From the NCBI GenBank assembly GCA_964016885.1, contig OZ024742.1, positions 43,958,001 through 44,022,000 on the forward strand: 64,000 bases of DNA, in the 5' to 3' direction. Within the stretch, counting starts at the first letter, position 1. The number at the start of each line of letters is the position of its first letter. Below the pieces are notes generated by a model, which made no database searches, had not been told where the DNA came from, and saw only the letters and a program-made list of their open reading frames with translations. The position numbers were made by a program, and so were the translations under genes. This DNA is from Eledone cirrhosa. Taxonomy: Eukaryota. Below are positions 1 to 64,000 of the stretch, in pieces.

Positions 1-498
1 GCAGACCTAGAAAAACATGGGATGAGCTGATAAACTCCGACCTCATACACTTACACCTCTCCAAGACAATGTCACTGGACCGTGACCTTTGGCGGTACTC
101 AGTAACAGAGAAGACCCGCCTTGCCAGTAGGCATCTCTAACAAACTACACCCCGTCCCGCCACCACCCCCACCCCATCCACACCACCCCGTTCCATGTAA
201 AGTTATGTTGGTGCCGCGCCATCCAGGCCGAAACAAACGAGATCGTGTAGGTGTCACGACAAAAAAACACACAGTCCACGCTGTAATGTGGCCGTGTAGG
301 CAACACGGTAAAAACCTCCCAGACCCACACTGTAAATGTGGTTGGTGTTAGGAAGGGCATCCAACTGTAGAAAACCTGCCAGACAGTCCTATGCGAGCAA
401 GACAATCACTCTTGCCTCAAGTGGGACTACCCCCGTCCAAACCCATGCAAGCGTGGAACACGGACGTTAAACGTTGATGATGATGATGATGATGATGA
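1..498 (+). mobile_element. RTE LINE family 1 (subfamily A), 3' end
   Basis: Encodes RPRKTWDELI...EKTRL, followed by a 3'UTR and (GAT)n tail. Near-identical to 35452-35998 and to the reverse complement of 44975-45525. Confidence 0.88.
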
Positions 499-959
499 TA
501 TATTCAAAATCATCATCATCATCACCGTTTATCATCCATTTTTCCACGTTATTATGGGTTGGACAAGTTGTCCCATTGTGAGACAAGCCAGATCAGATAA
601 CCCTGTCTTGCTCATACAGAACTGTTTCTATGGCTAGATGCCTTTCCTAAAGGCAACCACATTTACAGTGTCAACTGGGTGCTTTTTATCATGGCACCAA
701 AACGGCCGCTTTGCAGTGTGGACTGGGTGCTTTCTTGTCATGACATCATGAACATTTTACATTGTGGATAAACACATACACACTCACCTAATAGACCCGT
801 GTCAATAATGAAGGCAATAGCATGTTGAATTTATTCAATTTTTAGAGCCCCGGATTGGTATGTCAGTTATACCAGGATTACTGGATATATGAGCAATCAT
901 ACAAACTGGGAAATTTGCATTGTGATAAATTGCTTGCATGAAAGAAACTGTAGAGTTTA

Positions 960-1079
960 TGGTAATTACTGTGGACTGGCATCCTGTCCAGGGGAAAGTC
1001 TTGTACTCTCAGTCACTTCATGCCATGAAACCGAGATAAGCAATGACCTAATGAGCCTTCTGGCTTAAGACAGCCTTTA
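960..1079 (+). mobile_element. V-domain-like SINE fragment
   Basis: tggactggcatcctgtccagggg...gaaaccgagataag matches the second copy at 58530-58720 and resembles the V-SINE central domain. Confidence 0.55.
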
Positions 1080-1509
1080 GATATATGTATAAATGACAAA
1101 AAGAATCAAATGTATGAATAGCTTTGAAGAAATAAACAGAACTCTGGACATTGTGTTTCAATTTTTTATTGATGTAATTTGAGTTACAGATATTTATACA
1201 TATATATACAAACACACATGGTATATTATTATGGTTGATAATTGATTCAATGCAATCTCTGTCTTTTTTATTTGTTTTTGTCATTCACCCTTCTAGTGCC
1301 TCTGCATATGTTACTCTTGTAGCAAATAAAGAAATTATTATTAAAGGTAATGGATTGGCATGCAGCTCAATAGACTGGTAGACAAAATGCCATGCAGTAT
1401 TTAGTTATGGTCGTTTATCTTCCAAATTCATATATTGCAGGGGTCCAATTTGCATTTTTATCCTGATGAAATAAAGTACTACTTAATTACTGGGGGTTGA
1501 TTTAACTTT

Positions 1510-1730
1510 GGCACCCTCCTCACTGCACCCTCTTCACTGTACCCCCCCTCACTGCACCCCCCCCCACCACCACCACCACTGCACCCTCTTCACTGCACCC
1601 CCTCATGCACCCTCTTCACTGCACCCTCTTCACTGCACCCTCCTCATGCACCCTCCTCATGCACCCTCTTCACTGCACCCTCTTCACTGCATCCTCTTCA
1701 CTGCAGCCCCTTCATTGCACCCTCTTCACT
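1510..1730. repeat. 14-bp minisatellite (gcaccctcttcact)n
   Basis: Direct inspection; degenerate units. Confidence 0.9.
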
Positions 1731-2026
1731 CAAATTACTGTCCTTGTGCCTATCTTAGAAACAGTTATTACCAAGGACTGGGATTGGCAGAATTGTTAGA
1801 GTGCCAGACAAAATATTTTGCTACATTTAATTACAACTCTTTATGTTCTGAGTTCAAATCCTGATGCAGTCAACTTTGCCTGTCATCCTTCTGGGGTTAA
1901 GATAAAGTAGCAGTCAATTACTTAGATCAATTTAACTATTACATTATTATATTTCTGATGAAAGACACTGCCTATGATTTTCAAATTATTTTGAAAATAA
2001 TGAGAAATATAGAGGGAATTTCCCCC

Positions 2027-2239
2027 TTAAACCTTTAGCATTTAAACCGGCCGTATCTGGCCAAAATTCTCTCGCCCCTTTCTGTTTAAACCAGCTCATA
2101 CTTATGTTAAGGTATTGTTCTCAAAATAGATATCAAAATCTCATAGATTCAATATTGTTTGAGATAATTATGTGAGGTAAAGCGTTTACCACAAAAATAC
2201 AATAGTAAATATAGAGTAATGTAAATGCTAAAGGGTTAA
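2027..2239 (+). mobile_element. TTAA-flanked piggyBac-like MITE, family M1 (copy 1 of 10), nested in an older MITE
   Basis: TIRs (a/c)cctttagcattt...aaatgctaaaggg with TTAA on both sides. Confidence 0.85.
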
Positions 2240-3325
2240 GTTGGTATTTGGAACATATCTTAACAAAAGTTCTTTATATACAATATACAGTTGACCTTGT
2301 GCCTCTTAGAAACAATTATTATGGGCGGTGGATTGTCAGATTGGTGGACTGGTAAAATGAAATGCATTGTGGTATATAGTTACATCCTTTTACATTCTGA
2401 GTCCAAATCCTTCAGTTTCACTTTCAATAGTTTGGGTACGAGGGAAGCACACAACAAATTAGCTTTGTTTAAATGTCAATACATGAAGACATCAACTAAG
2501 AGAAACTATGAACTTTTATTTTTGTATTTTTTAATAGTCCTTAACATTTGCATATTGATTTGTATTTAATATCTGGCTGCATGCATGGATGAATGTGTGG
2601 TTATCTGTACACATATATGTGTGTGTGTGTGTGTGTATGTACGCGTGTGCGCATGCACAGATACATAAACCTATTTATTCAAAGCTGGCAAAAATGTGTT
2701 TGTGTGTGCACATATATATATATATATGCCATCATCACTATTAAATGTCCATTTTTCCACACTGGCATGGGTTAGACGAGTTATCCTGTTGTGAGCAGTG
2801 CCAAGTCAGGTGACCATGTCTTACTCATACAGAACCGATTCTAGCTTGGTTTTTACAGCTGGATGCCCTTCCTAACGCCAACCTCATTTACAGTGAGTGC
2901 TGGATCCTTTTTGTTGTGACACTTACATGGCCACTTTACATGTGTGTGTGTGTATAAAACATGTATGCATGTGTATGTTGAAAGATATGTGTGTCTGTTA
3001 TATTTATCATAATCTCCATTGCCCTTTCATAACCAAATGTACCATTTATCACAGTGATAAATTAAGTGATAAATTACATAATTTTGTTTCTGCCTTTTTA
3101 ATAATACACTTTTGCTGCATTTCATTATAGCAGAGAGGGGGGGGGGGGGGTAGATGATGCAATGTCTACTTAATGTAAACAACTAAATATATACATACAT
3201 TCTGTATTGTATTCAGACATACACAATATGTCTGGAAATATAAGATGGTATAGTCAACACTAGAAACCTTTCAATCATAGGTCTGTCTGCTCAATCATGA
3301 TTGACCTAAGACTAAACAGTTTGAG

Positions 3326-3365
<40 letters not shown>

Positions 3366-3577
3366 CATGCATATATATATATATATATATGAGAGAGAAA
3401 TAAATAGATAGACAGAAAGAAAAGAAGCTGATTGTCAGATCAGACCATGGAAACCTTTTCTATTGGTCTTTCCACTGCTGATACTATCCGCTAGACACAA
3501 TCTATATACACACACTATAATTATTGCCATCATCATTTAATGTCTGTTTTCCCTGCTAGAATATATATATATATATA

Positions 3578-3912
3578 TCATCATCATCACCATTGTTTAA
3601 TGTCCATCTTCCATGCTAGCATGGGTTAGACGGGATTGTCCCACTTGAGGCAAGATTGGTCGGGTGACCGTGTCTCGCTCATATAGAACTGTATCTGACA
3701 GGTTTTCTACAGCTGGATCCCCTTCCTAACACCAACTACATTTACAGTGTGGACTGGGAGCCTTTTTACCGTATGTCCTACATGACCACTTTACAGAGAA
3801 GGGGTGGTGTGGGTGGGAGTAGGTGTAGTGGTGTGGGAGGATGGAGTAAGTGTAGTAGGGTGGGGTGTATATTTGGTTAAGAGGTACCTATTAACTGTAG
3901 GTTTAACTTTGA
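3578..3912 (-). mobile_element. RTE family 1 3'UTR fragment (subfamily B), between (TA)n tracts
   Basis: Reverse complement of parts of 9545-9946. Confidence 0.8.
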
Positions 3913-3997
3913 TATATATATATATATATAGTTGATGATAATATTACACAAGGTGGTTAAACTATTTACTGTCTTGCTCTTTCACGCTCCCCCCTCT

Positions 3998-4955
3998 CGT
4001 GCTCTCTCTCTCTCTCTCTCGCTCTCCCCACTGGCTCTCTCTCTCTCGCTCTCCCCACTGGCTCTCTCTCTCTCGCTCTCCCCACTGGCTCTCTCTCCCT
4101 CGCTCTCCCCACTGGCTCTCTCTCTCTCGCTCTCCCCACTGGCTCTCTCTCTCTCGCTCTCCCCACTGGCTCTCTCTCTCTCGCTCTCCCCACTGGCTCT
4201 CTCTCCCTCGCTCTCCCCACTGGCTCTCTCTCTCTCGCTCTCCCCACTGGCTCTCTCTCTCTCGCTCTCCCCACTGGCTCTCTCTCTCTCGCTCTCCCCA
4301 CTGGCTCTCTCTCTCTCGCTCTCCCCACTGGCTCTCTCTCTCTCGCTCTCCCCACTGGCTCTCTCTCCCTCGCTCTCCCCACTGGCTCTCTCTCCCTCGC
4401 TCTCCCCACTGGCTCTCTCTCTCTCGCTCTCCCCACTGGCTCTCTCTCTCTCGCTCTCCCCCACTGGCTCTCTCTCTCTCGCTCTCCCCACTGTCTCTCT
4501 CGCTCTCCCCACTGTCTCTCTCTCTCTCTCGCTCTCCCCACTGTCTCTCTCCCTCTCTCTCCCCACCGTCTCTCTCCCTCTCTCTCCCCACTGTCTCTCT
4601 CCCTCTCTCTCCCCACTGTCTCTCTCCCTCTCTCTCCCCACTGTCTCTCTACCTTTCTCTCCCCACTGTCTCTCTACCTTTCTCTCCCCACTGTCTCTCT
4701 CCCCACTGTCTCTCTCCCTCTCTCTCTCTCCCTCTCTCTCCCTCTCTCTCCCTCTCCCTCTCTCTCTCTCCCTCTCTCTCCCCACTGTCTCTCTCCCTCT
4801 CTCTCTCTCCCTCTCTCTCCCCACTGTCTCTCTCCCTCTCTCTCCCCACTGTCTCTCTCCCTCTCTCTCCCCACTGTCTCTCTCCCTCTCTCTCCCCACT
4901 GTCTCTCTCCCTCTCTCTCCCTCTCTCTCCCCACTGTCTCTCTCCCTCTCTCTCT
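3998..4955. repeat. Pyrimidine-rich minisatellite: 27-bp unit ctggctctctctctctcgctctcccca, grading into a ~25-bp ctgt variant
   Basis: Direct inspection; 9-aa periodicity in the spurious ORFs. Confidence 0.95.
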
Positions 4956-5149
4956 TACCCTTTCTACAATACCGTCTCACTTTCTAATTCTCATTATTTC
5001 CACTCTTGTTAGATGTCTCCATATTATGGCAGAAAACCAAACTGTGTTTCTATTTCATTTCCAAAATTCAGTTAAAATATAGCAGAACTGAAATAAATTA
5101 GGTGTTATTGCCAGGAATGGTGTCCAACACAGCTGCCAGATTGTCCAGA

Positions 5150-5500
5150 CTTTGTAACACAATCTGTTTTTGTCTTTAGAACTACAGATATCCAAATTGT
5201 TTGTATATTTAGATTCAATCACCAGCATCAACTTGGTGAATTCAACAACAGGCCCAGGTTTCACTGCCTGACAAGCTGAAGATTGCAAGCTATTAAAGCA
5301 TTGGTTGTTTTTTGATAGGTTTGTTGTTGAACAGTGGAACCTTCTGGTGTTCTGGGTCCCCAAACCATTTCTCTATCTGTTACTACTGAGATGGAGTTAG
5401 CTACCCACAAGAGAGTGAGTGTCCTGCTATTGGAATGGCTATTTCAATGCTTCTCCTTTGCTATCCTCCAGGGTAATGCTTTCTCTGCAGTGACCATGGT
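5150..5500 (+). mobile_element. Degenerate 3' end of an RLE-type (CRE-like) non-LTR retrotransposon
   Basis: Frameshifted translation LDSITSINLVNSTTGPGFTA*QAEDCK... / VEPSGVLGPQT...EWLFQCFSFAILQGNAFS resembles the RLE C-terminus (A..AE.RK..KY; ET.G..G; LFQRISLAI.RGNA). Confidence 0.6.
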
Positions 5501-5689
5501 GTGGAATGTGCCTGGAGTACTGCATATTGGAGCGGCAGAGTGGATAAACAAGATGAGGTGGGGCCATGGCAACCTTTCATTGACTGGTTTGTGTTGTTAC
5601 CATTGGCCACTACATACATCAATTGAATACTTACATCAAAAGTGATTAATGTTATATAAGTTTAATCTCTCATTGAGTCATGGAGGTAT

Positions 5690-5850
5690 TTCAAGCATGG
5701 TTAAGCACTTAAGTTTGCTGCACAGTTATAAAATCTCTAGTTTGACCCTACTATGTGGCATCTTGAGCAAGATATGTACCATAGCCTTGGGTCAACCCAA
5801 TCTTTGTGGGTGAAATTGGTTAGACAGATATTGTATGTAAGCCCATCAGA
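5690..5850 (+). mobile_element. Degenerate tRNA/CORE-type SINE
   Basis: Similar to the copy at 27761-28095 (tRNA-like head, ...gcaag..tactatagc...gaagcccat). Confidence 0.55.
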
Positions 5851-6234
5851 TGGATAAGACATATCATTCCAGTCTTGTCACATTGCATCATTGATTGAAA
5901 ATTGCAATAAGGGTACACGTGTCTGTGGAATACTAAACTACTTAGATGTTAATTTGCAAGCTGGCTGTTCAGTTGATCGAGTGACTGAATGCTTATTGTC
6001 AAAATCAACTGAGGGTCGATCATACAGCTAAGTGAGGTGTGCATCTAGCCATGGTGTATATATGTAGCTAAGTTGGGTGTACATACTTATGGTACTTAGC
6101 TATATATATATAAGTGGTTAAGGTGCTCACAATTGTAAAGTTATGAGTTTGATTCCCAGACCAAGAGGTGTGTTGTAGTATTAAGCAAGGCGCTTTATTT
6201 GATGTTGCTTCAATCCACACAACTGGCAAATTCA

Positions 6235-6800
6235 AGGGGCTTTTGACAAAGTACATTGATCCATTATCTGGTGGTTCTTAAGGAAATTATGTGTAGAAGA
6301 ATGGCTTGTGAGAGCAGTGCAAGCCATGTACAGAGGAGCTGTCAGTAAAATTAATGTAGGAAATGAGTTTAGTGAGAAATTCAAGGTACAGGTAGGAGTT
6401 CATCAATGTTCAATTCTTAGCCCACTGCTGTTCATTATAGTCCTTTAGGCCACGATAGAGGAGTTTAAAAAGGGATGCCCATGGGAACGTCTCTATGCAG
6501 ATTATTTGGTCCTTATAGCCGAATCCTTAAAAGAACTAGAAAATAAGTTGTCTATGGAAGCGGAATTTGAAATTAAAGGGTCTGAAAGTAAACTTAGTCA
6601 AAACTAAAGTGCTACTTAGTAGGAAAGAAGATAGGACTCTGATCCCTTAAGGAATGTGTCACTCCTCAATATGTAGAAAAGGAGTATATATAAACTCCAT
6701 ATGGTGTACACAATGTAAATCTTGGGGACACAAGAGATGTAGAGGGATAACAGGTAGATCAACAGGAAAGAAAGACTTTGTATGTAGATTCACAGGAGTT
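6235..6800 (+). mobile_element. Old, degraded RTE RT fragment
   Basis: Translates to WWFLRKL, VGVHQ.S.LSPLLF, CPWE.LYAD, GLKVNLVKTK and a Cys/His finger; many stops and frameshifts. Confidence 0.85.
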
Positions 6801-7459
6801 ATATATATATATATGTTTAGATGGCCTCCTAATAGGTTTCTTGGGTGTATTAACAATAGGGGCCCCAGTCTTATCATAAATATATGCAGTCTATACTTAC
6901 ACAAACATCTATTTAGAGTTATCTATTGTAAAAGAAACTTAGAAGTTCTCAGAGATCCCTGACTGTTATTTCTAACATTGGCTGATAGTTCTGGTAGTGT
7001 GTGAGCCAAGCTCAAAATTTCAAGTATTTTGTTAAAAACGCAATATGCATCTTCTTCTTGAGTCATCCCTCCATCGAAGGTGAAGCTGCCTTTCACATTG
7101 CTCCTGTCCCCTCAGCTGAAAAAAATAAGTACCAGCAGCAATAACCCCTGCAGTGGACTGATATCTGGCCCATTGGTAGGTGGGGGTATCTTTTTCAGGA
7201 TAGGACTGGAGGTCCTATCATTAAGATACCCAAGGAATCTCTTATGAGATGAAACCACATAGGAGGCTAAACATGTATAGGTTGATCTGTAACAACACAC
7301 ACGTGTACACATACTTTCACACACACAGAATTTTTGTTTTTGCTGTGGTACAAAGATGTGAGTGTTCAATACAACTTTATATTGAAAGTGAGGGTCTAAT
7401 ATTTTAGTTTTATTAGATAAACAAAGATTATATTCCTAAACCACTGTTTCATTTGATAT

Positions 7460-10400
7460 CATCGTCATTAGTTAATGTCCATTTTCCAGTGCAGGCATAG
7501 TTTGAACAGGTCATTGCAGTTCTTATTCAGATTTGGGGAATACACACTCACACTCTCTCATTCTCTTTCACATATACATCATCATCATACATCAATTTTT
7601 CCATGTTTGATTGGTCTTTTCCTGCAAAACCTCCCTCCACTCGTATTCCTTCATCTCCTCTGTGAGATTCTGCATTTTGTTATCAACCCTAACCACCTCT
7701 GCCCAGGTTTTCTTAGTTTTCCTCTATTGCAGCTTCGTTTTACAAGCATCTCCTGGCAATTCTCATGCAGACATACAATCTACCTTTTGCTTGAAGGGAA
7801 AATCCTTTTGTTATCAACAGAAGTAGTAGTTTTTCCAGCCTGTTCTAGCTATTATACTTTTAGATCAACTTCCTCTACTTCTAAGGTCACCTAAGTAATA
7901 GAATCTATCAACTATTTTTATTGTACCTCCTGTGATTGGAAAAGGATTATTTCACTGCTGTTCTTACTACTAACCACCCTTGTGAATCTATCACATACAA
8001 AGTCTACCTTTTCGGTTAGCTTACCTGCTATCCCTCTACACCTTTTGTGCACACATATCTTACATTGTGTACTCTGTATAGAGTTCCTACTTACTCCTAT
8101 TCTACATATCAAGCGAGGCCACATCTCTGATGTCTTGTCCTTTTTCCTCCTTACTAAAGCTTTCATTTTTATGTTTACACAGAACCCTTTTCGTTCTAAA
8201 TTCTGATTTCACATCAAGAATTTTTTCTCTAATTCTTACACAGATTCAGTTTTAAGAACCAGGGCATCAGCATATAGAAGTTCCCATGGGCAGCTACTCT
8301 TAAAGACCCTTGTAATAAATAGGAGTGGGCTGATGACTGAATCCTGATGACTTCTTAACTGCACATTGATGTCCTCACTAAACTCATTACCTACTCTCAT
8401 TCCACTGACAGCATCTCTGTACATGTGCATTGCTCTCGCAAGCCACTCATCTACACACAGTTTCCTTAAGGACCACCAGATAACAGGTCATTCTATTCTG
8501 TTAAAGATCTTCTCCTGAACAACAACAATTTAGATATAGTGGCCTTCAGGCTATAACAGAGGAGTTTAAGACCGGCTGCCCATGGGAACTTCTATACGCA
8601 GATGATCTCTCATAGCTGAGTCTATGGCTGAACTAGAGAAGAAATTCCAAACATGGAAGCATGGCCTAGAATCAAAAGGCCTTAAAGTTAACTTGCCTAA
8701 GACTAAAGTTCTAGTATGTAGAAAGGAAAATAGGGCGCATGTGCCCTCTGGGAAATGGCCATGTTCAGTGTGTAGGAAAGGAGTAGTTAGAAATTCCATT
8801 TTATGTCCCAAATGCAAACTATGGGTACATAAAAGATGTAGTGGGATCACAGGTAAACTATCTAAGAACGTAGATTTTATGTGGCCGATGCTCAGGTGCA
8901 ATAAATAGCAAGTGTCCACAGGATACTAGCTCCTTCTATTGCCCAGATGGTTCTATAGAAATAGTGGACACTTTCCATTACCTGGGTGACGAAATCAGCA
9001 GTGGTGGAGGGTGCTCTGAAAGTACAGTAGCCAGAGTCAGAACGGGATGAAAAAGGTTCAGAGAGCTTATACCGCTGTTGGCCACAAAAGGTTTCTCTCT
9101 AAAAATGAAAGGCAGATTGTATGATGCCTGTATACGAACATCAATGTTACATGGCAGTGAGACATGGGTATTGTGTGCAGAGGATCTACGCAGACTGCAA
9201 AGGAATGAAGCATGCATGCTCCGTTGGATGTGTAATAGGAATATATACGAATGGCAAAACATAAATGAACTAAGTGAGAAATTAGGAATAAGAGGGATCA
9301 GATGCTGTTTACTTGAGAGAAGACTACGTTGGTATGGTCACGTGATGCACATGAAAGATGACAGCTGTATAAAAAAAGTGCAGGGCAATCAAAATTGATG
9401 GAAGTTACGGAGTAGGTAGACCCAGAAAAACCTGGGACGATTTGATAAATTCCCACCTTACACACTTGCACCTCTCTAAGACAATGTCACTGGACCGAGA
9501 TCTTTGGCACCACACAGTAATACAGAAGACCCGCCTTGCCTATGTACAAAGCGAAACCTACAGTCAGTAGGCACCTCTTAACCAAATATACACTCCAACG
9601 CACTACCCCTACTCCACCCTCCCACTCCCACCAACACCACCCTTTCTCTGTAAAATTATGTTGGTACCACAACATCCAGTCTAAACTGAGGTCGTGTAGG
9701 TGTCACAACAAAAAAACACACAGTCCACGCTGTAATGTGGCTGTGTAGATAGCACAGTAAAACCTCCCAGTCCACACTGTAAATGTGGTTGCTGTTAGGA
9801 AGAGCATCTAGCCGTAGAAAACCTGCCAGACAGTCTTATACGAGCGAGACACGGTCACCCGACCAATCTTGCCTCAAGTGGGACAATTCCCGTCTAATCC
9901 ATGCTTGCATGGAAGATAAACGTTAAACGGTGATGTTGATGATGATGGTTGACACTTAGCTAGAAACTTATCTTGTAATTGTTTCACTAAGAAGAGGGTA
10001 TTTGTGGTACTCCTTTCTGGCACAAAACCAAACTATATCTCGTCTAATGTAATTCTTAATTAGTTATGCTAACACCAGTTTTATGCTACTGTAGTTGCTC
10101 CTTTCCAGACCATTACCTTTTCCCATTATGACAATTAATGATTATACTGCTGCACCAATCATTGGGTATGACACCATCATGTATTACCTAATCGATTATG
10201 TGACTTGCTTGTCTCCTACTTCAGATTATTTCAGCATTTCAGCAACTATTTCTGACAGTCCAGCAGATTTTCCATTTTTCATTTCCCTGATTGCTTCTTT
10301 GACCTTATAACTGTCAACTTCAATAGCTGGTCCCTTAGTTGGATCTCATGGGAAATAGTCCCTCTCTCTTCCACTCATTTTCCACATTTATCAACCTCTC

Positions 10401-10780
10401 ATAGTAGCATTTCCAAGCCTCTTTCTTCTGAGTATCAGTGAGACTAAATGCACTAGTCGTTTCAAATACAATTCTCAATGACATCTTAATTCACACACAC
10501 ACACACATTGCTTTGCATTGCTGAAAACCTCTTGTTTTCTCCTTCTTTACATGCTGTGTAATCTTGTTGTTTAGCTTCTCTTTCTGTTACTTGATATTGC
10601 TATTCACTGCCTCCAGTCTTTCCATGCTTGTCTCTTAGTTTTAAAGGCTCAGTCTACTGTGCTGCTCCAATCATAGATCTCATCAGTAGCCTAAAGCAGG
10701 TTGTCCAGTAGAAACTTCAATTGTCCTATGTCATACATATCTATTTCCTCCTTCTCCTCCCTCACGTATGTGTTGTGTAG
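7460..10780 (-). mobile_element. Old RTE copy interrupted by a younger antisense RTE
   Basis: 7918-8540 (ELLYADA, HKRC finger) is colinear with 9947-10780 (FGFV, upstream RT) when aligned to the 37780-38900 copy. Degraded 3' part at 7460-7760. Confidence 0.75.
8543..9946 (+). mobile_element. 5'-truncated RTE LINE family 1 (subfamily B)
   Basis: CPWELLYADD, GLKVNL.KTK, C4HC3 finger, YLG, HGSETW, RRLRWYGHV, GRPRKTW, 3'UTR and (GAT)n tail. Confidence 0.93.
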
Positions 10781-11094
10781 AGCTTTTATAAACCTATATT
10801 TAAAAGAGAAGTCCTTGAGCTTACACAACTGTAAATATGGTTGGCATTAGGAAAGGCATCCAGCCATAGAAACCAAGCCAGAAACAGTTCTATATGAGCA
10901 AGATATGGTCACCCGACCCAACTTGCCCTAATGGGACAACCCGTCTAACCCATGCTAGCGTAGAAAATGGATGTTAAACGATGATGATGACACAGACAAA
11001 ATTACACAGACCTATTCTAGTTGAGCTATTGAGGTGCTCTTTCTTGTCCTTCTTAGGCTCTGTTTCTCTTTTCCAAAAATGTTGGTTATGTATA

Positions 11095-11126
<32 letters not shown>

Positions 11127-11301
11127 TTACACATACTCAAGGATTGTTTTAAATTGTTCCAAAAGATTTACACCTCAAAGGCAAGAGTTCTCTCCCTTCC
11201 CACCACTCAAAATTCACTCACTCTCCCAAAGGGAGTTTTAGTCTTGAAATAGTGAGGATAATCTCAGTTGATTGACATTCTTTACTTGCCTTCCATCAAG
11301 A

Positions 11302-11407
<106 letters not shown>

Positions 11408-12761
11408 AACAATATTTTTAAAATAGTGTAAAAATTTAGACAAGCAATAAATGTAATAATTAGAAGATCTGTTAATTAGAAAATTTATTTTCTAGTCTAA
11501 CCAACTCTTGACAGAAAAGCCAATTTTTATTTTAATTTTATTAAGCCATGGGAGGGAGGAGTGGCATTGCCAGTGACCTTTGCAAGAAAGCCTTAAATAA
11601 TCAACTGACATTATTGTCTGGAATGTTCTGAAAATAATTTGCCAAAAATGACAACACTTACAAATAATAATAATTTCTCAGATTGGCGCAAGTCCACACA
11701 TTTTTAGGGCCGAATCTATTTCTAATAGCTGACTGTTATTTTATTGTATTGAGTCCTGAGGGATGAATGTCAATGCTGACAGCATTCAATTTCAGTATGT
11801 AGAAGACATTTAGTAACAAAAAATATAGCAAGCTGTACTCCATTTGTTGTTGATGATAATTTTATTGTTGTTGATGTTGATGCATGGTGTTATTTGGAAT
11901 TGCGGAATTGGTAGAACTGAACCAAATATCTTGCAATGTTTTAGTTATATCATCTCTTTATGTGAAGTTCAAATCCATTTGAGGTTGATTTTTCACTTTT
12001 TCCCCTCGTCAGATTTGATAAAGTACCAAAGTCTTGTCATTGTTTGAGTCTAGCTGAAAATGGTATGAGATCACTCAGCTTTGAGGAGCAGAGTCTACTG
12101 AAAGAGTGATAGAAAATGCAGAGTGAGGAGACAGCATGTCTATGGACCGTAGGTTTGTGTTGGTGGGCAGCTCAATCCCACCTCCTGTTTGCTCTATCCA
12201 CAGGCGCCACACGGTTTCTGCAATCTGTGAACTCAATTATACTTTTTCATATTCTTTATACTACCCATTACAAGATACTTTCATCTTTCCAGGGTTAAGA
12301 TAAAATACCAGTCAAGTACTTGTGTTGATATACTCGACTTTCCCCTCCACCAAATTGCTGGACTTGTGTCTAAATTAGAAATCATTAGATATCATTATTT
12401 CTATCCATAGAAAATCTGCCAAACAAAGGAACAGGAATACACTTCAGTTTCATGAAGATCATGACTAGTTCCCTTGTGCTGGTGCCATGATAAAATCCAC
12501 TGAGTACAAGAGGATACAGTTGTAGAAACCATGCCAAAAGTGGAATGTTTATAAGCCAAATGTGGCCCCCAGTCTGTCTAGATGGACAATAGCTCCAATT
12601 AAGTACTGATTTAATCTGTAACAACCCATCTAACTTATACCAGCATGGAAAAGAAGACAGACATAAAATGATTTCAAGCTTTGTTACAGTTATTGTGTCC
12701 ATGACATACATCCATACTGAACTCATCTTATATGACTACAATAAGAAGGATACAGCTTCAT

Positions 12762-13402
12762 TTAACTCTTTCATTACCATATTTCTCATATTTGAATTAA
12801 GGAAGTGGCTATGTAGCCAGTCCTGGTAAAATAGACTCCCGGGCTATGTAGCTGGTAAGAGTGTCAGACACCATGAGTTGCAGCCTGAGTTAAGACGGTT
12901 TGAAATCTTTTCCACCATCAATTGTTAAAAAACAATTTGTGACATACGTTACGCTTGAGTTACAAACACACAGTTCCATGGCTTAAGAATTTTATTTCGA
13001 AATTAAGAATTTTAGCAGAAAGTCATGACCTAGGTTAAAGATTGTAGTCACTACCGGGGTTCTAAAACACTATTATTTAGTGGTAAAATAAGCTACCAGG
13101 ACCCCGGCTAGAGTTGCATCCTTTTAGGGTTTATCGGTAAAATAAGCTTAAAAAGTATGTTTGTTTATTTTGCCGGACTGGCTACATAGCCTATTCAATT
13201 AATTAGTAAAGAATTTGAAATGATTTCTTAAAATTATCCATTTTTTCATCATTGCAATAGTATTTGTCACATAATTTATCAAAACGTTTATATATCAAGT
13301 TATGTTGGAAGAGTTTAATTTAAATAGAAACCCTTTAAAATAAGGGGTTCTGTTTCATAGAATCAGATGTAGTTTTGAGTGGGTTGGTATCGGAAAGGTT
13401 AA
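12762..13402 (+). mobile_element. Older TTAA/piggyBac-like MITE (family M2) carrying a nested insertion
   Basis: ttaactctttcattaccatatttc ... ggttggtatcggaaaggttaa; same family as 16074-16324. Confidence 0.7.
12801..13198. mobile_element. Non-autonomous TIR element (Kolobok-like?)
   Basis: ~26-bp inverted repeats ggctatgtagccagtcc(t)ggyaaaata at 12807 and ending 13191; TTAA just outside both ends. Confidence 0.65.
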
Positions 13403-14112
13403 TGGTTGAGGAAGTAACTGTAAGGAAATGACAGGAGTGGCCTGTGACAGACATCTAGATTCCTAAAATCAATGGCACCAACAATATATAAATCAAACTT
13501 TTGCCAATAAAGCATATCAATCCATATCAATGAAAATAAAAAAATTCAAAGAAAAAATGTTTAATCTTGCTGCACCCTCTAGATACAAAGGACTCTTAGG
13601 AACTCATACAAGTTCATTGGAGTTTTATAAGCTCCCTCTCTCTCTGTGTCTCTCCTTCTCCCTCCCTCTCTCTGTGTCTCTCCTTCTCCCTCCCTCTCTC
13701 TCCCCTCTCACCAATGTCAGCACCTAATATGACTCCAGTGGGGTGGAGAATTTGGACTACAAAGAAGTGAAACATTTTCTGCAAGGCATCTTGTTTGCCG
13801 CTACTCTATTAACTCCAAACATTTCGAAATGATTTAGCAGAAAATACGTAAAAGCTGGGTGTTAATTCAAATATTTATAGTATCTTTACTAGTGGACATA
13901 TTGTTGTGAAAATTTACACTATTAGAGTAAACACTTCAATATTACAGCAAGTCATAGTGTTTTATATTTTTCAAGAATTACTTACTAATGTCGTTTCATG
14001 TGGTATAGTACGTTAAGAGTTAATCCATATTGACAAGTGAAAGATAAATGGATGTTAAAGAGTAAAGATTAAAATACACATTCAAACTCTTCAATTTTTA
14101 ATACTGTAATAA

Positions 14113-14293
14113 AAGGGTTGGCTGAACAAGATACTCTCATGGAATGACCAAATGAGGTTTATTTTTCAACATAGTCCTTGGAAAGAAACAATGCAAGCTT
14201 TTAATAAGAGTTGAAATTAATGCATGCAAGATTTCACAGCTCTAGCATAAATCCTTCATAGTCAGCCTATGAACCTTTCAACCAACCCTCATA
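14113..14293 (+). mobile_element. Mariner-type MITE (partial)
   Basis: Same body as 55034-55235. Confidence 0.75.
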
Positions 14294-14927
14294 CTTTCAA
14301 ATCATTATCTATTTTATGTCTGTTTTTCCATGGGTTAGATAGGTCCTCTCTACTTGTCTTTTATTTGTCATCTTTTATGTTAGTTTCAGTTTCTTGAGAT
14401 CAGCCTTCATCACCTTTACCTATGTATGTCTTCCAGCAAAGTCTTGAATTATATATGTTAGTATTATAGAGATCATATTATTTTGTGCTATTTATCATCA
14501 GTAGTGAAATTTGTGCTCTATAAGGTTGTAAGGTCATAGAACAATATACAAATGTCTGATGGTACCACAGAGTTTCTATGTGCTTAGCAGATCTGCTATA
14601 AATAGCAAGCAAATTGTCCTTAACCATTTTGATACCAACCAGTATCTTTTAAAGTGTTTCTATTTATCTAAAAACCTTTCATACAGCAAAAAAAAAATAA
14701 TCTCTTACTACTAGTTTCCAATTTTCAGTGAAAATTTTGAAATTTAAAACTGGTGTTAATGAATCATTTTCGCATTGATTGGGATTTCACTGAAATATAA
14801 TATTGTAATGTTATCACGACAAACAGGAAGCTTCTCTATGTGGTGGCTGAACCTGTTAGAAATAGTAGCAGAATGTTTCAAAGTATACTCTTGTCTTTAA
14901 AAAATGGCATACTTCAGACTATGTAAT

Positions 14928-14929
<2 letters not shown>

Positions 14930-14985
<56 letters not shown>
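14930..14985. repeat. (TA)n microsatellite
   Basis: Direct inspection. Confidence 0.95.
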
Positions 14986-14988
<3 letters not shown>

Positions 14989-16073
14989 ATAATCTGTTAT
15001 TTTAATAAATATATATATATATATATATATTTAATGCAATTGTTTAAGCAGAGCAACAATAGCATCAATCTCACCAGTTATGAAAGACCTTTGAAGGCCA
15101 CAGGCACAGCCCCTTCATAAAATATGCATTCCTAGTTCAGTACATGACTCTCATATAAGGTTTTATAAGCCTTGTACACAAATCACATGCTGGTTTTTAT
15201 GTGTATCTTTTTCATTTATACAAATATACATGGTATATATATCTTGATGCATATTATTATATATATTAATGAGATTACTCTGTTGCTATTTAGTTTCATG
15301 CTGATCATGCAACTAAAGGCAAACTTACAAAGCACAATGTATATAGCAAATATTATGGGTGTAGGCACTCTGTATATACAAAGGTATAAATCTTCAAAAT
15401 CTATCTTACTCAAGCTACTATTGAAAAAGCAACTGATGCAAAGTAGTAAGATAGGAAGAAGAAAAGTAAATAATAAAAGATTAAGTGATGGCACATGAAT
15501 GACTGAATTGAAAAAATTGACCCAATTTTTTTTATTTTTTTTTTAACAGGGGTGAAGGAAGTGGGTTTCATGGCAAGGGAAAGGGGTGATGGCCTAAAAA
15601 AAAAAACCAAAATAAATACAAAAAAAAAATGGTAGTTCTTCCTGGAAGCTTCTAATTCTTCATCATAGTAAAAATCAATTTTTCTGCCTCTCACCTCCAC
15701 GTTTCTCTCTTTCACTCCCAAATGGAACAATTTCTAAAGTAGCAAATGAGAAAAAAAAAAAAATAATTCTAGTCGATATCATTGTTACCCAATCCATCAG
15801 ATTTTAAGGGGAAGCTGGAGCTGTGATTGTGATGGGGATGTTGGGGAGTGTTCTGTATGATGCTGATGATCATGATGATGATATAAAAGACTAGTAGAAA
15901 AGTAGAATCAATAATACAAGAAAAAAGTGGTGGGGATTGGTAGGATGGAGGAGAAAACGCTCACACAACTCTCATACACACACAGCAGTATACATGTAGG
16001 AGTTCCAAATCTTTTAAATTACCTTCAAAGATGTTTTAGTAGGAATTACTGAATTTGGCAGGTGTTTTTTGTT

Positions 16074-16324
16074 TTAACCCTTTCGTTACCATGTTTCTAA
16101 TGAAAGACACTGCCTATGGTTTTTCAATCACTTCAAAAATAACCAATTTGAAGAGATTTAGTAATATAACTTATTATTAAGCTGGTGTTTGGAACATAAT
16201 AACTTTAAAATGGATTTTACAGAGAATTGCAATAAGTTTTTAGATAAATTATAAACGCTAAAATAAACAGTTTCATATCATAAAACCAAAGCAATTTTAT
16301 ACAGTATGTTATCAAAAGGGTTAA
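16074..16324 (+). mobile_element. Full-length M2 MITE
   Basis: TTAA-ccctttcgttac ... gttatcaaaaggg-TTAA. Related pieces near 1940-2280, 16370-16540, 20530-20680, 26092-26526, 31600-31815, 33811-34540, 35247-35450, 43277-43495, 59410-59680 and 61180-61600. Confidence 0.75.
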
Positions 16325-17036
16325 ATTATTATTCTTTTGGCAGTTTTTAAACAACAAAAATTTGTGAACGCTTTTGTTACCAAAACCACCTGAAACCACC
16401 TTTGATTTTACAATACAAAACTGCTTATTTTATGTAAGAACCTTTAAGTTACATTCCAAACACCAGCTAAATAATAAGAAAGCTAATTATATTGCTAAAT
16501 CCTTCCAAATTCATGATTATTTTGAAAATTATTTCATGAGAAATATGGTAATGATTATTATTTTTTTTTTTTTCCTCAAGATCTTTTATATTTCTTTCTC
16601 CTCAATCTGTCTTAAGTCCCATGTGTGTTTCCAGCCAGTGTTTTACAAGTTCTAAGTCTGAATTAGAAAAACAGAAAGGTGTGGGAGGGTGGGGTGGGAT
16701 AGCTTGGTGAAGGATTTGAGTTTTCCTTAAGAATTTAGAAATAAATCAATATTTTAGATTGAATGATAAAAAAAAAATGTTTTCTAGTGTTTTTGTTTAA
16801 ATTTTTATCAATCTATGAGGAATATATATTTTTTTTCTGTTCTTAAATGTCCTTTTATACTGACAACCTGTTTGAATGAGGAGTGGAACCCATTAACAAC
16901 CAAGCAGGTGGAGGCAATCAGTCATGTATGCATGGCACACTAACAACTTACTCTGATTCTGTGATTCAAAGCTGCTTATTATAAAAAGTTTGTTTATCCT
17001 AAAACCTTCCATCATAATTTTAAGTAAGAACCCTTG

Positions 17037-17251
17037 TTAACCCTTTAGCATTTAAACTGGCTGCATCTGGCCAGAATTCTCTCATCTCTTTCTGTTCAAA
17101 CCAGCTGTAACTGGCCACTCATACTGATATTAAGGTATTGTTCTAAAATAAATAATATCAAAATCTCATAGATTCGATATTATGTGAGGTTAATCTTTTT
17201 CCACGAAAATCTAATAGTATATATTGAGTAATGTCAATGCTAAAGGGTTAA
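17037..17251 (+). mobile_element. M1 MITE
   Basis: TTAA-ccctttagcatt ... aatgctaaaggg-TTAA. Confidence 0.88.
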
Positions 17252-17581
17252 ATAATGCTCAACACATCAGCTTAAGGATTTCTGATTTAGGCACAAGGCC
17301 AATAATTTGTGCAGAGAGAAATATCAATTACATTGATCCCCTATACCAGCTTAGTAATGAGTTATATTACTAAATTTCTTCAAATTTTTTATTATTTTCA
17401 AAATGATTTGAAAATAATAAGTTCATCATCATCGTTTAACATCCATTTTCCACACTAGCTTTTATTAGAAATATGGTATCAAAAATATTCTTTTGTGCAA
17501 ATGTTGGACATATTCACATTTTAAAAACAATCGTGCATATAGATAGGTCTTTGTCCACTTCCTTACCACTAATGTGTGTAC

Positions 17582-17920
17582 CATCATCATCATCATTTTA
17601 CGTCCGCTTTTTCCCTGCTTGCAAGGGTGGGACAGGAACTGATTCTGGCTTGATTTCTACAGCTGGATGCTCTTCCTAACACCAACCTCATTTACAGTGA
17701 GTGCTGAGTGCTTTTTTGCCGTGGCACCTCCACGACCACTTTGCAGGGGAATGATATGAACCGCAGTCCCTATCATCTCATTTCTACAGCTGAGTAAACT
17801 GGAGCAATGTGAAATAAAGTGTCTTGCTCAAGGAAACAACACATCACCTGGTCTGAGAATTGAACTCACAACCTTTCGATTGCAAGGCCAATTCTCTAAC
17901 CACTAAGCCATATGCTACCA
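17582..17920 (-). mobile_element. tRNA-derived SINE with RTE-type tail (family S1)
   Basis: Reverse complement of 53538-53879. Confidence 0.88.
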
Positions 17921-17929
17921 TAAAATAAA

Positions 17930-18062
17930 AATGAAAATTATTGTATACAGTGCTCAGGTGTACTACAACTCATCAAAGGTGCATGTATAGTACATAGAAT
18001 AATGTAAAAATGTCAGGAAAGTGAAGTGTATGAGTCATGATATACACACAGATACATGTGTA
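17930..18062 (-). mobile_element. CR1 3'UTR stub
   Basis: Matches 51370-51500 (tgtacagtgctcaggtgcactacaactcatc). Confidence 0.8.
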
Positions 18063-18505
18063 CATAAATACAAACAGAACCTGTTGTCAGCTTAGCATGT
18101 GAAGAAAATCAGTTATATATAGCTGCAGAATATATTAGCTGTAGAAGTAAGGGTTGAACTTATAATATAATACCCTAACAGCATAAACACATTGTGTATC
18201 TCATTAATAAAAGCTAAGTATAAAGCTACATAACATAGTAAGGATGGTGCCATGATAAAGTACACTCAGTACACTGTAAAGTGGTGGGTGTTTAGGAAGG
18301 GCATCAACCGTAGAAAGTATACCCAAGTAGGGAATGTATGAGCAAAGAATGATACCCGAACTGTTTTGTCTCAGACAGTGATGACTCGTCCAACCCATGA
18401 CAGCATGAAAAGTAGATGTAAAAATTATGATACACTTTATGTCAAATTGTGGTTCTTCCAATTGACTGCAAGTGGAAATCAGATAACACTAACCTGTAAA
18501 CAGAT

Positions 18506-18721
18506 TTAACCCTTTAATGTTCAAACCGGCCAGAATTCTCTACCTTTTTCTGCTGAAACTGGCTGTAACTGGTCACTCAAACTGATGTTAAGGTATTGTT
18601 ATCAAAATAAATACTTTCAAAATCTCAGATTCGATATTATGTGAGATAATTATGCGAGATAAAGCCTTTACCATGAAAATATAATAGTATATATAGAGTA
18701 ATGAGAATGCTAAAGGGTTAA
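18506..18721 (+). mobile_element. M1 MITE
   Basis: TIRs and TTAA flanks. Confidence 0.85.
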
Positions 18722-19034
18722 TATAGGCTTAATCTTTGCAAATGTTTTTCACATAAATAGTTGGTGCCAAATACTGAAACCTACCCCAGAACAAAGGACT
18801 TTAAAGAAGTGTATCTTTAATATTCTTTTAGCTGATCATCTTTGATCAAGAAATCCTTGTTTCCATTGCTGATACTCTCTGCCAGTTGCTACTCCTGGCA
18901 GGAGGAGGTGGGATGTGAACTTGGAGAGCATAGTGAAATCATGTTCAACTTTTTAACAAATCTACTAATCCTCTGACTGGTACTTATTAACCTCGAAAGG
19001 GTGAAAGTCATTTGACAGTAGGTCATTTTATTAT

Positions 19035-19365
19035 ATAGGCAGCAAAATAGCAGTCGTTAGAATGTCAGATAGAATACTTTGTGATATTCATTCCAGCTTT
19101 CTGCTGTCCAAGTTGAAATTTTGCTGAGGTCAACTTTACCTTTCATCCTTTCAAGATCAGTAAAAAGAATGTACCAGTTTAGTACTGGGGTCAATTCTTC
19201 CTATGTATCTCTCTCACTTTCTATCCTTCTCTATAAGAAATCTGCTTTATTCAAACCTGGAGAGTGATGGGCTCCACTGGGCTTCAAATGCTTAGATACG
19301 CTATTACGGTGGCCCTACGACTCCCTCAGGAATTACAGGATCATGCATACAGTGAGGTCAGGGCT
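19035..19365 (+). mobile_element. SINE family S2 variant with an alternative 3' tail
   Basis: gaggtcaactttacctttcatccttt...gtaccagt core followed by a tail also found at 42360-42490. Confidence 0.6.
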
Positions 19366-20687
19366 GGTGCCTACATGTAGTACAGAAGTTGGCAAAAATC
19401 CTTTTCTTTTAGGCAAGTTATATTAGAAAATATTGTCTTCTAGGCCAAAGCAAATAAAAAAAAAATTGAAACCTTGATCATACAAGACTTAAAAAGTGTT
19501 TTGTTGTTGTTTTATTGTAAGTAAATGTTTTTCTGTATCATCTACTACATGGTACCTGTTTACAACTTGGTGAACTATGCCATCACATAGTATCTGTGTC
19601 CAACTTGGTGAACTAACCCAATTCTGTGTCATGACACTACTCATAGCCAGTGGCAAAAGAGTGGGATGTGGGTGGGTGGGTTTGACTTATCTTCCCCATA
19701 CTTTGATTTCTAGTCAAACAACTTAATCAAAGCCACCATGTATCTTCTTCATACCCCCCCTCCCCGCCTTTTTCCATCACCACCAACACCATTACTATTT
19801 TCTATTACCACCATAACTGCCACTACCGCCATCATCACCTACCACTACTGCCATCACCAACATCACAACCACCATCATAACTACCACTGCCACCGTTACA
19901 ACTTTGTAACCTCACCACCCACCACCACCACCAGAAATGTGAATGTTTTGTCACATTAGTATGGTGGTATATTAGTATATAACTACTAGAGGTAGTTGAG
20001 GAGGGTGTATAGTTAGGTGGATATATGTCTATAAATGTCAATAAGAGCGACAGTCTGACAGTATAGTCTCAAGTTGTGGAATATTAAGTCTGTGGCACTC
20101 AATTTACTACAGGCTGTTGTTGTTTTCATTTCAAATAGAAACCACACCTTTTTTGCCTTTAGGGTGGGAGTTATATATATCTATATCTGTCTGTCTGTCT
20201 GCTTGTTTGTGTGCCAGTCTGTGCGTGTATAGTTTGCCCATCTTTGTGTGTGTATGTATGTGTGTAAAGTCTGTCCATAAGTGTATCTGTGTGTATGTCT
20301 ATCTATCTGTGTGAGGCTCTCTGCCAGTATGTATATTGTAATGTTAGAAAAAAAACTCATTAACTCTTGGCCTTTTAAACCCAGTCAATGTCCTCTACTT
20401 GGTGATGGTGGTGGGGAAATATGACAACTATAAATGGACTCACTATATTGGTTAGTTGACAACTCTCACTTGAAGTATCACAACCCAACATAAACAACCT
20501 TCTATACTACCAGGCCGAGACTGCTATTTAACCTTTTTGATGGCAACCTGGCCAAAACCATTCCTAATTCTATGAAACAAAACCACCCATTTTAAAGGGT
20601 CTTTAATAAGGACCATTTGTTATGTTATAAATATTATCTTAGTAATGTAATAATTAATAATTTTCATAAATCCTTTTAACAACCTCA

Positions 20688-21485
20688 TAAGGATGAAAGG
20701 CAAAGCTAATCTCAGTGGGATTTGAACTCAGAACATAAACAGCTGTAACTATATACCACAAAGCATGCCCAACATTTTACCAATACTGCCACCATTCCTA
20801 ATAGTAATAATAATGGTTTCTTATATAGGCAGAAGGCCAGCAATTTTGGGGAATGTGAAAGTCGATTAAATTGATTTCAGTACATTACTGGTACTTTATT
20901 GACCTTATAAGGATAAGTAAAGCCAACCTCAGTGGGATTTGAACTCAGAACGTAAAGAGCTGTAACTATATGCCACAAAGCATATTGTCTGACACTCTAC
21001 CGACACTACCAAATAATAATGATTTCTAATTTAGGCACATGGCCAGCAATTTATGGGAAGGGAAAGCCAATTATACCAACCACAATATTTTACTGGTATT
21101 ATATTCTAGTGACCTCAGATGGATGAAAGGCCAAGTTGGCCTTGGCAGGAGTTGATCACAGAATGTAAAGAATTGGTTCAAATACTGCAAAACATTTATT
21201 TTGTCTGTTCGTCTGATTCTGTCAATCCAGTGCCATGAATAATAATAATGATTTCTTCTATAGGCACAAGGCCAGCAATTTGGTGGGGAGGGGAAAGTCA
21301 ATTAAATTGACCCCACTGCATTACTGGTACTTTATTTTATCAACCCTGTAAAGATGAAAGGCAAAGCTAACCTCGGGATTTGAACTCAGAATATAATGGC
21401 CTATAGCTGCAAAGCATGGTGTCTGATGCTCTACTGATACTGCCAATCCACTGCCCATGAATAATAATAATAATTTTCCATTTGT
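20688..21485 (-). mobile_element. Head-to-tail array of four S2 SINEs
   Basis: ~210-bp period of ggatgaaagg..aa...cctc...gatttgaactcagaa, separated by (AAT)n tails. Confidence 0.85.
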
Positions 21486-22658
21486 TTTTCTATGCTGTCT
21501 TGGGTTTGACATGTCAATACAGACCAAGTTAGTACTTAAACACAGGTATTATCCTCTTAGACAGGTGTAAGAACCACACCTTGCTCAGATATATTCCATT
21601 TTGGCATGGTTTCTATGGCTGGGTGCATAATAGTAATAATAATAATTTCTGACATTGGCACACAGCCATGAATTGTGTAGGAGGAAACAGTTTGATGAAA
21701 TCAACCTTCTCATGCCAACTTATTGGAAACCAAATAGTAAAATATTTATAAATAACTAGGTCTTATATTGTAAAAAGATATTCACTGAGTGGTCTTATAA
21801 AGTATTATAACACTTTTTTTTTTTTTTTATACAAAAATTGTTTAGTGCTGAAGAGATAAATTTCATATAAAGAGTGGTGTGCTCATGCACAGAGATGCTA
21901 TAAAATAGGATGAAGAGCCTTAAAGATGGATAAAGAAGTTGCCATTGTCTGCTACGAGGAAATGAACCTCATATCTCCAGATAACAGCTAGGTGTTTTGA
22001 TAGCAGCTAATGGCAACTTCGTTTTCCGGTTTTTTATAAGCTGTTTTTATAGCATCTCCACATATAATTACATCATTCTTTATATCAATTTTTTTTTTAA
22101 ACATTGTCCTATTTTGTATTCATTTATGGTGTTACTACAGACTCTTATTAATTTCTTTCCAAATGTCATAAAACTAAAATAAAAATGACATATCAATATC
22201 ATAAAATAAATAAATAAATCCTGCATCAGTAATGGTCAAATATAATCATTGTTGCTTGGTTTATAATCCTTGGTTGTTGAACATGTCATATGTGGCCCCT
22301 TCACTTTAGATATGCTCAGTGTTTCACCCCACCCCCCTCTCTCTCTCTCTCCATATCTCTCTCTCTCTCTCTCCATCTTTCTCTCTCTCTCTCACTCACT
22401 CCATCTCTCTCTCTCCATCTCTCTCTCTCTCTCATATATATATATACAGGTAAAATTCCATTATAAGAATCTTCCGTTACAACAGAATTTTTTCCGTTAT
22501 AACAGAATTTCAGACTGGTCATGGTTGGAATGTCTTTGATAATAGGTCTACTCAATCAAGATCGACCTGGGGTTAACCAGCAACAAAAATATTTAATTTT
22601 ATTGCATGATTTTCCTGTAGTTCTGGATTTTGAAATGTCTTTTTTTTTTATTTTTCAG

Positions 22659-22880
22659 ATTGCTCAATGGAGTAAACTGTGGCGTCTGATTCAGGGCAGT
22701 GACTGTGACACATGTCGAGACTTAGGCGTTGATTTGGCACCCAGTGCTGCCTCCTCTCAGCTAGATCAAGAGCTTGATCACAGGGTGAAGCGTTTCCTGA
22801 TGGAACGTCATATACTTCGTATCCATCTTCCCAATGGAGGATTCAGTATGGTAAAATATGGGGACGCAACAGATATTAAG
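22659..22880 (+). CDS. PTK2: FAK exon A (N-terminal extension plus start of FERM F1: ...MERHILRIHLPNGGFSMVKYGDATDIK)
   Basis: Polypyrimidine tract + AG ending 22658, GT at 22881. MER...GDATD matches FAK MERVLKV...HGDATDV. Ends phase 0. The start may be ATG 22800 or an unseen upstream exon. Confidence 0.88.
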
Positions 22881-23260
22881 GTAATATATATTCCACTCTT
22901 CTCCCCTTCCCTCTTTTAAGTTGAAATTAAATCTGTGAATCACTCTGTAAAGTTGTAAAGTGATTGATGATAGGAAGGACTCTTAAGCTATGCCAAAGAC
23001 ATAACTTCCTTAGTGTTGGTGCCATGATAACATGATAAAATGCACTTTGTAGGATCATATTAAAGTGGAAGCTGTTGAACATTCCATGGACACGTGTATC
23101 GTTAATGCAATTCTCAGTGTGTCACAGTATGTGACAAGGTTAACTCTTTGAATTAGCAGTATAACTCGGTTTCCTTGGACACACGTATCCTTAATGCAAT
23201 TCTCAGGGAGATTCAGTGTGACACAGTATGTGACAAGGCTAACTCATTGAATTAGTAGTA

Positions 23261-23723
23261 CTAGCAGAAAAACCACACTATGGGTGCTTTTCTGCTAGCA
23301 TGTGTAATGTGCATATTGATATTATACGCAAGTAGATATGATACATCAAATAAAATTGTAATTGACAATATACACAGAAATTGAACGAAGATTGCGTTAT
23401 GTAATCAGTAGCGTAATCCATGATACATTTAAAAAAGACATTATATATAAACTGCATTAGGTGAAAATTAGTGATGGAAATATACGAATGTTTACTTAAG
23501 TGATCACTAACCGGAAGTGTTGACATTTGAAAATTTTAAAGAAGTGAATCTTAAAATAAGCAACAAAATTATTTTTATTTAATCAAGAATACCGAAATTT
23601 AGTAGATAAATTATGTAATATTCATTCATTATTTATTCAAAGTAATCCAACTTATTTTACAAATGGGATAAAAAAATATATTCTGGATGTAGTCCCGCAC
23701 TCCTTACTTTATTATAGTTTAGA
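23261..23723 (-). mobile_element. Non-autonomous Helitron
   Basis: On the minus strand: 5' TC, subterminal hairpin, 3' CTAG, inserted between A and T with no TSD, inside a SINE (23065-23850). Second copy at 49905-50372. Confidence 0.85.
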
Positions 23724-24158
23724 TAACTCAGTCTCCCCAGCTGAATGGACTGAGGCAATGTGAAATAAAGTATCTTGCTCAAGGATACAACACACTGCTC
23801 CGAATCAATCTCACAGCCTTGTGATCATTAGCCTAACCACTAAGTCATTATAAAACATTTAGTTACAGATTATAGTAGTATTATTTTGACAACTATAAGC
23901 AATGAACTGGCAGTTGTTAAAGCATATGACCTAATGCCTTGCTGTGGTATGTTCCAGCTCTCTGTGCTCTGAGTTTAAATCCTGCCAAGGTCAACAATGC
24001 CTTGCATTTGAGAAAGGGAGTGGAGTTGATAAAATAAAATACCAGTGCAAAGTGGTAGATTGGTGGAATTGTTTAAGCAAATACAAAATGTTTTGCAGTG
24101 TTGTTCTAGTTCTCTGTATTCTGAGTTCTTGAGTGGTAGACTTAGCCTGTTGCCTAGT

Positions 24159-24385
24159 TTAACCCTTTAGCATTTACATTACTCTATATTTACTATTGTA
24201 TTTTCACGGTAAAGGCTTTACCTCACATAATTATCTCACACAATATTGAATCTGAGATTTTGATATTATTTATTTTGAGAACAAAACCTTAACATAAGTA
24301 TGATCAGCCGGTTATGGCCAGTTTGAACAGAAAGAGGCGAGATAATTCTAGCTGGATACAGCCGGTTTAAATGCTAAAAGGTTAA
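24159..24385 (-). mobile_element. M1 MITE (reverse orientation)
   Basis: TIRs and TTAA flanks. Confidence 0.88.
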
Positions 24386-24594
24386 CACCAAAATCATCAC
24401 CACCACCACCCTGTTCCTTGGGTGCTTGTAGCAGACTTCATTTTGTTAGAAATATTTCAGCTTGGTCTTTAATTTGAAGATATCTTTTTCCCTCTCACTA
24501 ATCCTTCTTTCTGGTTCTTCCTTCCTCCATATCTCTTTCATTCCTTTCTCCTTTGCTTCACCATCTATTCTATTTCTTGGCCTTCCCTCCTTAG

Positions 24595-24814
24595 TTAATC
24601 CTTTAGCATTTAAACCAGCCATACCTGGCCAGAATTTTCTCACTTTTGTTCAAACCAGCCGTAACTGGCCACTTATACTGATGTTAAGGTATTGTTCTCA
24701 AAATAAATATCAAAATCTCATAGATTCAAAATTATGAGATAATTATATGAGGTAAAGCCTTTACCATGAAAATACAATTGTAAATATAGAGTAATGTAAA
24801 TGCTAAAGGGTTAA
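24595..24814 (+). mobile_element. M1 MITE
   Basis: TIRs and TTAA flanks. Confidence 0.88.
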
Positions 24815-25075
24815 AAAACATATATCACATCATAGACTATATCTAATGTTGCTGAGAAAAAGGTTGGGTTGACCCCCTCCTTCATCAGACCCAGTGTACC
24901 TGAGTTATGTCTCTATAATATAGACACAGATACCTTTCTAGTGTTGATACCATGATAAAACGCACCCAGTACCCTCTGTAAAGTGGTAATGCCAGTATCA
25001 CAATAAAATGCACTCAGTACATTCTGCAAAGTATATAGTGTGCCAAAGGGAAGTCGTTAAGTCATAGAAGCCATG

Positions 25076-25286
25076 TTAATCCTTTAGCATTTAAACCTGC
25101 TGTATCCGGCCAGAATTCTCTCAGCTCTTTCTGTTCAAACCTGCTGTAACCAGCCACTCATACTGATGTTAAGGTATTGTTCTCAACATAAATAATATTA
25201 AAATCTCATAGATTTGATATTATGTGAGGTAAAGCCTTTACTATGAAAATATAATAGTATATATAGTGTAAATGCTAAAGGATTAA
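25076..25286 (+). mobile_element. M1 MITE
   Basis: TIRs and TTAA flanks. Confidence 0.86.
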
Positions 25287-26179
25287 AAAAGGATAAAGAA
25301 GATTCTTTAATCCCGTCAAAGAAAAAAATAACCTCTCTAGTGTTGGTACCATGATAAAATAGAACGTATCTGAGTATCTAGGAGTAATTATTTTGGTTTG
25401 TAATTACCGATCCAATGATGATAGTAATCTGATTGTGGTAATAGTTTGATAAATTGTGACAGATGTTAACTATACATTACACAACAAGTGTTTTAAGGTC
25501 TGCATGACAAGCTTATCCAGTTTGCCCTATTTTCTGCATTTTCACCAATCCTCTGGCTTTCGTTTCTTACACTGTTTTTAACCATGTATTTCTTGGTATT
25601 CCTCTACTTCCTTCCATATTTATTTTCATCACTCCACTCACTCAGTCATCTTCATGCTTCTTCAATACATGACTCAACCATTTCATTCCATTTACCACTA
25701 GCTCTATCCCTGTCACTCCTATCACCTATTAAATTTCATTCTTCCTCAAAACATGACACAACTATCTTATTCCATTTCTCCACATTTATAACTGGCTCTG
25801 TTTCCATCATCCTCTACAATTCATTGTTTGACTTCCTCTTTCTGAACACTTCTCCACTCATCTATTAGTATGACATAAACTGTTGTATTTATATATTTAA
25901 TTTTACTGTGGAGGCTCTTTGGAGTTTAGGATGAAGTCTCTATAAACTCTAAGCAGGTCTCTTATATCCAACGTCAGAAGCAACGTCAGAATGTCTGGAA
26001 TATTCCAGTGGATAGTGTAATCCTAGATAGAGAATATCTAGAATGAAAGACAAAGTGGTCATTACCAGAATATCTGCTATATCTGGGGTAATTAACCCTT
26101 TTGAACTGCCTGAAACTGCCCCTGGTTCATACTAAATAGTTTTATGTAAGACCCTTTAAGTTATACTCCAAACACAAGC

Positions 26180-26406
26180 TTACCCCTTTATCATTTAAAC
26201 TGGCCGTATCCAGCTAGAGTTCTCTCACCTCTTTCTGTTCAAACCAGCCATAACCAGCTGCTAATACTGGTGTTAAGTTATTGTTTTCAAAATGAATTAT
26301 ATCAAAATTTTGTAGATTCAATATTATGTGTGATACTTATGAGATAAAGCTTTTACCATGAAAATACAATAGTAAATATAGAGTAATGTAAATGCTAAAG
26401 AGTTAA
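26180..26406 (+). mobile_element. M1 MITE nested in an M2 MITE
   Basis: Slightly decayed TIRs; M2 halves at 26092-26180 and 26407-26526. Confidence 0.82.
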
Positions 26407-26876
26407 TAATGAAGAAGTTATATAAGTTATATTACTAAATTTCTCTAAATTTCTGATTGGTTTCAAAATTATTTGGAAAATCCTAAGCGGCAGATTTCAT
26501 TTGAAGTATGGTAATGAAAGAGTTAAGGCTAAACAACTTATACATAGTCTATGGCAATGTTTTAACAAAAGGTAGCCACAGTTAATTTATACATTAAATT
26601 ACATAACTTATGGCGTAAGACTGTTCTTATTGTGTGTTTGTAAGATATACTTGGTCTTGCTGTAATGTGTGTGTGTGTCCAATGTCAATAATTTATTAAC
26701 TTGATAACTAACCATTCAGCCATGAAGTGGGTGTGGAACCTGTTGCCCCACTTTTATTTAGCCAGACAGACAAACTGGGGCAAGCAGTTAATGTTGTCTT
26801 GTTTCAAGGATTGGTACAATACTATGGGTTGTAATGGTAAGATTTGAACTGAAGATTATGTGGGCAGATTAAGCTA

Positions 26877-26913
<37 letters not shown>

Positions 26914-27849
26914 CATGTATGTATAGATAATTAGATATTTCAGATGACAGGTAAATATCCAGAAATAGCTGTGGCATTCTCACTGCTACTGAGATAGTTG
27001 TGATATGATGACATCTTTAAAGAAATTCATAGTGAGACTGGTATGTTTATTATACATAAACATATCATATATGATATGTGTGTGTGTGTGTGTATCTGTA
27101 AATATGGTTGGCACTAGGAAGGGCATCCAGCCATAGAAAACCAGCCAGAAACACTCCAATATGAGTGAGACATGGTCACCTGACTGAACGTGCCTCTAAA
27201 TGGGACAAACCCGTTTAACACATGCTAGTGTGGAAGATAGACGTTAAACGATGATATATAATGTGTGTGTGTGTGTGTACACAGACCACCCCATCACTAC
27301 CACAATGATATATACCTGGGCAGTGCAGAACCCAGACACACACTGCCTCATATCCTCTGTGGACAGAATAGAGAAAGCATTACCCCAGGGCTTAATGTAG
27401 TCAGATACCCAAAACTTCGCGCACACACACGCACACACACACACACGCACACGCACACGCACACGCGCGCAGACGCTCGCACACGAGTCCACAGCGAAAA
27501 TGCTAAGTTATAGGACCTCTGTAGGGTGCTCCCAGGGCAGGAAGAAAAACCTCACAGCTATTTTACCTGTTAAAAATATTAACTCTTAACATCTTTTAAT
27601 GATGTAGCAGAATATATCAAAAAACAGGTCAATGTGAAAATTTGCAGTATTAGTCTGCGGTATAAATCTGATGCAGTCCTGGTGTCATTATATCTATTCA
27701 GAATGCCTTGCTTTTGCAGTTTCATGTGATATAGGATCTAACAAGTTAATATAGTCTATAGATGCAAGCATAACTATTTGATTAAGGACTTCGCTTCTCA
27801 ACCATATGGTTTCGGGTTCATTCCTATTATGTTGTGACATGGGTAAGTG

Positions 27850-28007
27850 CAGTGCTGGATTTAGGACAAATGAGGCCCTTTTCTAGTTAAGTTATAAGGC
27901 CTCTTACTTGGGCCCGGAAGGAGGTAAAAATATTTTTTGGCAAGCAGATGGGCCCCCCCCTGGCCAACGGGGTCCTATGCTTAAGCACAATGGTAAATCC
28001 AGCACTG
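27850..28007. mobile_element. hAT-type MITE inserted in a CORE-type SINE
   Basis: Perfect 14-bp TIR cagtgctggattta; decayed 8-bp TSD ggtaagtg/gacaagtg. Confidence 0.8.
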
Positions 28008-28178
28008 GACAAGTGTCTCTTACTATAGCTTCAGGTTGACCAATACCTTTTGAATGTAATTTAGTCAACAGAAACTATGTAGGTGCCCATGTTATATGTG
28101 TGTGTGTATTTACTGTCTGTTTATATTCCATGACTTAGCTGATCAACAAATAGTGATCGATAAAATAAGTACCTAACT

Positions 28179-28390
28179 TTAACCCTTTAGCATTCACATT
28201 ACTCTATATTTACTATTGTATTTACACAGAAAAGGCTTTATCTTGCATAATAGCGAATCTACAAAATTTTGATATTTATTTTGAGAACAATACAATAACA
28301 TTGGTATGAGTGTCCAGTTACAACCGGTTTGAACAGAAAGAGGTGAGAGAGTTCTGGCCAGATACGGCTGGTTTAAATGCTAATGGGTTC
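28179..28390 (-). mobile_element. M1 MITE (reverse orientation)
   Basis: TIRs and body match the family. Confidence 0.83.
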
Positions 28391-28877
28391 AGACAGTAGG
28401 TATGAGAGTTGATATGATCAACTAAATGCCTTCAAAGTAATGCTTCAACATGGCCACTATCTAATGACTGGAATTAATAAATGAATAAAAGATTTTAAAA
28501 ATCTGGTTACTTATGTTGCCCCACCCAACCAACCAACCAACCACCTACCTATCTCAATATTATATCAATGTCTCCATGGTAACATGGATGAAGTTCTTTT
28601 TTGTTTGTGGTAATTTATTATTTTACAGTTGAGTGCTTCTTCCTCCTAACCACTCAACCGTGAAATAGGTGTGTATCTGTTTTTTTTTTATGAATGAAGC
28701 CAACTAAAAAAGTCAAAGTTAGTATAGTAGAAGAGAGTAAATATTTCCAACATAGGTGTGTGACAGCCTTCTCTCTCTCTCTCATTGTTGTAGTGAGGTG
28801 TTTCAGTGGGTAACTAGCTGAATCAAGAATTTACCTTGTTTGAGTTTGACCAGAACACCACAGTCTACAATACCTTG

Positions 28878-29720
28878 GTAGTTTGTTTACAAAATCTATA
28901 TTTCACTATCTCACAGCAGATGTACAGGGCTCATCCACAAGTACTGAGGTAACTGTGATATGACCACAGTGAGACTATATGCATGTTATACATAAACACA
29001 TGTATATGGTTCCATATATTCCTTTAGTTTAGATCACACTGTATTAGTGCTATCACTAATTAATTGTTTCTATTTTTAACACAAAGCCAGCAATTACCCC
29101 AGTTCATTATTGGTACTTTACTTTCTCAACCCTGTCAGGATGAAAGGCAAACTTAACTTCAGCAGGATTTGAACTCGGAACGTAAAGGGCCATAACTCTG
29201 TTTCAAAGCCTGGTGTCTGATGCTCTACCAATACCAGCCAACCAGCCAGCACTATATGTAAATAAACTATCAATAAAAATAGTTTGTTTACAAAATCTAT
29301 AAGAATATATTTCCTTCTTCCACTTGACCACTCTGTAGTGAGTAAGCATTTGCTGGTGGTAGTTTAAAAAATCCTGAAATGCATATATATGGTGCTCATC
29401 CGTGGGTGTTAAGATAGCTGTGATATGACCATAGTGAGACTATATGCATATGTTATATATAAACATTGTATATGGTTCCATATATTCCTTTAGTTTAGAT
29501 CACACTGTGTTAGTGTTGTCACTAATACCAGCCAGCCAAGCTTGTGCTATATGTAAATAAGCTATTAACAAAAATAGCTTGTTTAGAAAATTTATAAGAA
29601 AATATTGTCTTCTACCTCAGTATCCAGTAGGAAGCATTGCTGATGATGGATTAAACAATCCTGAAATACATGTATACAGCACTTTTACACAGGTGCTGTG
29701 GTAGCTGTGATATGATCACA
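28878..29720. repeat. Degenerate tandem triplication of a ~300-bp unit, with an S2 SINE (29063-29230) in the first unit
   Basis: Repeated gtttgtttacaaaatctata, gctgtgatatgacca and tatggttccatatattcctttag blocks. Confidence 0.75.
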
Positions 29721-31374
29721 TACTTTTATTCTGAAAAATGCTGAGTCAGTGTTATAGCTACTTTATATTTAATGAATAGAGAGAACTAGTAGTAGCAGCA
29801 GGGATTTTAAGGCCATTTCTTCCCACCTAAACCAGAGAAAGCCTTGTGGGTATCTTGAAAGGTTTTATGCTTGTCTTGAGATCCTTTTTGAAGCAATGTT
29901 TCACAGTAAAATCTCTTTCCTAGTGCCAACCCTTTTAGCTGCCACTTAGGACACATGGAACCATGGTATACCTATTCTAAACGGGACATGCACAACAAAA
30001 TATGATTATCTGAGAAAATGTTACAAAGATAGATTTATCTCTCATTCCCTCCCTCCCTCTCTCTCTCCTTCCCTTCCTCCCTCTCTCTCTCCTTGCTCTC
30101 CACTCCCCTCCCTCCCTCTCTCTCTCTCCTTGCTCTCCACTCCCCTCCCTCTCACATAGAATACCTTGCCCTGAGTCGGCAATTCTTAAGAGTTGTGGTT
30201 TTGCCATGACATGAGTCTCTGTTATTTAAACCTGGCAGAGCCAATCACTCCCCAGGTTTAACCACAGTTGGTATTTCTCTCTCTCACCACTCTACAGTAT
30301 TGGACTGGTATTTTATTTGACCTCAAAAAGATGAAAGGCAAAGTCGACCTCAGTGGGATTTGAACACTGAGCACAAAATACCACAAGGCATTCTGTCCAA
30401 GTTGCATCCAACAATTCACTGCTTCAACACTTTATTTTACATTACTTCAGTTCATTTAGTTTTTGGAAGGAATAGGTAGCACCAGATAATTTGGGGGATG
30501 TTACCTCTTATAGACTGGGGTTCTATCCAGGAGGTGACAGTTTCATTTTGTTTCATGCCATCTGAAAGGGGCCAGTGAAAATTGACCTTTCAAGTTAGCT
30601 CTATGTAAGCTCAGAATCAACTAACATTCTACTGAAAGTTGAACACCATACATAAGTGATATTATTTGAGACTTTCAAAGTTGGTAGATTCCACTGTAAC
30701 ATTTATGCTGACCTATTGATGTTACGTGAGATCTGAAATTGTGGTGGGGACAGTCAATTGAGTTATTAGATAACTAGCTGTAAAGTTGTTCAACTCTTTT
30801 GATACCAACTGCCTGAAGCCAACTTTGGTTTTATAATACATAACTGTCCATTTTAAAGTGTCCATCATCATCAGTGTTTGTCTATTTTCTTTGCATCTGT
30901 TAAACAAGTTGTGACGTTCTGAGACTAAAGCAGTCACATAACCATGTCTTGCTTATACTTTCCACTCTGGTATGGTTTCTACAACTTGATACTCTTCCTA
31001 ATGCCAACCACTTCATGGTGGGTACCAGGTGTGTTTTATCTTGGCACTGCCATTACTATCTAACAGGGTGGATTGAGTGTTTTTTTTAATCCTGGTACCA
31101 GCACTACCATTTTACAGAGAGGACTGGATGCATTTTATTGTGGTACCAGTACTTCCATTTTACAGAGAGAACGGGTGTATTTTATTGTGGCACCAGCACT
31201 ACCACTTATTGACACTAAGGAGCTTGTTGTTGTCCTTGGTCAGATTTGGAAGGCAGTGATGGGAGTAGCTTATGTAGTCTCCCTTGATCTATGATGAGAA
31301 GCATTCCAGCCTTGACCATCTTGTCTGATTTGTATATACATATCGGGGACCACACTGTCAAATGTATTCTTTAT

Positions 31375-31603
31375 TTAACCCTTTAGCATTTAAACCGGCT
31401 ATATCCGTCCAGAATCCTCTCACCTCTTTCTGTTCAAACTGGCTGTAACCAGTTACTCATATTTATGTTAAGGAATTGTTCTCAAAATAACTAATATCAA
31501 GATCTCATAGATTTGATATTATGTGAGATAATTATGTGAAAGAAAGCGTTTATGGTGAAAATACAATAGTAAATATAGAATAATGTAAATGCTAAAGGGT
31601 TAA
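31375..31603 (+). mobile_element. M1 MITE
   Basis: TIRs and TTAA flanks. Confidence 0.88.
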
Positions 31604-32930
31604 TCCTTTTGTGAGTGTATTACTAACGACATATGCTGTATTTCAATTAATGAACAATTTAGAGGGATTTACTAAAATTATTCTTTTACTATGATGGTAT
31701 TTGTGACTTACCAAATGGTTCCTCTATAATATTATGTTGGAAAGTTTCAATTTAAATAGGAACCCTTTAAAATAGGGGTTTGGTTTCATAGAACCAAGGG
31801 TAATTTTGAATGGGTAGAGATTTGATTTGAAGATTTGGCTGTTATTTCTGGCAAGTTGAGTGACTGCATAGAGACTTCTTTATTAGCTCAGCAGTTTGTA
31901 TCATTTGGTAGTGATAGATGGTTGGGTTCATATCAAACCCCAAATTAGAACAAGGACAGAGACCAGGTTCAATAGGGAAGTTTTCAAACACTATTACTCA
32001 TGATATCACATAGATTCAATCTCAGTCTGAACACATTTATATACAAGGTAAATATATGTACTGTATTTATTTATTTATTTATGTATGTATAATACAACTC
32101 TTGTTTCTAAAGCTTGAAAAAAATGGGAATATATTACATCCTTGTGTATAATAACCCCAGAGTACAGCAATGTTAATGTAAAATTTTTGTAAACTTGTAC
32201 CATGTTATCCACAAAAATCTCCATCTCTCACATATATGTATATATTTCAGTACAATATTCTGTTTCACATATTGTCCCTTTATTATTTTATCAATTCTCT
32301 ATCTTTCAATTATGCTGATTCCCAAATAACAAATGTTGCCAATATATCTAATAACATTTGTAAACAATTATCAACATGTATTTACAATCTTGTTATTTGA
32401 AATAAGTATATTTGAACTCAGTAAAAATGTCTGTAAATGTACACCTGTGTGTATATGACCTCCTCCTCCTCCTTTTTTACTTTGAGCTTTAGTTCAAAAT
32501 TATACATGAGAAAATATAGTAAGACTTTGTATCAATTGGAGACTGAAGTTTGTAACATTTTACTAAAAACAAAATTAGGCATAGAGGTTTGAAAAAAATC
32601 AGTCACTAATTACACAGTGATCTTGCTTTGCTCATTAGTGTAATGAGGTGAACTCTCATGGATTCTGCCAGTTAGAGACTCTAATTTTTTTGTCTTAATT
32701 ATCTTAATTGCTCCCTCCAGCAGGTGGTTGTATATAAATTAACTGTGCTTTGCTATATACACTAACACATTCCGTGTGTGTGTCGAGAGAGAGATTAGCT
32801 GTGTCCCTACTCTATCACCATATGTGACAAATTGGCAGTTATTAGAGTGCAGGTCAAAAATACATTGCAGTATTTATTCTGTTTCTCTATATACTGTGTT
32901 CAAATCTTGTTGTGGTCTACTTTGATTGAC

Positions 32931-33136
32931 TTAACCCTTTTGCATTTACATTACTCTATATTTACTATTATATTTTCACAGTATAGGCTTTATCTCACAT
33001 AATATCGAATCTACAAGATTTTGATGTTATTTATTTTGAGAACAATACTTTAACATCAGTATGAGTGGCTGGTTTGAACAGGAAGAAGTGAGAGAATTCT
33101 GGCCGGATATGACCGGTTTAAATGCTAAAGGGTTAA
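32931..33136 (-). mobile_element. M1 MITE (reverse orientation)
   Basis: TIRs and TTAA flanks. Confidence 0.86.
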
Positions 33137-34047
33137 TCCATCACCATATTTATCACTACTACCAGGTCTTTGGTTGTCTTTTGCAGAGTCTACTTCATTA
33201 ATTCTTAACAACATTCAATATCTGAAAGTAGGTTTGATAATTCTATTGCTTATAGTATTTTTCAGTGTACAGATCTTTGTGAAAGTTCTTATTAAACTAA
33301 AGATTTTAATATTTAATGTGGTACAGTCGTATTGCTGATTTGTATTTTTCAAGAATGTCTTGCTAATGTAGTTTCATGAGGTACAGAACATTAAGCATTA
33401 ATGGCAAAATATAAACAAATGTAAATGCATTAATATTTCTCTACGGACAGAAAATTATTGTGATTTTTCTGACTAATGATTCATCAGAAGAGGTGCCCAC
33501 TGTGGAATTCATAGCTTATAACTATTTATTTGTTATATGATGAATCTTCAAATGGAAATAAAACTAGTCAGAACAAGCCTAGAATATGACAAGGTATAAA
33601 TACGTTTACATCAAAGCTTATCTCAATAAAATATTATAGTCATAAGTTTCAGTTTTTCCAATATATGTGGTCATACATATTTAATTAACCAGATTACCTA
33701 CAAATGTGCAGTTATGCAAATTAAATTGACTATTTCAGAGTCTTGGTTTATTCAATTATATCAACACACCTCTTGTAAAAATTCTTGATACCTTTTCTTT
33801 ACTTGTAACATTAACTCTTTCGTGGCCATATTTCTAATAAAATAAATTGCTTCTTCCCTTTCATTTTAATAAAGATTTAGAGGGATTTAATAAAATATGT
33901 AAATTCTCCATTATTAAGCTAATGTATATAATGTCTAAACCCATGCTAGCGTGGAAGATAGACGTTAAACGATGATGATGATGTAACTTTAAAGTTTCTA
34001 ACATAAAAAATGACAAAAGGTTTTTATTCAAATATAAACACTCTAAC

Positions 34048-34345
34048 CAGAGGTGTAACTAGGGTATGGCAAGCATGGCACATGCCATGGGTGCCACATG
34101 AAGGGGGTGCCACTTGGACTAGGAGCACGTTCTATTAAAGTCAAATAAGCCACATTGGAGAGTGAAAAAAGAAATGCCTTCAGACATATAATCTGTCTCT
34201 GGTTATCATGGGTGAGAACATTATGGTGGCTGAATCATTAAACCATTTATAAAAATTATTAGACCCATTGGTAAAAATACAGTGCTGTGCAGGGGCGCAA
34301 TTTCACTGCTTGCCGTGGGTGCTATTTTCCCTTGTTATGCCTCTG
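34048..34345. mobile_element. hAT-like MITE
   Basis: TIR cagaggtgtaactaggg / cccttgttatgcctctg; decayed 8-bp flanks ending taac. Confidence 0.65.
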
Positions 34346-35451
34346 ATATTAACCTACTCCAAAACTACCTGTTTCTGTGAAAAAAACACCAATTTAAAAA
34401 GGTTCCTACTAAAATCCTATGTAATTATATATAAGAACATTTTGCTATGTTATAAAAACACAGTAACAAAAGGGTTCGAATAAACAATATATTGTATCAT
34501 AGAATCAGGGAGGGTTTGAGGCAGTTTGGTATCGAGTTTAAAAATCAACAATTTCTTTCCACTTAAAGATTGAATTCAGAGTTCAAACCTTTGTTTTATC
34601 ACCTTTTGTTATTTTTTTCTCTGCAAAATGGCTGATTATAATTGACCTATGAATTTTCTAACTAAAGCTATAATTAGTGGGCATTGAATTTCTTGTTAAT
34701 TATATTGTCTAAAATCTGCATTCTCTGGTGCTTCCATTCATCAATAAATGCAACACTTGGTGCTTACAAAATATGAATCATAATGATAATAAACTGTTAA
34801 ATACACTTTCATCATCATCATTATCACCATTTTACATCTATTTTCCATGTTTGCATGGGTTAGACAGGTTGTCACGTTGTTCTGAGGCTAAACAGATTGT
34901 CATCCTCATATGTTCCATTTTTGCATGGTTTCTATGGCTGGATACCATTCCTATCACAGTGTAGTAGGATCAGTTTGTTGTGGCACCACCATTATCATTT
35001 GACAGGGTGGACTGGGTGCTCTTTTTCATGGCACTAGCACTACCACTTTACAGTATGGGCTGGGGGTCTTTTATCATGGTACCAGCACTACTAATTTACA
35101 GTATAGGTTGGGTATTTTTTATCATGTCAACAGTACTATCACTTTACAGTATGGGCTAGGTACCTTTATTGTGGCACCAGCACTACATTATCATTTATTT
35201 CATTGGTATCAAAATGTTTGTTCCACTGATATGTGTAAAGTGAATTTAACCCATTGGTTACCATATTTTGTATTTTAATTAATTAATGAAGAATTCTTGA
35301 AAGGATTAACAAAAATTATTGTTTCATGAAGGTGGTATTTGTAACATAATAAAATGTTCCTATATAAAACTATGTTGGAGGAACCCTTTAAAATGGGTGG
35401 TTTTGTTTCATAAAAACAGGTGGTTTTAGGTGAGGTTGATATTAAAAAGGT

Positions 35452-35998
35452 AATAAAGATAGACGGTAGCCACGGAATAGGCAGACCTAGAAAAACCTGG
35501 GACGAGCTGATAAACTCCGACCTCACACACTTACACCTCTCCAAGACAATGTCACTGGACCGAGACCTTTGGCGGTACTCAGTAACAGAGAAGACCCGCC
35601 TTACCTAAATACATAGTAAAACCTACTACAGCCAGTAGGTATCTCTAACAAAATACCCCCTCGTCCCACCACCACCACCCCCACCCCATCCACACCACCC
35701 CGTTCTATGTAAAGTTATGTTGGTGCCACACCATCCAGGCCGAAACAAATGAGATCGTGTAGGTGTCACGACAAAAAAACCACAGTCCACACTGTAATGT
35801 GGCCGTGTAGGCAACACGGTAAAAACCTCCCAGACCCACACTGTAAATGTGGTTGGTGTTAGGAAGGGCATCCAACTGTAGAAAACCTGCCAGACAGTCC
35901 TATGCGAGCAAGACAATCACTCTTGCCTCAAGTGGGACTACCCCCGTCCAAACCCATGCAAGCGTGGAACACGGACGTTAAACGTTGATGATGATGAT
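35452..35998 (+). mobile_element. RTE family 1 subfamily A, 3' end
   Basis: IKIDGSHGIGRPRKTWDELI...EKTRLT*, 3'UTR and (GAT)n tail. Confidence 0.9.
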
Positions 35999-36019
35999 AA
36001 ACAGTTTTTTTCATGTGAT

Positions 36020-36622
36020 TTTTGGAGATTAGATTAGCATGGGAGGGGGAGTGTTCCGAGGCCATAGTATCTAGAATGACAGATTGAAAGAAGTTTAGGG
36101 AGCTGCTTCCTCTGCTGATAAAGAAGGGTTTATCCCTGCGTACGAAAGGCCGGTTATATGATGCTGCATGGAAGTGAGACATGGGCAGCAACTACAGAGG
36201 ATATGCGACGGCTGGAGAGAAATGAGGCAAGCATGCTCTGATGGATGTGCAATGTCAATGTGCGTGAACGATCCAGCATGGATGTGTTGAGAAACTGTGT
36301 CTGAGAGGGATAGAATGTAGTGTGCGAGAGAGGAGACTGCAGTGGTATGGACATGTGATGCGCATGGAGGATGACCGATGGGTGAAGAAGTGCCAGGAAA
36401 TGCCAGTTGAAGGAAGACGTGGTAGAGGTAGACCACGAAAAACATGGGCGGAGGTGGTGAGAACAGACCTCAGATCGCTGAAGCTCACGGTGGAGATGAC
36501 GAAGGACCGTGACAAGTGGAGAGGACGAAGGACCGTGACAAGTGGAGAGATGCTGTGCTGAATAAGACCCGTCCCACCCTAGCAAACAGGGAAAAGCGGA
36601 CGTAAAATGATGATGATGATGA
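36020..36622 (+). mobile_element. RTE LINE family 2, 3' fragment with a very short 3'UTR
   Basis: HGSETW, RERRLQWYGHVMR, GRRGRGRPRKTW; tail gaaaagcggacgtaaaa(tga)n. Confidence 0.88.
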
Positions 36623-36873
36623 AATGACTCTTCAATGATGTAATTACCTTAGTCTCAACGTAGTTTCAGAAGATTAAGTTGCTTGCCAGACAAGTACAAC
36701 TCCAAAATTCTATCTTTCAAATATTATCTACATCTTTCTCTGGGGAATATAAGTGGCCGGATGAATAACAAACTGGAGAACCAGTCAAGAGATTAGTGAT
36801 GTTATCAGCACTACATTTTGTGTGTGACTTCAACATGGCTCAGTACACTGTGCTGAAAACAGATGCCACTATA

Positions 36874-39042
36874 TCATCATCATCATCTTCGTTTAACGTC
36901 CATTTTCCACGCTAGCATGGGTTAGATAGGAGTTGTCCCACTTGAGGCAAGGCTAGTCGGGTGACCGTGTCTCACTCATATAGGTTTTCTATGGCTGGAT
37001 GCCCTTCCTAACACCAACCACATTTACAGTGTGAAACTGGGAACTTTTTACCGTGTTACCTACACGACCACATTACAGCATGGACTGTGTGTGTTTTTTT
37101 GTCGTGTCACCTTCACGAACTCGATCTCATTATCTCGTGCTGTTGGTGGGAGTGGGAGGATAGTAGATTGGAGTGTATATTTGGTTAAGAGGTGCCTACT
37201 GACTGTAGGTTTCGCTTTGTACATAGGCAAGGCGGGTCTTCTGTACTACTGCGTAGCGCCAAAGATCTCGGTCCAGAGACATTGTCTTAGAAAGATGTGT
37301 GTGTGGTCAGAATTTATCAGATCATCCCAGGTTTTTCTAGATCTACCTACTCCGTAACTACCATCAATTTTGATCGCCCTGCACTTTTTTATGCAGCTAT
37401 CATCTTTCATGCGCATCACGTGACCATACCAACGTAGTCTTCTCTCAAGTAAACAGCATCTGATCCCTCTTATTCCTAATTTCTCACTTAGTTCATTTAT
37501 GCTTTGCCGTTCATGTATATTACTATTACACATCCAACGGAGCATGCATGCTTCGTTCCTTTCCAGTCTACGCAGGTCCTCTGCACGTAATGCCCATGTC
37601 TCACTGCCATGTAGCATTGCTGTTCGTATACAGGCATCATACAATCTGCCTTTCATTTTTAGAGAGAAACCTTTGTGGCCAACAGCGGTATAAGCTCTCT
37701 GAACTTTTTCCATCCCGTTCTGACTCTGGCTACTGTACTTTCAGAACACCCTCAACCACTGCTGATTTTGTCACCCAGGTAACGGAAAGTGTCTACTATT
37801 TCTATAGAACCATCTGGGCAATGGAAGGAGCTAGTATCCTTTGGACACTTGCTACTTATTGCACCTGAGCATTGGCCACATATAAAGTCTACGTTCTTAG
37901 ATAGTTTACCTGTGATCCCACTACATCTTTTATGTACCCATACTTTGCATTTGGGACATAAAATGGAATTTCTGCCTACTCCTTTCCTATACACTGAGCA
38001 TGGCCATTTTCCTTTCTACAAACTAGAACTTTAGTCTTAGACAAGTTAACTTTAAGGCCTTTTGATTCTAGGCTATGCTTCCATGTTTCGAATTTCTTCT
38101 CTAGTTCAGCCATTGATTCAGCTATGAGCGTTAGATCATCTGCGTATAGGAGTTCCCATGGGCAGCCGGTCTTGAACTCCTCTGTTATAGCCTGAAGGGC
38201 AATAATAAATAAGAGGGGGCTAAGGACAGAGCCTTGATGAACACCAACTTTTACACTAAATTCTTCACAATATTCATTGTTAATTCCAACCTTACTGACT
38301 GTTTCATTATACATAGCTTGTATAGCTCTCACAAGCCATTCATCTACACCTAGTTTTCTAAGAGTTCACCAGATAATGGAGCGGGGGACTCTGTCAAAAG
38401 CTTTCTCCAGGTCTACAAAAGCTAAGTAGAGGGGTTTACTTTTAGCTAGGTACTTCTCTTGTAGTTGTTGTACAAGGAAAAGAGCGTCTGTGGTACTTTT
38501 ACCTGACACAAACCCAAACTGCATTTCATCTAGATCAATTCGCTCTCTGATTAGTTGCGCGATAACTCTTTCTGTGACCTTCATGACCTGGTCAACTAAC
38601 TTAATGCCTCTATAGTTTCCCATATCTAGAGCATCCCCTTTACCCTTGTAGCAGTTAATGATGATGCTGCTACGTCAGTCTTTCGGTATGACCCCATTCT
38701 GTATTACGTGGTTAACTATACGGGTGACCATAGTGTGTCCCACCATACCAGATGCCTTGCCTGTCTTCATATCTTTGATTGCATTACTTATTATACTACC
38801 TTTACTTGCACCGCTGGTCCTTCTATTGGATCGATTTGGAGCAGACTATCTTTTTCCCATTTATTATCCTCATTTTATAGTCTCTCGTAGTGACACTTCC
38901 AGGCTATCTTCTTATCAGTATCAGTGAGCGCAAGTATACCATTATCATTACGGACACACTTCTCCCTGACAATATCACGGTTTTCCTTGACACATTGTCT
39001 AGCAATCCTGAACACCTCACGTTTTTGGTCCTCACGTTGCAG
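36874..39042 (-). mobile_element. 5'-truncated RTE LINE family 1 (about 2.2 kb, disabled)
   Basis: NYRGIKL, QFGF, AFVDLEKAFDRV, VGVHQGSVLSPLLF, LYADD, C4HC3 finger, FRYLG, HGSETW; a few stops and frameshifts. Confidence 0.95.
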
Positions 39043-39810
39043 ATATATATATATATATATGTATGTGTGTGTATATATATAACAAATTTGGCAGCATATT
39101 TAACCCTGTGTGGATATAGCTTTGATATGTTTATTCTAGGGAGTATTTTTTAATTAGTGGTGTGGTGGGGGATATACTCAAACTAAAGGCTAGTCTAAAT
39201 GCTTGTAACAGAGTGAACATTCTTAATAGCATCCAAGGGTTAGGTGGTGATGTTAAATTGGGCAGTGGTTAAGCCTACCACCCAAGTAGACCACAGCAAA
39301 ATTTGAACTCTAAGAGCTGAACCGATATCACAAAACATCTCACCTGATGCCCTAACAGTTCCACCAATCCAACACCCTGGGTTAGTATTGTAATTTATTG
39401 ACCATCTCTCTATGCTGATTTGCTCTTTAGAGGCTCTACATGAACAGGAATTCTTCAGAATTGCAGCAGTAAGCTCTTTTCAATTCTTGGCTGCATATTG
39501 TGTAGTTGAGCAAGATACTTTATTTCACATTGGTCCAGTTTACTCAGCTGAAATAAAATGAATTGTACCTGTAATTCAATTTACCAGCCTTGTCACACAC
39601 AGTGTCACACTAAATCTAGAAGTTAATGTCTAATCACCCAATGATGGATACATATGATCATGGAATGTCTAGTAATTGTCTGGGTCATCTCACAACAGAG
39701 GACATGGTAATTAACCAATATGGTCCTATCTTTATAAATATAGATGCAGGCATAATTGAGTGACAAAGAAGTTTGTTTTGCAATTATGAAATCCCAGTGT
39801 GGCATCTTGG

Positions 39811-40026
39811 AATCGCCTGGAACTGCCCAAGGTTTTATGATGCATAACTGCTTATTTTAAAGTGGTTATAGTTATCTTAAAAACCTTCCGGCATAATAAA
39901 GGGACTATGAACTGTTTTTAGATATTTTCTGCTAAGTCAGAGGGTGTTATGAGTTGTTGATAATAATCTAGTTGCCCATGCCCAGTCCTTGCAAAGTCCA
40001 GGATTATCCGCTGACATGATTTAGTT
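39811..40026 (+). repeat. Left arm of a locus-specific inverted duplication (partner 43028-43262)
   Basis: Manual alignment gives about 10 substitutions and a few indels over ~215 bp. Confidence 0.9.
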
Positions 40027-40129
40027 GGCAGTTGTTATATACCAACTAAATAAAGTCTTTACTATAAACTTCAGTCATCCCAACACTTGTCAGTGAAGCT
40101 GGGTTGACCAAAAACTTTGTGAAAACATA

Positions 40130-40425
40130 TTGAATGGATTATGCCTGGGCATTTTTATCATGGCAACAGCACTATTGCCTTACAGTGTGGTCTGGGTATT
40201 TTTATCGTGGCACCAGCACTGTCACCTTACATTGTGGACTAGGCATTATTATTGTGGCACCAGCACTACCGCCTCACAGTGTGGGTTAGGCATTATTATT
40301 GTGGCACCAGCACCTCAACTTTACAGAGGGGACTGGGTATTTTTATCGTAGCACCAGCATTACTACCACCTTACAGTGTGGACTGGGTATTTTTATCATG
40401 GCACCAGCATTACAACTTTACAGAG
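40130..40425. repeat. Degenerate ~48-bp tandem array (gtggcaccagcactac..ttacagtgtggactgggtatttttat)
   Basis: About six units. Similar arrays at 31020-31210, 34960-35190 and 50745-50860; related to the RTE/SINE 3' region. Confidence 0.8.
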
Positions 40426-40480
40426 TTCATCATTATGAATCCTCATTCATATTATTTTTGTTTTGTTTTTTTCATTTTAG

Positions 40481-40656
40481 GATATAATTCGGCTGGTTGT
40501 TGGTCGTCTGAATGTGAGTGAGTCATATTATTCCCGATGCTATGCTCTGAAGTTGGTACATACACAATCACGAGAGAGTCATTGGTTGCATAATGATCTG
40601 ACAATGTTCCAAGTTCAAGAGAAATACAATCTGAAACATCCTATTGAAGTTTGGAG
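40481..40656 (+). CDS. PTK2: FAK exon B (FERM F1: DIIRLVVGRLNVSESYYSRCYALKLVHTQSRESHWLHNDLTMFQVQEKYNLKHPIEVWR)
   Basis: ttttag|GAT acceptor, AG|gtaaag donor, 176 nt, phase 0 to 2. HWLH.DL and EKY motifs of the FAK F1 lobe. Not in the ORF track. Confidence 0.93.
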
Positions 40657-41806
40657 GTAAAGACTTATTTCTTGTCTTCTGCTGTTTTTTATTTTAATTT
40701 TTTTAAATTATTATTGTTATTTACATAGTAAAAATTGTAAACAAATATTTCTATGATGACATTTTAACTTTGTTAAAATAACAGAAACCACTTCATTGTC
40801 ACCTCTGTCACCATTTTTGCCATCTTCATTACCATCATCATCATCATCATCATCATCATCACCACCATTTTTTTTTAAAAAGTAAGTTACTGAGCTACAG
40901 GACCTTTGTTTATGCAGGACATAAACAAACATCGCTACTGGCAGTGTGAAATGCTAAGTGAAGAAACCTTAACAAACTCACACTCACACATAACACATGA
41001 GGTTAGGGTGTGGGACTGTAACCAATATGGCTTTCTCTCACAATATCTCTCTGTATCACTCTCTCCCTCTCTACATAAATATGTATATATATATATCATC
41101 ATCATCATCGTTTAACGTCCATTTTCCACGCTAGCAGGAGTAGGATGGGCTGTTCCTTTGTGGTCAGAGGACCGAATTTTGCAGGGCTGATTTTGACTTG
41201 GTTTTTACGGCTGGATGCTCTTCCTAATACCAACCACATTTATAGTGTGTGCTGGGTGCTTTTTGTCGTATTACATCAAGACCACTTATATATATAATTC
41301 AAAATCTGACCACACTTGACATGGACAGATGGTGTACAAATCCTATTATCGCAGAGATGATGCCACTTTTGGTGCATTAAAAACGGAATTGTTCACTCCT
41401 ATGCACCAAGGATTGTAACACAGGAAGACAATATGACAACATAAGTAAATATGCTAGTGCCATGAGAAAATGTACCCAGTCAACTCTGTAGTGTCCATGC
41501 TGGTGTCACAACAAAAAGCACCCAGTCCATCCTGAAAAATGACTGTGACTGCATTGAAAAAAAGCTCCTAGTACAGTCAAAGTGGTTAGCATTAGAAAGG
41601 ACATCCAACCATAGAAAACCAAGCCAAAAATAGAACATTTGAGCAAGATATGGTCACCTGACCTGTCTAACCTCATAACATGACAACCCCACTAACCCAT
41701 GTAAGCATGGACAATAAACAACAGTAATGATGAATGATGATGAATAATGATGGATGATGATGATGATTGTATATCTGTATATTTCATTTTTTTGTTTTTG
41801 TTTCAG

Positions 41807-41894
41807 ATTTGAACTACGGGTACGTTACATGCCCGTTTCCTACAAAGATCTCCATCTCAAGGATAAAGTTACATTTGACTACCTCTATGATCAG
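41807..41894 (+). CDS. PTK2: FAK exon C (FELRVRYMPVSYKDLHLKDKVTFDYLYDQ)
   Basis: tttcag|A acceptor, CAG|gtatgt donor, 88 nt, phase 2 to 0. Matches FAK YELRIRYLP...FFYQQ. Confidence 0.94.
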
Positions 41895-42189
41895 GTATGT
41901 TACTTTTTGTATTCTTTTACTGTTTTCCACCATATTGGACTGTTGTATACTGCCTGACACACAAATACTCTTTTTACTGATGAAAGAAACAAAGAAAGCT
42001 GATACGTAGATCAGAACAAGGAAACAATATCTCCGTTGGTCTTTTCAATGCAGCTACTGTCTGGTGGTTTCAGCTCCTGGCAGAAACATCACCAGTTTGT
42101 ATAGTGACAAGAGGTGGGGATTGAACTCAGAACACACTGTCAGAACAGATACCGCAAAGCATCCTATAGGCCTCTGTAGCACAGTAAGC

Positions 42190-42490
42190 TAGGCGGCAAA
42201 TTGGTAGAGTTGTTAGAACGTTGGATTGAATGTTTTATGGTACTTGTTCTGGCTCTCTGCTCTCCGAGTTCAAATCCCACCGAGGTCAACTTTGCCTTTC
42301 GTCCTTTTGAGGTCAATAAAAAAAGTACTAGTCTAGTACTGGGATCGATTCTTCCTCTCTCTTGAAGAAATCTGCCTTGAGAGGAATGTGCTCCAACAGG
42401 CTTAAAATGCTCAAGAAACGCTATATGTACAGTACCCTACGACCCTATCAGGAGTTACGGGACCATACAATACAGCAGCGTGTCAGTCTC
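42190..42490 (+). mobile_element. S2 SINE variant
   Basis: tRNA-like head, gagttcaaatcc B box, gaggtcaactttgcctttc core, alternative tail. Confidence 0.7.
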
Positions 42491-43027
42491 ATAATCCATA
42501 TAGGGTCAGTGGTTATCTCTTTTTTTTTTTCTATAGCTTTAGTCAGATGTGAGTTGAATCTCTACCTAAATATGAAGGTTGGACAAACCTGATTTTCTTT
42601 ACTGTTCCCTCAAGAGGAATTGAACTTAGCTCTTCATTGTTATAGTGTTGCTGTTGTTCCTTCTATTTAGAGTTGTGTACATATCTCATGATAAACACAT
42701 AAATTTAGATATCATATATCTCATAGTCCATCTACTCCTAGTTAGATGTAGTTTCATAGTACACACATGAAGCTAGAGGCACTATATATTTCATAGCCCA
42801 TCTACCTATAACCAGGTGTACTATATGTTTCATGGTACACTTACATGAAGCTAAAGCTACTGTATAAGGTGTACGATGTCTCATCGTCCACTTACAGCTA
42901 AGTGAACTGGACTTATACTCAAGTACATATTTATATAACATACATATCATCATCATCATCATCGTTTAACGTCTATCTTCCACGCTAGCATGGGTTTAGA
43001 CATACATAGATAGCTCTACCATACATA

Positions 43028-43262
43028 TCAGCTAAAGATGTCAGTGGATAAACCTGGACTTTGCAAGGACTGGGCAATGGGGAACTAGATTATTATTATG
43101 TTAGTATTATCAACAACTCATAACACCCTGTAATGACTTGGCAGAAAATATCTAAAAACAGTTTATAGTCCCTTTATTATGCCGGAAGGTTTTTAAGATA
43201 ACTATAACCACTTTAAAATAGGCAGTTATATATCATAAAACCTTGGGCAGTTCCAGGCGATT
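43028..43262 (-). repeat. Right arm of the inverted duplication
   Basis: Reverse complement of 39811-40026, with a short AT-rich insertion. Confidence 0.9.
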
Positions 43263-44207
43263 TTATATTAAAAGGGTTAACCATTTAATGATCATATTTC
43301 TAATGAAATACACTATTTCAATTAATGAAGAAATTTGAGGGATTTACTAAAATTATTATTTAATTAGTAAGATAGTAACTTAACATATTATTCTTATACA
43401 AAATTGTTGAAAGATTTTTATTTAAATAACCTCTTTAAAATTGGTGATTTTGTTTCATAGAACGAGAGCCAGTTCTGGCCGAGATGGTATCAAAGGTTTT
43501 TTTAAAAACTATTTTCACTTGTCTGTACGGTGGTTGTTAATTGACAAAACAATGCCAAAACTCCTCAGTCTTTATCAATCTGTGATAAAAGATTCTGCTT
43601 CAAAATCGTTATATAACTCTTGTCACTTCATTATGGCAATCTAACGTAAACCCATATTTTTTTTTACACATATAATAATATTCCGACACCATCCCAAATG
43701 AGAGGTATTAACTCTCTCACTTATCTCACATAGATCGTTACATACAATACTCTGAACGGTGGTGGTAATGGAGGCGGGGTGAGATACTGTATATGTGGGG
43801 AGAATGGTTTAGTGATTTATTACGTTAGATATCGAGTGGAATGGTATGGTAGGGGACGTGGGAGAAAGGGTTGCCTGTATGACTAAAAGTTTTTCCCTGA
43901 GTGAGTCATTTCCATAACGAAAGCTTTTACAAAGGTCTGACTCAGTTATCTCCCTTGTAGTGTGTGCATACATAAATGTGTGTGTGTATGTATGTTTGTG
44001 TGTATATATAAGGGTGGGAATAGGATTCACGCCTTTGTCTTCTATAAGATGTAATAGATAAATAATTAGATAGGTAGGGACGTGTGTGCGTGTATACGCA
44101 AAAGCGTGTGAATATGTACATAAATGTTTGCATAAGCAAACGTGTGTATATGTACATAAATGTTTGCATAAGCAAACGTGTGTACATGTTTGTGTATTAT
44201 CAACATC

Positions 44208-44464
<257 letters not shown>

Positions 44465-44974
44465 CTTTACATAGGGGTAGGCAAGTGTGTATATGAGATC
44501 AGGTGTGACTCAGAAATATCTGCGAGCTGCTTTTCATGAGTAATTCTTCGGTTGTTGTCCTTCTTTGTTTTGTTAACATATTCCCCCATGCAGCTGGGAG
44601 ATGTTGAGAATGGATCTGGTCATTTCTGCCTTTGTCAATAATGTCATATCAACATATACACTCACACATATGTACATGTACACTCACACACTTATGAACA
44701 TGTACATATATATTCACACACTTATGTACATTACACTCACACACACATACTCACACTTATGTACATATACACTCACACACACACATATAATATATATATA
44801 TATATATACAATGATATTAAATAAATGGAAACTATATTTATAAAACTGGTTTTATAAATATAGTTTCCATTTAATATCATTGAATATTTACTCCAGTTAC
44901 TTGTTGAGTGCTCTAAATCAATTATAAACATTTATGTTTGTCGGACTTCCAACAAATTAAATGCAACTTCTACT

Positions 44975-45642
44975 TCATCATCATCATCATCATCAACGTT
45001 TAACGTCCGTGTTCCACGCTTGCATGGGTTTGGACGGGGGTAGTCCCACTTGAGGCAAGAGTGATTGTCTTGCTCGCATAGGACTGTCTGGCAGGTTTTC
45101 TACAGTTGGATGCCCTTCCTAACACCAACCACATTTACAGTGTGGGTCTGGGAGGTTTTTACCGTGTTGCCTACACGGCCACATTACAGCGTGGACTGTG
45201 TGTTTTTTTGTCGTGACACCTACACGATCTCATTTGTTTCGGCCTCGAAGGCGCGGCACCAACATAACTTTACATAGAACGGGGTGGTGTGGATCGGGTG
45301 GGGGTGGGGGTGGTGGGACGGGGTGTATTTTGTTAGAGATGCCTACTGGCTGGAGTAGGTTTTACTATATATTTAGGTAAGGCGGGTCTTCTCTGTTACT
45401 GAGTACCGCCAAAGGTCTCGGTCCAGTGACATTGTCTTGGAGAGGTGTAAGTGTGTGATGTCGGAGTTTATCAGCTCGTCCCAGGTTTTTCTAGGTCTGC
45501 CTATTCCGTGACTACCGTCTATCTTTATTGCCCTGCACTTTGTTATACAGCTATCGACTTTCATGCGCATCACGTGTCCATACCAACGTAGCCTTCTCTC
45601 GAGTAAACAACATCTGATCCCTCTTATCTCTAATTTTTTCCT

Positions 45643-45647
<5 letters not shown>
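44975..45647 (-). mobile_element. RTE family 1 subfamily A, 3' end
   Basis: RRLRWYGHVMR...EKTRLT*; near-identical to 35452-35998; its 5' end abuts (TA)n. Confidence 0.92.
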
Positions 45648-45680
<33 letters not shown>

Positions 45681-46084
45681 TCATCATCGTTTAACGTCTA
45701 TCTTCCACGCTAGCATGGGTTTAGACGGGAATTGTCCCAAGTGAGGCAAGATTGGTTGTCTTGCTCGTATAGGACTGTCTGGCGGGTTTTCTACGACTGG
45801 ATGCCCTTCCTAACACCAACCACGTTTACAGTGTGTACTGGTGTTAGGAAGGTATATATTTTTTTCCTGACGCTTGTACATTACCCTATGTACTATACAT
45901 ACACTTTTGATGAGTTGTAGTGCATCTGAGCACTGTACACAATATTTTCATTATTATCATTATTATATATATATATATATGACCAGGACATGGCAGCGAT
46001 AATGAGGGACAGAGACCGCTGGAGAAAACTCGTCCATGGATCTCGGGAATTTTACCCGCCTTAGATAGATAGATATATATATAC

Positions 46085-46864
46085 ATACATATATTACGCA
46101 CACTTATGTGCATACACACACTTATCTGCATACACATTTGTGCATACTCACACACACTTATCTGCATATATACACTCACAAACTTGTGTGCATATACACT
46201 CACTTATATGCATATACACTCACACACTTATGTGCATATATTCACATACTTATGCACATACACACACACACACACTTATATACATACACACACACTTATA
46301 CACACACACACTTATGTACACACACACACACACACTTTTGTACATACACACAAAATGGACGTTAAACGATGACAATGATGATGACACACTTACGAACACA
46401 CTCACTTACACATGTACATACACATGCTTATGCCCATATACGTGTACACACATTTATATTCATTCATGTTTTCCTATGCTCATATTCAACACGTTTACAC
46501 ATCTTCTCATAGTTTCATTCACACACATACACACACAAGTGCACGCACACATTCACACTATCTCTTTCCCATGTGCACACATACATACGCACTACTAATT
46601 CATTTTGTGTGTACATAGACTCTCAAACACACACACACACACACACACCATCTCTATCTCTCCCATACACTCTGTCACAACATACTCTATCACTCATGCA
46701 TGTGTACACACACACACACCGTCTCTCTCACACACACACACACACACACCGTCTCACACACACACACACACACCGTCTCACACATATACATACTTCGTCT
46801 CTCACACACACATACTTCGTCTCACACATATACATACTTCGTCTCTCACACACACATACTTCGT

Positions 46865-46899
<35 letters not shown>

Positions 46900-47060
46900 T
46901 TTGTCACACCATCACACGGACACACACACACACACATTTTATCACACATACACAATTTCACATAGACATTCTCTCTCTGCCACATACTCACACATACACA
47001 CTCTCACATACATACTCTGTCACACTGCCGCACACTCACACATACACACTCTCTCTCATA
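46085..47060. repeat. (CA)n-rich low-complexity region
   Basis: Direct inspection. Confidence 0.9.
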
Positions 47061-47509
47061 CAGTTTCTACTCTACAAAGCTGCTGTCACTAGGCCAACAA
47101 AAGTTGTAAACTAGTTAACCAACTTATCAGTCCATTGAGATATAATTGATTTCTAGTTTCTTATGTAGCTATATATGGTTGGTGGGGGGACAGTGATGGA
47201 AATGTTTATACCTTTGTCTTTCTCATGTAATACTTAAATAACTACAGGGGGATAGATGACCACACATAAGTAAATAGCAGACCTGCCAACCTCTAAAAGC
47301 CCAAACAGGGAGTACCAAAATGAGATTTTACATAATGAAAGCTGTACCCATTTTCACAAGAGAAGACATCTCTCATCCACCCCAAAGTGTATGGGAGATC
47401 TCTCCATTGAATGGGGAGAGTTGACAGGTCTGAAATAGATACACATACGCATATTGTAGTGCACCTGATCACTGTACACAATAATTTTCATTATTATTAT
47501 TATTATTAT

Positions 47510-49904
47510 CTACTCGATCCCAAGCAGATGTGTGCGGCTTTTCAGCGACACTTTGCTCAGTTGTTCGGGGGCAGCAGCGGGCCAGATCGTGCGATGGACT
47601 TTAGTGCCTATCTCGACGGACTGCCGCGGCTCTCGGCCATTGAAATAGCGTGTTGCGAATAGCCGATAACAGCTGCTGAAGTATGGGAGGCAATGACTGG
47701 CTGTACAATGAGTAAATCGCCTGGTTTGGATGGTCTGCCCTACGAACTTCACGTACATATGCCAGACTTGTTCGGAGACCTCTTGGCAGACGTCTACTGC
47801 AACTGGCAGCAGAACGGGAGAATTCCGAATTCCCAGCTCTGAGAGCCGAGGAGAAAGGATCCGAACAAAGGGGATAACATAGATAATTTCAGGCCCATAA
47901 CTCTGCTAAACACAGTTCAAGATTTTGGCTAAGGTGCTAGCAAAGAGGTTGGTGCTTGTTGTCAGTGGGAGAGGCGCAGACATGCGCCATTCCAGACAGA
48001 TCCATCCACAACAACCTCCACTTCATGCGATGCGTCTTGGAGAGGGTAGCTAGGGAACACCGCACAGGTGGGTCTTTGATCAATTTAGATCGGTTGAAAG
48101 CTTTCGATAGGGTCAACCATCGTTATCTGGCGGCAGTCCTGAGGGTGGCTGGCTTTGGGTCTATCTTCAGAGGCTGGATTGCTGCCATGCATGACGACAT
48201 CTGCTCTGTGGTGAGAGTGAACGGTCACCTTTCAGAACCGTTAAACATCATGCGCTCGGTCCGCCAAGGATGTCTTCTCTCATCCCTGTTGTACGTATTG
48301 ACTCTCGAGCCATTACTGCACAAACTGGAGACGTTGAGGGGTGTCCCGCGTGAACTAGGATGTGGAAGAACCATGTCAGCATATGCAGACGTCACCGTAG
48401 TGGTGTCGAACGCCAAACATATCAAGGCGGTGACAGGAGCAATGATCAACCAAGGAAAGTCGGTGGGCCTGCAGCTCGGCACCTGGAGAGGCAGGTCCAT
48501 GCCATCCAACAACGTCGTCGGGCGCTGGACGGACGGATGGACTGGTTAAATTGCTAGGGGTCTGGTTCGGTCCAGACCTCCATACGAACAAAAACTGGGA
48601 CGAGGTGACGAGCAGGGTGGCCTCTCTCACCCAGAAATGGGCCGAGAGGAAGCTATCCCTGAAAGGTCGAGCGGAGGTGGCGAACGTGTACATAGCATCC
48701 GTCATCTACTACTGCCTGACTGAGCTGGAGCATTTGATCTTTCGCTCTTTGTGGAGGGGACGCGCTCCGATAGTCAGGCGGTCCACCCGCTACGCGGAGG
48801 GCTGGGCACGCCGTGACTGATAATGCGCTCAGGCTACTGCATCTCCACCTCTTCCTCGGCGGTGATCAGGTGTGGTCGCCCTTGCTAGATGCTTGTTTCC
48901 CCAGCTCATCTCCTTGACGGAGCTGCAGTACTGGGTGAAGCGAAAACCAAGAGGGAGCATGTGGAGACTGGAATGTCTTCAGGCGCTTACAGCCCTCGAC
49001 CAGTCGGGCAATGCGATCGGTGGAAACTCCACCTTGGCATTCTATAGAGGATTAGTGGAGGGAAAGAGCGATGACGTCCTTGGGTCGACTCTGGACGTTA
49101 ACGAAAATCAACTAGCCAATTCTCTTCAGGAGAACTTTCGGGCCAGGGCCCATAGACAGCTTCCAGAAATCCCTGGCCTGGCAGTGCTACCGAGGAGCCT
49201 TGCCAGTTCGGGATAAACTCTATAGGCATGGAAGTGCCATCAGCCGGGCCTGTCCGAGATGTGCGCAGGGCGACGAAACCATCCTGCATGCACTCGTCCA
49301 GTGTTCGAGCATTGCATACTTGTAGGTTTATGTCGAACACCTGCTGTCGCGTGTAGGACAGATCCGGCTATCAGCTGAGTCCATCATGAGAATTGCCCCG
49401 CTGCCTTCCTTTAGCCGGGAAGGGCAGGCAGTTTTTATCTGCCTGGTGGCCATGGTAAAAGAGATTGTATGGTAGACATGTCTGAAAGGGTTGAAGATGG
49501 GTACTTTCCTCTTCGGTGACGCCCTCATTAACTTTTTCAGGTTTCACCTGAAAATGTAAATCTGGGTGGAGCCAGTTTGTTGAATGGTGGGTGAGAGAGG
49601 CAAGAATGGCCCGTGTGAATGGGCCTACCCTGAGCGTGTGCCTGTAGTATTGTAGGAGAAAAACTGGAAGAGGCCGCTTGCCCTGGCGGTCAGGGTAACC
49701 GTGCCTTTTTTTGTGGGCTTTCTCCACGAGCGACTTTTGGAAGTCTCCTCCCTATTGGGGAATTTTTCATTGTTTCTTTTTTTTTTGTTACATCCTCTGT
49801 TTTTGTTTTTTTTACACGCAGAAATGCCCATTTGTACCGTCTTGTGTTGTCCTTAATGTTATACTTTGTGTCAACCCTTGTGGTTAATAAAGAAAGCATT
49901 ATTA
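47510..49904 (+). mobile_element. 5'-truncated Tx1/L1-clade LINE (disabled ORF2)
   Basis: KSPGLDGLP, NFRPITLLN, KAFDRVNH, SVRQGC, AYAD, LGVWFG, LSLKGR and a C-terminal CPRC...ETILHALVQC knuckle; T-rich 3'UTR, AATAAA, (ATT)n. GC-richer than the host DNA. Confidence 0.88.
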
Positions 49905-50372
49905 TTAGCAGAAAACCACCCTTAAGGTGGTTTTCTGCTAGCATGTGTAGTGTGTATATTGATATTATACACAAATATATAAACATGTAGATATGATACA
50001 TCAAATAAAATCGTAATTGACAATATACACAGAAATTGAACGAAGACTGTGTTACACTCTCTTATGTAATCCATGATACATTTAAAAAAGATGATATTAT
50101 ATATAAACTGCATTAGAAGAAAATTAGGGACGGAAATATATGTGATATTATTTATAAGTGTTATAATATAACGGCCGCTAACTGGAAGTGTTGACATTTG
50201 AAAATGAATTCTTAAATAAGCTATAAAATAAATCTAATCAACAGCCACGAAATTTAGCACATAAATTATGTAATATTCATTATTTATTCAAAGTAATCCA
50301 ACTTATTTTACAAACGGTAAAAAAATATATTCTGGATGCAGTCCCGCACTCCTTACTTTATTATAGTTTAGA
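49905..50372 (-). mobile_element. Non-autonomous Helitron (copy 2)
   Basis: Homologous to 23261-23723; perfect 15-bp stem tagcagaaaaccacc/ggtggttttctgcta at the 3' end; 5' A|TC. Confidence 0.85.
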
Positions 50373-50585
50373 TTGGCAGTATTGGTAGAGTCGGACACCA
50401 TGCTTTGCAGCAAAGAGTTACGTCCCTTTATGGTCTGAGTTCAAATCCCGCCGAGGTTAACTTGGCCTTTCATCCTTACGGGGTCGATAAAATAAAGTAC
50501 CAGTCACGCACTGGGGTCAATTTCATCGACTCCCCACCCCCCAAATTGCAGGCCTTGTGCCTAAATAAGAAACCATTATTATTAT
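50373..50585 (+). mobile_element. tRNA-derived SINE family S2 (well-preserved copy)
   Basis: B box gagttcaaatcc, core gccttt.catcct..cggggtcgataaaataaagtaccagt, tail ggccttgtgcc...(att)n. More than ten degraded copies in the window. Confidence 0.82.
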
Positions 50586-51013
50586 CTCTATCTCTCCCTT
50601 TCTCTCTCATTTTCTTACTCTCTTTTTCTCTTTCCCTCTCTTTTTCTTTCCTTCTCTCTCTCTCTCTTTCCTTCTCTCTCTCTCTCTCTTTCCTTCTCTC
50701 TCACTCCTTCTCTCTCTCTCTCTACAAACACACATACGATATGACTGGAGTCTTACAAGGTAACTGGGTGCTTTTTTTTCATGGCATCAGTACAACCACC
50801 TTATAAGGTGGACTGGGTACTTTTTGTTGTGACACAAGCACGACCTTCTTACAGGGTAATCAACCTTATATATAGTTCATGGTTTGGAGTATTCTGCACA
50901 GATAGTATATTAATAAAATTTCAATACAACTAGATTTTTACATATAATTTACATAGTATTTTCATGTTTTCTGGAACACTCATCAGGTGAATGTTAACAT
51001 GGCCGCTATATCT

Positions 51014-51340
51014 ATCATCATCATCATCATCATCATACGTCCGCTTTTCCCTGCTTGCAAGGGTGGGACAGGAACTGATTCTGGCTTGATTTCTACAGCT
51101 GGATGCCCTTCCTAACACCAACCTCATTTACAGTGAGTGCTGGGTGATTTTTTGCCGTGGCACCTCCACAACCACTTTGCAGTGGAATGATAGGGACCCC
51201 AGTCCCTATCATCTCATTTCTGGAGCAATGTGAAATAAAGTGTCTTGCTCAAGGAAACAACACATCACCCGGTCTGAGAATTGAACTCACAACCTTTCGA
51301 TTGCAAGGCCAATGCTCTAACCACTAAGCCATGTGCCTTC
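51014..51340 (-). mobile_element. S1 SINE
   Basis: Reverse complement of 53538-53879 apart from one short deletion. Confidence 0.9.
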
Positions 51341-51361
51341 ATATATATATAATAATATCTA

Positions 51362-53480
51362 TAATAATAATGAAATATTGTGTACAGTGCTCAGGTGCAC
51401 TACAACTCATCAAAAAGGGTATGTATAGTATATAGGGTAATGTACAAACGTCAGGAAAATGAACAGTGCATGAGTCATGATATACACATGTGTGCATGTG
51501 TATGGAAGGGGTACATCAGGTGTAGTTTTGGCGAATTTCGGGAAGCATGAGGGTTTTAAAGGATGCAGTGTCTTGGCAGCTAACAACTGATGCAGGCGGT
51601 TTGTTCCATGCTTCAGCAACTCTGAGTGTGAAAAAATATTTACGAAAGTCATGGGAGCTGTGCTGTTTTCTGATTTTGTAGGCATGTCCATTTGTGTTAG
51701 TCACATGGAGATCAAAAAGGTACTCAGGGTTGTTGTTGGCGAGATGGTTAATAACTTTGTGGGTATTTACCAAGTCCATTGCCAGGCGTCGGAGCTTCAA
51801 TGTATCCATGCCCAGGGAAGCAAGGTGTTCAGAGTATGGTAGGTGTCTGATGGAGGGTATGCGCTTGGTTGCACGTCTCTGAACAGTTTCCAGGAGGTCA
51901 CTGTTCTGAGCAAGATAGGGGTTCCAGATTGATGATGCGAATTCCAAGTGTGGTCGTACCATAGCTGTATACAGCTTTAAATAGATGGCTGGAGAGCGGC
52001 TAACAAAGGTCTTGCTGAGTGATGCCAAGACACCCTCGGCCTTCTTGACACTCTTAGAGACATGCTTTGTCCAATGCAAATCGCTGCTGACAGTAATGCC
52101 CAGGTCACGTTCACAAGAGGACTTCTTGATATCAGTGTTGTGGAGGGAGTATGTGGACGCTGGATTTTTCCTCCCAAAATGCATGGTGGTACACTTGTCC
52201 ACAGCCAGCTTCAGTTGCCAGTCTGTGATCCATTGCTGCATTGTGTCCAGGTCTGATTGTAGAAAAGAGTTGTAGATTTCAGGATCAGTCCTTTTGATTT
52301 CAAGGTACAACTTGATGTCATCTGCATATTTCAGGACCGTGGCATTCTTTAAGTTGGCATCTATGTCATTAATATATGCTACAAACAAAAGGGCACCAAG
52401 AACAGATCCCTGTGGTACACCAGATGACATCTCATATGGTGAAGAATGCTGTCCTCGAACCGTAACTACCTCTTTTCGGCTGAGAATGAAAGATTTCAAC
52501 CACTTAAAAAGATCATCCCTCACACCCATTGCAGAGAGTTTTGCCATAAGTCTTTTGTCTGGCACAGAATTAAAAGCCTTAGCGAAGTCAAGGTAAACAA
52601 CATCCACCCATGAGCTGCTGTCAGTGATCCGGGTAATGTCTTCAAGGAACTCGATAAGCTGATCACAGCAGCTGGAGTTGGGGATAAATCCAAACTGCGA
52701 GGGCCGGATGAGGCTGTGAGAGCTCCAGAAGTTCCAAAGTGTTTCTCTGACACAGGATTCCATCAGTTTGGCAATACAGCTAGTAAGACTGACTGGACGA
52801 TAGTTGACAGGTGACGTGTGATCACCCTTTTTGAACAGGAGAATGACGCTGGCAGTTTTCCACTGTTCCGGAGTAGCACCATTGTTGAGACAGTATTGAA
52901 AAAAGAAAGAAAGCTGGTGCAAAAGGAAGTACCCGCCACATTTGAGAAGCAGGTATGCAACACCATCAAGACCAGGGGAGGCATAGTTGTGCTTATTCTT
53001 AAGGTGACGTCGCAACATTGCAGGTGTAAATTCCATAGTTCTTATGGAATTTGATGTTAGAGATGGTGGAGATGGTACATTCTGGTTTTCAACAGTAAAA
53101 ATGCTTGCACAGCACTCAGCAATGAGTTCTGCGCATTCTTTGGGATCGTCAGTGATCTGGCTTGTGTGGGGATTGCGAAGAGGACCAACTAGAGAGTGAG
53201 GTCTCTGCTTTGAATGAACATATTTCCAGAACACCTTACTGTCAGGATTGGTTGCTATGCACTGTTCAAATTCAAGCACTGCCTTTTTTGTCACTTGCTT
53301 GATATGGTTGTAAGATTTATTCCGCTTTTTTCTTTTAGCATCTGATTTATGCAGTTTATATTCCCGTTCAGCGTTCCAACGTTCTTTCCTGGCAAGTCGG
53401 ACCACTGAAGTTTCCCAAATTGCACTTTTGGGGTGGGTTTTTTTCTGCTTACGTGGCACTGATGCTGCACACGCCATCCA
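51362..53480 (-). mobile_element. 5'-truncated CR1-clade LINE with an uninterrupted RT ORF (stop at 51516)
   Basis: SPGLDG, NYRPVSLTS, QFGF, VYLDFAKAF, GVPQGSVLG, YADD, ERDLG, VRPHLE, LETVQRRAT, FFTLRV..AWN; 3'UTR ending in (ATT)n. Confidence 0.95.
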
Positions 53481-53494
53481 TATAGATATATAAA

Positions 53495-53530
<36 letters not shown>

Positions 53531-53537
53531 CACACAT

Positions 53538-53879
53538 GGAGGCACATGGCTTAGTGGTTAGAGCATTGGCCTTGCAATCGAAAGGTTGTGAGTTCAATTC
53601 TCGGACCGGGTGATGTGTTGTTTCCTTGAGCAAGACACTTTATTTCACATTGCTCCAGTTTACTCAGCTGTAGAAATGAGATGATAGGGACTGGGGTCCA
53701 TAACATTCCACTGCAAAGTGGTCATGGAGGTGCCACGGCAAAAAAGCACCCAGCACTCACTGTAAATGAGGTTGGTGTTAGGAAGGGCATCCAGCTGTAG
53801 AAATCAAGCCAGAATCAGTTCCCGTCCCACCCTTGCAAGCAGGGAAAAGCGGACGTAAAATGAAATGATGATGATGAAA
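53538..53879 (+). mobile_element. S1 SINE (tRNA head, central domain, RTE tail)
   Basis: A box tggcttagtgg 53547-53557, B box gttcaattc 53592-53600; tail shared with RTE family 2. Confidence 0.9.
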
Positions 53880-54936
53880 TGATATGAGTGTGTGTGTGGT
53901 CCACACTGTAAATGTGGTTGGTGTTAGGAAGGGCATCCAGCCGTAGAAAACCTGCCAGATAGTCCTATATGAGCGAGACACGGTCACCCGACCAACCTTG
54001 CCTCAAGTGGGACAACTCCCGTCTAACCCATGCTAGCGTGGAAGATGGATGTTAAATGAAGATGATGATGAGATGATGATATATATATTTTGTGTGTATA
54101 TCACCATCATGATCATCATTTAATGTCCATTTCCCACTCTAGTATGGGTTAGACGAATTGCCCTATTCTGAGGCAGGCGGGGTCTGATGACCATGAATTG
54201 CTCATACAGAACTGGTTTTGAGTTGGTTTCTACGGTCGGATGCCCTTATCACCAAACACTATGTGTGTATATATTTTTCATCACATCGGCTGTCTAATGA
54301 GCAGATTAATAATGGAGTCAGGTCAATAACTCCTACGGATGACCTTGAGCCAATCCTCTGTGAAACGAACATAACGGGTCCATTACACAATAAGAAATAT
54401 TATACATGTAAACAAAACTTCCTTGTTTTTTCTAATATATATAATTTCATAAGTCACTATGGTTGAATAGCCTTCGGATACAAGTTGAACATAGCCAAAT
54501 AAATATTATGACTATATTCTACCCAATTTGGTGAGGCCAAGGGATGGTTGTGTGTACATTATATATGTATGGGTGTTGCATTTCATATCTGGCTAACTAG
54601 TTTCAGGGTTGGTGACATGCATGCATGCATTCATAACTACATTACATACACATATATATAGTATACAGCACATGCATACTTACATAAATATGCACACATG
54701 TACACACACACATTTATACTGTATTCAACATACCTCTACTATATATATATATATATGTGAGAGAGAGAGCTCTACTACATACAATATACATACACACACA
54801 CTATTTCTTATTTATACAATATACATAGCTTCACTACATACATAGATGTACTACTTCCAAGTTAGGATAGGTGGCAGTATTTTGTTTGCTCCACTCCTTA
54901 CATCTATTAACATGGCATCTAACATAATATAACAAA

Positions 54937-55013
54937 CAGGGTGTCCCCCAAAAATGTATACACACCTCAATAGCATTTAATAAAAGTGTGTATACATTTT
55001 GGGGGACATCCTG
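54937..55013. mobile_element. 77-bp Tc1/mariner-type hairpin MITE
   Basis: ~28-bp TIRs cagggtgtcccccaaaaatgtatacacac / gtgtgtatacattttgggggacatcctg, followed by TA. Confidence 0.75.
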
Positions 55014-55033
55014 TACGTACACACACATACATA

Positions 55034-55235
55034 TATGCAGGTCAGCTGAAAAGTTCATTGACTAACCAAGATACTCTCACGGAATGACCAAATGGGGTTT
55101 ATTTTCCAACATAGTCCCTGGAAAGAAACAATGCAAGCTATTAATAAGAAGAGATAAAATTAATACATGCAAGATTTCACAGCTCTAGCATCAATCCTTC
55201 ATAATCAGCCTATGAACTTTTCAGCCGACTCATAT
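55034..55235 (+). mobile_element. Mariner-type MITE
   Basis: TIR gtcagctgaaaagttcat / atgaacttttcagccgac in a TA context; second copy at 14113. Confidence 0.78.
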
Positions 55236-55329
55236 ATATGAGTGATCTCACAGTTGGTGTGTACAGACTCTGTGACTGACTATTTCAGTTATTTTGATCA
55301 AAGTAACCACCTACATTTTGTATCAGATT

Positions 55330-55935
55330 AGAGTGGCACTCCGTCGGTTACAACGACAAGTATTCCTGCTGATACGATCAACAGAACAGCCTGCTCATGA
55401 AATTAATGGGCAAGTGGCTGAGCATTCCACAGACACACGTACCTTTAACATAGTTCTCGGGGAGATTCAGCATGACGCAGAATATGACAAGGCTGACCCT
55501 TCGAATTACAGGTACAACTCATTTTTGCCAGCTGAGTGGACTGGAGCAACGTGAAATGAAGTGTTTTGCTCAAGAACACAACACGTAACCCAGCCCAGGA
55601 ATCGAGCCCACGACATTATGATCGTAAGTGCAACACCCTTACCACAAGGCCACACTGAAATAATGCATTATGTTGGAGTTCTATTGGTTACAATGATGAG
55701 TGTTCCCATTATTCAAACAGTGAAACAACCTGCTCATGAAATTAATGTGCAAGTAGCTGAACATTCCATAAACATGTATATTCTTAACATAGTTCTCAAG
55801 GAGATCTAGTGTGACACAGTGTGTGACAAGGCTGACTTTGAATTACTGGGGCAACTCATTTTTTCCAACTGAGTTAACTGGAGTAAAGAGAAATAAAGTC
55901 TTACTAAAAGGCACAAAAATCAAGCTCACAACTTA
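55330..55935 (-). mobile_element. Two tandem copies of tRNA-derived SINE family S3
   Basis: Repeated gcctgctcatgaaattaatg.gcaagt.gctga...caactcattttt.cca.ctgagt; related pieces at 23065-23850 and 61790-62230. Confidence 0.78.
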
Positions 55936-57307
55936 TGTAAAAATGTGGCCTATTAGACACTCATGTGTATATGTAACTAGAAAAAGAAAAGAAAACCTGC
56001 AGTATTGCTGCAGTCCAATGACTGACACCAATAAGGCATTTAGTCAACCATTTTCCTGTTTTATCCAAAACAATATTAACTAGCCATAGAATTTGTTTTT
56101 TTAAATTTACAGATCTTCATAATATTGTGTCTTTATGTTAAGTTTTGATTTTGTCTTCAATTTCGTTCTATAGTTGAGGTTCTTTAACTTTTAACATCCT
56201 GTAATGATTTAGCAGAAAATATCTTTAAAATACTTTGTTAATTCAGAAGTTTATTGTACCTTCACTTGTACACAAATAATTACAAGAATATGCAGTAAAC
56301 AATTTTCAATGTGATGCAGTCATAGTACTGATTTTTACTTTTCAAGAATGCCTTGTTAATGTGTTTTCATGCAGTACATTATTGAGTTAAACTAGAGACC
56401 TTGCTCAAACACTAGCAACAGAGGGGGCTCAGCTAAAGGCACCTACGGACCATGTGATAGTGGTAAACTGACAACTAATATGAACTACATGGAAACTTAC
56501 TTACTTTTGTGTTTTATAAAAATTATTTTCTTTACCTTTTTGATACCATCCCGGCTGAAACCAGTCTAATTTTTTATAAGAACTTTTTTCTTAAGTTAGT
56601 ATATATACAAGAAATAAGTGACAAAAAAAAAAAAAATCATAAAATGGGGTCAACTTATATTTGAGGTGCTAAAATATTTTTGTTTTAGAGATGAATATTA
56701 TGCTGGTTTTATTTTGGAGGTGAATATTACACCAATTTCACTTTGGAGGTAAAATATGTTTTGAATGAATATGGCCATCAAAATGGTCGAAAAGTGGTAA
56801 AAAATCATTACGTAATGGCGTTGTGAAACAAAAATTATACTCTAAATGAGACTTAAAACAATTTTAAATATTGAAATATTAAAACTTCATAAATATATTC
56901 TCTAGTCACGAGAATTTTAAAAATGCATAATAATAATAATAATCAATTTGTTTGTAAGAAAACAGCCTCATTATGCTAAGTTTTTTAGATGACCATCACC
57001 ATCGTTTTGTTCTAGCAGTGACAGAGAGAAACAACCAACAATATTTTGTTTCTGGCTTATTGTCCTTTATCAAGATTATGTATCTCTTTACTCTTGAGAA
57101 TATTTAGTATTCTCTAAAGTATACATTAGCCTAATTAGTATACCGAGCGATTTTTCAGCACAGGGTCTTTTATTAAAAATAAGAAAACAATGTTAGTGGA
57201 TTAGTAGAATTGTCTTCGTCAGACAAATACTTGACAGTATTTATCTCAGCTAATTGTGATTTTGTCATGACAGTGAACTGCTGTTTAATGTTTATTTTAT
57301 TTTACAG

Positions 57308-57387
57308 GTTCGGAATGACTACATGCTTGATGTGGCTGAACATGTCGACCATGATGTTGCTATTCGACTTGGTTGTATTGAAATGAG
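57308..57387 (+). CDS. PTK2: FAK exon D (VRNDYMLDVAEHVDHDVAIRLGCIEMR)
   Basis: ttacag|GTT acceptor, AG|gtgaga donor, 80 nt, phase 0 to 2. Matches VKSDYM...ALKLGCLEIR (F2 lobe). Confidence 0.94.
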
Positions 57388-57774
57388 GTGAGAGATAAAA
57401 TATATCCTTTATCTTATATCCATTCCTCTATTTGATGTCTTCATTGTTATCATCAGTCATCACTCAATCATTACCTTTACATTTGCTTTTCCATGCTGGC
57501 ATGGTATGAATGTGATGTTTTTGAGGTTGAGTTTTATGGCTGGATGCTTTTCCTAATGCTGACTCTTTCAGTTACCTTTTACAACAAGCAGGGACATGGA
57601 GTACCTATTGGAGAGATTTCCATGGTCTCTCTTTACCAACTGCTTTACATAGTGTAATGAGTATACTTTATTGTGGTATACATCATAGTCTAGTTTTCTG
57701 TTGTCATGGGTTGGACAGGTTGTTTTCACTGTCATCATGGCATAGATTTTGTGTGTGTGTGTATCGCTGAACTC

Positions 57775-58198
57775 GCTATCTTCAATTTAGTATTCATGCC
57801 AACCCTTATCTATGATCATGAATCTTGGGTAATGACTGAAAGAATATGATTGTGAATACAAGCAGCCAAAAATGGGATTCCTCTGAAGAGTTTTTTGTGT
57901 AATGTTTATTAATAGCATGCATAGCTCAGAGATCAGGGAGTCACTCCATGTAGAGCTGCTACTTGTCCCAATTAAGAGATCAATGTCTCAGAAAAGAATC
58001 GCTGGACAGATTTTACAGGTAAAACCAACCAGCAGGAGACCCAGGAGTGGATCCCAAGCAAGATGGTTGGATTACATCCATGAGCTTGGCTGGTCTCGCT
58101 TGGGGATCCAACCGGATCAATTGGAGATGGTTACTTCTGACAGGACTTGCCGGAGAGCGTGTTTGAGGACTCTGCCTGCTCGTCCTTCCCAGGAATAA
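57775..58198 (+). mobile_element. Rex3/Expander-like RTE, 3' fragment
   Basis: IFMPTLIYDHESWVMTER, SSEIRESL.VE.LL, RRPR....RWLDYI..LGWSRLGI...LP.RP. Confidence 0.75.
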
Positions 58199-58529
58199 GT
58201 AGGCAAAGAAGAACTTAAGTGTTAAAGTAAACCAACTACAAACTAAAATGTCATTGCAAGTTCCTATCATGCTCCCATTACAAAAGAAATTTTGCCTTTT
58301 AATTATAAGCAATTCACAACAGTGTGTGATACTACTGGGCAGCATGGTATAAGCAAGCCACATCGGACACTGGAATAGTTCCTTTATTTTCCTTGGAAAA
58401 AGAGATGTTAATCTCAAAATATCAGGCCATAATTAAATTAAGGTAAAAAATACTCCTCGTTTCTTACGACAATTATTTGTTTATTCGTCCATTCCACATT
58501 GTTGTGGCTTTCAAGCTCGAATTCTTTAT

Positions 58530-58720
58530 ACTTTATTTCATGTTTCCCCAGTATACTCAGCTGAAAATGAGTACCAGCTGTAGCTAGGGGTTTAACCCTG
58601 CAATAGACTGGCATACTGTTCAGGGGGAAGTCATGTATTCTCAGTCACTTAATGCCAAGGAAACCAGGATAAGCACCAGTCTGATGAACCTCTGGGTTTG
58701 AGACAGATTTTAGACTTTAA
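58530..58720 (+). mobile_element. V-domain-like SINE
   Basis: aaccctgcaatagactggcatactgttcagggg...gaaaccaggataagc...(gacttta) tail. Confidence 0.6.
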
Positions 58721-58784
58721 TCTTTTACACATTCGCACACACTAAAATATCTTTCAAATATATTTTAATTTTCTTATGTTGTAG

Positions 58785-58902
58785 ACGTTTCTTCAAAGAC
58801 ATGCCCCAAGCTGCTCTAGACAAGAAATCAAATTTTGAATTTCTAGAAAAAGAAGTTGGAATTAAACGATTTATACCACGGAACATTATTGAATCTACAA
58901 AG
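58785..58902 (+). CDS. PTK2: FAK exon E (RFFKDMPQAALDKKSNFEFLEKEVGIKRFIPRNIIESTK)
   Basis: gtag|A acceptor, AAG|gtaaat donor, 118 nt, phase 2 to 0. LDKKSNFE.LEKEVG signature of FAK/Pyk2. Confidence 0.95.
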
Positions 58903-58973
58903 GTAAATAACTTAAGCACCTCCTCATTTACTCTATTAACACAGTCTTTTAATTGAACTAAGTGTGTAGGTGT

Positions 58974-59007
<34 letters not shown>

Positions 59008-59941
59008 TGTTATATGGTGGTGTGGCATGGAGTATGATGATATATGGTAATGACATGGAGTATGTCTGTAATGTGTGTGTGTGTGATGATACATGGTAGT
59101 ATGGAGTGCAATAGTACATGGTGGTCTGACATGTGGTATTTATAATGTTAGTGTGGCATGAAGGGTGTGGGGGTACATGGCAGTATCACATGAGGGATGT
59201 GTAGATATGTATAAAAATAAAATATATACACATACATAAATACATGCACATCTAGATACACATCCATGTATATATGAATTCATATGTAGACATAGCTGCA
59301 CATGCACACATTCCTATCTAGTGCTCACTTCTAGTCATCTAAACTTACTATTAAAAATTAAATTTTTCTCTTTTATTTTTCAGTTTTTAAATGAATTCAT
59401 TTATTGATTAACTAACCCTTCTGGTTCTTTAAAAGAAAACCACCCATTTTGATATAATGATATATTGAAAATTATTGTGTACAGTGCTCAGGTGCACTAC
59501 AACAATTTTAAAGGGTTCCTATATAAACTAAAACCTAACATAAATTATATATAAAAAAAACCTTTTGTTGTGTTAAAATTAGTATCTTAAAATTGAAATA
59601 ACTAATTTTAGTAAATCCTCCCAAATTTCTCATTAATTAAAATGCACTGTATTTCATTAGAAATATAGTAATGAAAGTTACCGTACATACTTGAATATAA
59701 GCCGATTCAAATATATACTGACCCCACTGTTTTATGTCTGAGAAATGGGCAAAAATCCAAACCTGATTTACATAGAATTTGAAATTAGTGAAAATTGTCA
59801 AAATATTGACCTTGAAAATAAGCTACCCACTATCTTCTACCATTGATTTTTTTTTTTTTTTTTTTTTTTATCACATATTCCTCAGCCTATATTTTAATAT
59901 ATATATATATGGTAATTTGTTTTTATAATTTATTCTTTCAG

Positions 59942-60082
59942 GCTAAAAACTTGCGAAGATTGATTCAAAATCGTTTTAAGACTTATTCATCACTGAGTGA
60001 ATCTGAATGTGTTTTTAAATTCTTTGAAACTTTGTCTACTGTTACCAAATTCAACCAAGAGCGCTTTAAATGTGCCTTAGGG
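59942..60082 (+). CDS. PTK2: FAK exon F (AKNLRRLIQNRFKTYSSLSESECVFKFFETLSTVTKFNQERFKCALG)
   Basis: tttcag|GCT acceptor, GGG|gtaagt donor, 141 nt. With exon E it reconstitutes K|AKNLRR, the KAKTLRK basic patch; ends in FKCALG. Confidence 0.95.
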
Positions 60083-60629
60083 GTAAGTGTTCTCTCTTAG
60101 CTTTCATTCATTTCCACAAATTGTTCTTTCTATTTCAATAAAGCTTTATTGACTATTATTTTCACCAGTATAATCACACTCATCAAAGGCAATGAATTGG
60201 GTCCTTAGAACATAGAATAAAATGCTTTGCAGCATTTATTCCAGCTCTCTGCACTCTCAGAGTTCAAATCATGCTGAGGTCAACTTTTCTTTCTTCCTTT
60301 AGAGGTTGATAACAAAAATGTATCAGTTCAGTACTGCTGTTGATTCTTCCTCTCTCTCACTCTCCCTCCTCTCATACATGCGTATAAATAGAGGCCAACC
60401 AAGCAGATAAGTGGACCAAATGTTAAATATTTTTATCAAGAAATAGTTAAAATCTCAACTTGCAGTTAGATATATTGTTAACATTTGAATATTTACATAG
60501 CAAAAGAAAAGAGCAAAATAGAGGAAAACAGATTAGATAAGTTTATTGAATATCAAATAATCTTTTCTTTTTATTATAGAGAATTAGTTTATAGATTTGA
60601 ACATATATAACTTAACTGAAACATAAGAT

Positions 60630-60800
60630 AATAATGTAAATTATTGTGTACAGTGCTCAGGTGCACTGCAACTCATCAAAGGTGCATGTATAGTATATAG
60701 AATAATGTACAAATGTCAGGAAAATGAACAGTGAATGAGTCATGATATACACACACAGACATTCATGCATGTGTATGGAGAGGGGGATATCGGGTGTAGA
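60630..60800 (-). mobile_element. CR1 3'UTR stub
   Basis: Matches 51370-51525; other stubs at 45860-45965 (+), 47455-47510 (+) and 59465-59502. Confidence 0.82.
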
Positions 60801-61626
60801 TATGATGTATTTTTCTCTCATTGCTATATTTTATCAATAAAAATTTAGAAGGGAGTATAGAGGTCAGGGCTAACAACCTTACTTCTATTAAGATTGCTAC
60901 ATAAACAACAAAAGTTACCCAATGCTCCACAGGGAATAAAAAGGGACTAAAGAAATAGAATGTAATTATTTATATGTTGTATCTGTATATTTTAAAACTT
61001 GTCCTAACACTTGTTGTATAACGTTTTTTATCTCCATTTTATATAACTTATTAGTCCCACCCAAACTGATGACGTAGTAAGAGATAAAGCATGTAAAATT
61101 AAAGAATATACATTGGTGGGGTGTGAGGTGGAGATACATGACATAATCTCCAGAAACAGTGTCTACCAACTGACCATTTTTAATCCTTTTGATACCAACA
61201 CGCCTAAGACTGCACTGGTTTTATGATACAAAATTGCTCGTTTAAAATGTTCATACATATATTTGGGAACATTTTGTCAAATAATGTTCCAAACATCAGC
61301 TTATTAATGTTAAAAGTTAGATTTCCTCTTCTTTTTCTTTATATTCTTCTTATACTTATTATTCTTATTATTCTCTTCTTGAATCCTCAAACACTCCTTT
61401 CAGAGTGTCCTATCAGAAGCAACTGTCTCCAAAGATCCAGCTGGATCCTCAAGTGAGACCAACCATCTTACTCATAGTCTGCCTCTGGGTCTCCTGCCAG
61501 TTGGTTTTACCCATAAAATCTAACAATTGGAAACTTTAATTAATTAATTTAAGCACAGACAGTCTATTTCATTAAAAATACAGTAACACAAAGGGTTAAA
61601 GATTTATTTTAATGTTCTCTTTACAG

Positions 61627-61704
61627 GATGGCTGGCGCATTTCTGTAGATTTGGTGGTTGGACCAGATGTTGGTATCAGTTACCTCACAGAAAAAGCATC
61701 CACG
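61627..61704 (+). CDS. PTK2: FAK exon G (DGWRISVDLVVGPDVGISYLTEKAST, FERM F3)
   Basis: ttacag|GAT acceptor, ACG|gtatgt donor, 78 nt. Matches SSWIISVELAIGPEEGISYLTDKG. Confidence 0.94.
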
Positions 61705-62506
61705 GTATGTAGATTTTCTTTTCTATTGTTCCTTTGACTTATTGTTTTTTGTTCTTCACCTGTCTGGACACTACAGTGTACTGGAAGGAGTGAAGGTGCT
61801 TAGTTTAGTGGTTAGCATGTTTGACTCTCAGTTGGGAGTTCAATTACTAGGTCATGAATTCAATTCCCATTGGTATGTTGTCTCTTTAAGCAAGATATTT
61901 TATTTCCTGTTGTTCCAGTTGACTCAGCTGGAAAAAATGAGCCGTAAATGTCCTGCTGAATCTCCCTGAGAACTACGTTATGGTTCAATACAAAATACAG
62001 GAAATATGGTATAGTCATCTGTCAGTTTCTACAATGAGTGTTCAGGTTGTTTAATCAATGGGAGTGCTTGTTCATCAAATTAACATGAATTACAGGCACA
62101 ACTCATTTATTTCAGCTGGGTGGACTAGAGCAACAGTGAGTAGAAAGTATCTTGCTCAAGGACATATGGGAATCAAATTCATGACCTTACAATCATGAAC
62201 TGAACACCTAACCATTAAGCTACATACCTTCACACTACTACTATTATTAACAATGATGTTGATGATATAATAGTTTAATTGAATTACTGTCATTTGTAGA
62301 TGGTTGAAGTGTTGTGAAGACTTTCTGAATAGATATAGAACAAAACATGTAACAGGATATCTTTAATGTGGTATGATATAGATAAACCTTGCTTGGCATT
62401 TAGAGAATGTTAATGTTGTTGTTGATAGCTGCTGGGGGCAGAGATGATGGACTTAAAATTACAGTGAACCAATCTGCCTGTGTCTGTTCATTTTTGTACT
62501 TTTATA

Positions 62507-62563
<57 letters not shown>

Positions 62564-63034
62564 GGAAATAACATTAAAAAATAGTACCAGAGAACAACAC
62601 AAAATAATAAGAGTATACTAGTATATTATTTGTTAAACTTTAGAAGAGTTTTAAGGTTTCAGACACTAGTCCTTCATCAGAAGTGAAGAGAGAATAGCTG
62701 TTTGGGAGAGAGGGGTAAAAGGAAGACATACAAAATATAAATAGGAAAATGGAGAAAAGAGAAAGAAGAAATCATGTAGTTCTTAGTCAACCACCTTACA
62801 TGATAAAATATACCCAGTACACTCTGTAAAGTGTTTGGAAGGGCATCTGGCTATAGAAACAATACCAAATAAAAGGGCAGAGAGGACTATTAGTTATGTC
62901 AAAGACATGATAAGCACCCTAGTGTTGATGCCATGCTAAAATGCACCTAATGCACTCTTTAAAGTGGTTGATGGTAGTAGGAAAGGTATCCAGCTGTAGA
63001 AACCATGCCAAAACCAGAGGTCATTTGTCTAAGG

Positions 63035-63370
63035 CAGAGGTTCTTAAACTGGGTGCTACCGCTCCCCGGGGGAGCGTTGAGAAGATCCAGGGGGTGCTGG
63101 GGTCTAAGGGGGCAGTGGGGGGTGGTAGAGATACTATAGTATATTAAATATCAAATGATACATATTACATATTAATATACTAAAATAAAAAATGTATATT
63201 TATTTATTTATGCATAGTATATATTATTTATTATATATAAATTAATGATTTTATTATATATTATTTACAATTTCCGTGTGGGCAGGTCTCTCTGGAAATG
63301 GGGGGGGGGGGGCAATGAGAGTATTACGTGGCCGTGAGGCAGAGTGACCCAAAAAGTTTGAGAACCTCTG
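63035..63370. mobile_element. hAT (Charlie-like) MITE
   Basis: TIR cagaggttctyaaact; 8-bp TSD gtctaagg/gtctaggt. Confidence 0.8.
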
Positions 63371-64000
63371 GTCTAGGTGGCATTCCCTGGTCCAACTAGG
63401 ACAGTGTCTCCAATACAGTACTGACTTGGACTGTGGTGACCTGTCCAGCCCATGCTAGCATGAAAATATGAACACTAAATGATGATTCCACATACACATG
63501 CACACATGCATATTTATTATATACAACAAAGCACAAGTGAGTTGAGAAAAAATCTGGATATATGAAGAATCATATGCAGTGTGCAAGTGAGAAGGCTGCA
63601 CTGGTATAAACATGTGATATGTATATGGAAGATAAAGAGTGAAGATGTGCCAAGAGATCCTTGTGGAAAGAAGCTTCAGTAGAGGGAGACCAAGGAAGAT
63701 CAGGGCAAAAATTAGAGCTGTTCACAAAACACTGAACCTCTTGGAAGAGATAAAGGAGCATAATGAGTGGAAACAAGCATTTAAAAACAAATATAAAATG
63801 TTGATGACAATGGTATATACATGTATTATTAGTGGTAAGGGTGTTGGACTTATGATCATAATTTTGTGGGTTAGATTCCTGGACTGGGTTGTGTGTTGTG
63901 TTCTTGAGCAAAACACTTCATTTTATGTTTCTCCAGTGTACTCAACTGAAAATGAGTACCAGCTGTACTTATAGTCAAATGTTGTTTATATCTTAATAAC

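What the first reader, a model, noticed from the sequence alone, without database searches (positions are those of the whole stretch)
39811..43262. Locus-specific inverted duplication brackets a 264-nt in-frame FAK exon pair: candidate circRNA with a stop-free reading frame, or a FERM-deleted isoform
Seen: 39811-40026 and 43028-43262 are >90% reverse-complementary. They lie about 450 nt upstream of exon B and 1130 nt downstream of exon C. The arm is a mosaic (apparently unique sequence, the start of one repeat, the end of an M2 MITE whose terminal TIR survives only on the right), which suggests local inverted duplication rather than two transposon insertions. By hand count, 6 of 7 transitions between the arms remain G-U pairable on the FAK sense strand. 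Exons B+C total 176+88=264 nt, phase 0 at both ends, and are isolated by the two longest introns (17.6 and 15.4 kb). Back-splicing (..YDQ|DIIR..) gives a circle with in-frame AUGs and no stop; skipping removes 88 aa of FERM F1/F2 in frame. Known: flanking complementary repeats and long introns promote back-splicing, ADAR opposes it, and FERM autoinhibits FAK. Any function here is inference.
Basis: partly seen in the sequence, partly recalled or inferred. Interest (0 to 1): 0.8.

Follow-up and report, generated by a model that had tools for sequence, protein, structure and literature searches.

The report
FAK intron hairpin with edited retrocopy
A short inverted duplication brackets two exons of an octopod focal adhesion kinase gene, a common arrangement in this genome with no RNA data to show that it makes a circular RNA, but a third copy on another chromosome carries one-strand A-to-G changes that likely record RNA editing of the hairpin before a retrotransposon copied it back into DNA.

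Summary
The arms (205/216 aligned bases identical; 87% with gaps), exons B+C (264 nt, phase 0/0) and stop-free circle are real. The right arm is the donor; the left arm was pasted into a SINE. But the pair is not exceptional: 10 similar two-copy inverted pairs lie in 400 kb of random DNA, a 551-nt 97% pair also brackets B+C, 18 of 51 FAK exon blocks keep frame, the G-U bias is 6/7 (p=0.06), and 0 of 83 mollusc FAK proteins lack B+C. No RNA run was available. The arm is not two-copy: a third copy on contig C1 holds the left arm plus its flank, fused 5' of a 47-nt CR1/L2-type LINE 3' end, antisense to FAK. Within the arm it carries 11 A>G and 0 T>C changes on that strand (p about 0.003); repeat families mark 8 as new in C1; neighbouring DNA shows no such bias. 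Most likely: a young neutral duplication whose RNA hairpin is an ADAR substrate and at most a weak back-splicing signal, with one edited antisense transcript fixed in the genome by LINE reverse transcription (about 50%).

The parts
39811..40027 (.). left arm: inverted copy of the right arm, inserted into a SINE
43029..43262 (.). right arm: donor; runs on in register into the intact end of the M2 repeat (terminal repeat ending in TTAA at 43280)
   Evidence: family copies align through 43262 to the terminus
39746..39810 (+). 5' part of a tRNA-like SINE split by the left arm (profile positions 1-54 at 39771-39810)
40056..40130 (+). continuation of the split SINE (profile positions 63-136, E 1.5e-8)
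40019..40051 (.). junction filler with a perfect 10-bp fold-back (40019-40028 / 40042-40051), as template-switch repair leaves
   Evidence: sequence; mechanism inferred
39620..39978 (-). segment (left flank + most of left arm) copied to G000:C1:365973875-365974240, fused there 5' of a LINE 3' stub
   Evidence: short-read contigs reproduce both versions (records 7 and 8)
22659..22880 (+). FAK exon A (222 nt)
40481..40656 (+). FAK exon B (176 nt), FERM F1
41807..41894 (+). FAK exon C (88 nt)
57308..57387 (+). FAK exon D
35449..35998 (.). outer inverted repeat copy, upstream of B (551 nt, 97% to 44983-45532); dispersed repeat
44983..45532 (.). outer inverted repeat copy, downstream of C
51365..53480 (-). 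5'-truncated copy of the same CR1/L2-type LINE family as the C1 stub, antisense to FAK, 8 kb downstream of the right arm; a possible, untested source of antisense read-through
   Evidence: RVT_1, E 2e-34

Best explanation
The two arms are a young local inverted duplication in repeat-rich FAK introns that is predicted to fold into a 216-bp RNA duplex and likely acts as a neutral ADAR substrate rather than a selected circRNA switch, and the third copy on C1 is likely an edited antisense transcript of this hairpin that a LINE reverse transcriptase copied back into DNA. Steps: (1, shown) about 230 nt next to an M2 repeat end downstream of exon C was copied, inverted, into a SINE upstream of exon B; (2, computed) RNA from either strand can pair the arms (-353 kcal/mol sense, -330 antisense); (3, inferred) ADAR edits the duplex, which would weaken back-splicing, so a B+C circle would be a low-level by-product; (4, shown) 39620-39978 also lies on C1 directly 5' of the last 47 nt and (ATT)n tail of a CR1/L2-type LINE, in the orientation antisense to FAK; (5, inferred) the LINE enzyme switched from its own RNA to, or copied a ligation product with, an antisense FAK-intron RNA in the germ line, reading inosines as G, which fixed 11 A>G changes in the arm.
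For: Direction: SINE split by the left arm; right arm continuous with the family terminus. Ordinariness: 20 inverted pairs (>=200 bits, >=85%, spacer <=5 kb) in 8 of 20 random 20-kb regions, 10 of them two-copy within the 614 kb sampled; inverted and direct pairs equally frequent; 20 inverted matches span B+C, one far stronger. C1: whole-arm copies are three only (searches give lower bounds); stub belongs to an RT-encoding LINE; 8-nt direct repeat at both insert ends. In 147 arm columns C1 alone differs at 16 sites, 11 T>C and 0 A>G in FAK-sense letters, i.e. A>G on the LINE's strand (p=0.0035 two-sided); family copies hold the left/right letter at 8 of the 11 sites, 1 is ambiguous, 2 uninformative; without T>C the arm and flank are equally diverged (7/147 vs 10/191); no strand bias in repeats within 20 kb of the C1 copy (58 T>C vs 75 A>G); comparable clusters in 3 of 475 background windows, 2 of them microsatellites; 5' neighbours U6 A3 C2 G0, in the ADAR direction (motif from passages of PMC4365171). 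Octopus circRNAs are few and low (296; PMC9699675 passages and supplement).
Against: One event, noticed after the fact, with 11 sites. The 5'-neighbour bias is not significant (p=0.056). The copied flank also has 5 T>C (and 4 A>G) of 15 differences, two of which may be C1-derived, so confinement to the duplex is moderate (Fisher p=0.026). No antisense transcript is known; no RNA was seen. The 8-nt repeat has up to a 4% chance rate, overlaps a motif that ends many copies of this LINE, and clear target duplications were not evident in most of 29 other copies. The C1 right flank does not continue the repeat that forms its left flank. The copy's left end falls within 3 nt of a truncated SINE at the donor and both ends lie at the same 7-mer, which this model does not explain. 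0 of 3 other LINE-stub flanks had a single distant donor, so no second case.
Confidence: 0.55

Rival explanations
1. Same neutral duplication, but the C1 copy is a DNA-level capture (break repair or a LINE cDNA copying genomic DNA) and its one-strand T>C excess is chance; nothing then shows that the hairpin ever formed in RNA.
For: Single post-hoc observation; flank also carries T>C; one genuine background window shows 6 T>C of 10 changes; no antisense RNA known; target duplication uncertain.
Against: 11:0 strand ratio (p=0.0035), polarised to C1 at 8 sites, strand agrees with LINE orientation, no local bias.
Confidence: 0.27
2. One reading: the arms drive regulated back-splicing of B+C into an abundant 264-nt circle, possibly translated by rolling circle.
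For: Geometry fits; only block of 60 in FAK with a strong proximal inverted match; long flanking introns; 6/7 G-U-compatible transitions; human PTK2 yields several circRNAs from this part of the gene (PMC8365522, PMC8513360 passages).
Against: Chance rate gives about one such block per gene; arms are young (5% diverged) and carry 19 gap columns; stop-free frame is automatic; octopus circRNAs low. The human circle cited is 482 nt and by size matches A+B+C (486 nt here), not B+C (inference); exon A and A-C are spanned by stronger though distal inverted matches (1676 and 1026 bits).
Confidence: 0.12
3. The hairpin loops out B+C to give an in-frame FERM-deleted, de-inhibited FAK.
For: A-to-D join is in frame.
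Against: 0 of 83 mollusc FAK proteins that hold both exon A and exon D lack B+C, including 19 of 19 from Octopus (12 of 95 proteins were fragments or began in or at B and were set aside; the set was found through exon B and its clusters, so it leans towards inclusion). The 88 residues map to about positions 33-120 of chain 2J0J_A, most of lobe F1 and the start of F2 (lobe limits recalled), so misfolding is more likely than activation.
Confidence: 0.04
4. The arms are terminal inverted repeats of a 3.4-kb transposon, or two insertions of one dispersed element.
For: Arm contains repeat pieces; a third copy exists.
Against: Exons are the native single-copy FAK exons (one FERM_N_2 match in the genome); no whole-element copy elsewhere; only three copies of the mosaic; the left arm splits a SINE and lacks the terminus.
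Confidence: 0.02

Closest known systems
Exonic circRNAs promoted by reverse-complementary intronic matches, antagonised by ADAR (Ivanov et al. 2015, cited in PMC9699675; human circPTK2 such as hsa_circ_0002483, hsa_circ_0005982)
   Same: Inverted matches in long introns around early FAK/PTK2 exons; canonical splice sites.
   Different: No junction evidence here; arms are a local duplication, not dispersed Alu-like copies; the human 482-nt circle corresponds by size to A+B+C; octopus circRNA levels are low.
5'-chimeric LINE insertions (U6/L1, Alu/L1, mRNA/L1 chimeras; bioRxiv 10.1101/2025.02.02.635956, passages)
   Same: Non-LINE sequence from one distant locus fused 5' of a truncated LINE 3' end with tail and a short flanking direct repeat; template switching or RNA ligation proposed.
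   Different: CR1/L2-type LINE in a mollusc; the captured piece is intronic and antisense to its host gene; it carries clustered one-strand A>G changes. That paper has 0 occurrences of 'ADAR' or 'editing' and ascribes antisense mRNA chimeras to twin priming, which here would predict the opposite strand bias.
ADAR hyper-editing of intronic inverted repeats (PMC4365171, passages); APOBEC 'DNA editing' fixed in genomic retroelements (Carmi et al. 2011, seen only as a reference line)
   Same: Dense same-strand A>G cluster in a region with an inverted partner within 10 kb; no G 5' of the changed A.
   Different: Here the cluster is in genomic DNA of a copy, not in RNA reads; it is A>G, not the G>A of APOBEC, and in host intronic sequence rather than in the retroelement.

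Membership tests
RCM-driven exonic circRNA | inverted match in both flanking introns | tested here: met
RCM-driven exonic circRNA | long flanking introns and canonical splice sites | tested here: met
RCM-driven exonic circRNA | back-splice junction reads, RNase R resistance | not testable with these tools
   no RNA holder listed
RCM-driven exonic circRNA | placement beyond chance or conserved | tested here: inconclusive
   1.5-2.7% of random cores; no other cephalopod genome reachable
FERM-deleted FAK isoform | A-to-D skipped transcript or protein exists | tested here: not met
   0 of 83 proteins, biased sample, other species only
5'-chimeric LINE insertion (C1 copy) | LINE 3' end with tail, from an RT-encoding family | tested here: met
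5'-chimeric LINE insertion (C1 copy) | 5' part from one distant donor locus, directly abutting | tested here: met
5'-chimeric LINE insertion (C1 copy) | target-site duplication around the whole insert | tested here: inconclusive
   8-nt repeat; chance up to 4%
5'-chimeric LINE insertion (C1 copy) | both parts arrive together (empty site in an outgroup) | not testable with these tools
   no related genome held
ADAR hyper-edited sequence | dense A>G on one strand, derived | tested here: met
   11 vs 0; 8 polarised
ADAR hyper-edited sequence | G depleted 5' of edited A | tested here: inconclusive
   0 of 11 vs 5 of 53 in background; U enrichment p=0.056
ADAR hyper-edited sequence | editing seen in RNA against DNA | not testable with these tools
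TIR transposon carrying exons | element copies elsewhere, terminal repeats at both outer ends | tested here: not met

The most novel reading that the evidence does not exclude
In a coleoid germ line, ADAR-hyper-edited host intronic RNA is reverse-transcribed by a CR1/L2-type LINE and fixed in the genome: the C1 insert is a DNA fossil of A-to-I editing that proves the FAK-intron hairpin formed in vivo, and LINE-tailed captures could serve as a genome-wide, datable record of ancient editing and a route by which editing becomes heritable mutation.
Probability: 0.45. Interest if true: 0.62.

Novelty: new member of a known kind. Interest (0 to 1): 0.36.

Why it matters
As a circRNA or isoform candidate it is one of probably thousands in this genome and matters little without RNA. 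The C1 copy matters more: cephalopods edit RNA on a very large scale, and whether edits ever re-enter the genome is rarely testable. If the A>G cluster is editing, it shows germ-line ADAR activity on antisense intronic RNA, gives in vivo evidence for a hairpin from DNA alone, and suggests a simple genome-wide screen (LINE-tailed captures versus their donors). Four literature searches (open-access library only) listed no paper reporting this in a mollusc; ADAR-type hypermutation in retroviral and viral genomes is recalled as precedent, not checked.

Tried and rejected
RNA: no RNA holder listed, which is no evidence either way; three contig sets of one sample were laid on 35000-40660 only, so the right arm and exon C were not checked in reads. 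Transcription-coupled mutation as the cause of the G-U bias or of the C1 bias: rejected, no strand asymmetry in the FAK window or around C1. General RNA-templated origin of local inverted pairs: 26 pairs checked, the two with a one-strand bias were a microsatellite artefact and a small patch of misaligned triplet repeat. Second LINE-tailed capture: 3 of about 40 stub flanks searched, none had a single distant donor. Trace of the C1 tail spacer at the donor: none in the window and 50 kb upstream. Contiguous empty site at C1: left flank matches M2, right flank not significant. Rfam: no match in the window. Octopus circRNA list of PMC9699675: not found; only 24,410 characters of the two zip files were searchable and gave no hit, the PDF gives only the count, so a FAK circle in that list is neither shown nor excluded. 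Earlier scan findings: none. Conservation of the arms in other cephalopods could not be tested.

Full report
Setting. The window is G000:C3:43958001-44022000 of a 3.0-Gb genome. Exon B is 95% identical in protein to Octopus FAK and 76% to a decapod-type sequence, so this is an octopod FAK gene. Exons were placed against Octopus FAK in the window and 150 kb of neighbours: A 22659-22880, B 40481-40656, C 41807-41894, D from 57308; introns 17,600, 1,150 and 15,413 nt; an upstream coding exon at -5177..-5103 makes the intron before A about 27.7 kb.

The observation. The arms 39811-40027 and 43029-43262 match at 205 of 216 aligned columns with 19 gap columns. B+C is 264 nt, phase 0 at both ends and stop-free as a circle. 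Six of seven transitions keep G-U pairs on the sense strand, p=0.0625 against a null of 0.50 measured on repeats in this window. Short-read contigs of one sample reproduce the left junction exactly (290 nt, 0 differences, depth 10) and show the arm region at low copy, depth about 400-600 against 10^5-10^6 in neighbouring repeats; this sample may be the one assembled.

Origin and direction. About 35 other copies of the M2 repeat align through 43262 to the terminus at 43280, so the right arm is in its native setting. On the left, a profile built from 11 natural SINE copies matches 39771-39810 (positions 1-54) and 40056-40130 (positions 63-136): the arm splits a SINE. The filler at the junction has a perfect 10-bp fold-back. 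So the right arm is the donor and the left arm an inverted insertion, probably by template-switch repair (inferred).

Is it special? In 20 random 20-kb regions there are 20 inverted pairs of >=200 bits, >=85% identity and spacer <=5 kb; 10 pairs had only two copies in the 614 kb sampled, several longer and closer in sequence than this one. A random 1.4-kb core is bracketed with both arms within 1.2 kb in 50 of 3240 placements and within 2 kb in 80 of 2920; direct repeats do so as often. Twenty inverted matches span B+C, the strongest a 551-nt, 97% pair (duplex -1095 vs -353 kcal/mol). Eighteen of 51 blocks keep frame. None of 83 mollusc FAK proteins that hold exons A and D lacks B+C; 12 of 95 were set aside as fragments or as starting in or at B, and the set leans towards inclusion. 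The deletion would remove about positions 33-120 of chain 2J0J_A. In Octopus vulgaris only 296 high-quality circRNAs were found, at low level (PMC9699675, main-text and supplement passages; the list itself not seen). Human hsa_circ_0002483 is 482 nt (PMC8513360 passages), which by size matches A+B+C (486 nt here; human B is three codons shorter); this is my inference. No RNA run was listed.

The third copy. Three genome searches found one more copy of the mosaic, at C1:365973875-365974240 (counts are lower bounds). It covers 39620 to about 39978, including the SINE-head/arm junction, so it came from the left locus after the duplication. Contigs in all three runs carry it with 27 differences and 5 gap bases over 39649-39939, the number expected from the assembly. 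Read on the strand antisense to FAK it is followed at once by 47 nt and an (ATT)n tail that end a LINE: 29 other copies share this end and the longer ones carry a reverse transcriptase frame on the same strand (RVT_1; clade name CR1/L2 from recalled motifs). An 8-nt direct repeat flanks the insert (chance up to 4%). Seven such LINE ends lie in the 214-kb FAK region, so abutting by accident is unlikely. This is the build of a 5'-chimeric LINE insertion (bioRxiv 10.1101/2025.02.02.635956, 12 of 30 passages seen).

The mutation pattern. In 147 three-way arm columns, left alone differs at 2, right alone at 4, C1 alone at 16, of which 11 are T>C and none A>G in FAK-sense letters: A>G on the LINE's strand, p=0.0035. 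Family copies carry the left/right letter at 8 of the 11 sites (for example 57/58, 53/55, 44/45), one is ambiguous, two uninformative. In the copied flank the counts are 5 T>C and 4 A>G of 15 (Fisher p=0.026 against the arm); without T>C, arm and flank diverge alike, 7/147 and 10/191. Repeats within 20 kb of C1 show no strand bias. Among 475 background windows 3 had such clusters, two microsatellite and one of 6 changes, against 1 C>T cluster. The 5' neighbours are U6 A3 C2 G0, in the ADAR direction (PMC4365171 passages) but not significant. The simplest account is an antisense RNA spanning both arms, edited in the duplex, then copied by the LINE enzyme. Twin priming on sense pre-mRNA would give the opposite bias. 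A copy of the same LINE lies antisense at 51365-53480 and could supply read-through (untested). Against: one post-hoc case, no antisense RNA seen, 0 of 3 other stub flanks had a donor, and the coincidence of both copy ends with one 7-mer and of the left end with a truncated SINE is unexplained.

Verdict. The hairpin is real, young and ordinary; a functional circle (12%) or FERM-deleted kinase (4%) has no support beyond geometry. The worthwhile lead is the C1 copy as a probable DNA record of ADAR editing (45-50%). Searches listed no report of this in molluscs (listings and abstract starts only). Interest 0.36.

Noticed in passing
window 51008-53885: A 5'-truncated LINE with a 707-codon open frame (minus strand) is bracketed by a 374-nt, 91% inverted SINE/repeat pair; the same LINE-tail-to-SINE junction recurs at 17609-18062 and in locus L097, suggesting a mobile composite with long inverted ends carrying a LINE fragment.
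   Followed up: partly
random regions L102-L141 (400 kb): Local inverted duplications of 150-900 nt with spacers under 5 kb are frequent (10 two-copy pairs in 7 of 20 regions; 7 pairs in G000:C4:300.00-300.02 Mb alone): a large pool of potential ADAR substrates.
   Followed up: partly
window 39612-39619 and 39968-39975: The segment copied to C1 is bounded at the donor by the same 7-mer at both ends, and its left end lies 3 nt from a truncated SINE (39498-39617). Unexplained.
   Followed up: no
L003:1195-1222: The C1 insertion site is itself a truncated M2 fragment, inverted relative to the M2 part of the insert, so homology may have guided the event.
   Followed up: partly
window 8537-9946 and 36873-38204: Inverted LINE fragments (1420 nt, 86%) bracket exon A alone; 673 nt at 93% (-146..495 with 44975-45647) bracket A+B+C: rival circle candidates with stronger but distal matches.
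   Followed up: partly
L073, L075, L084, L092, L093, L099: Young copies of this LINE carry a tandem duplication of their last ~120 nt (two 3' ends in a row).
   Followed up: no
window 47941-49216: Broken reverse-transcriptase element of another LINE clade on the plus strand (RVT_1).
   Followed up: no
L059:9000-9150: An M2 copy about 11 kb from the C1 insert has 6 T>C of 10 changes against its family, the only non-microsatellite A>G/T>C cluster in 475 windows.
   Followed up: no
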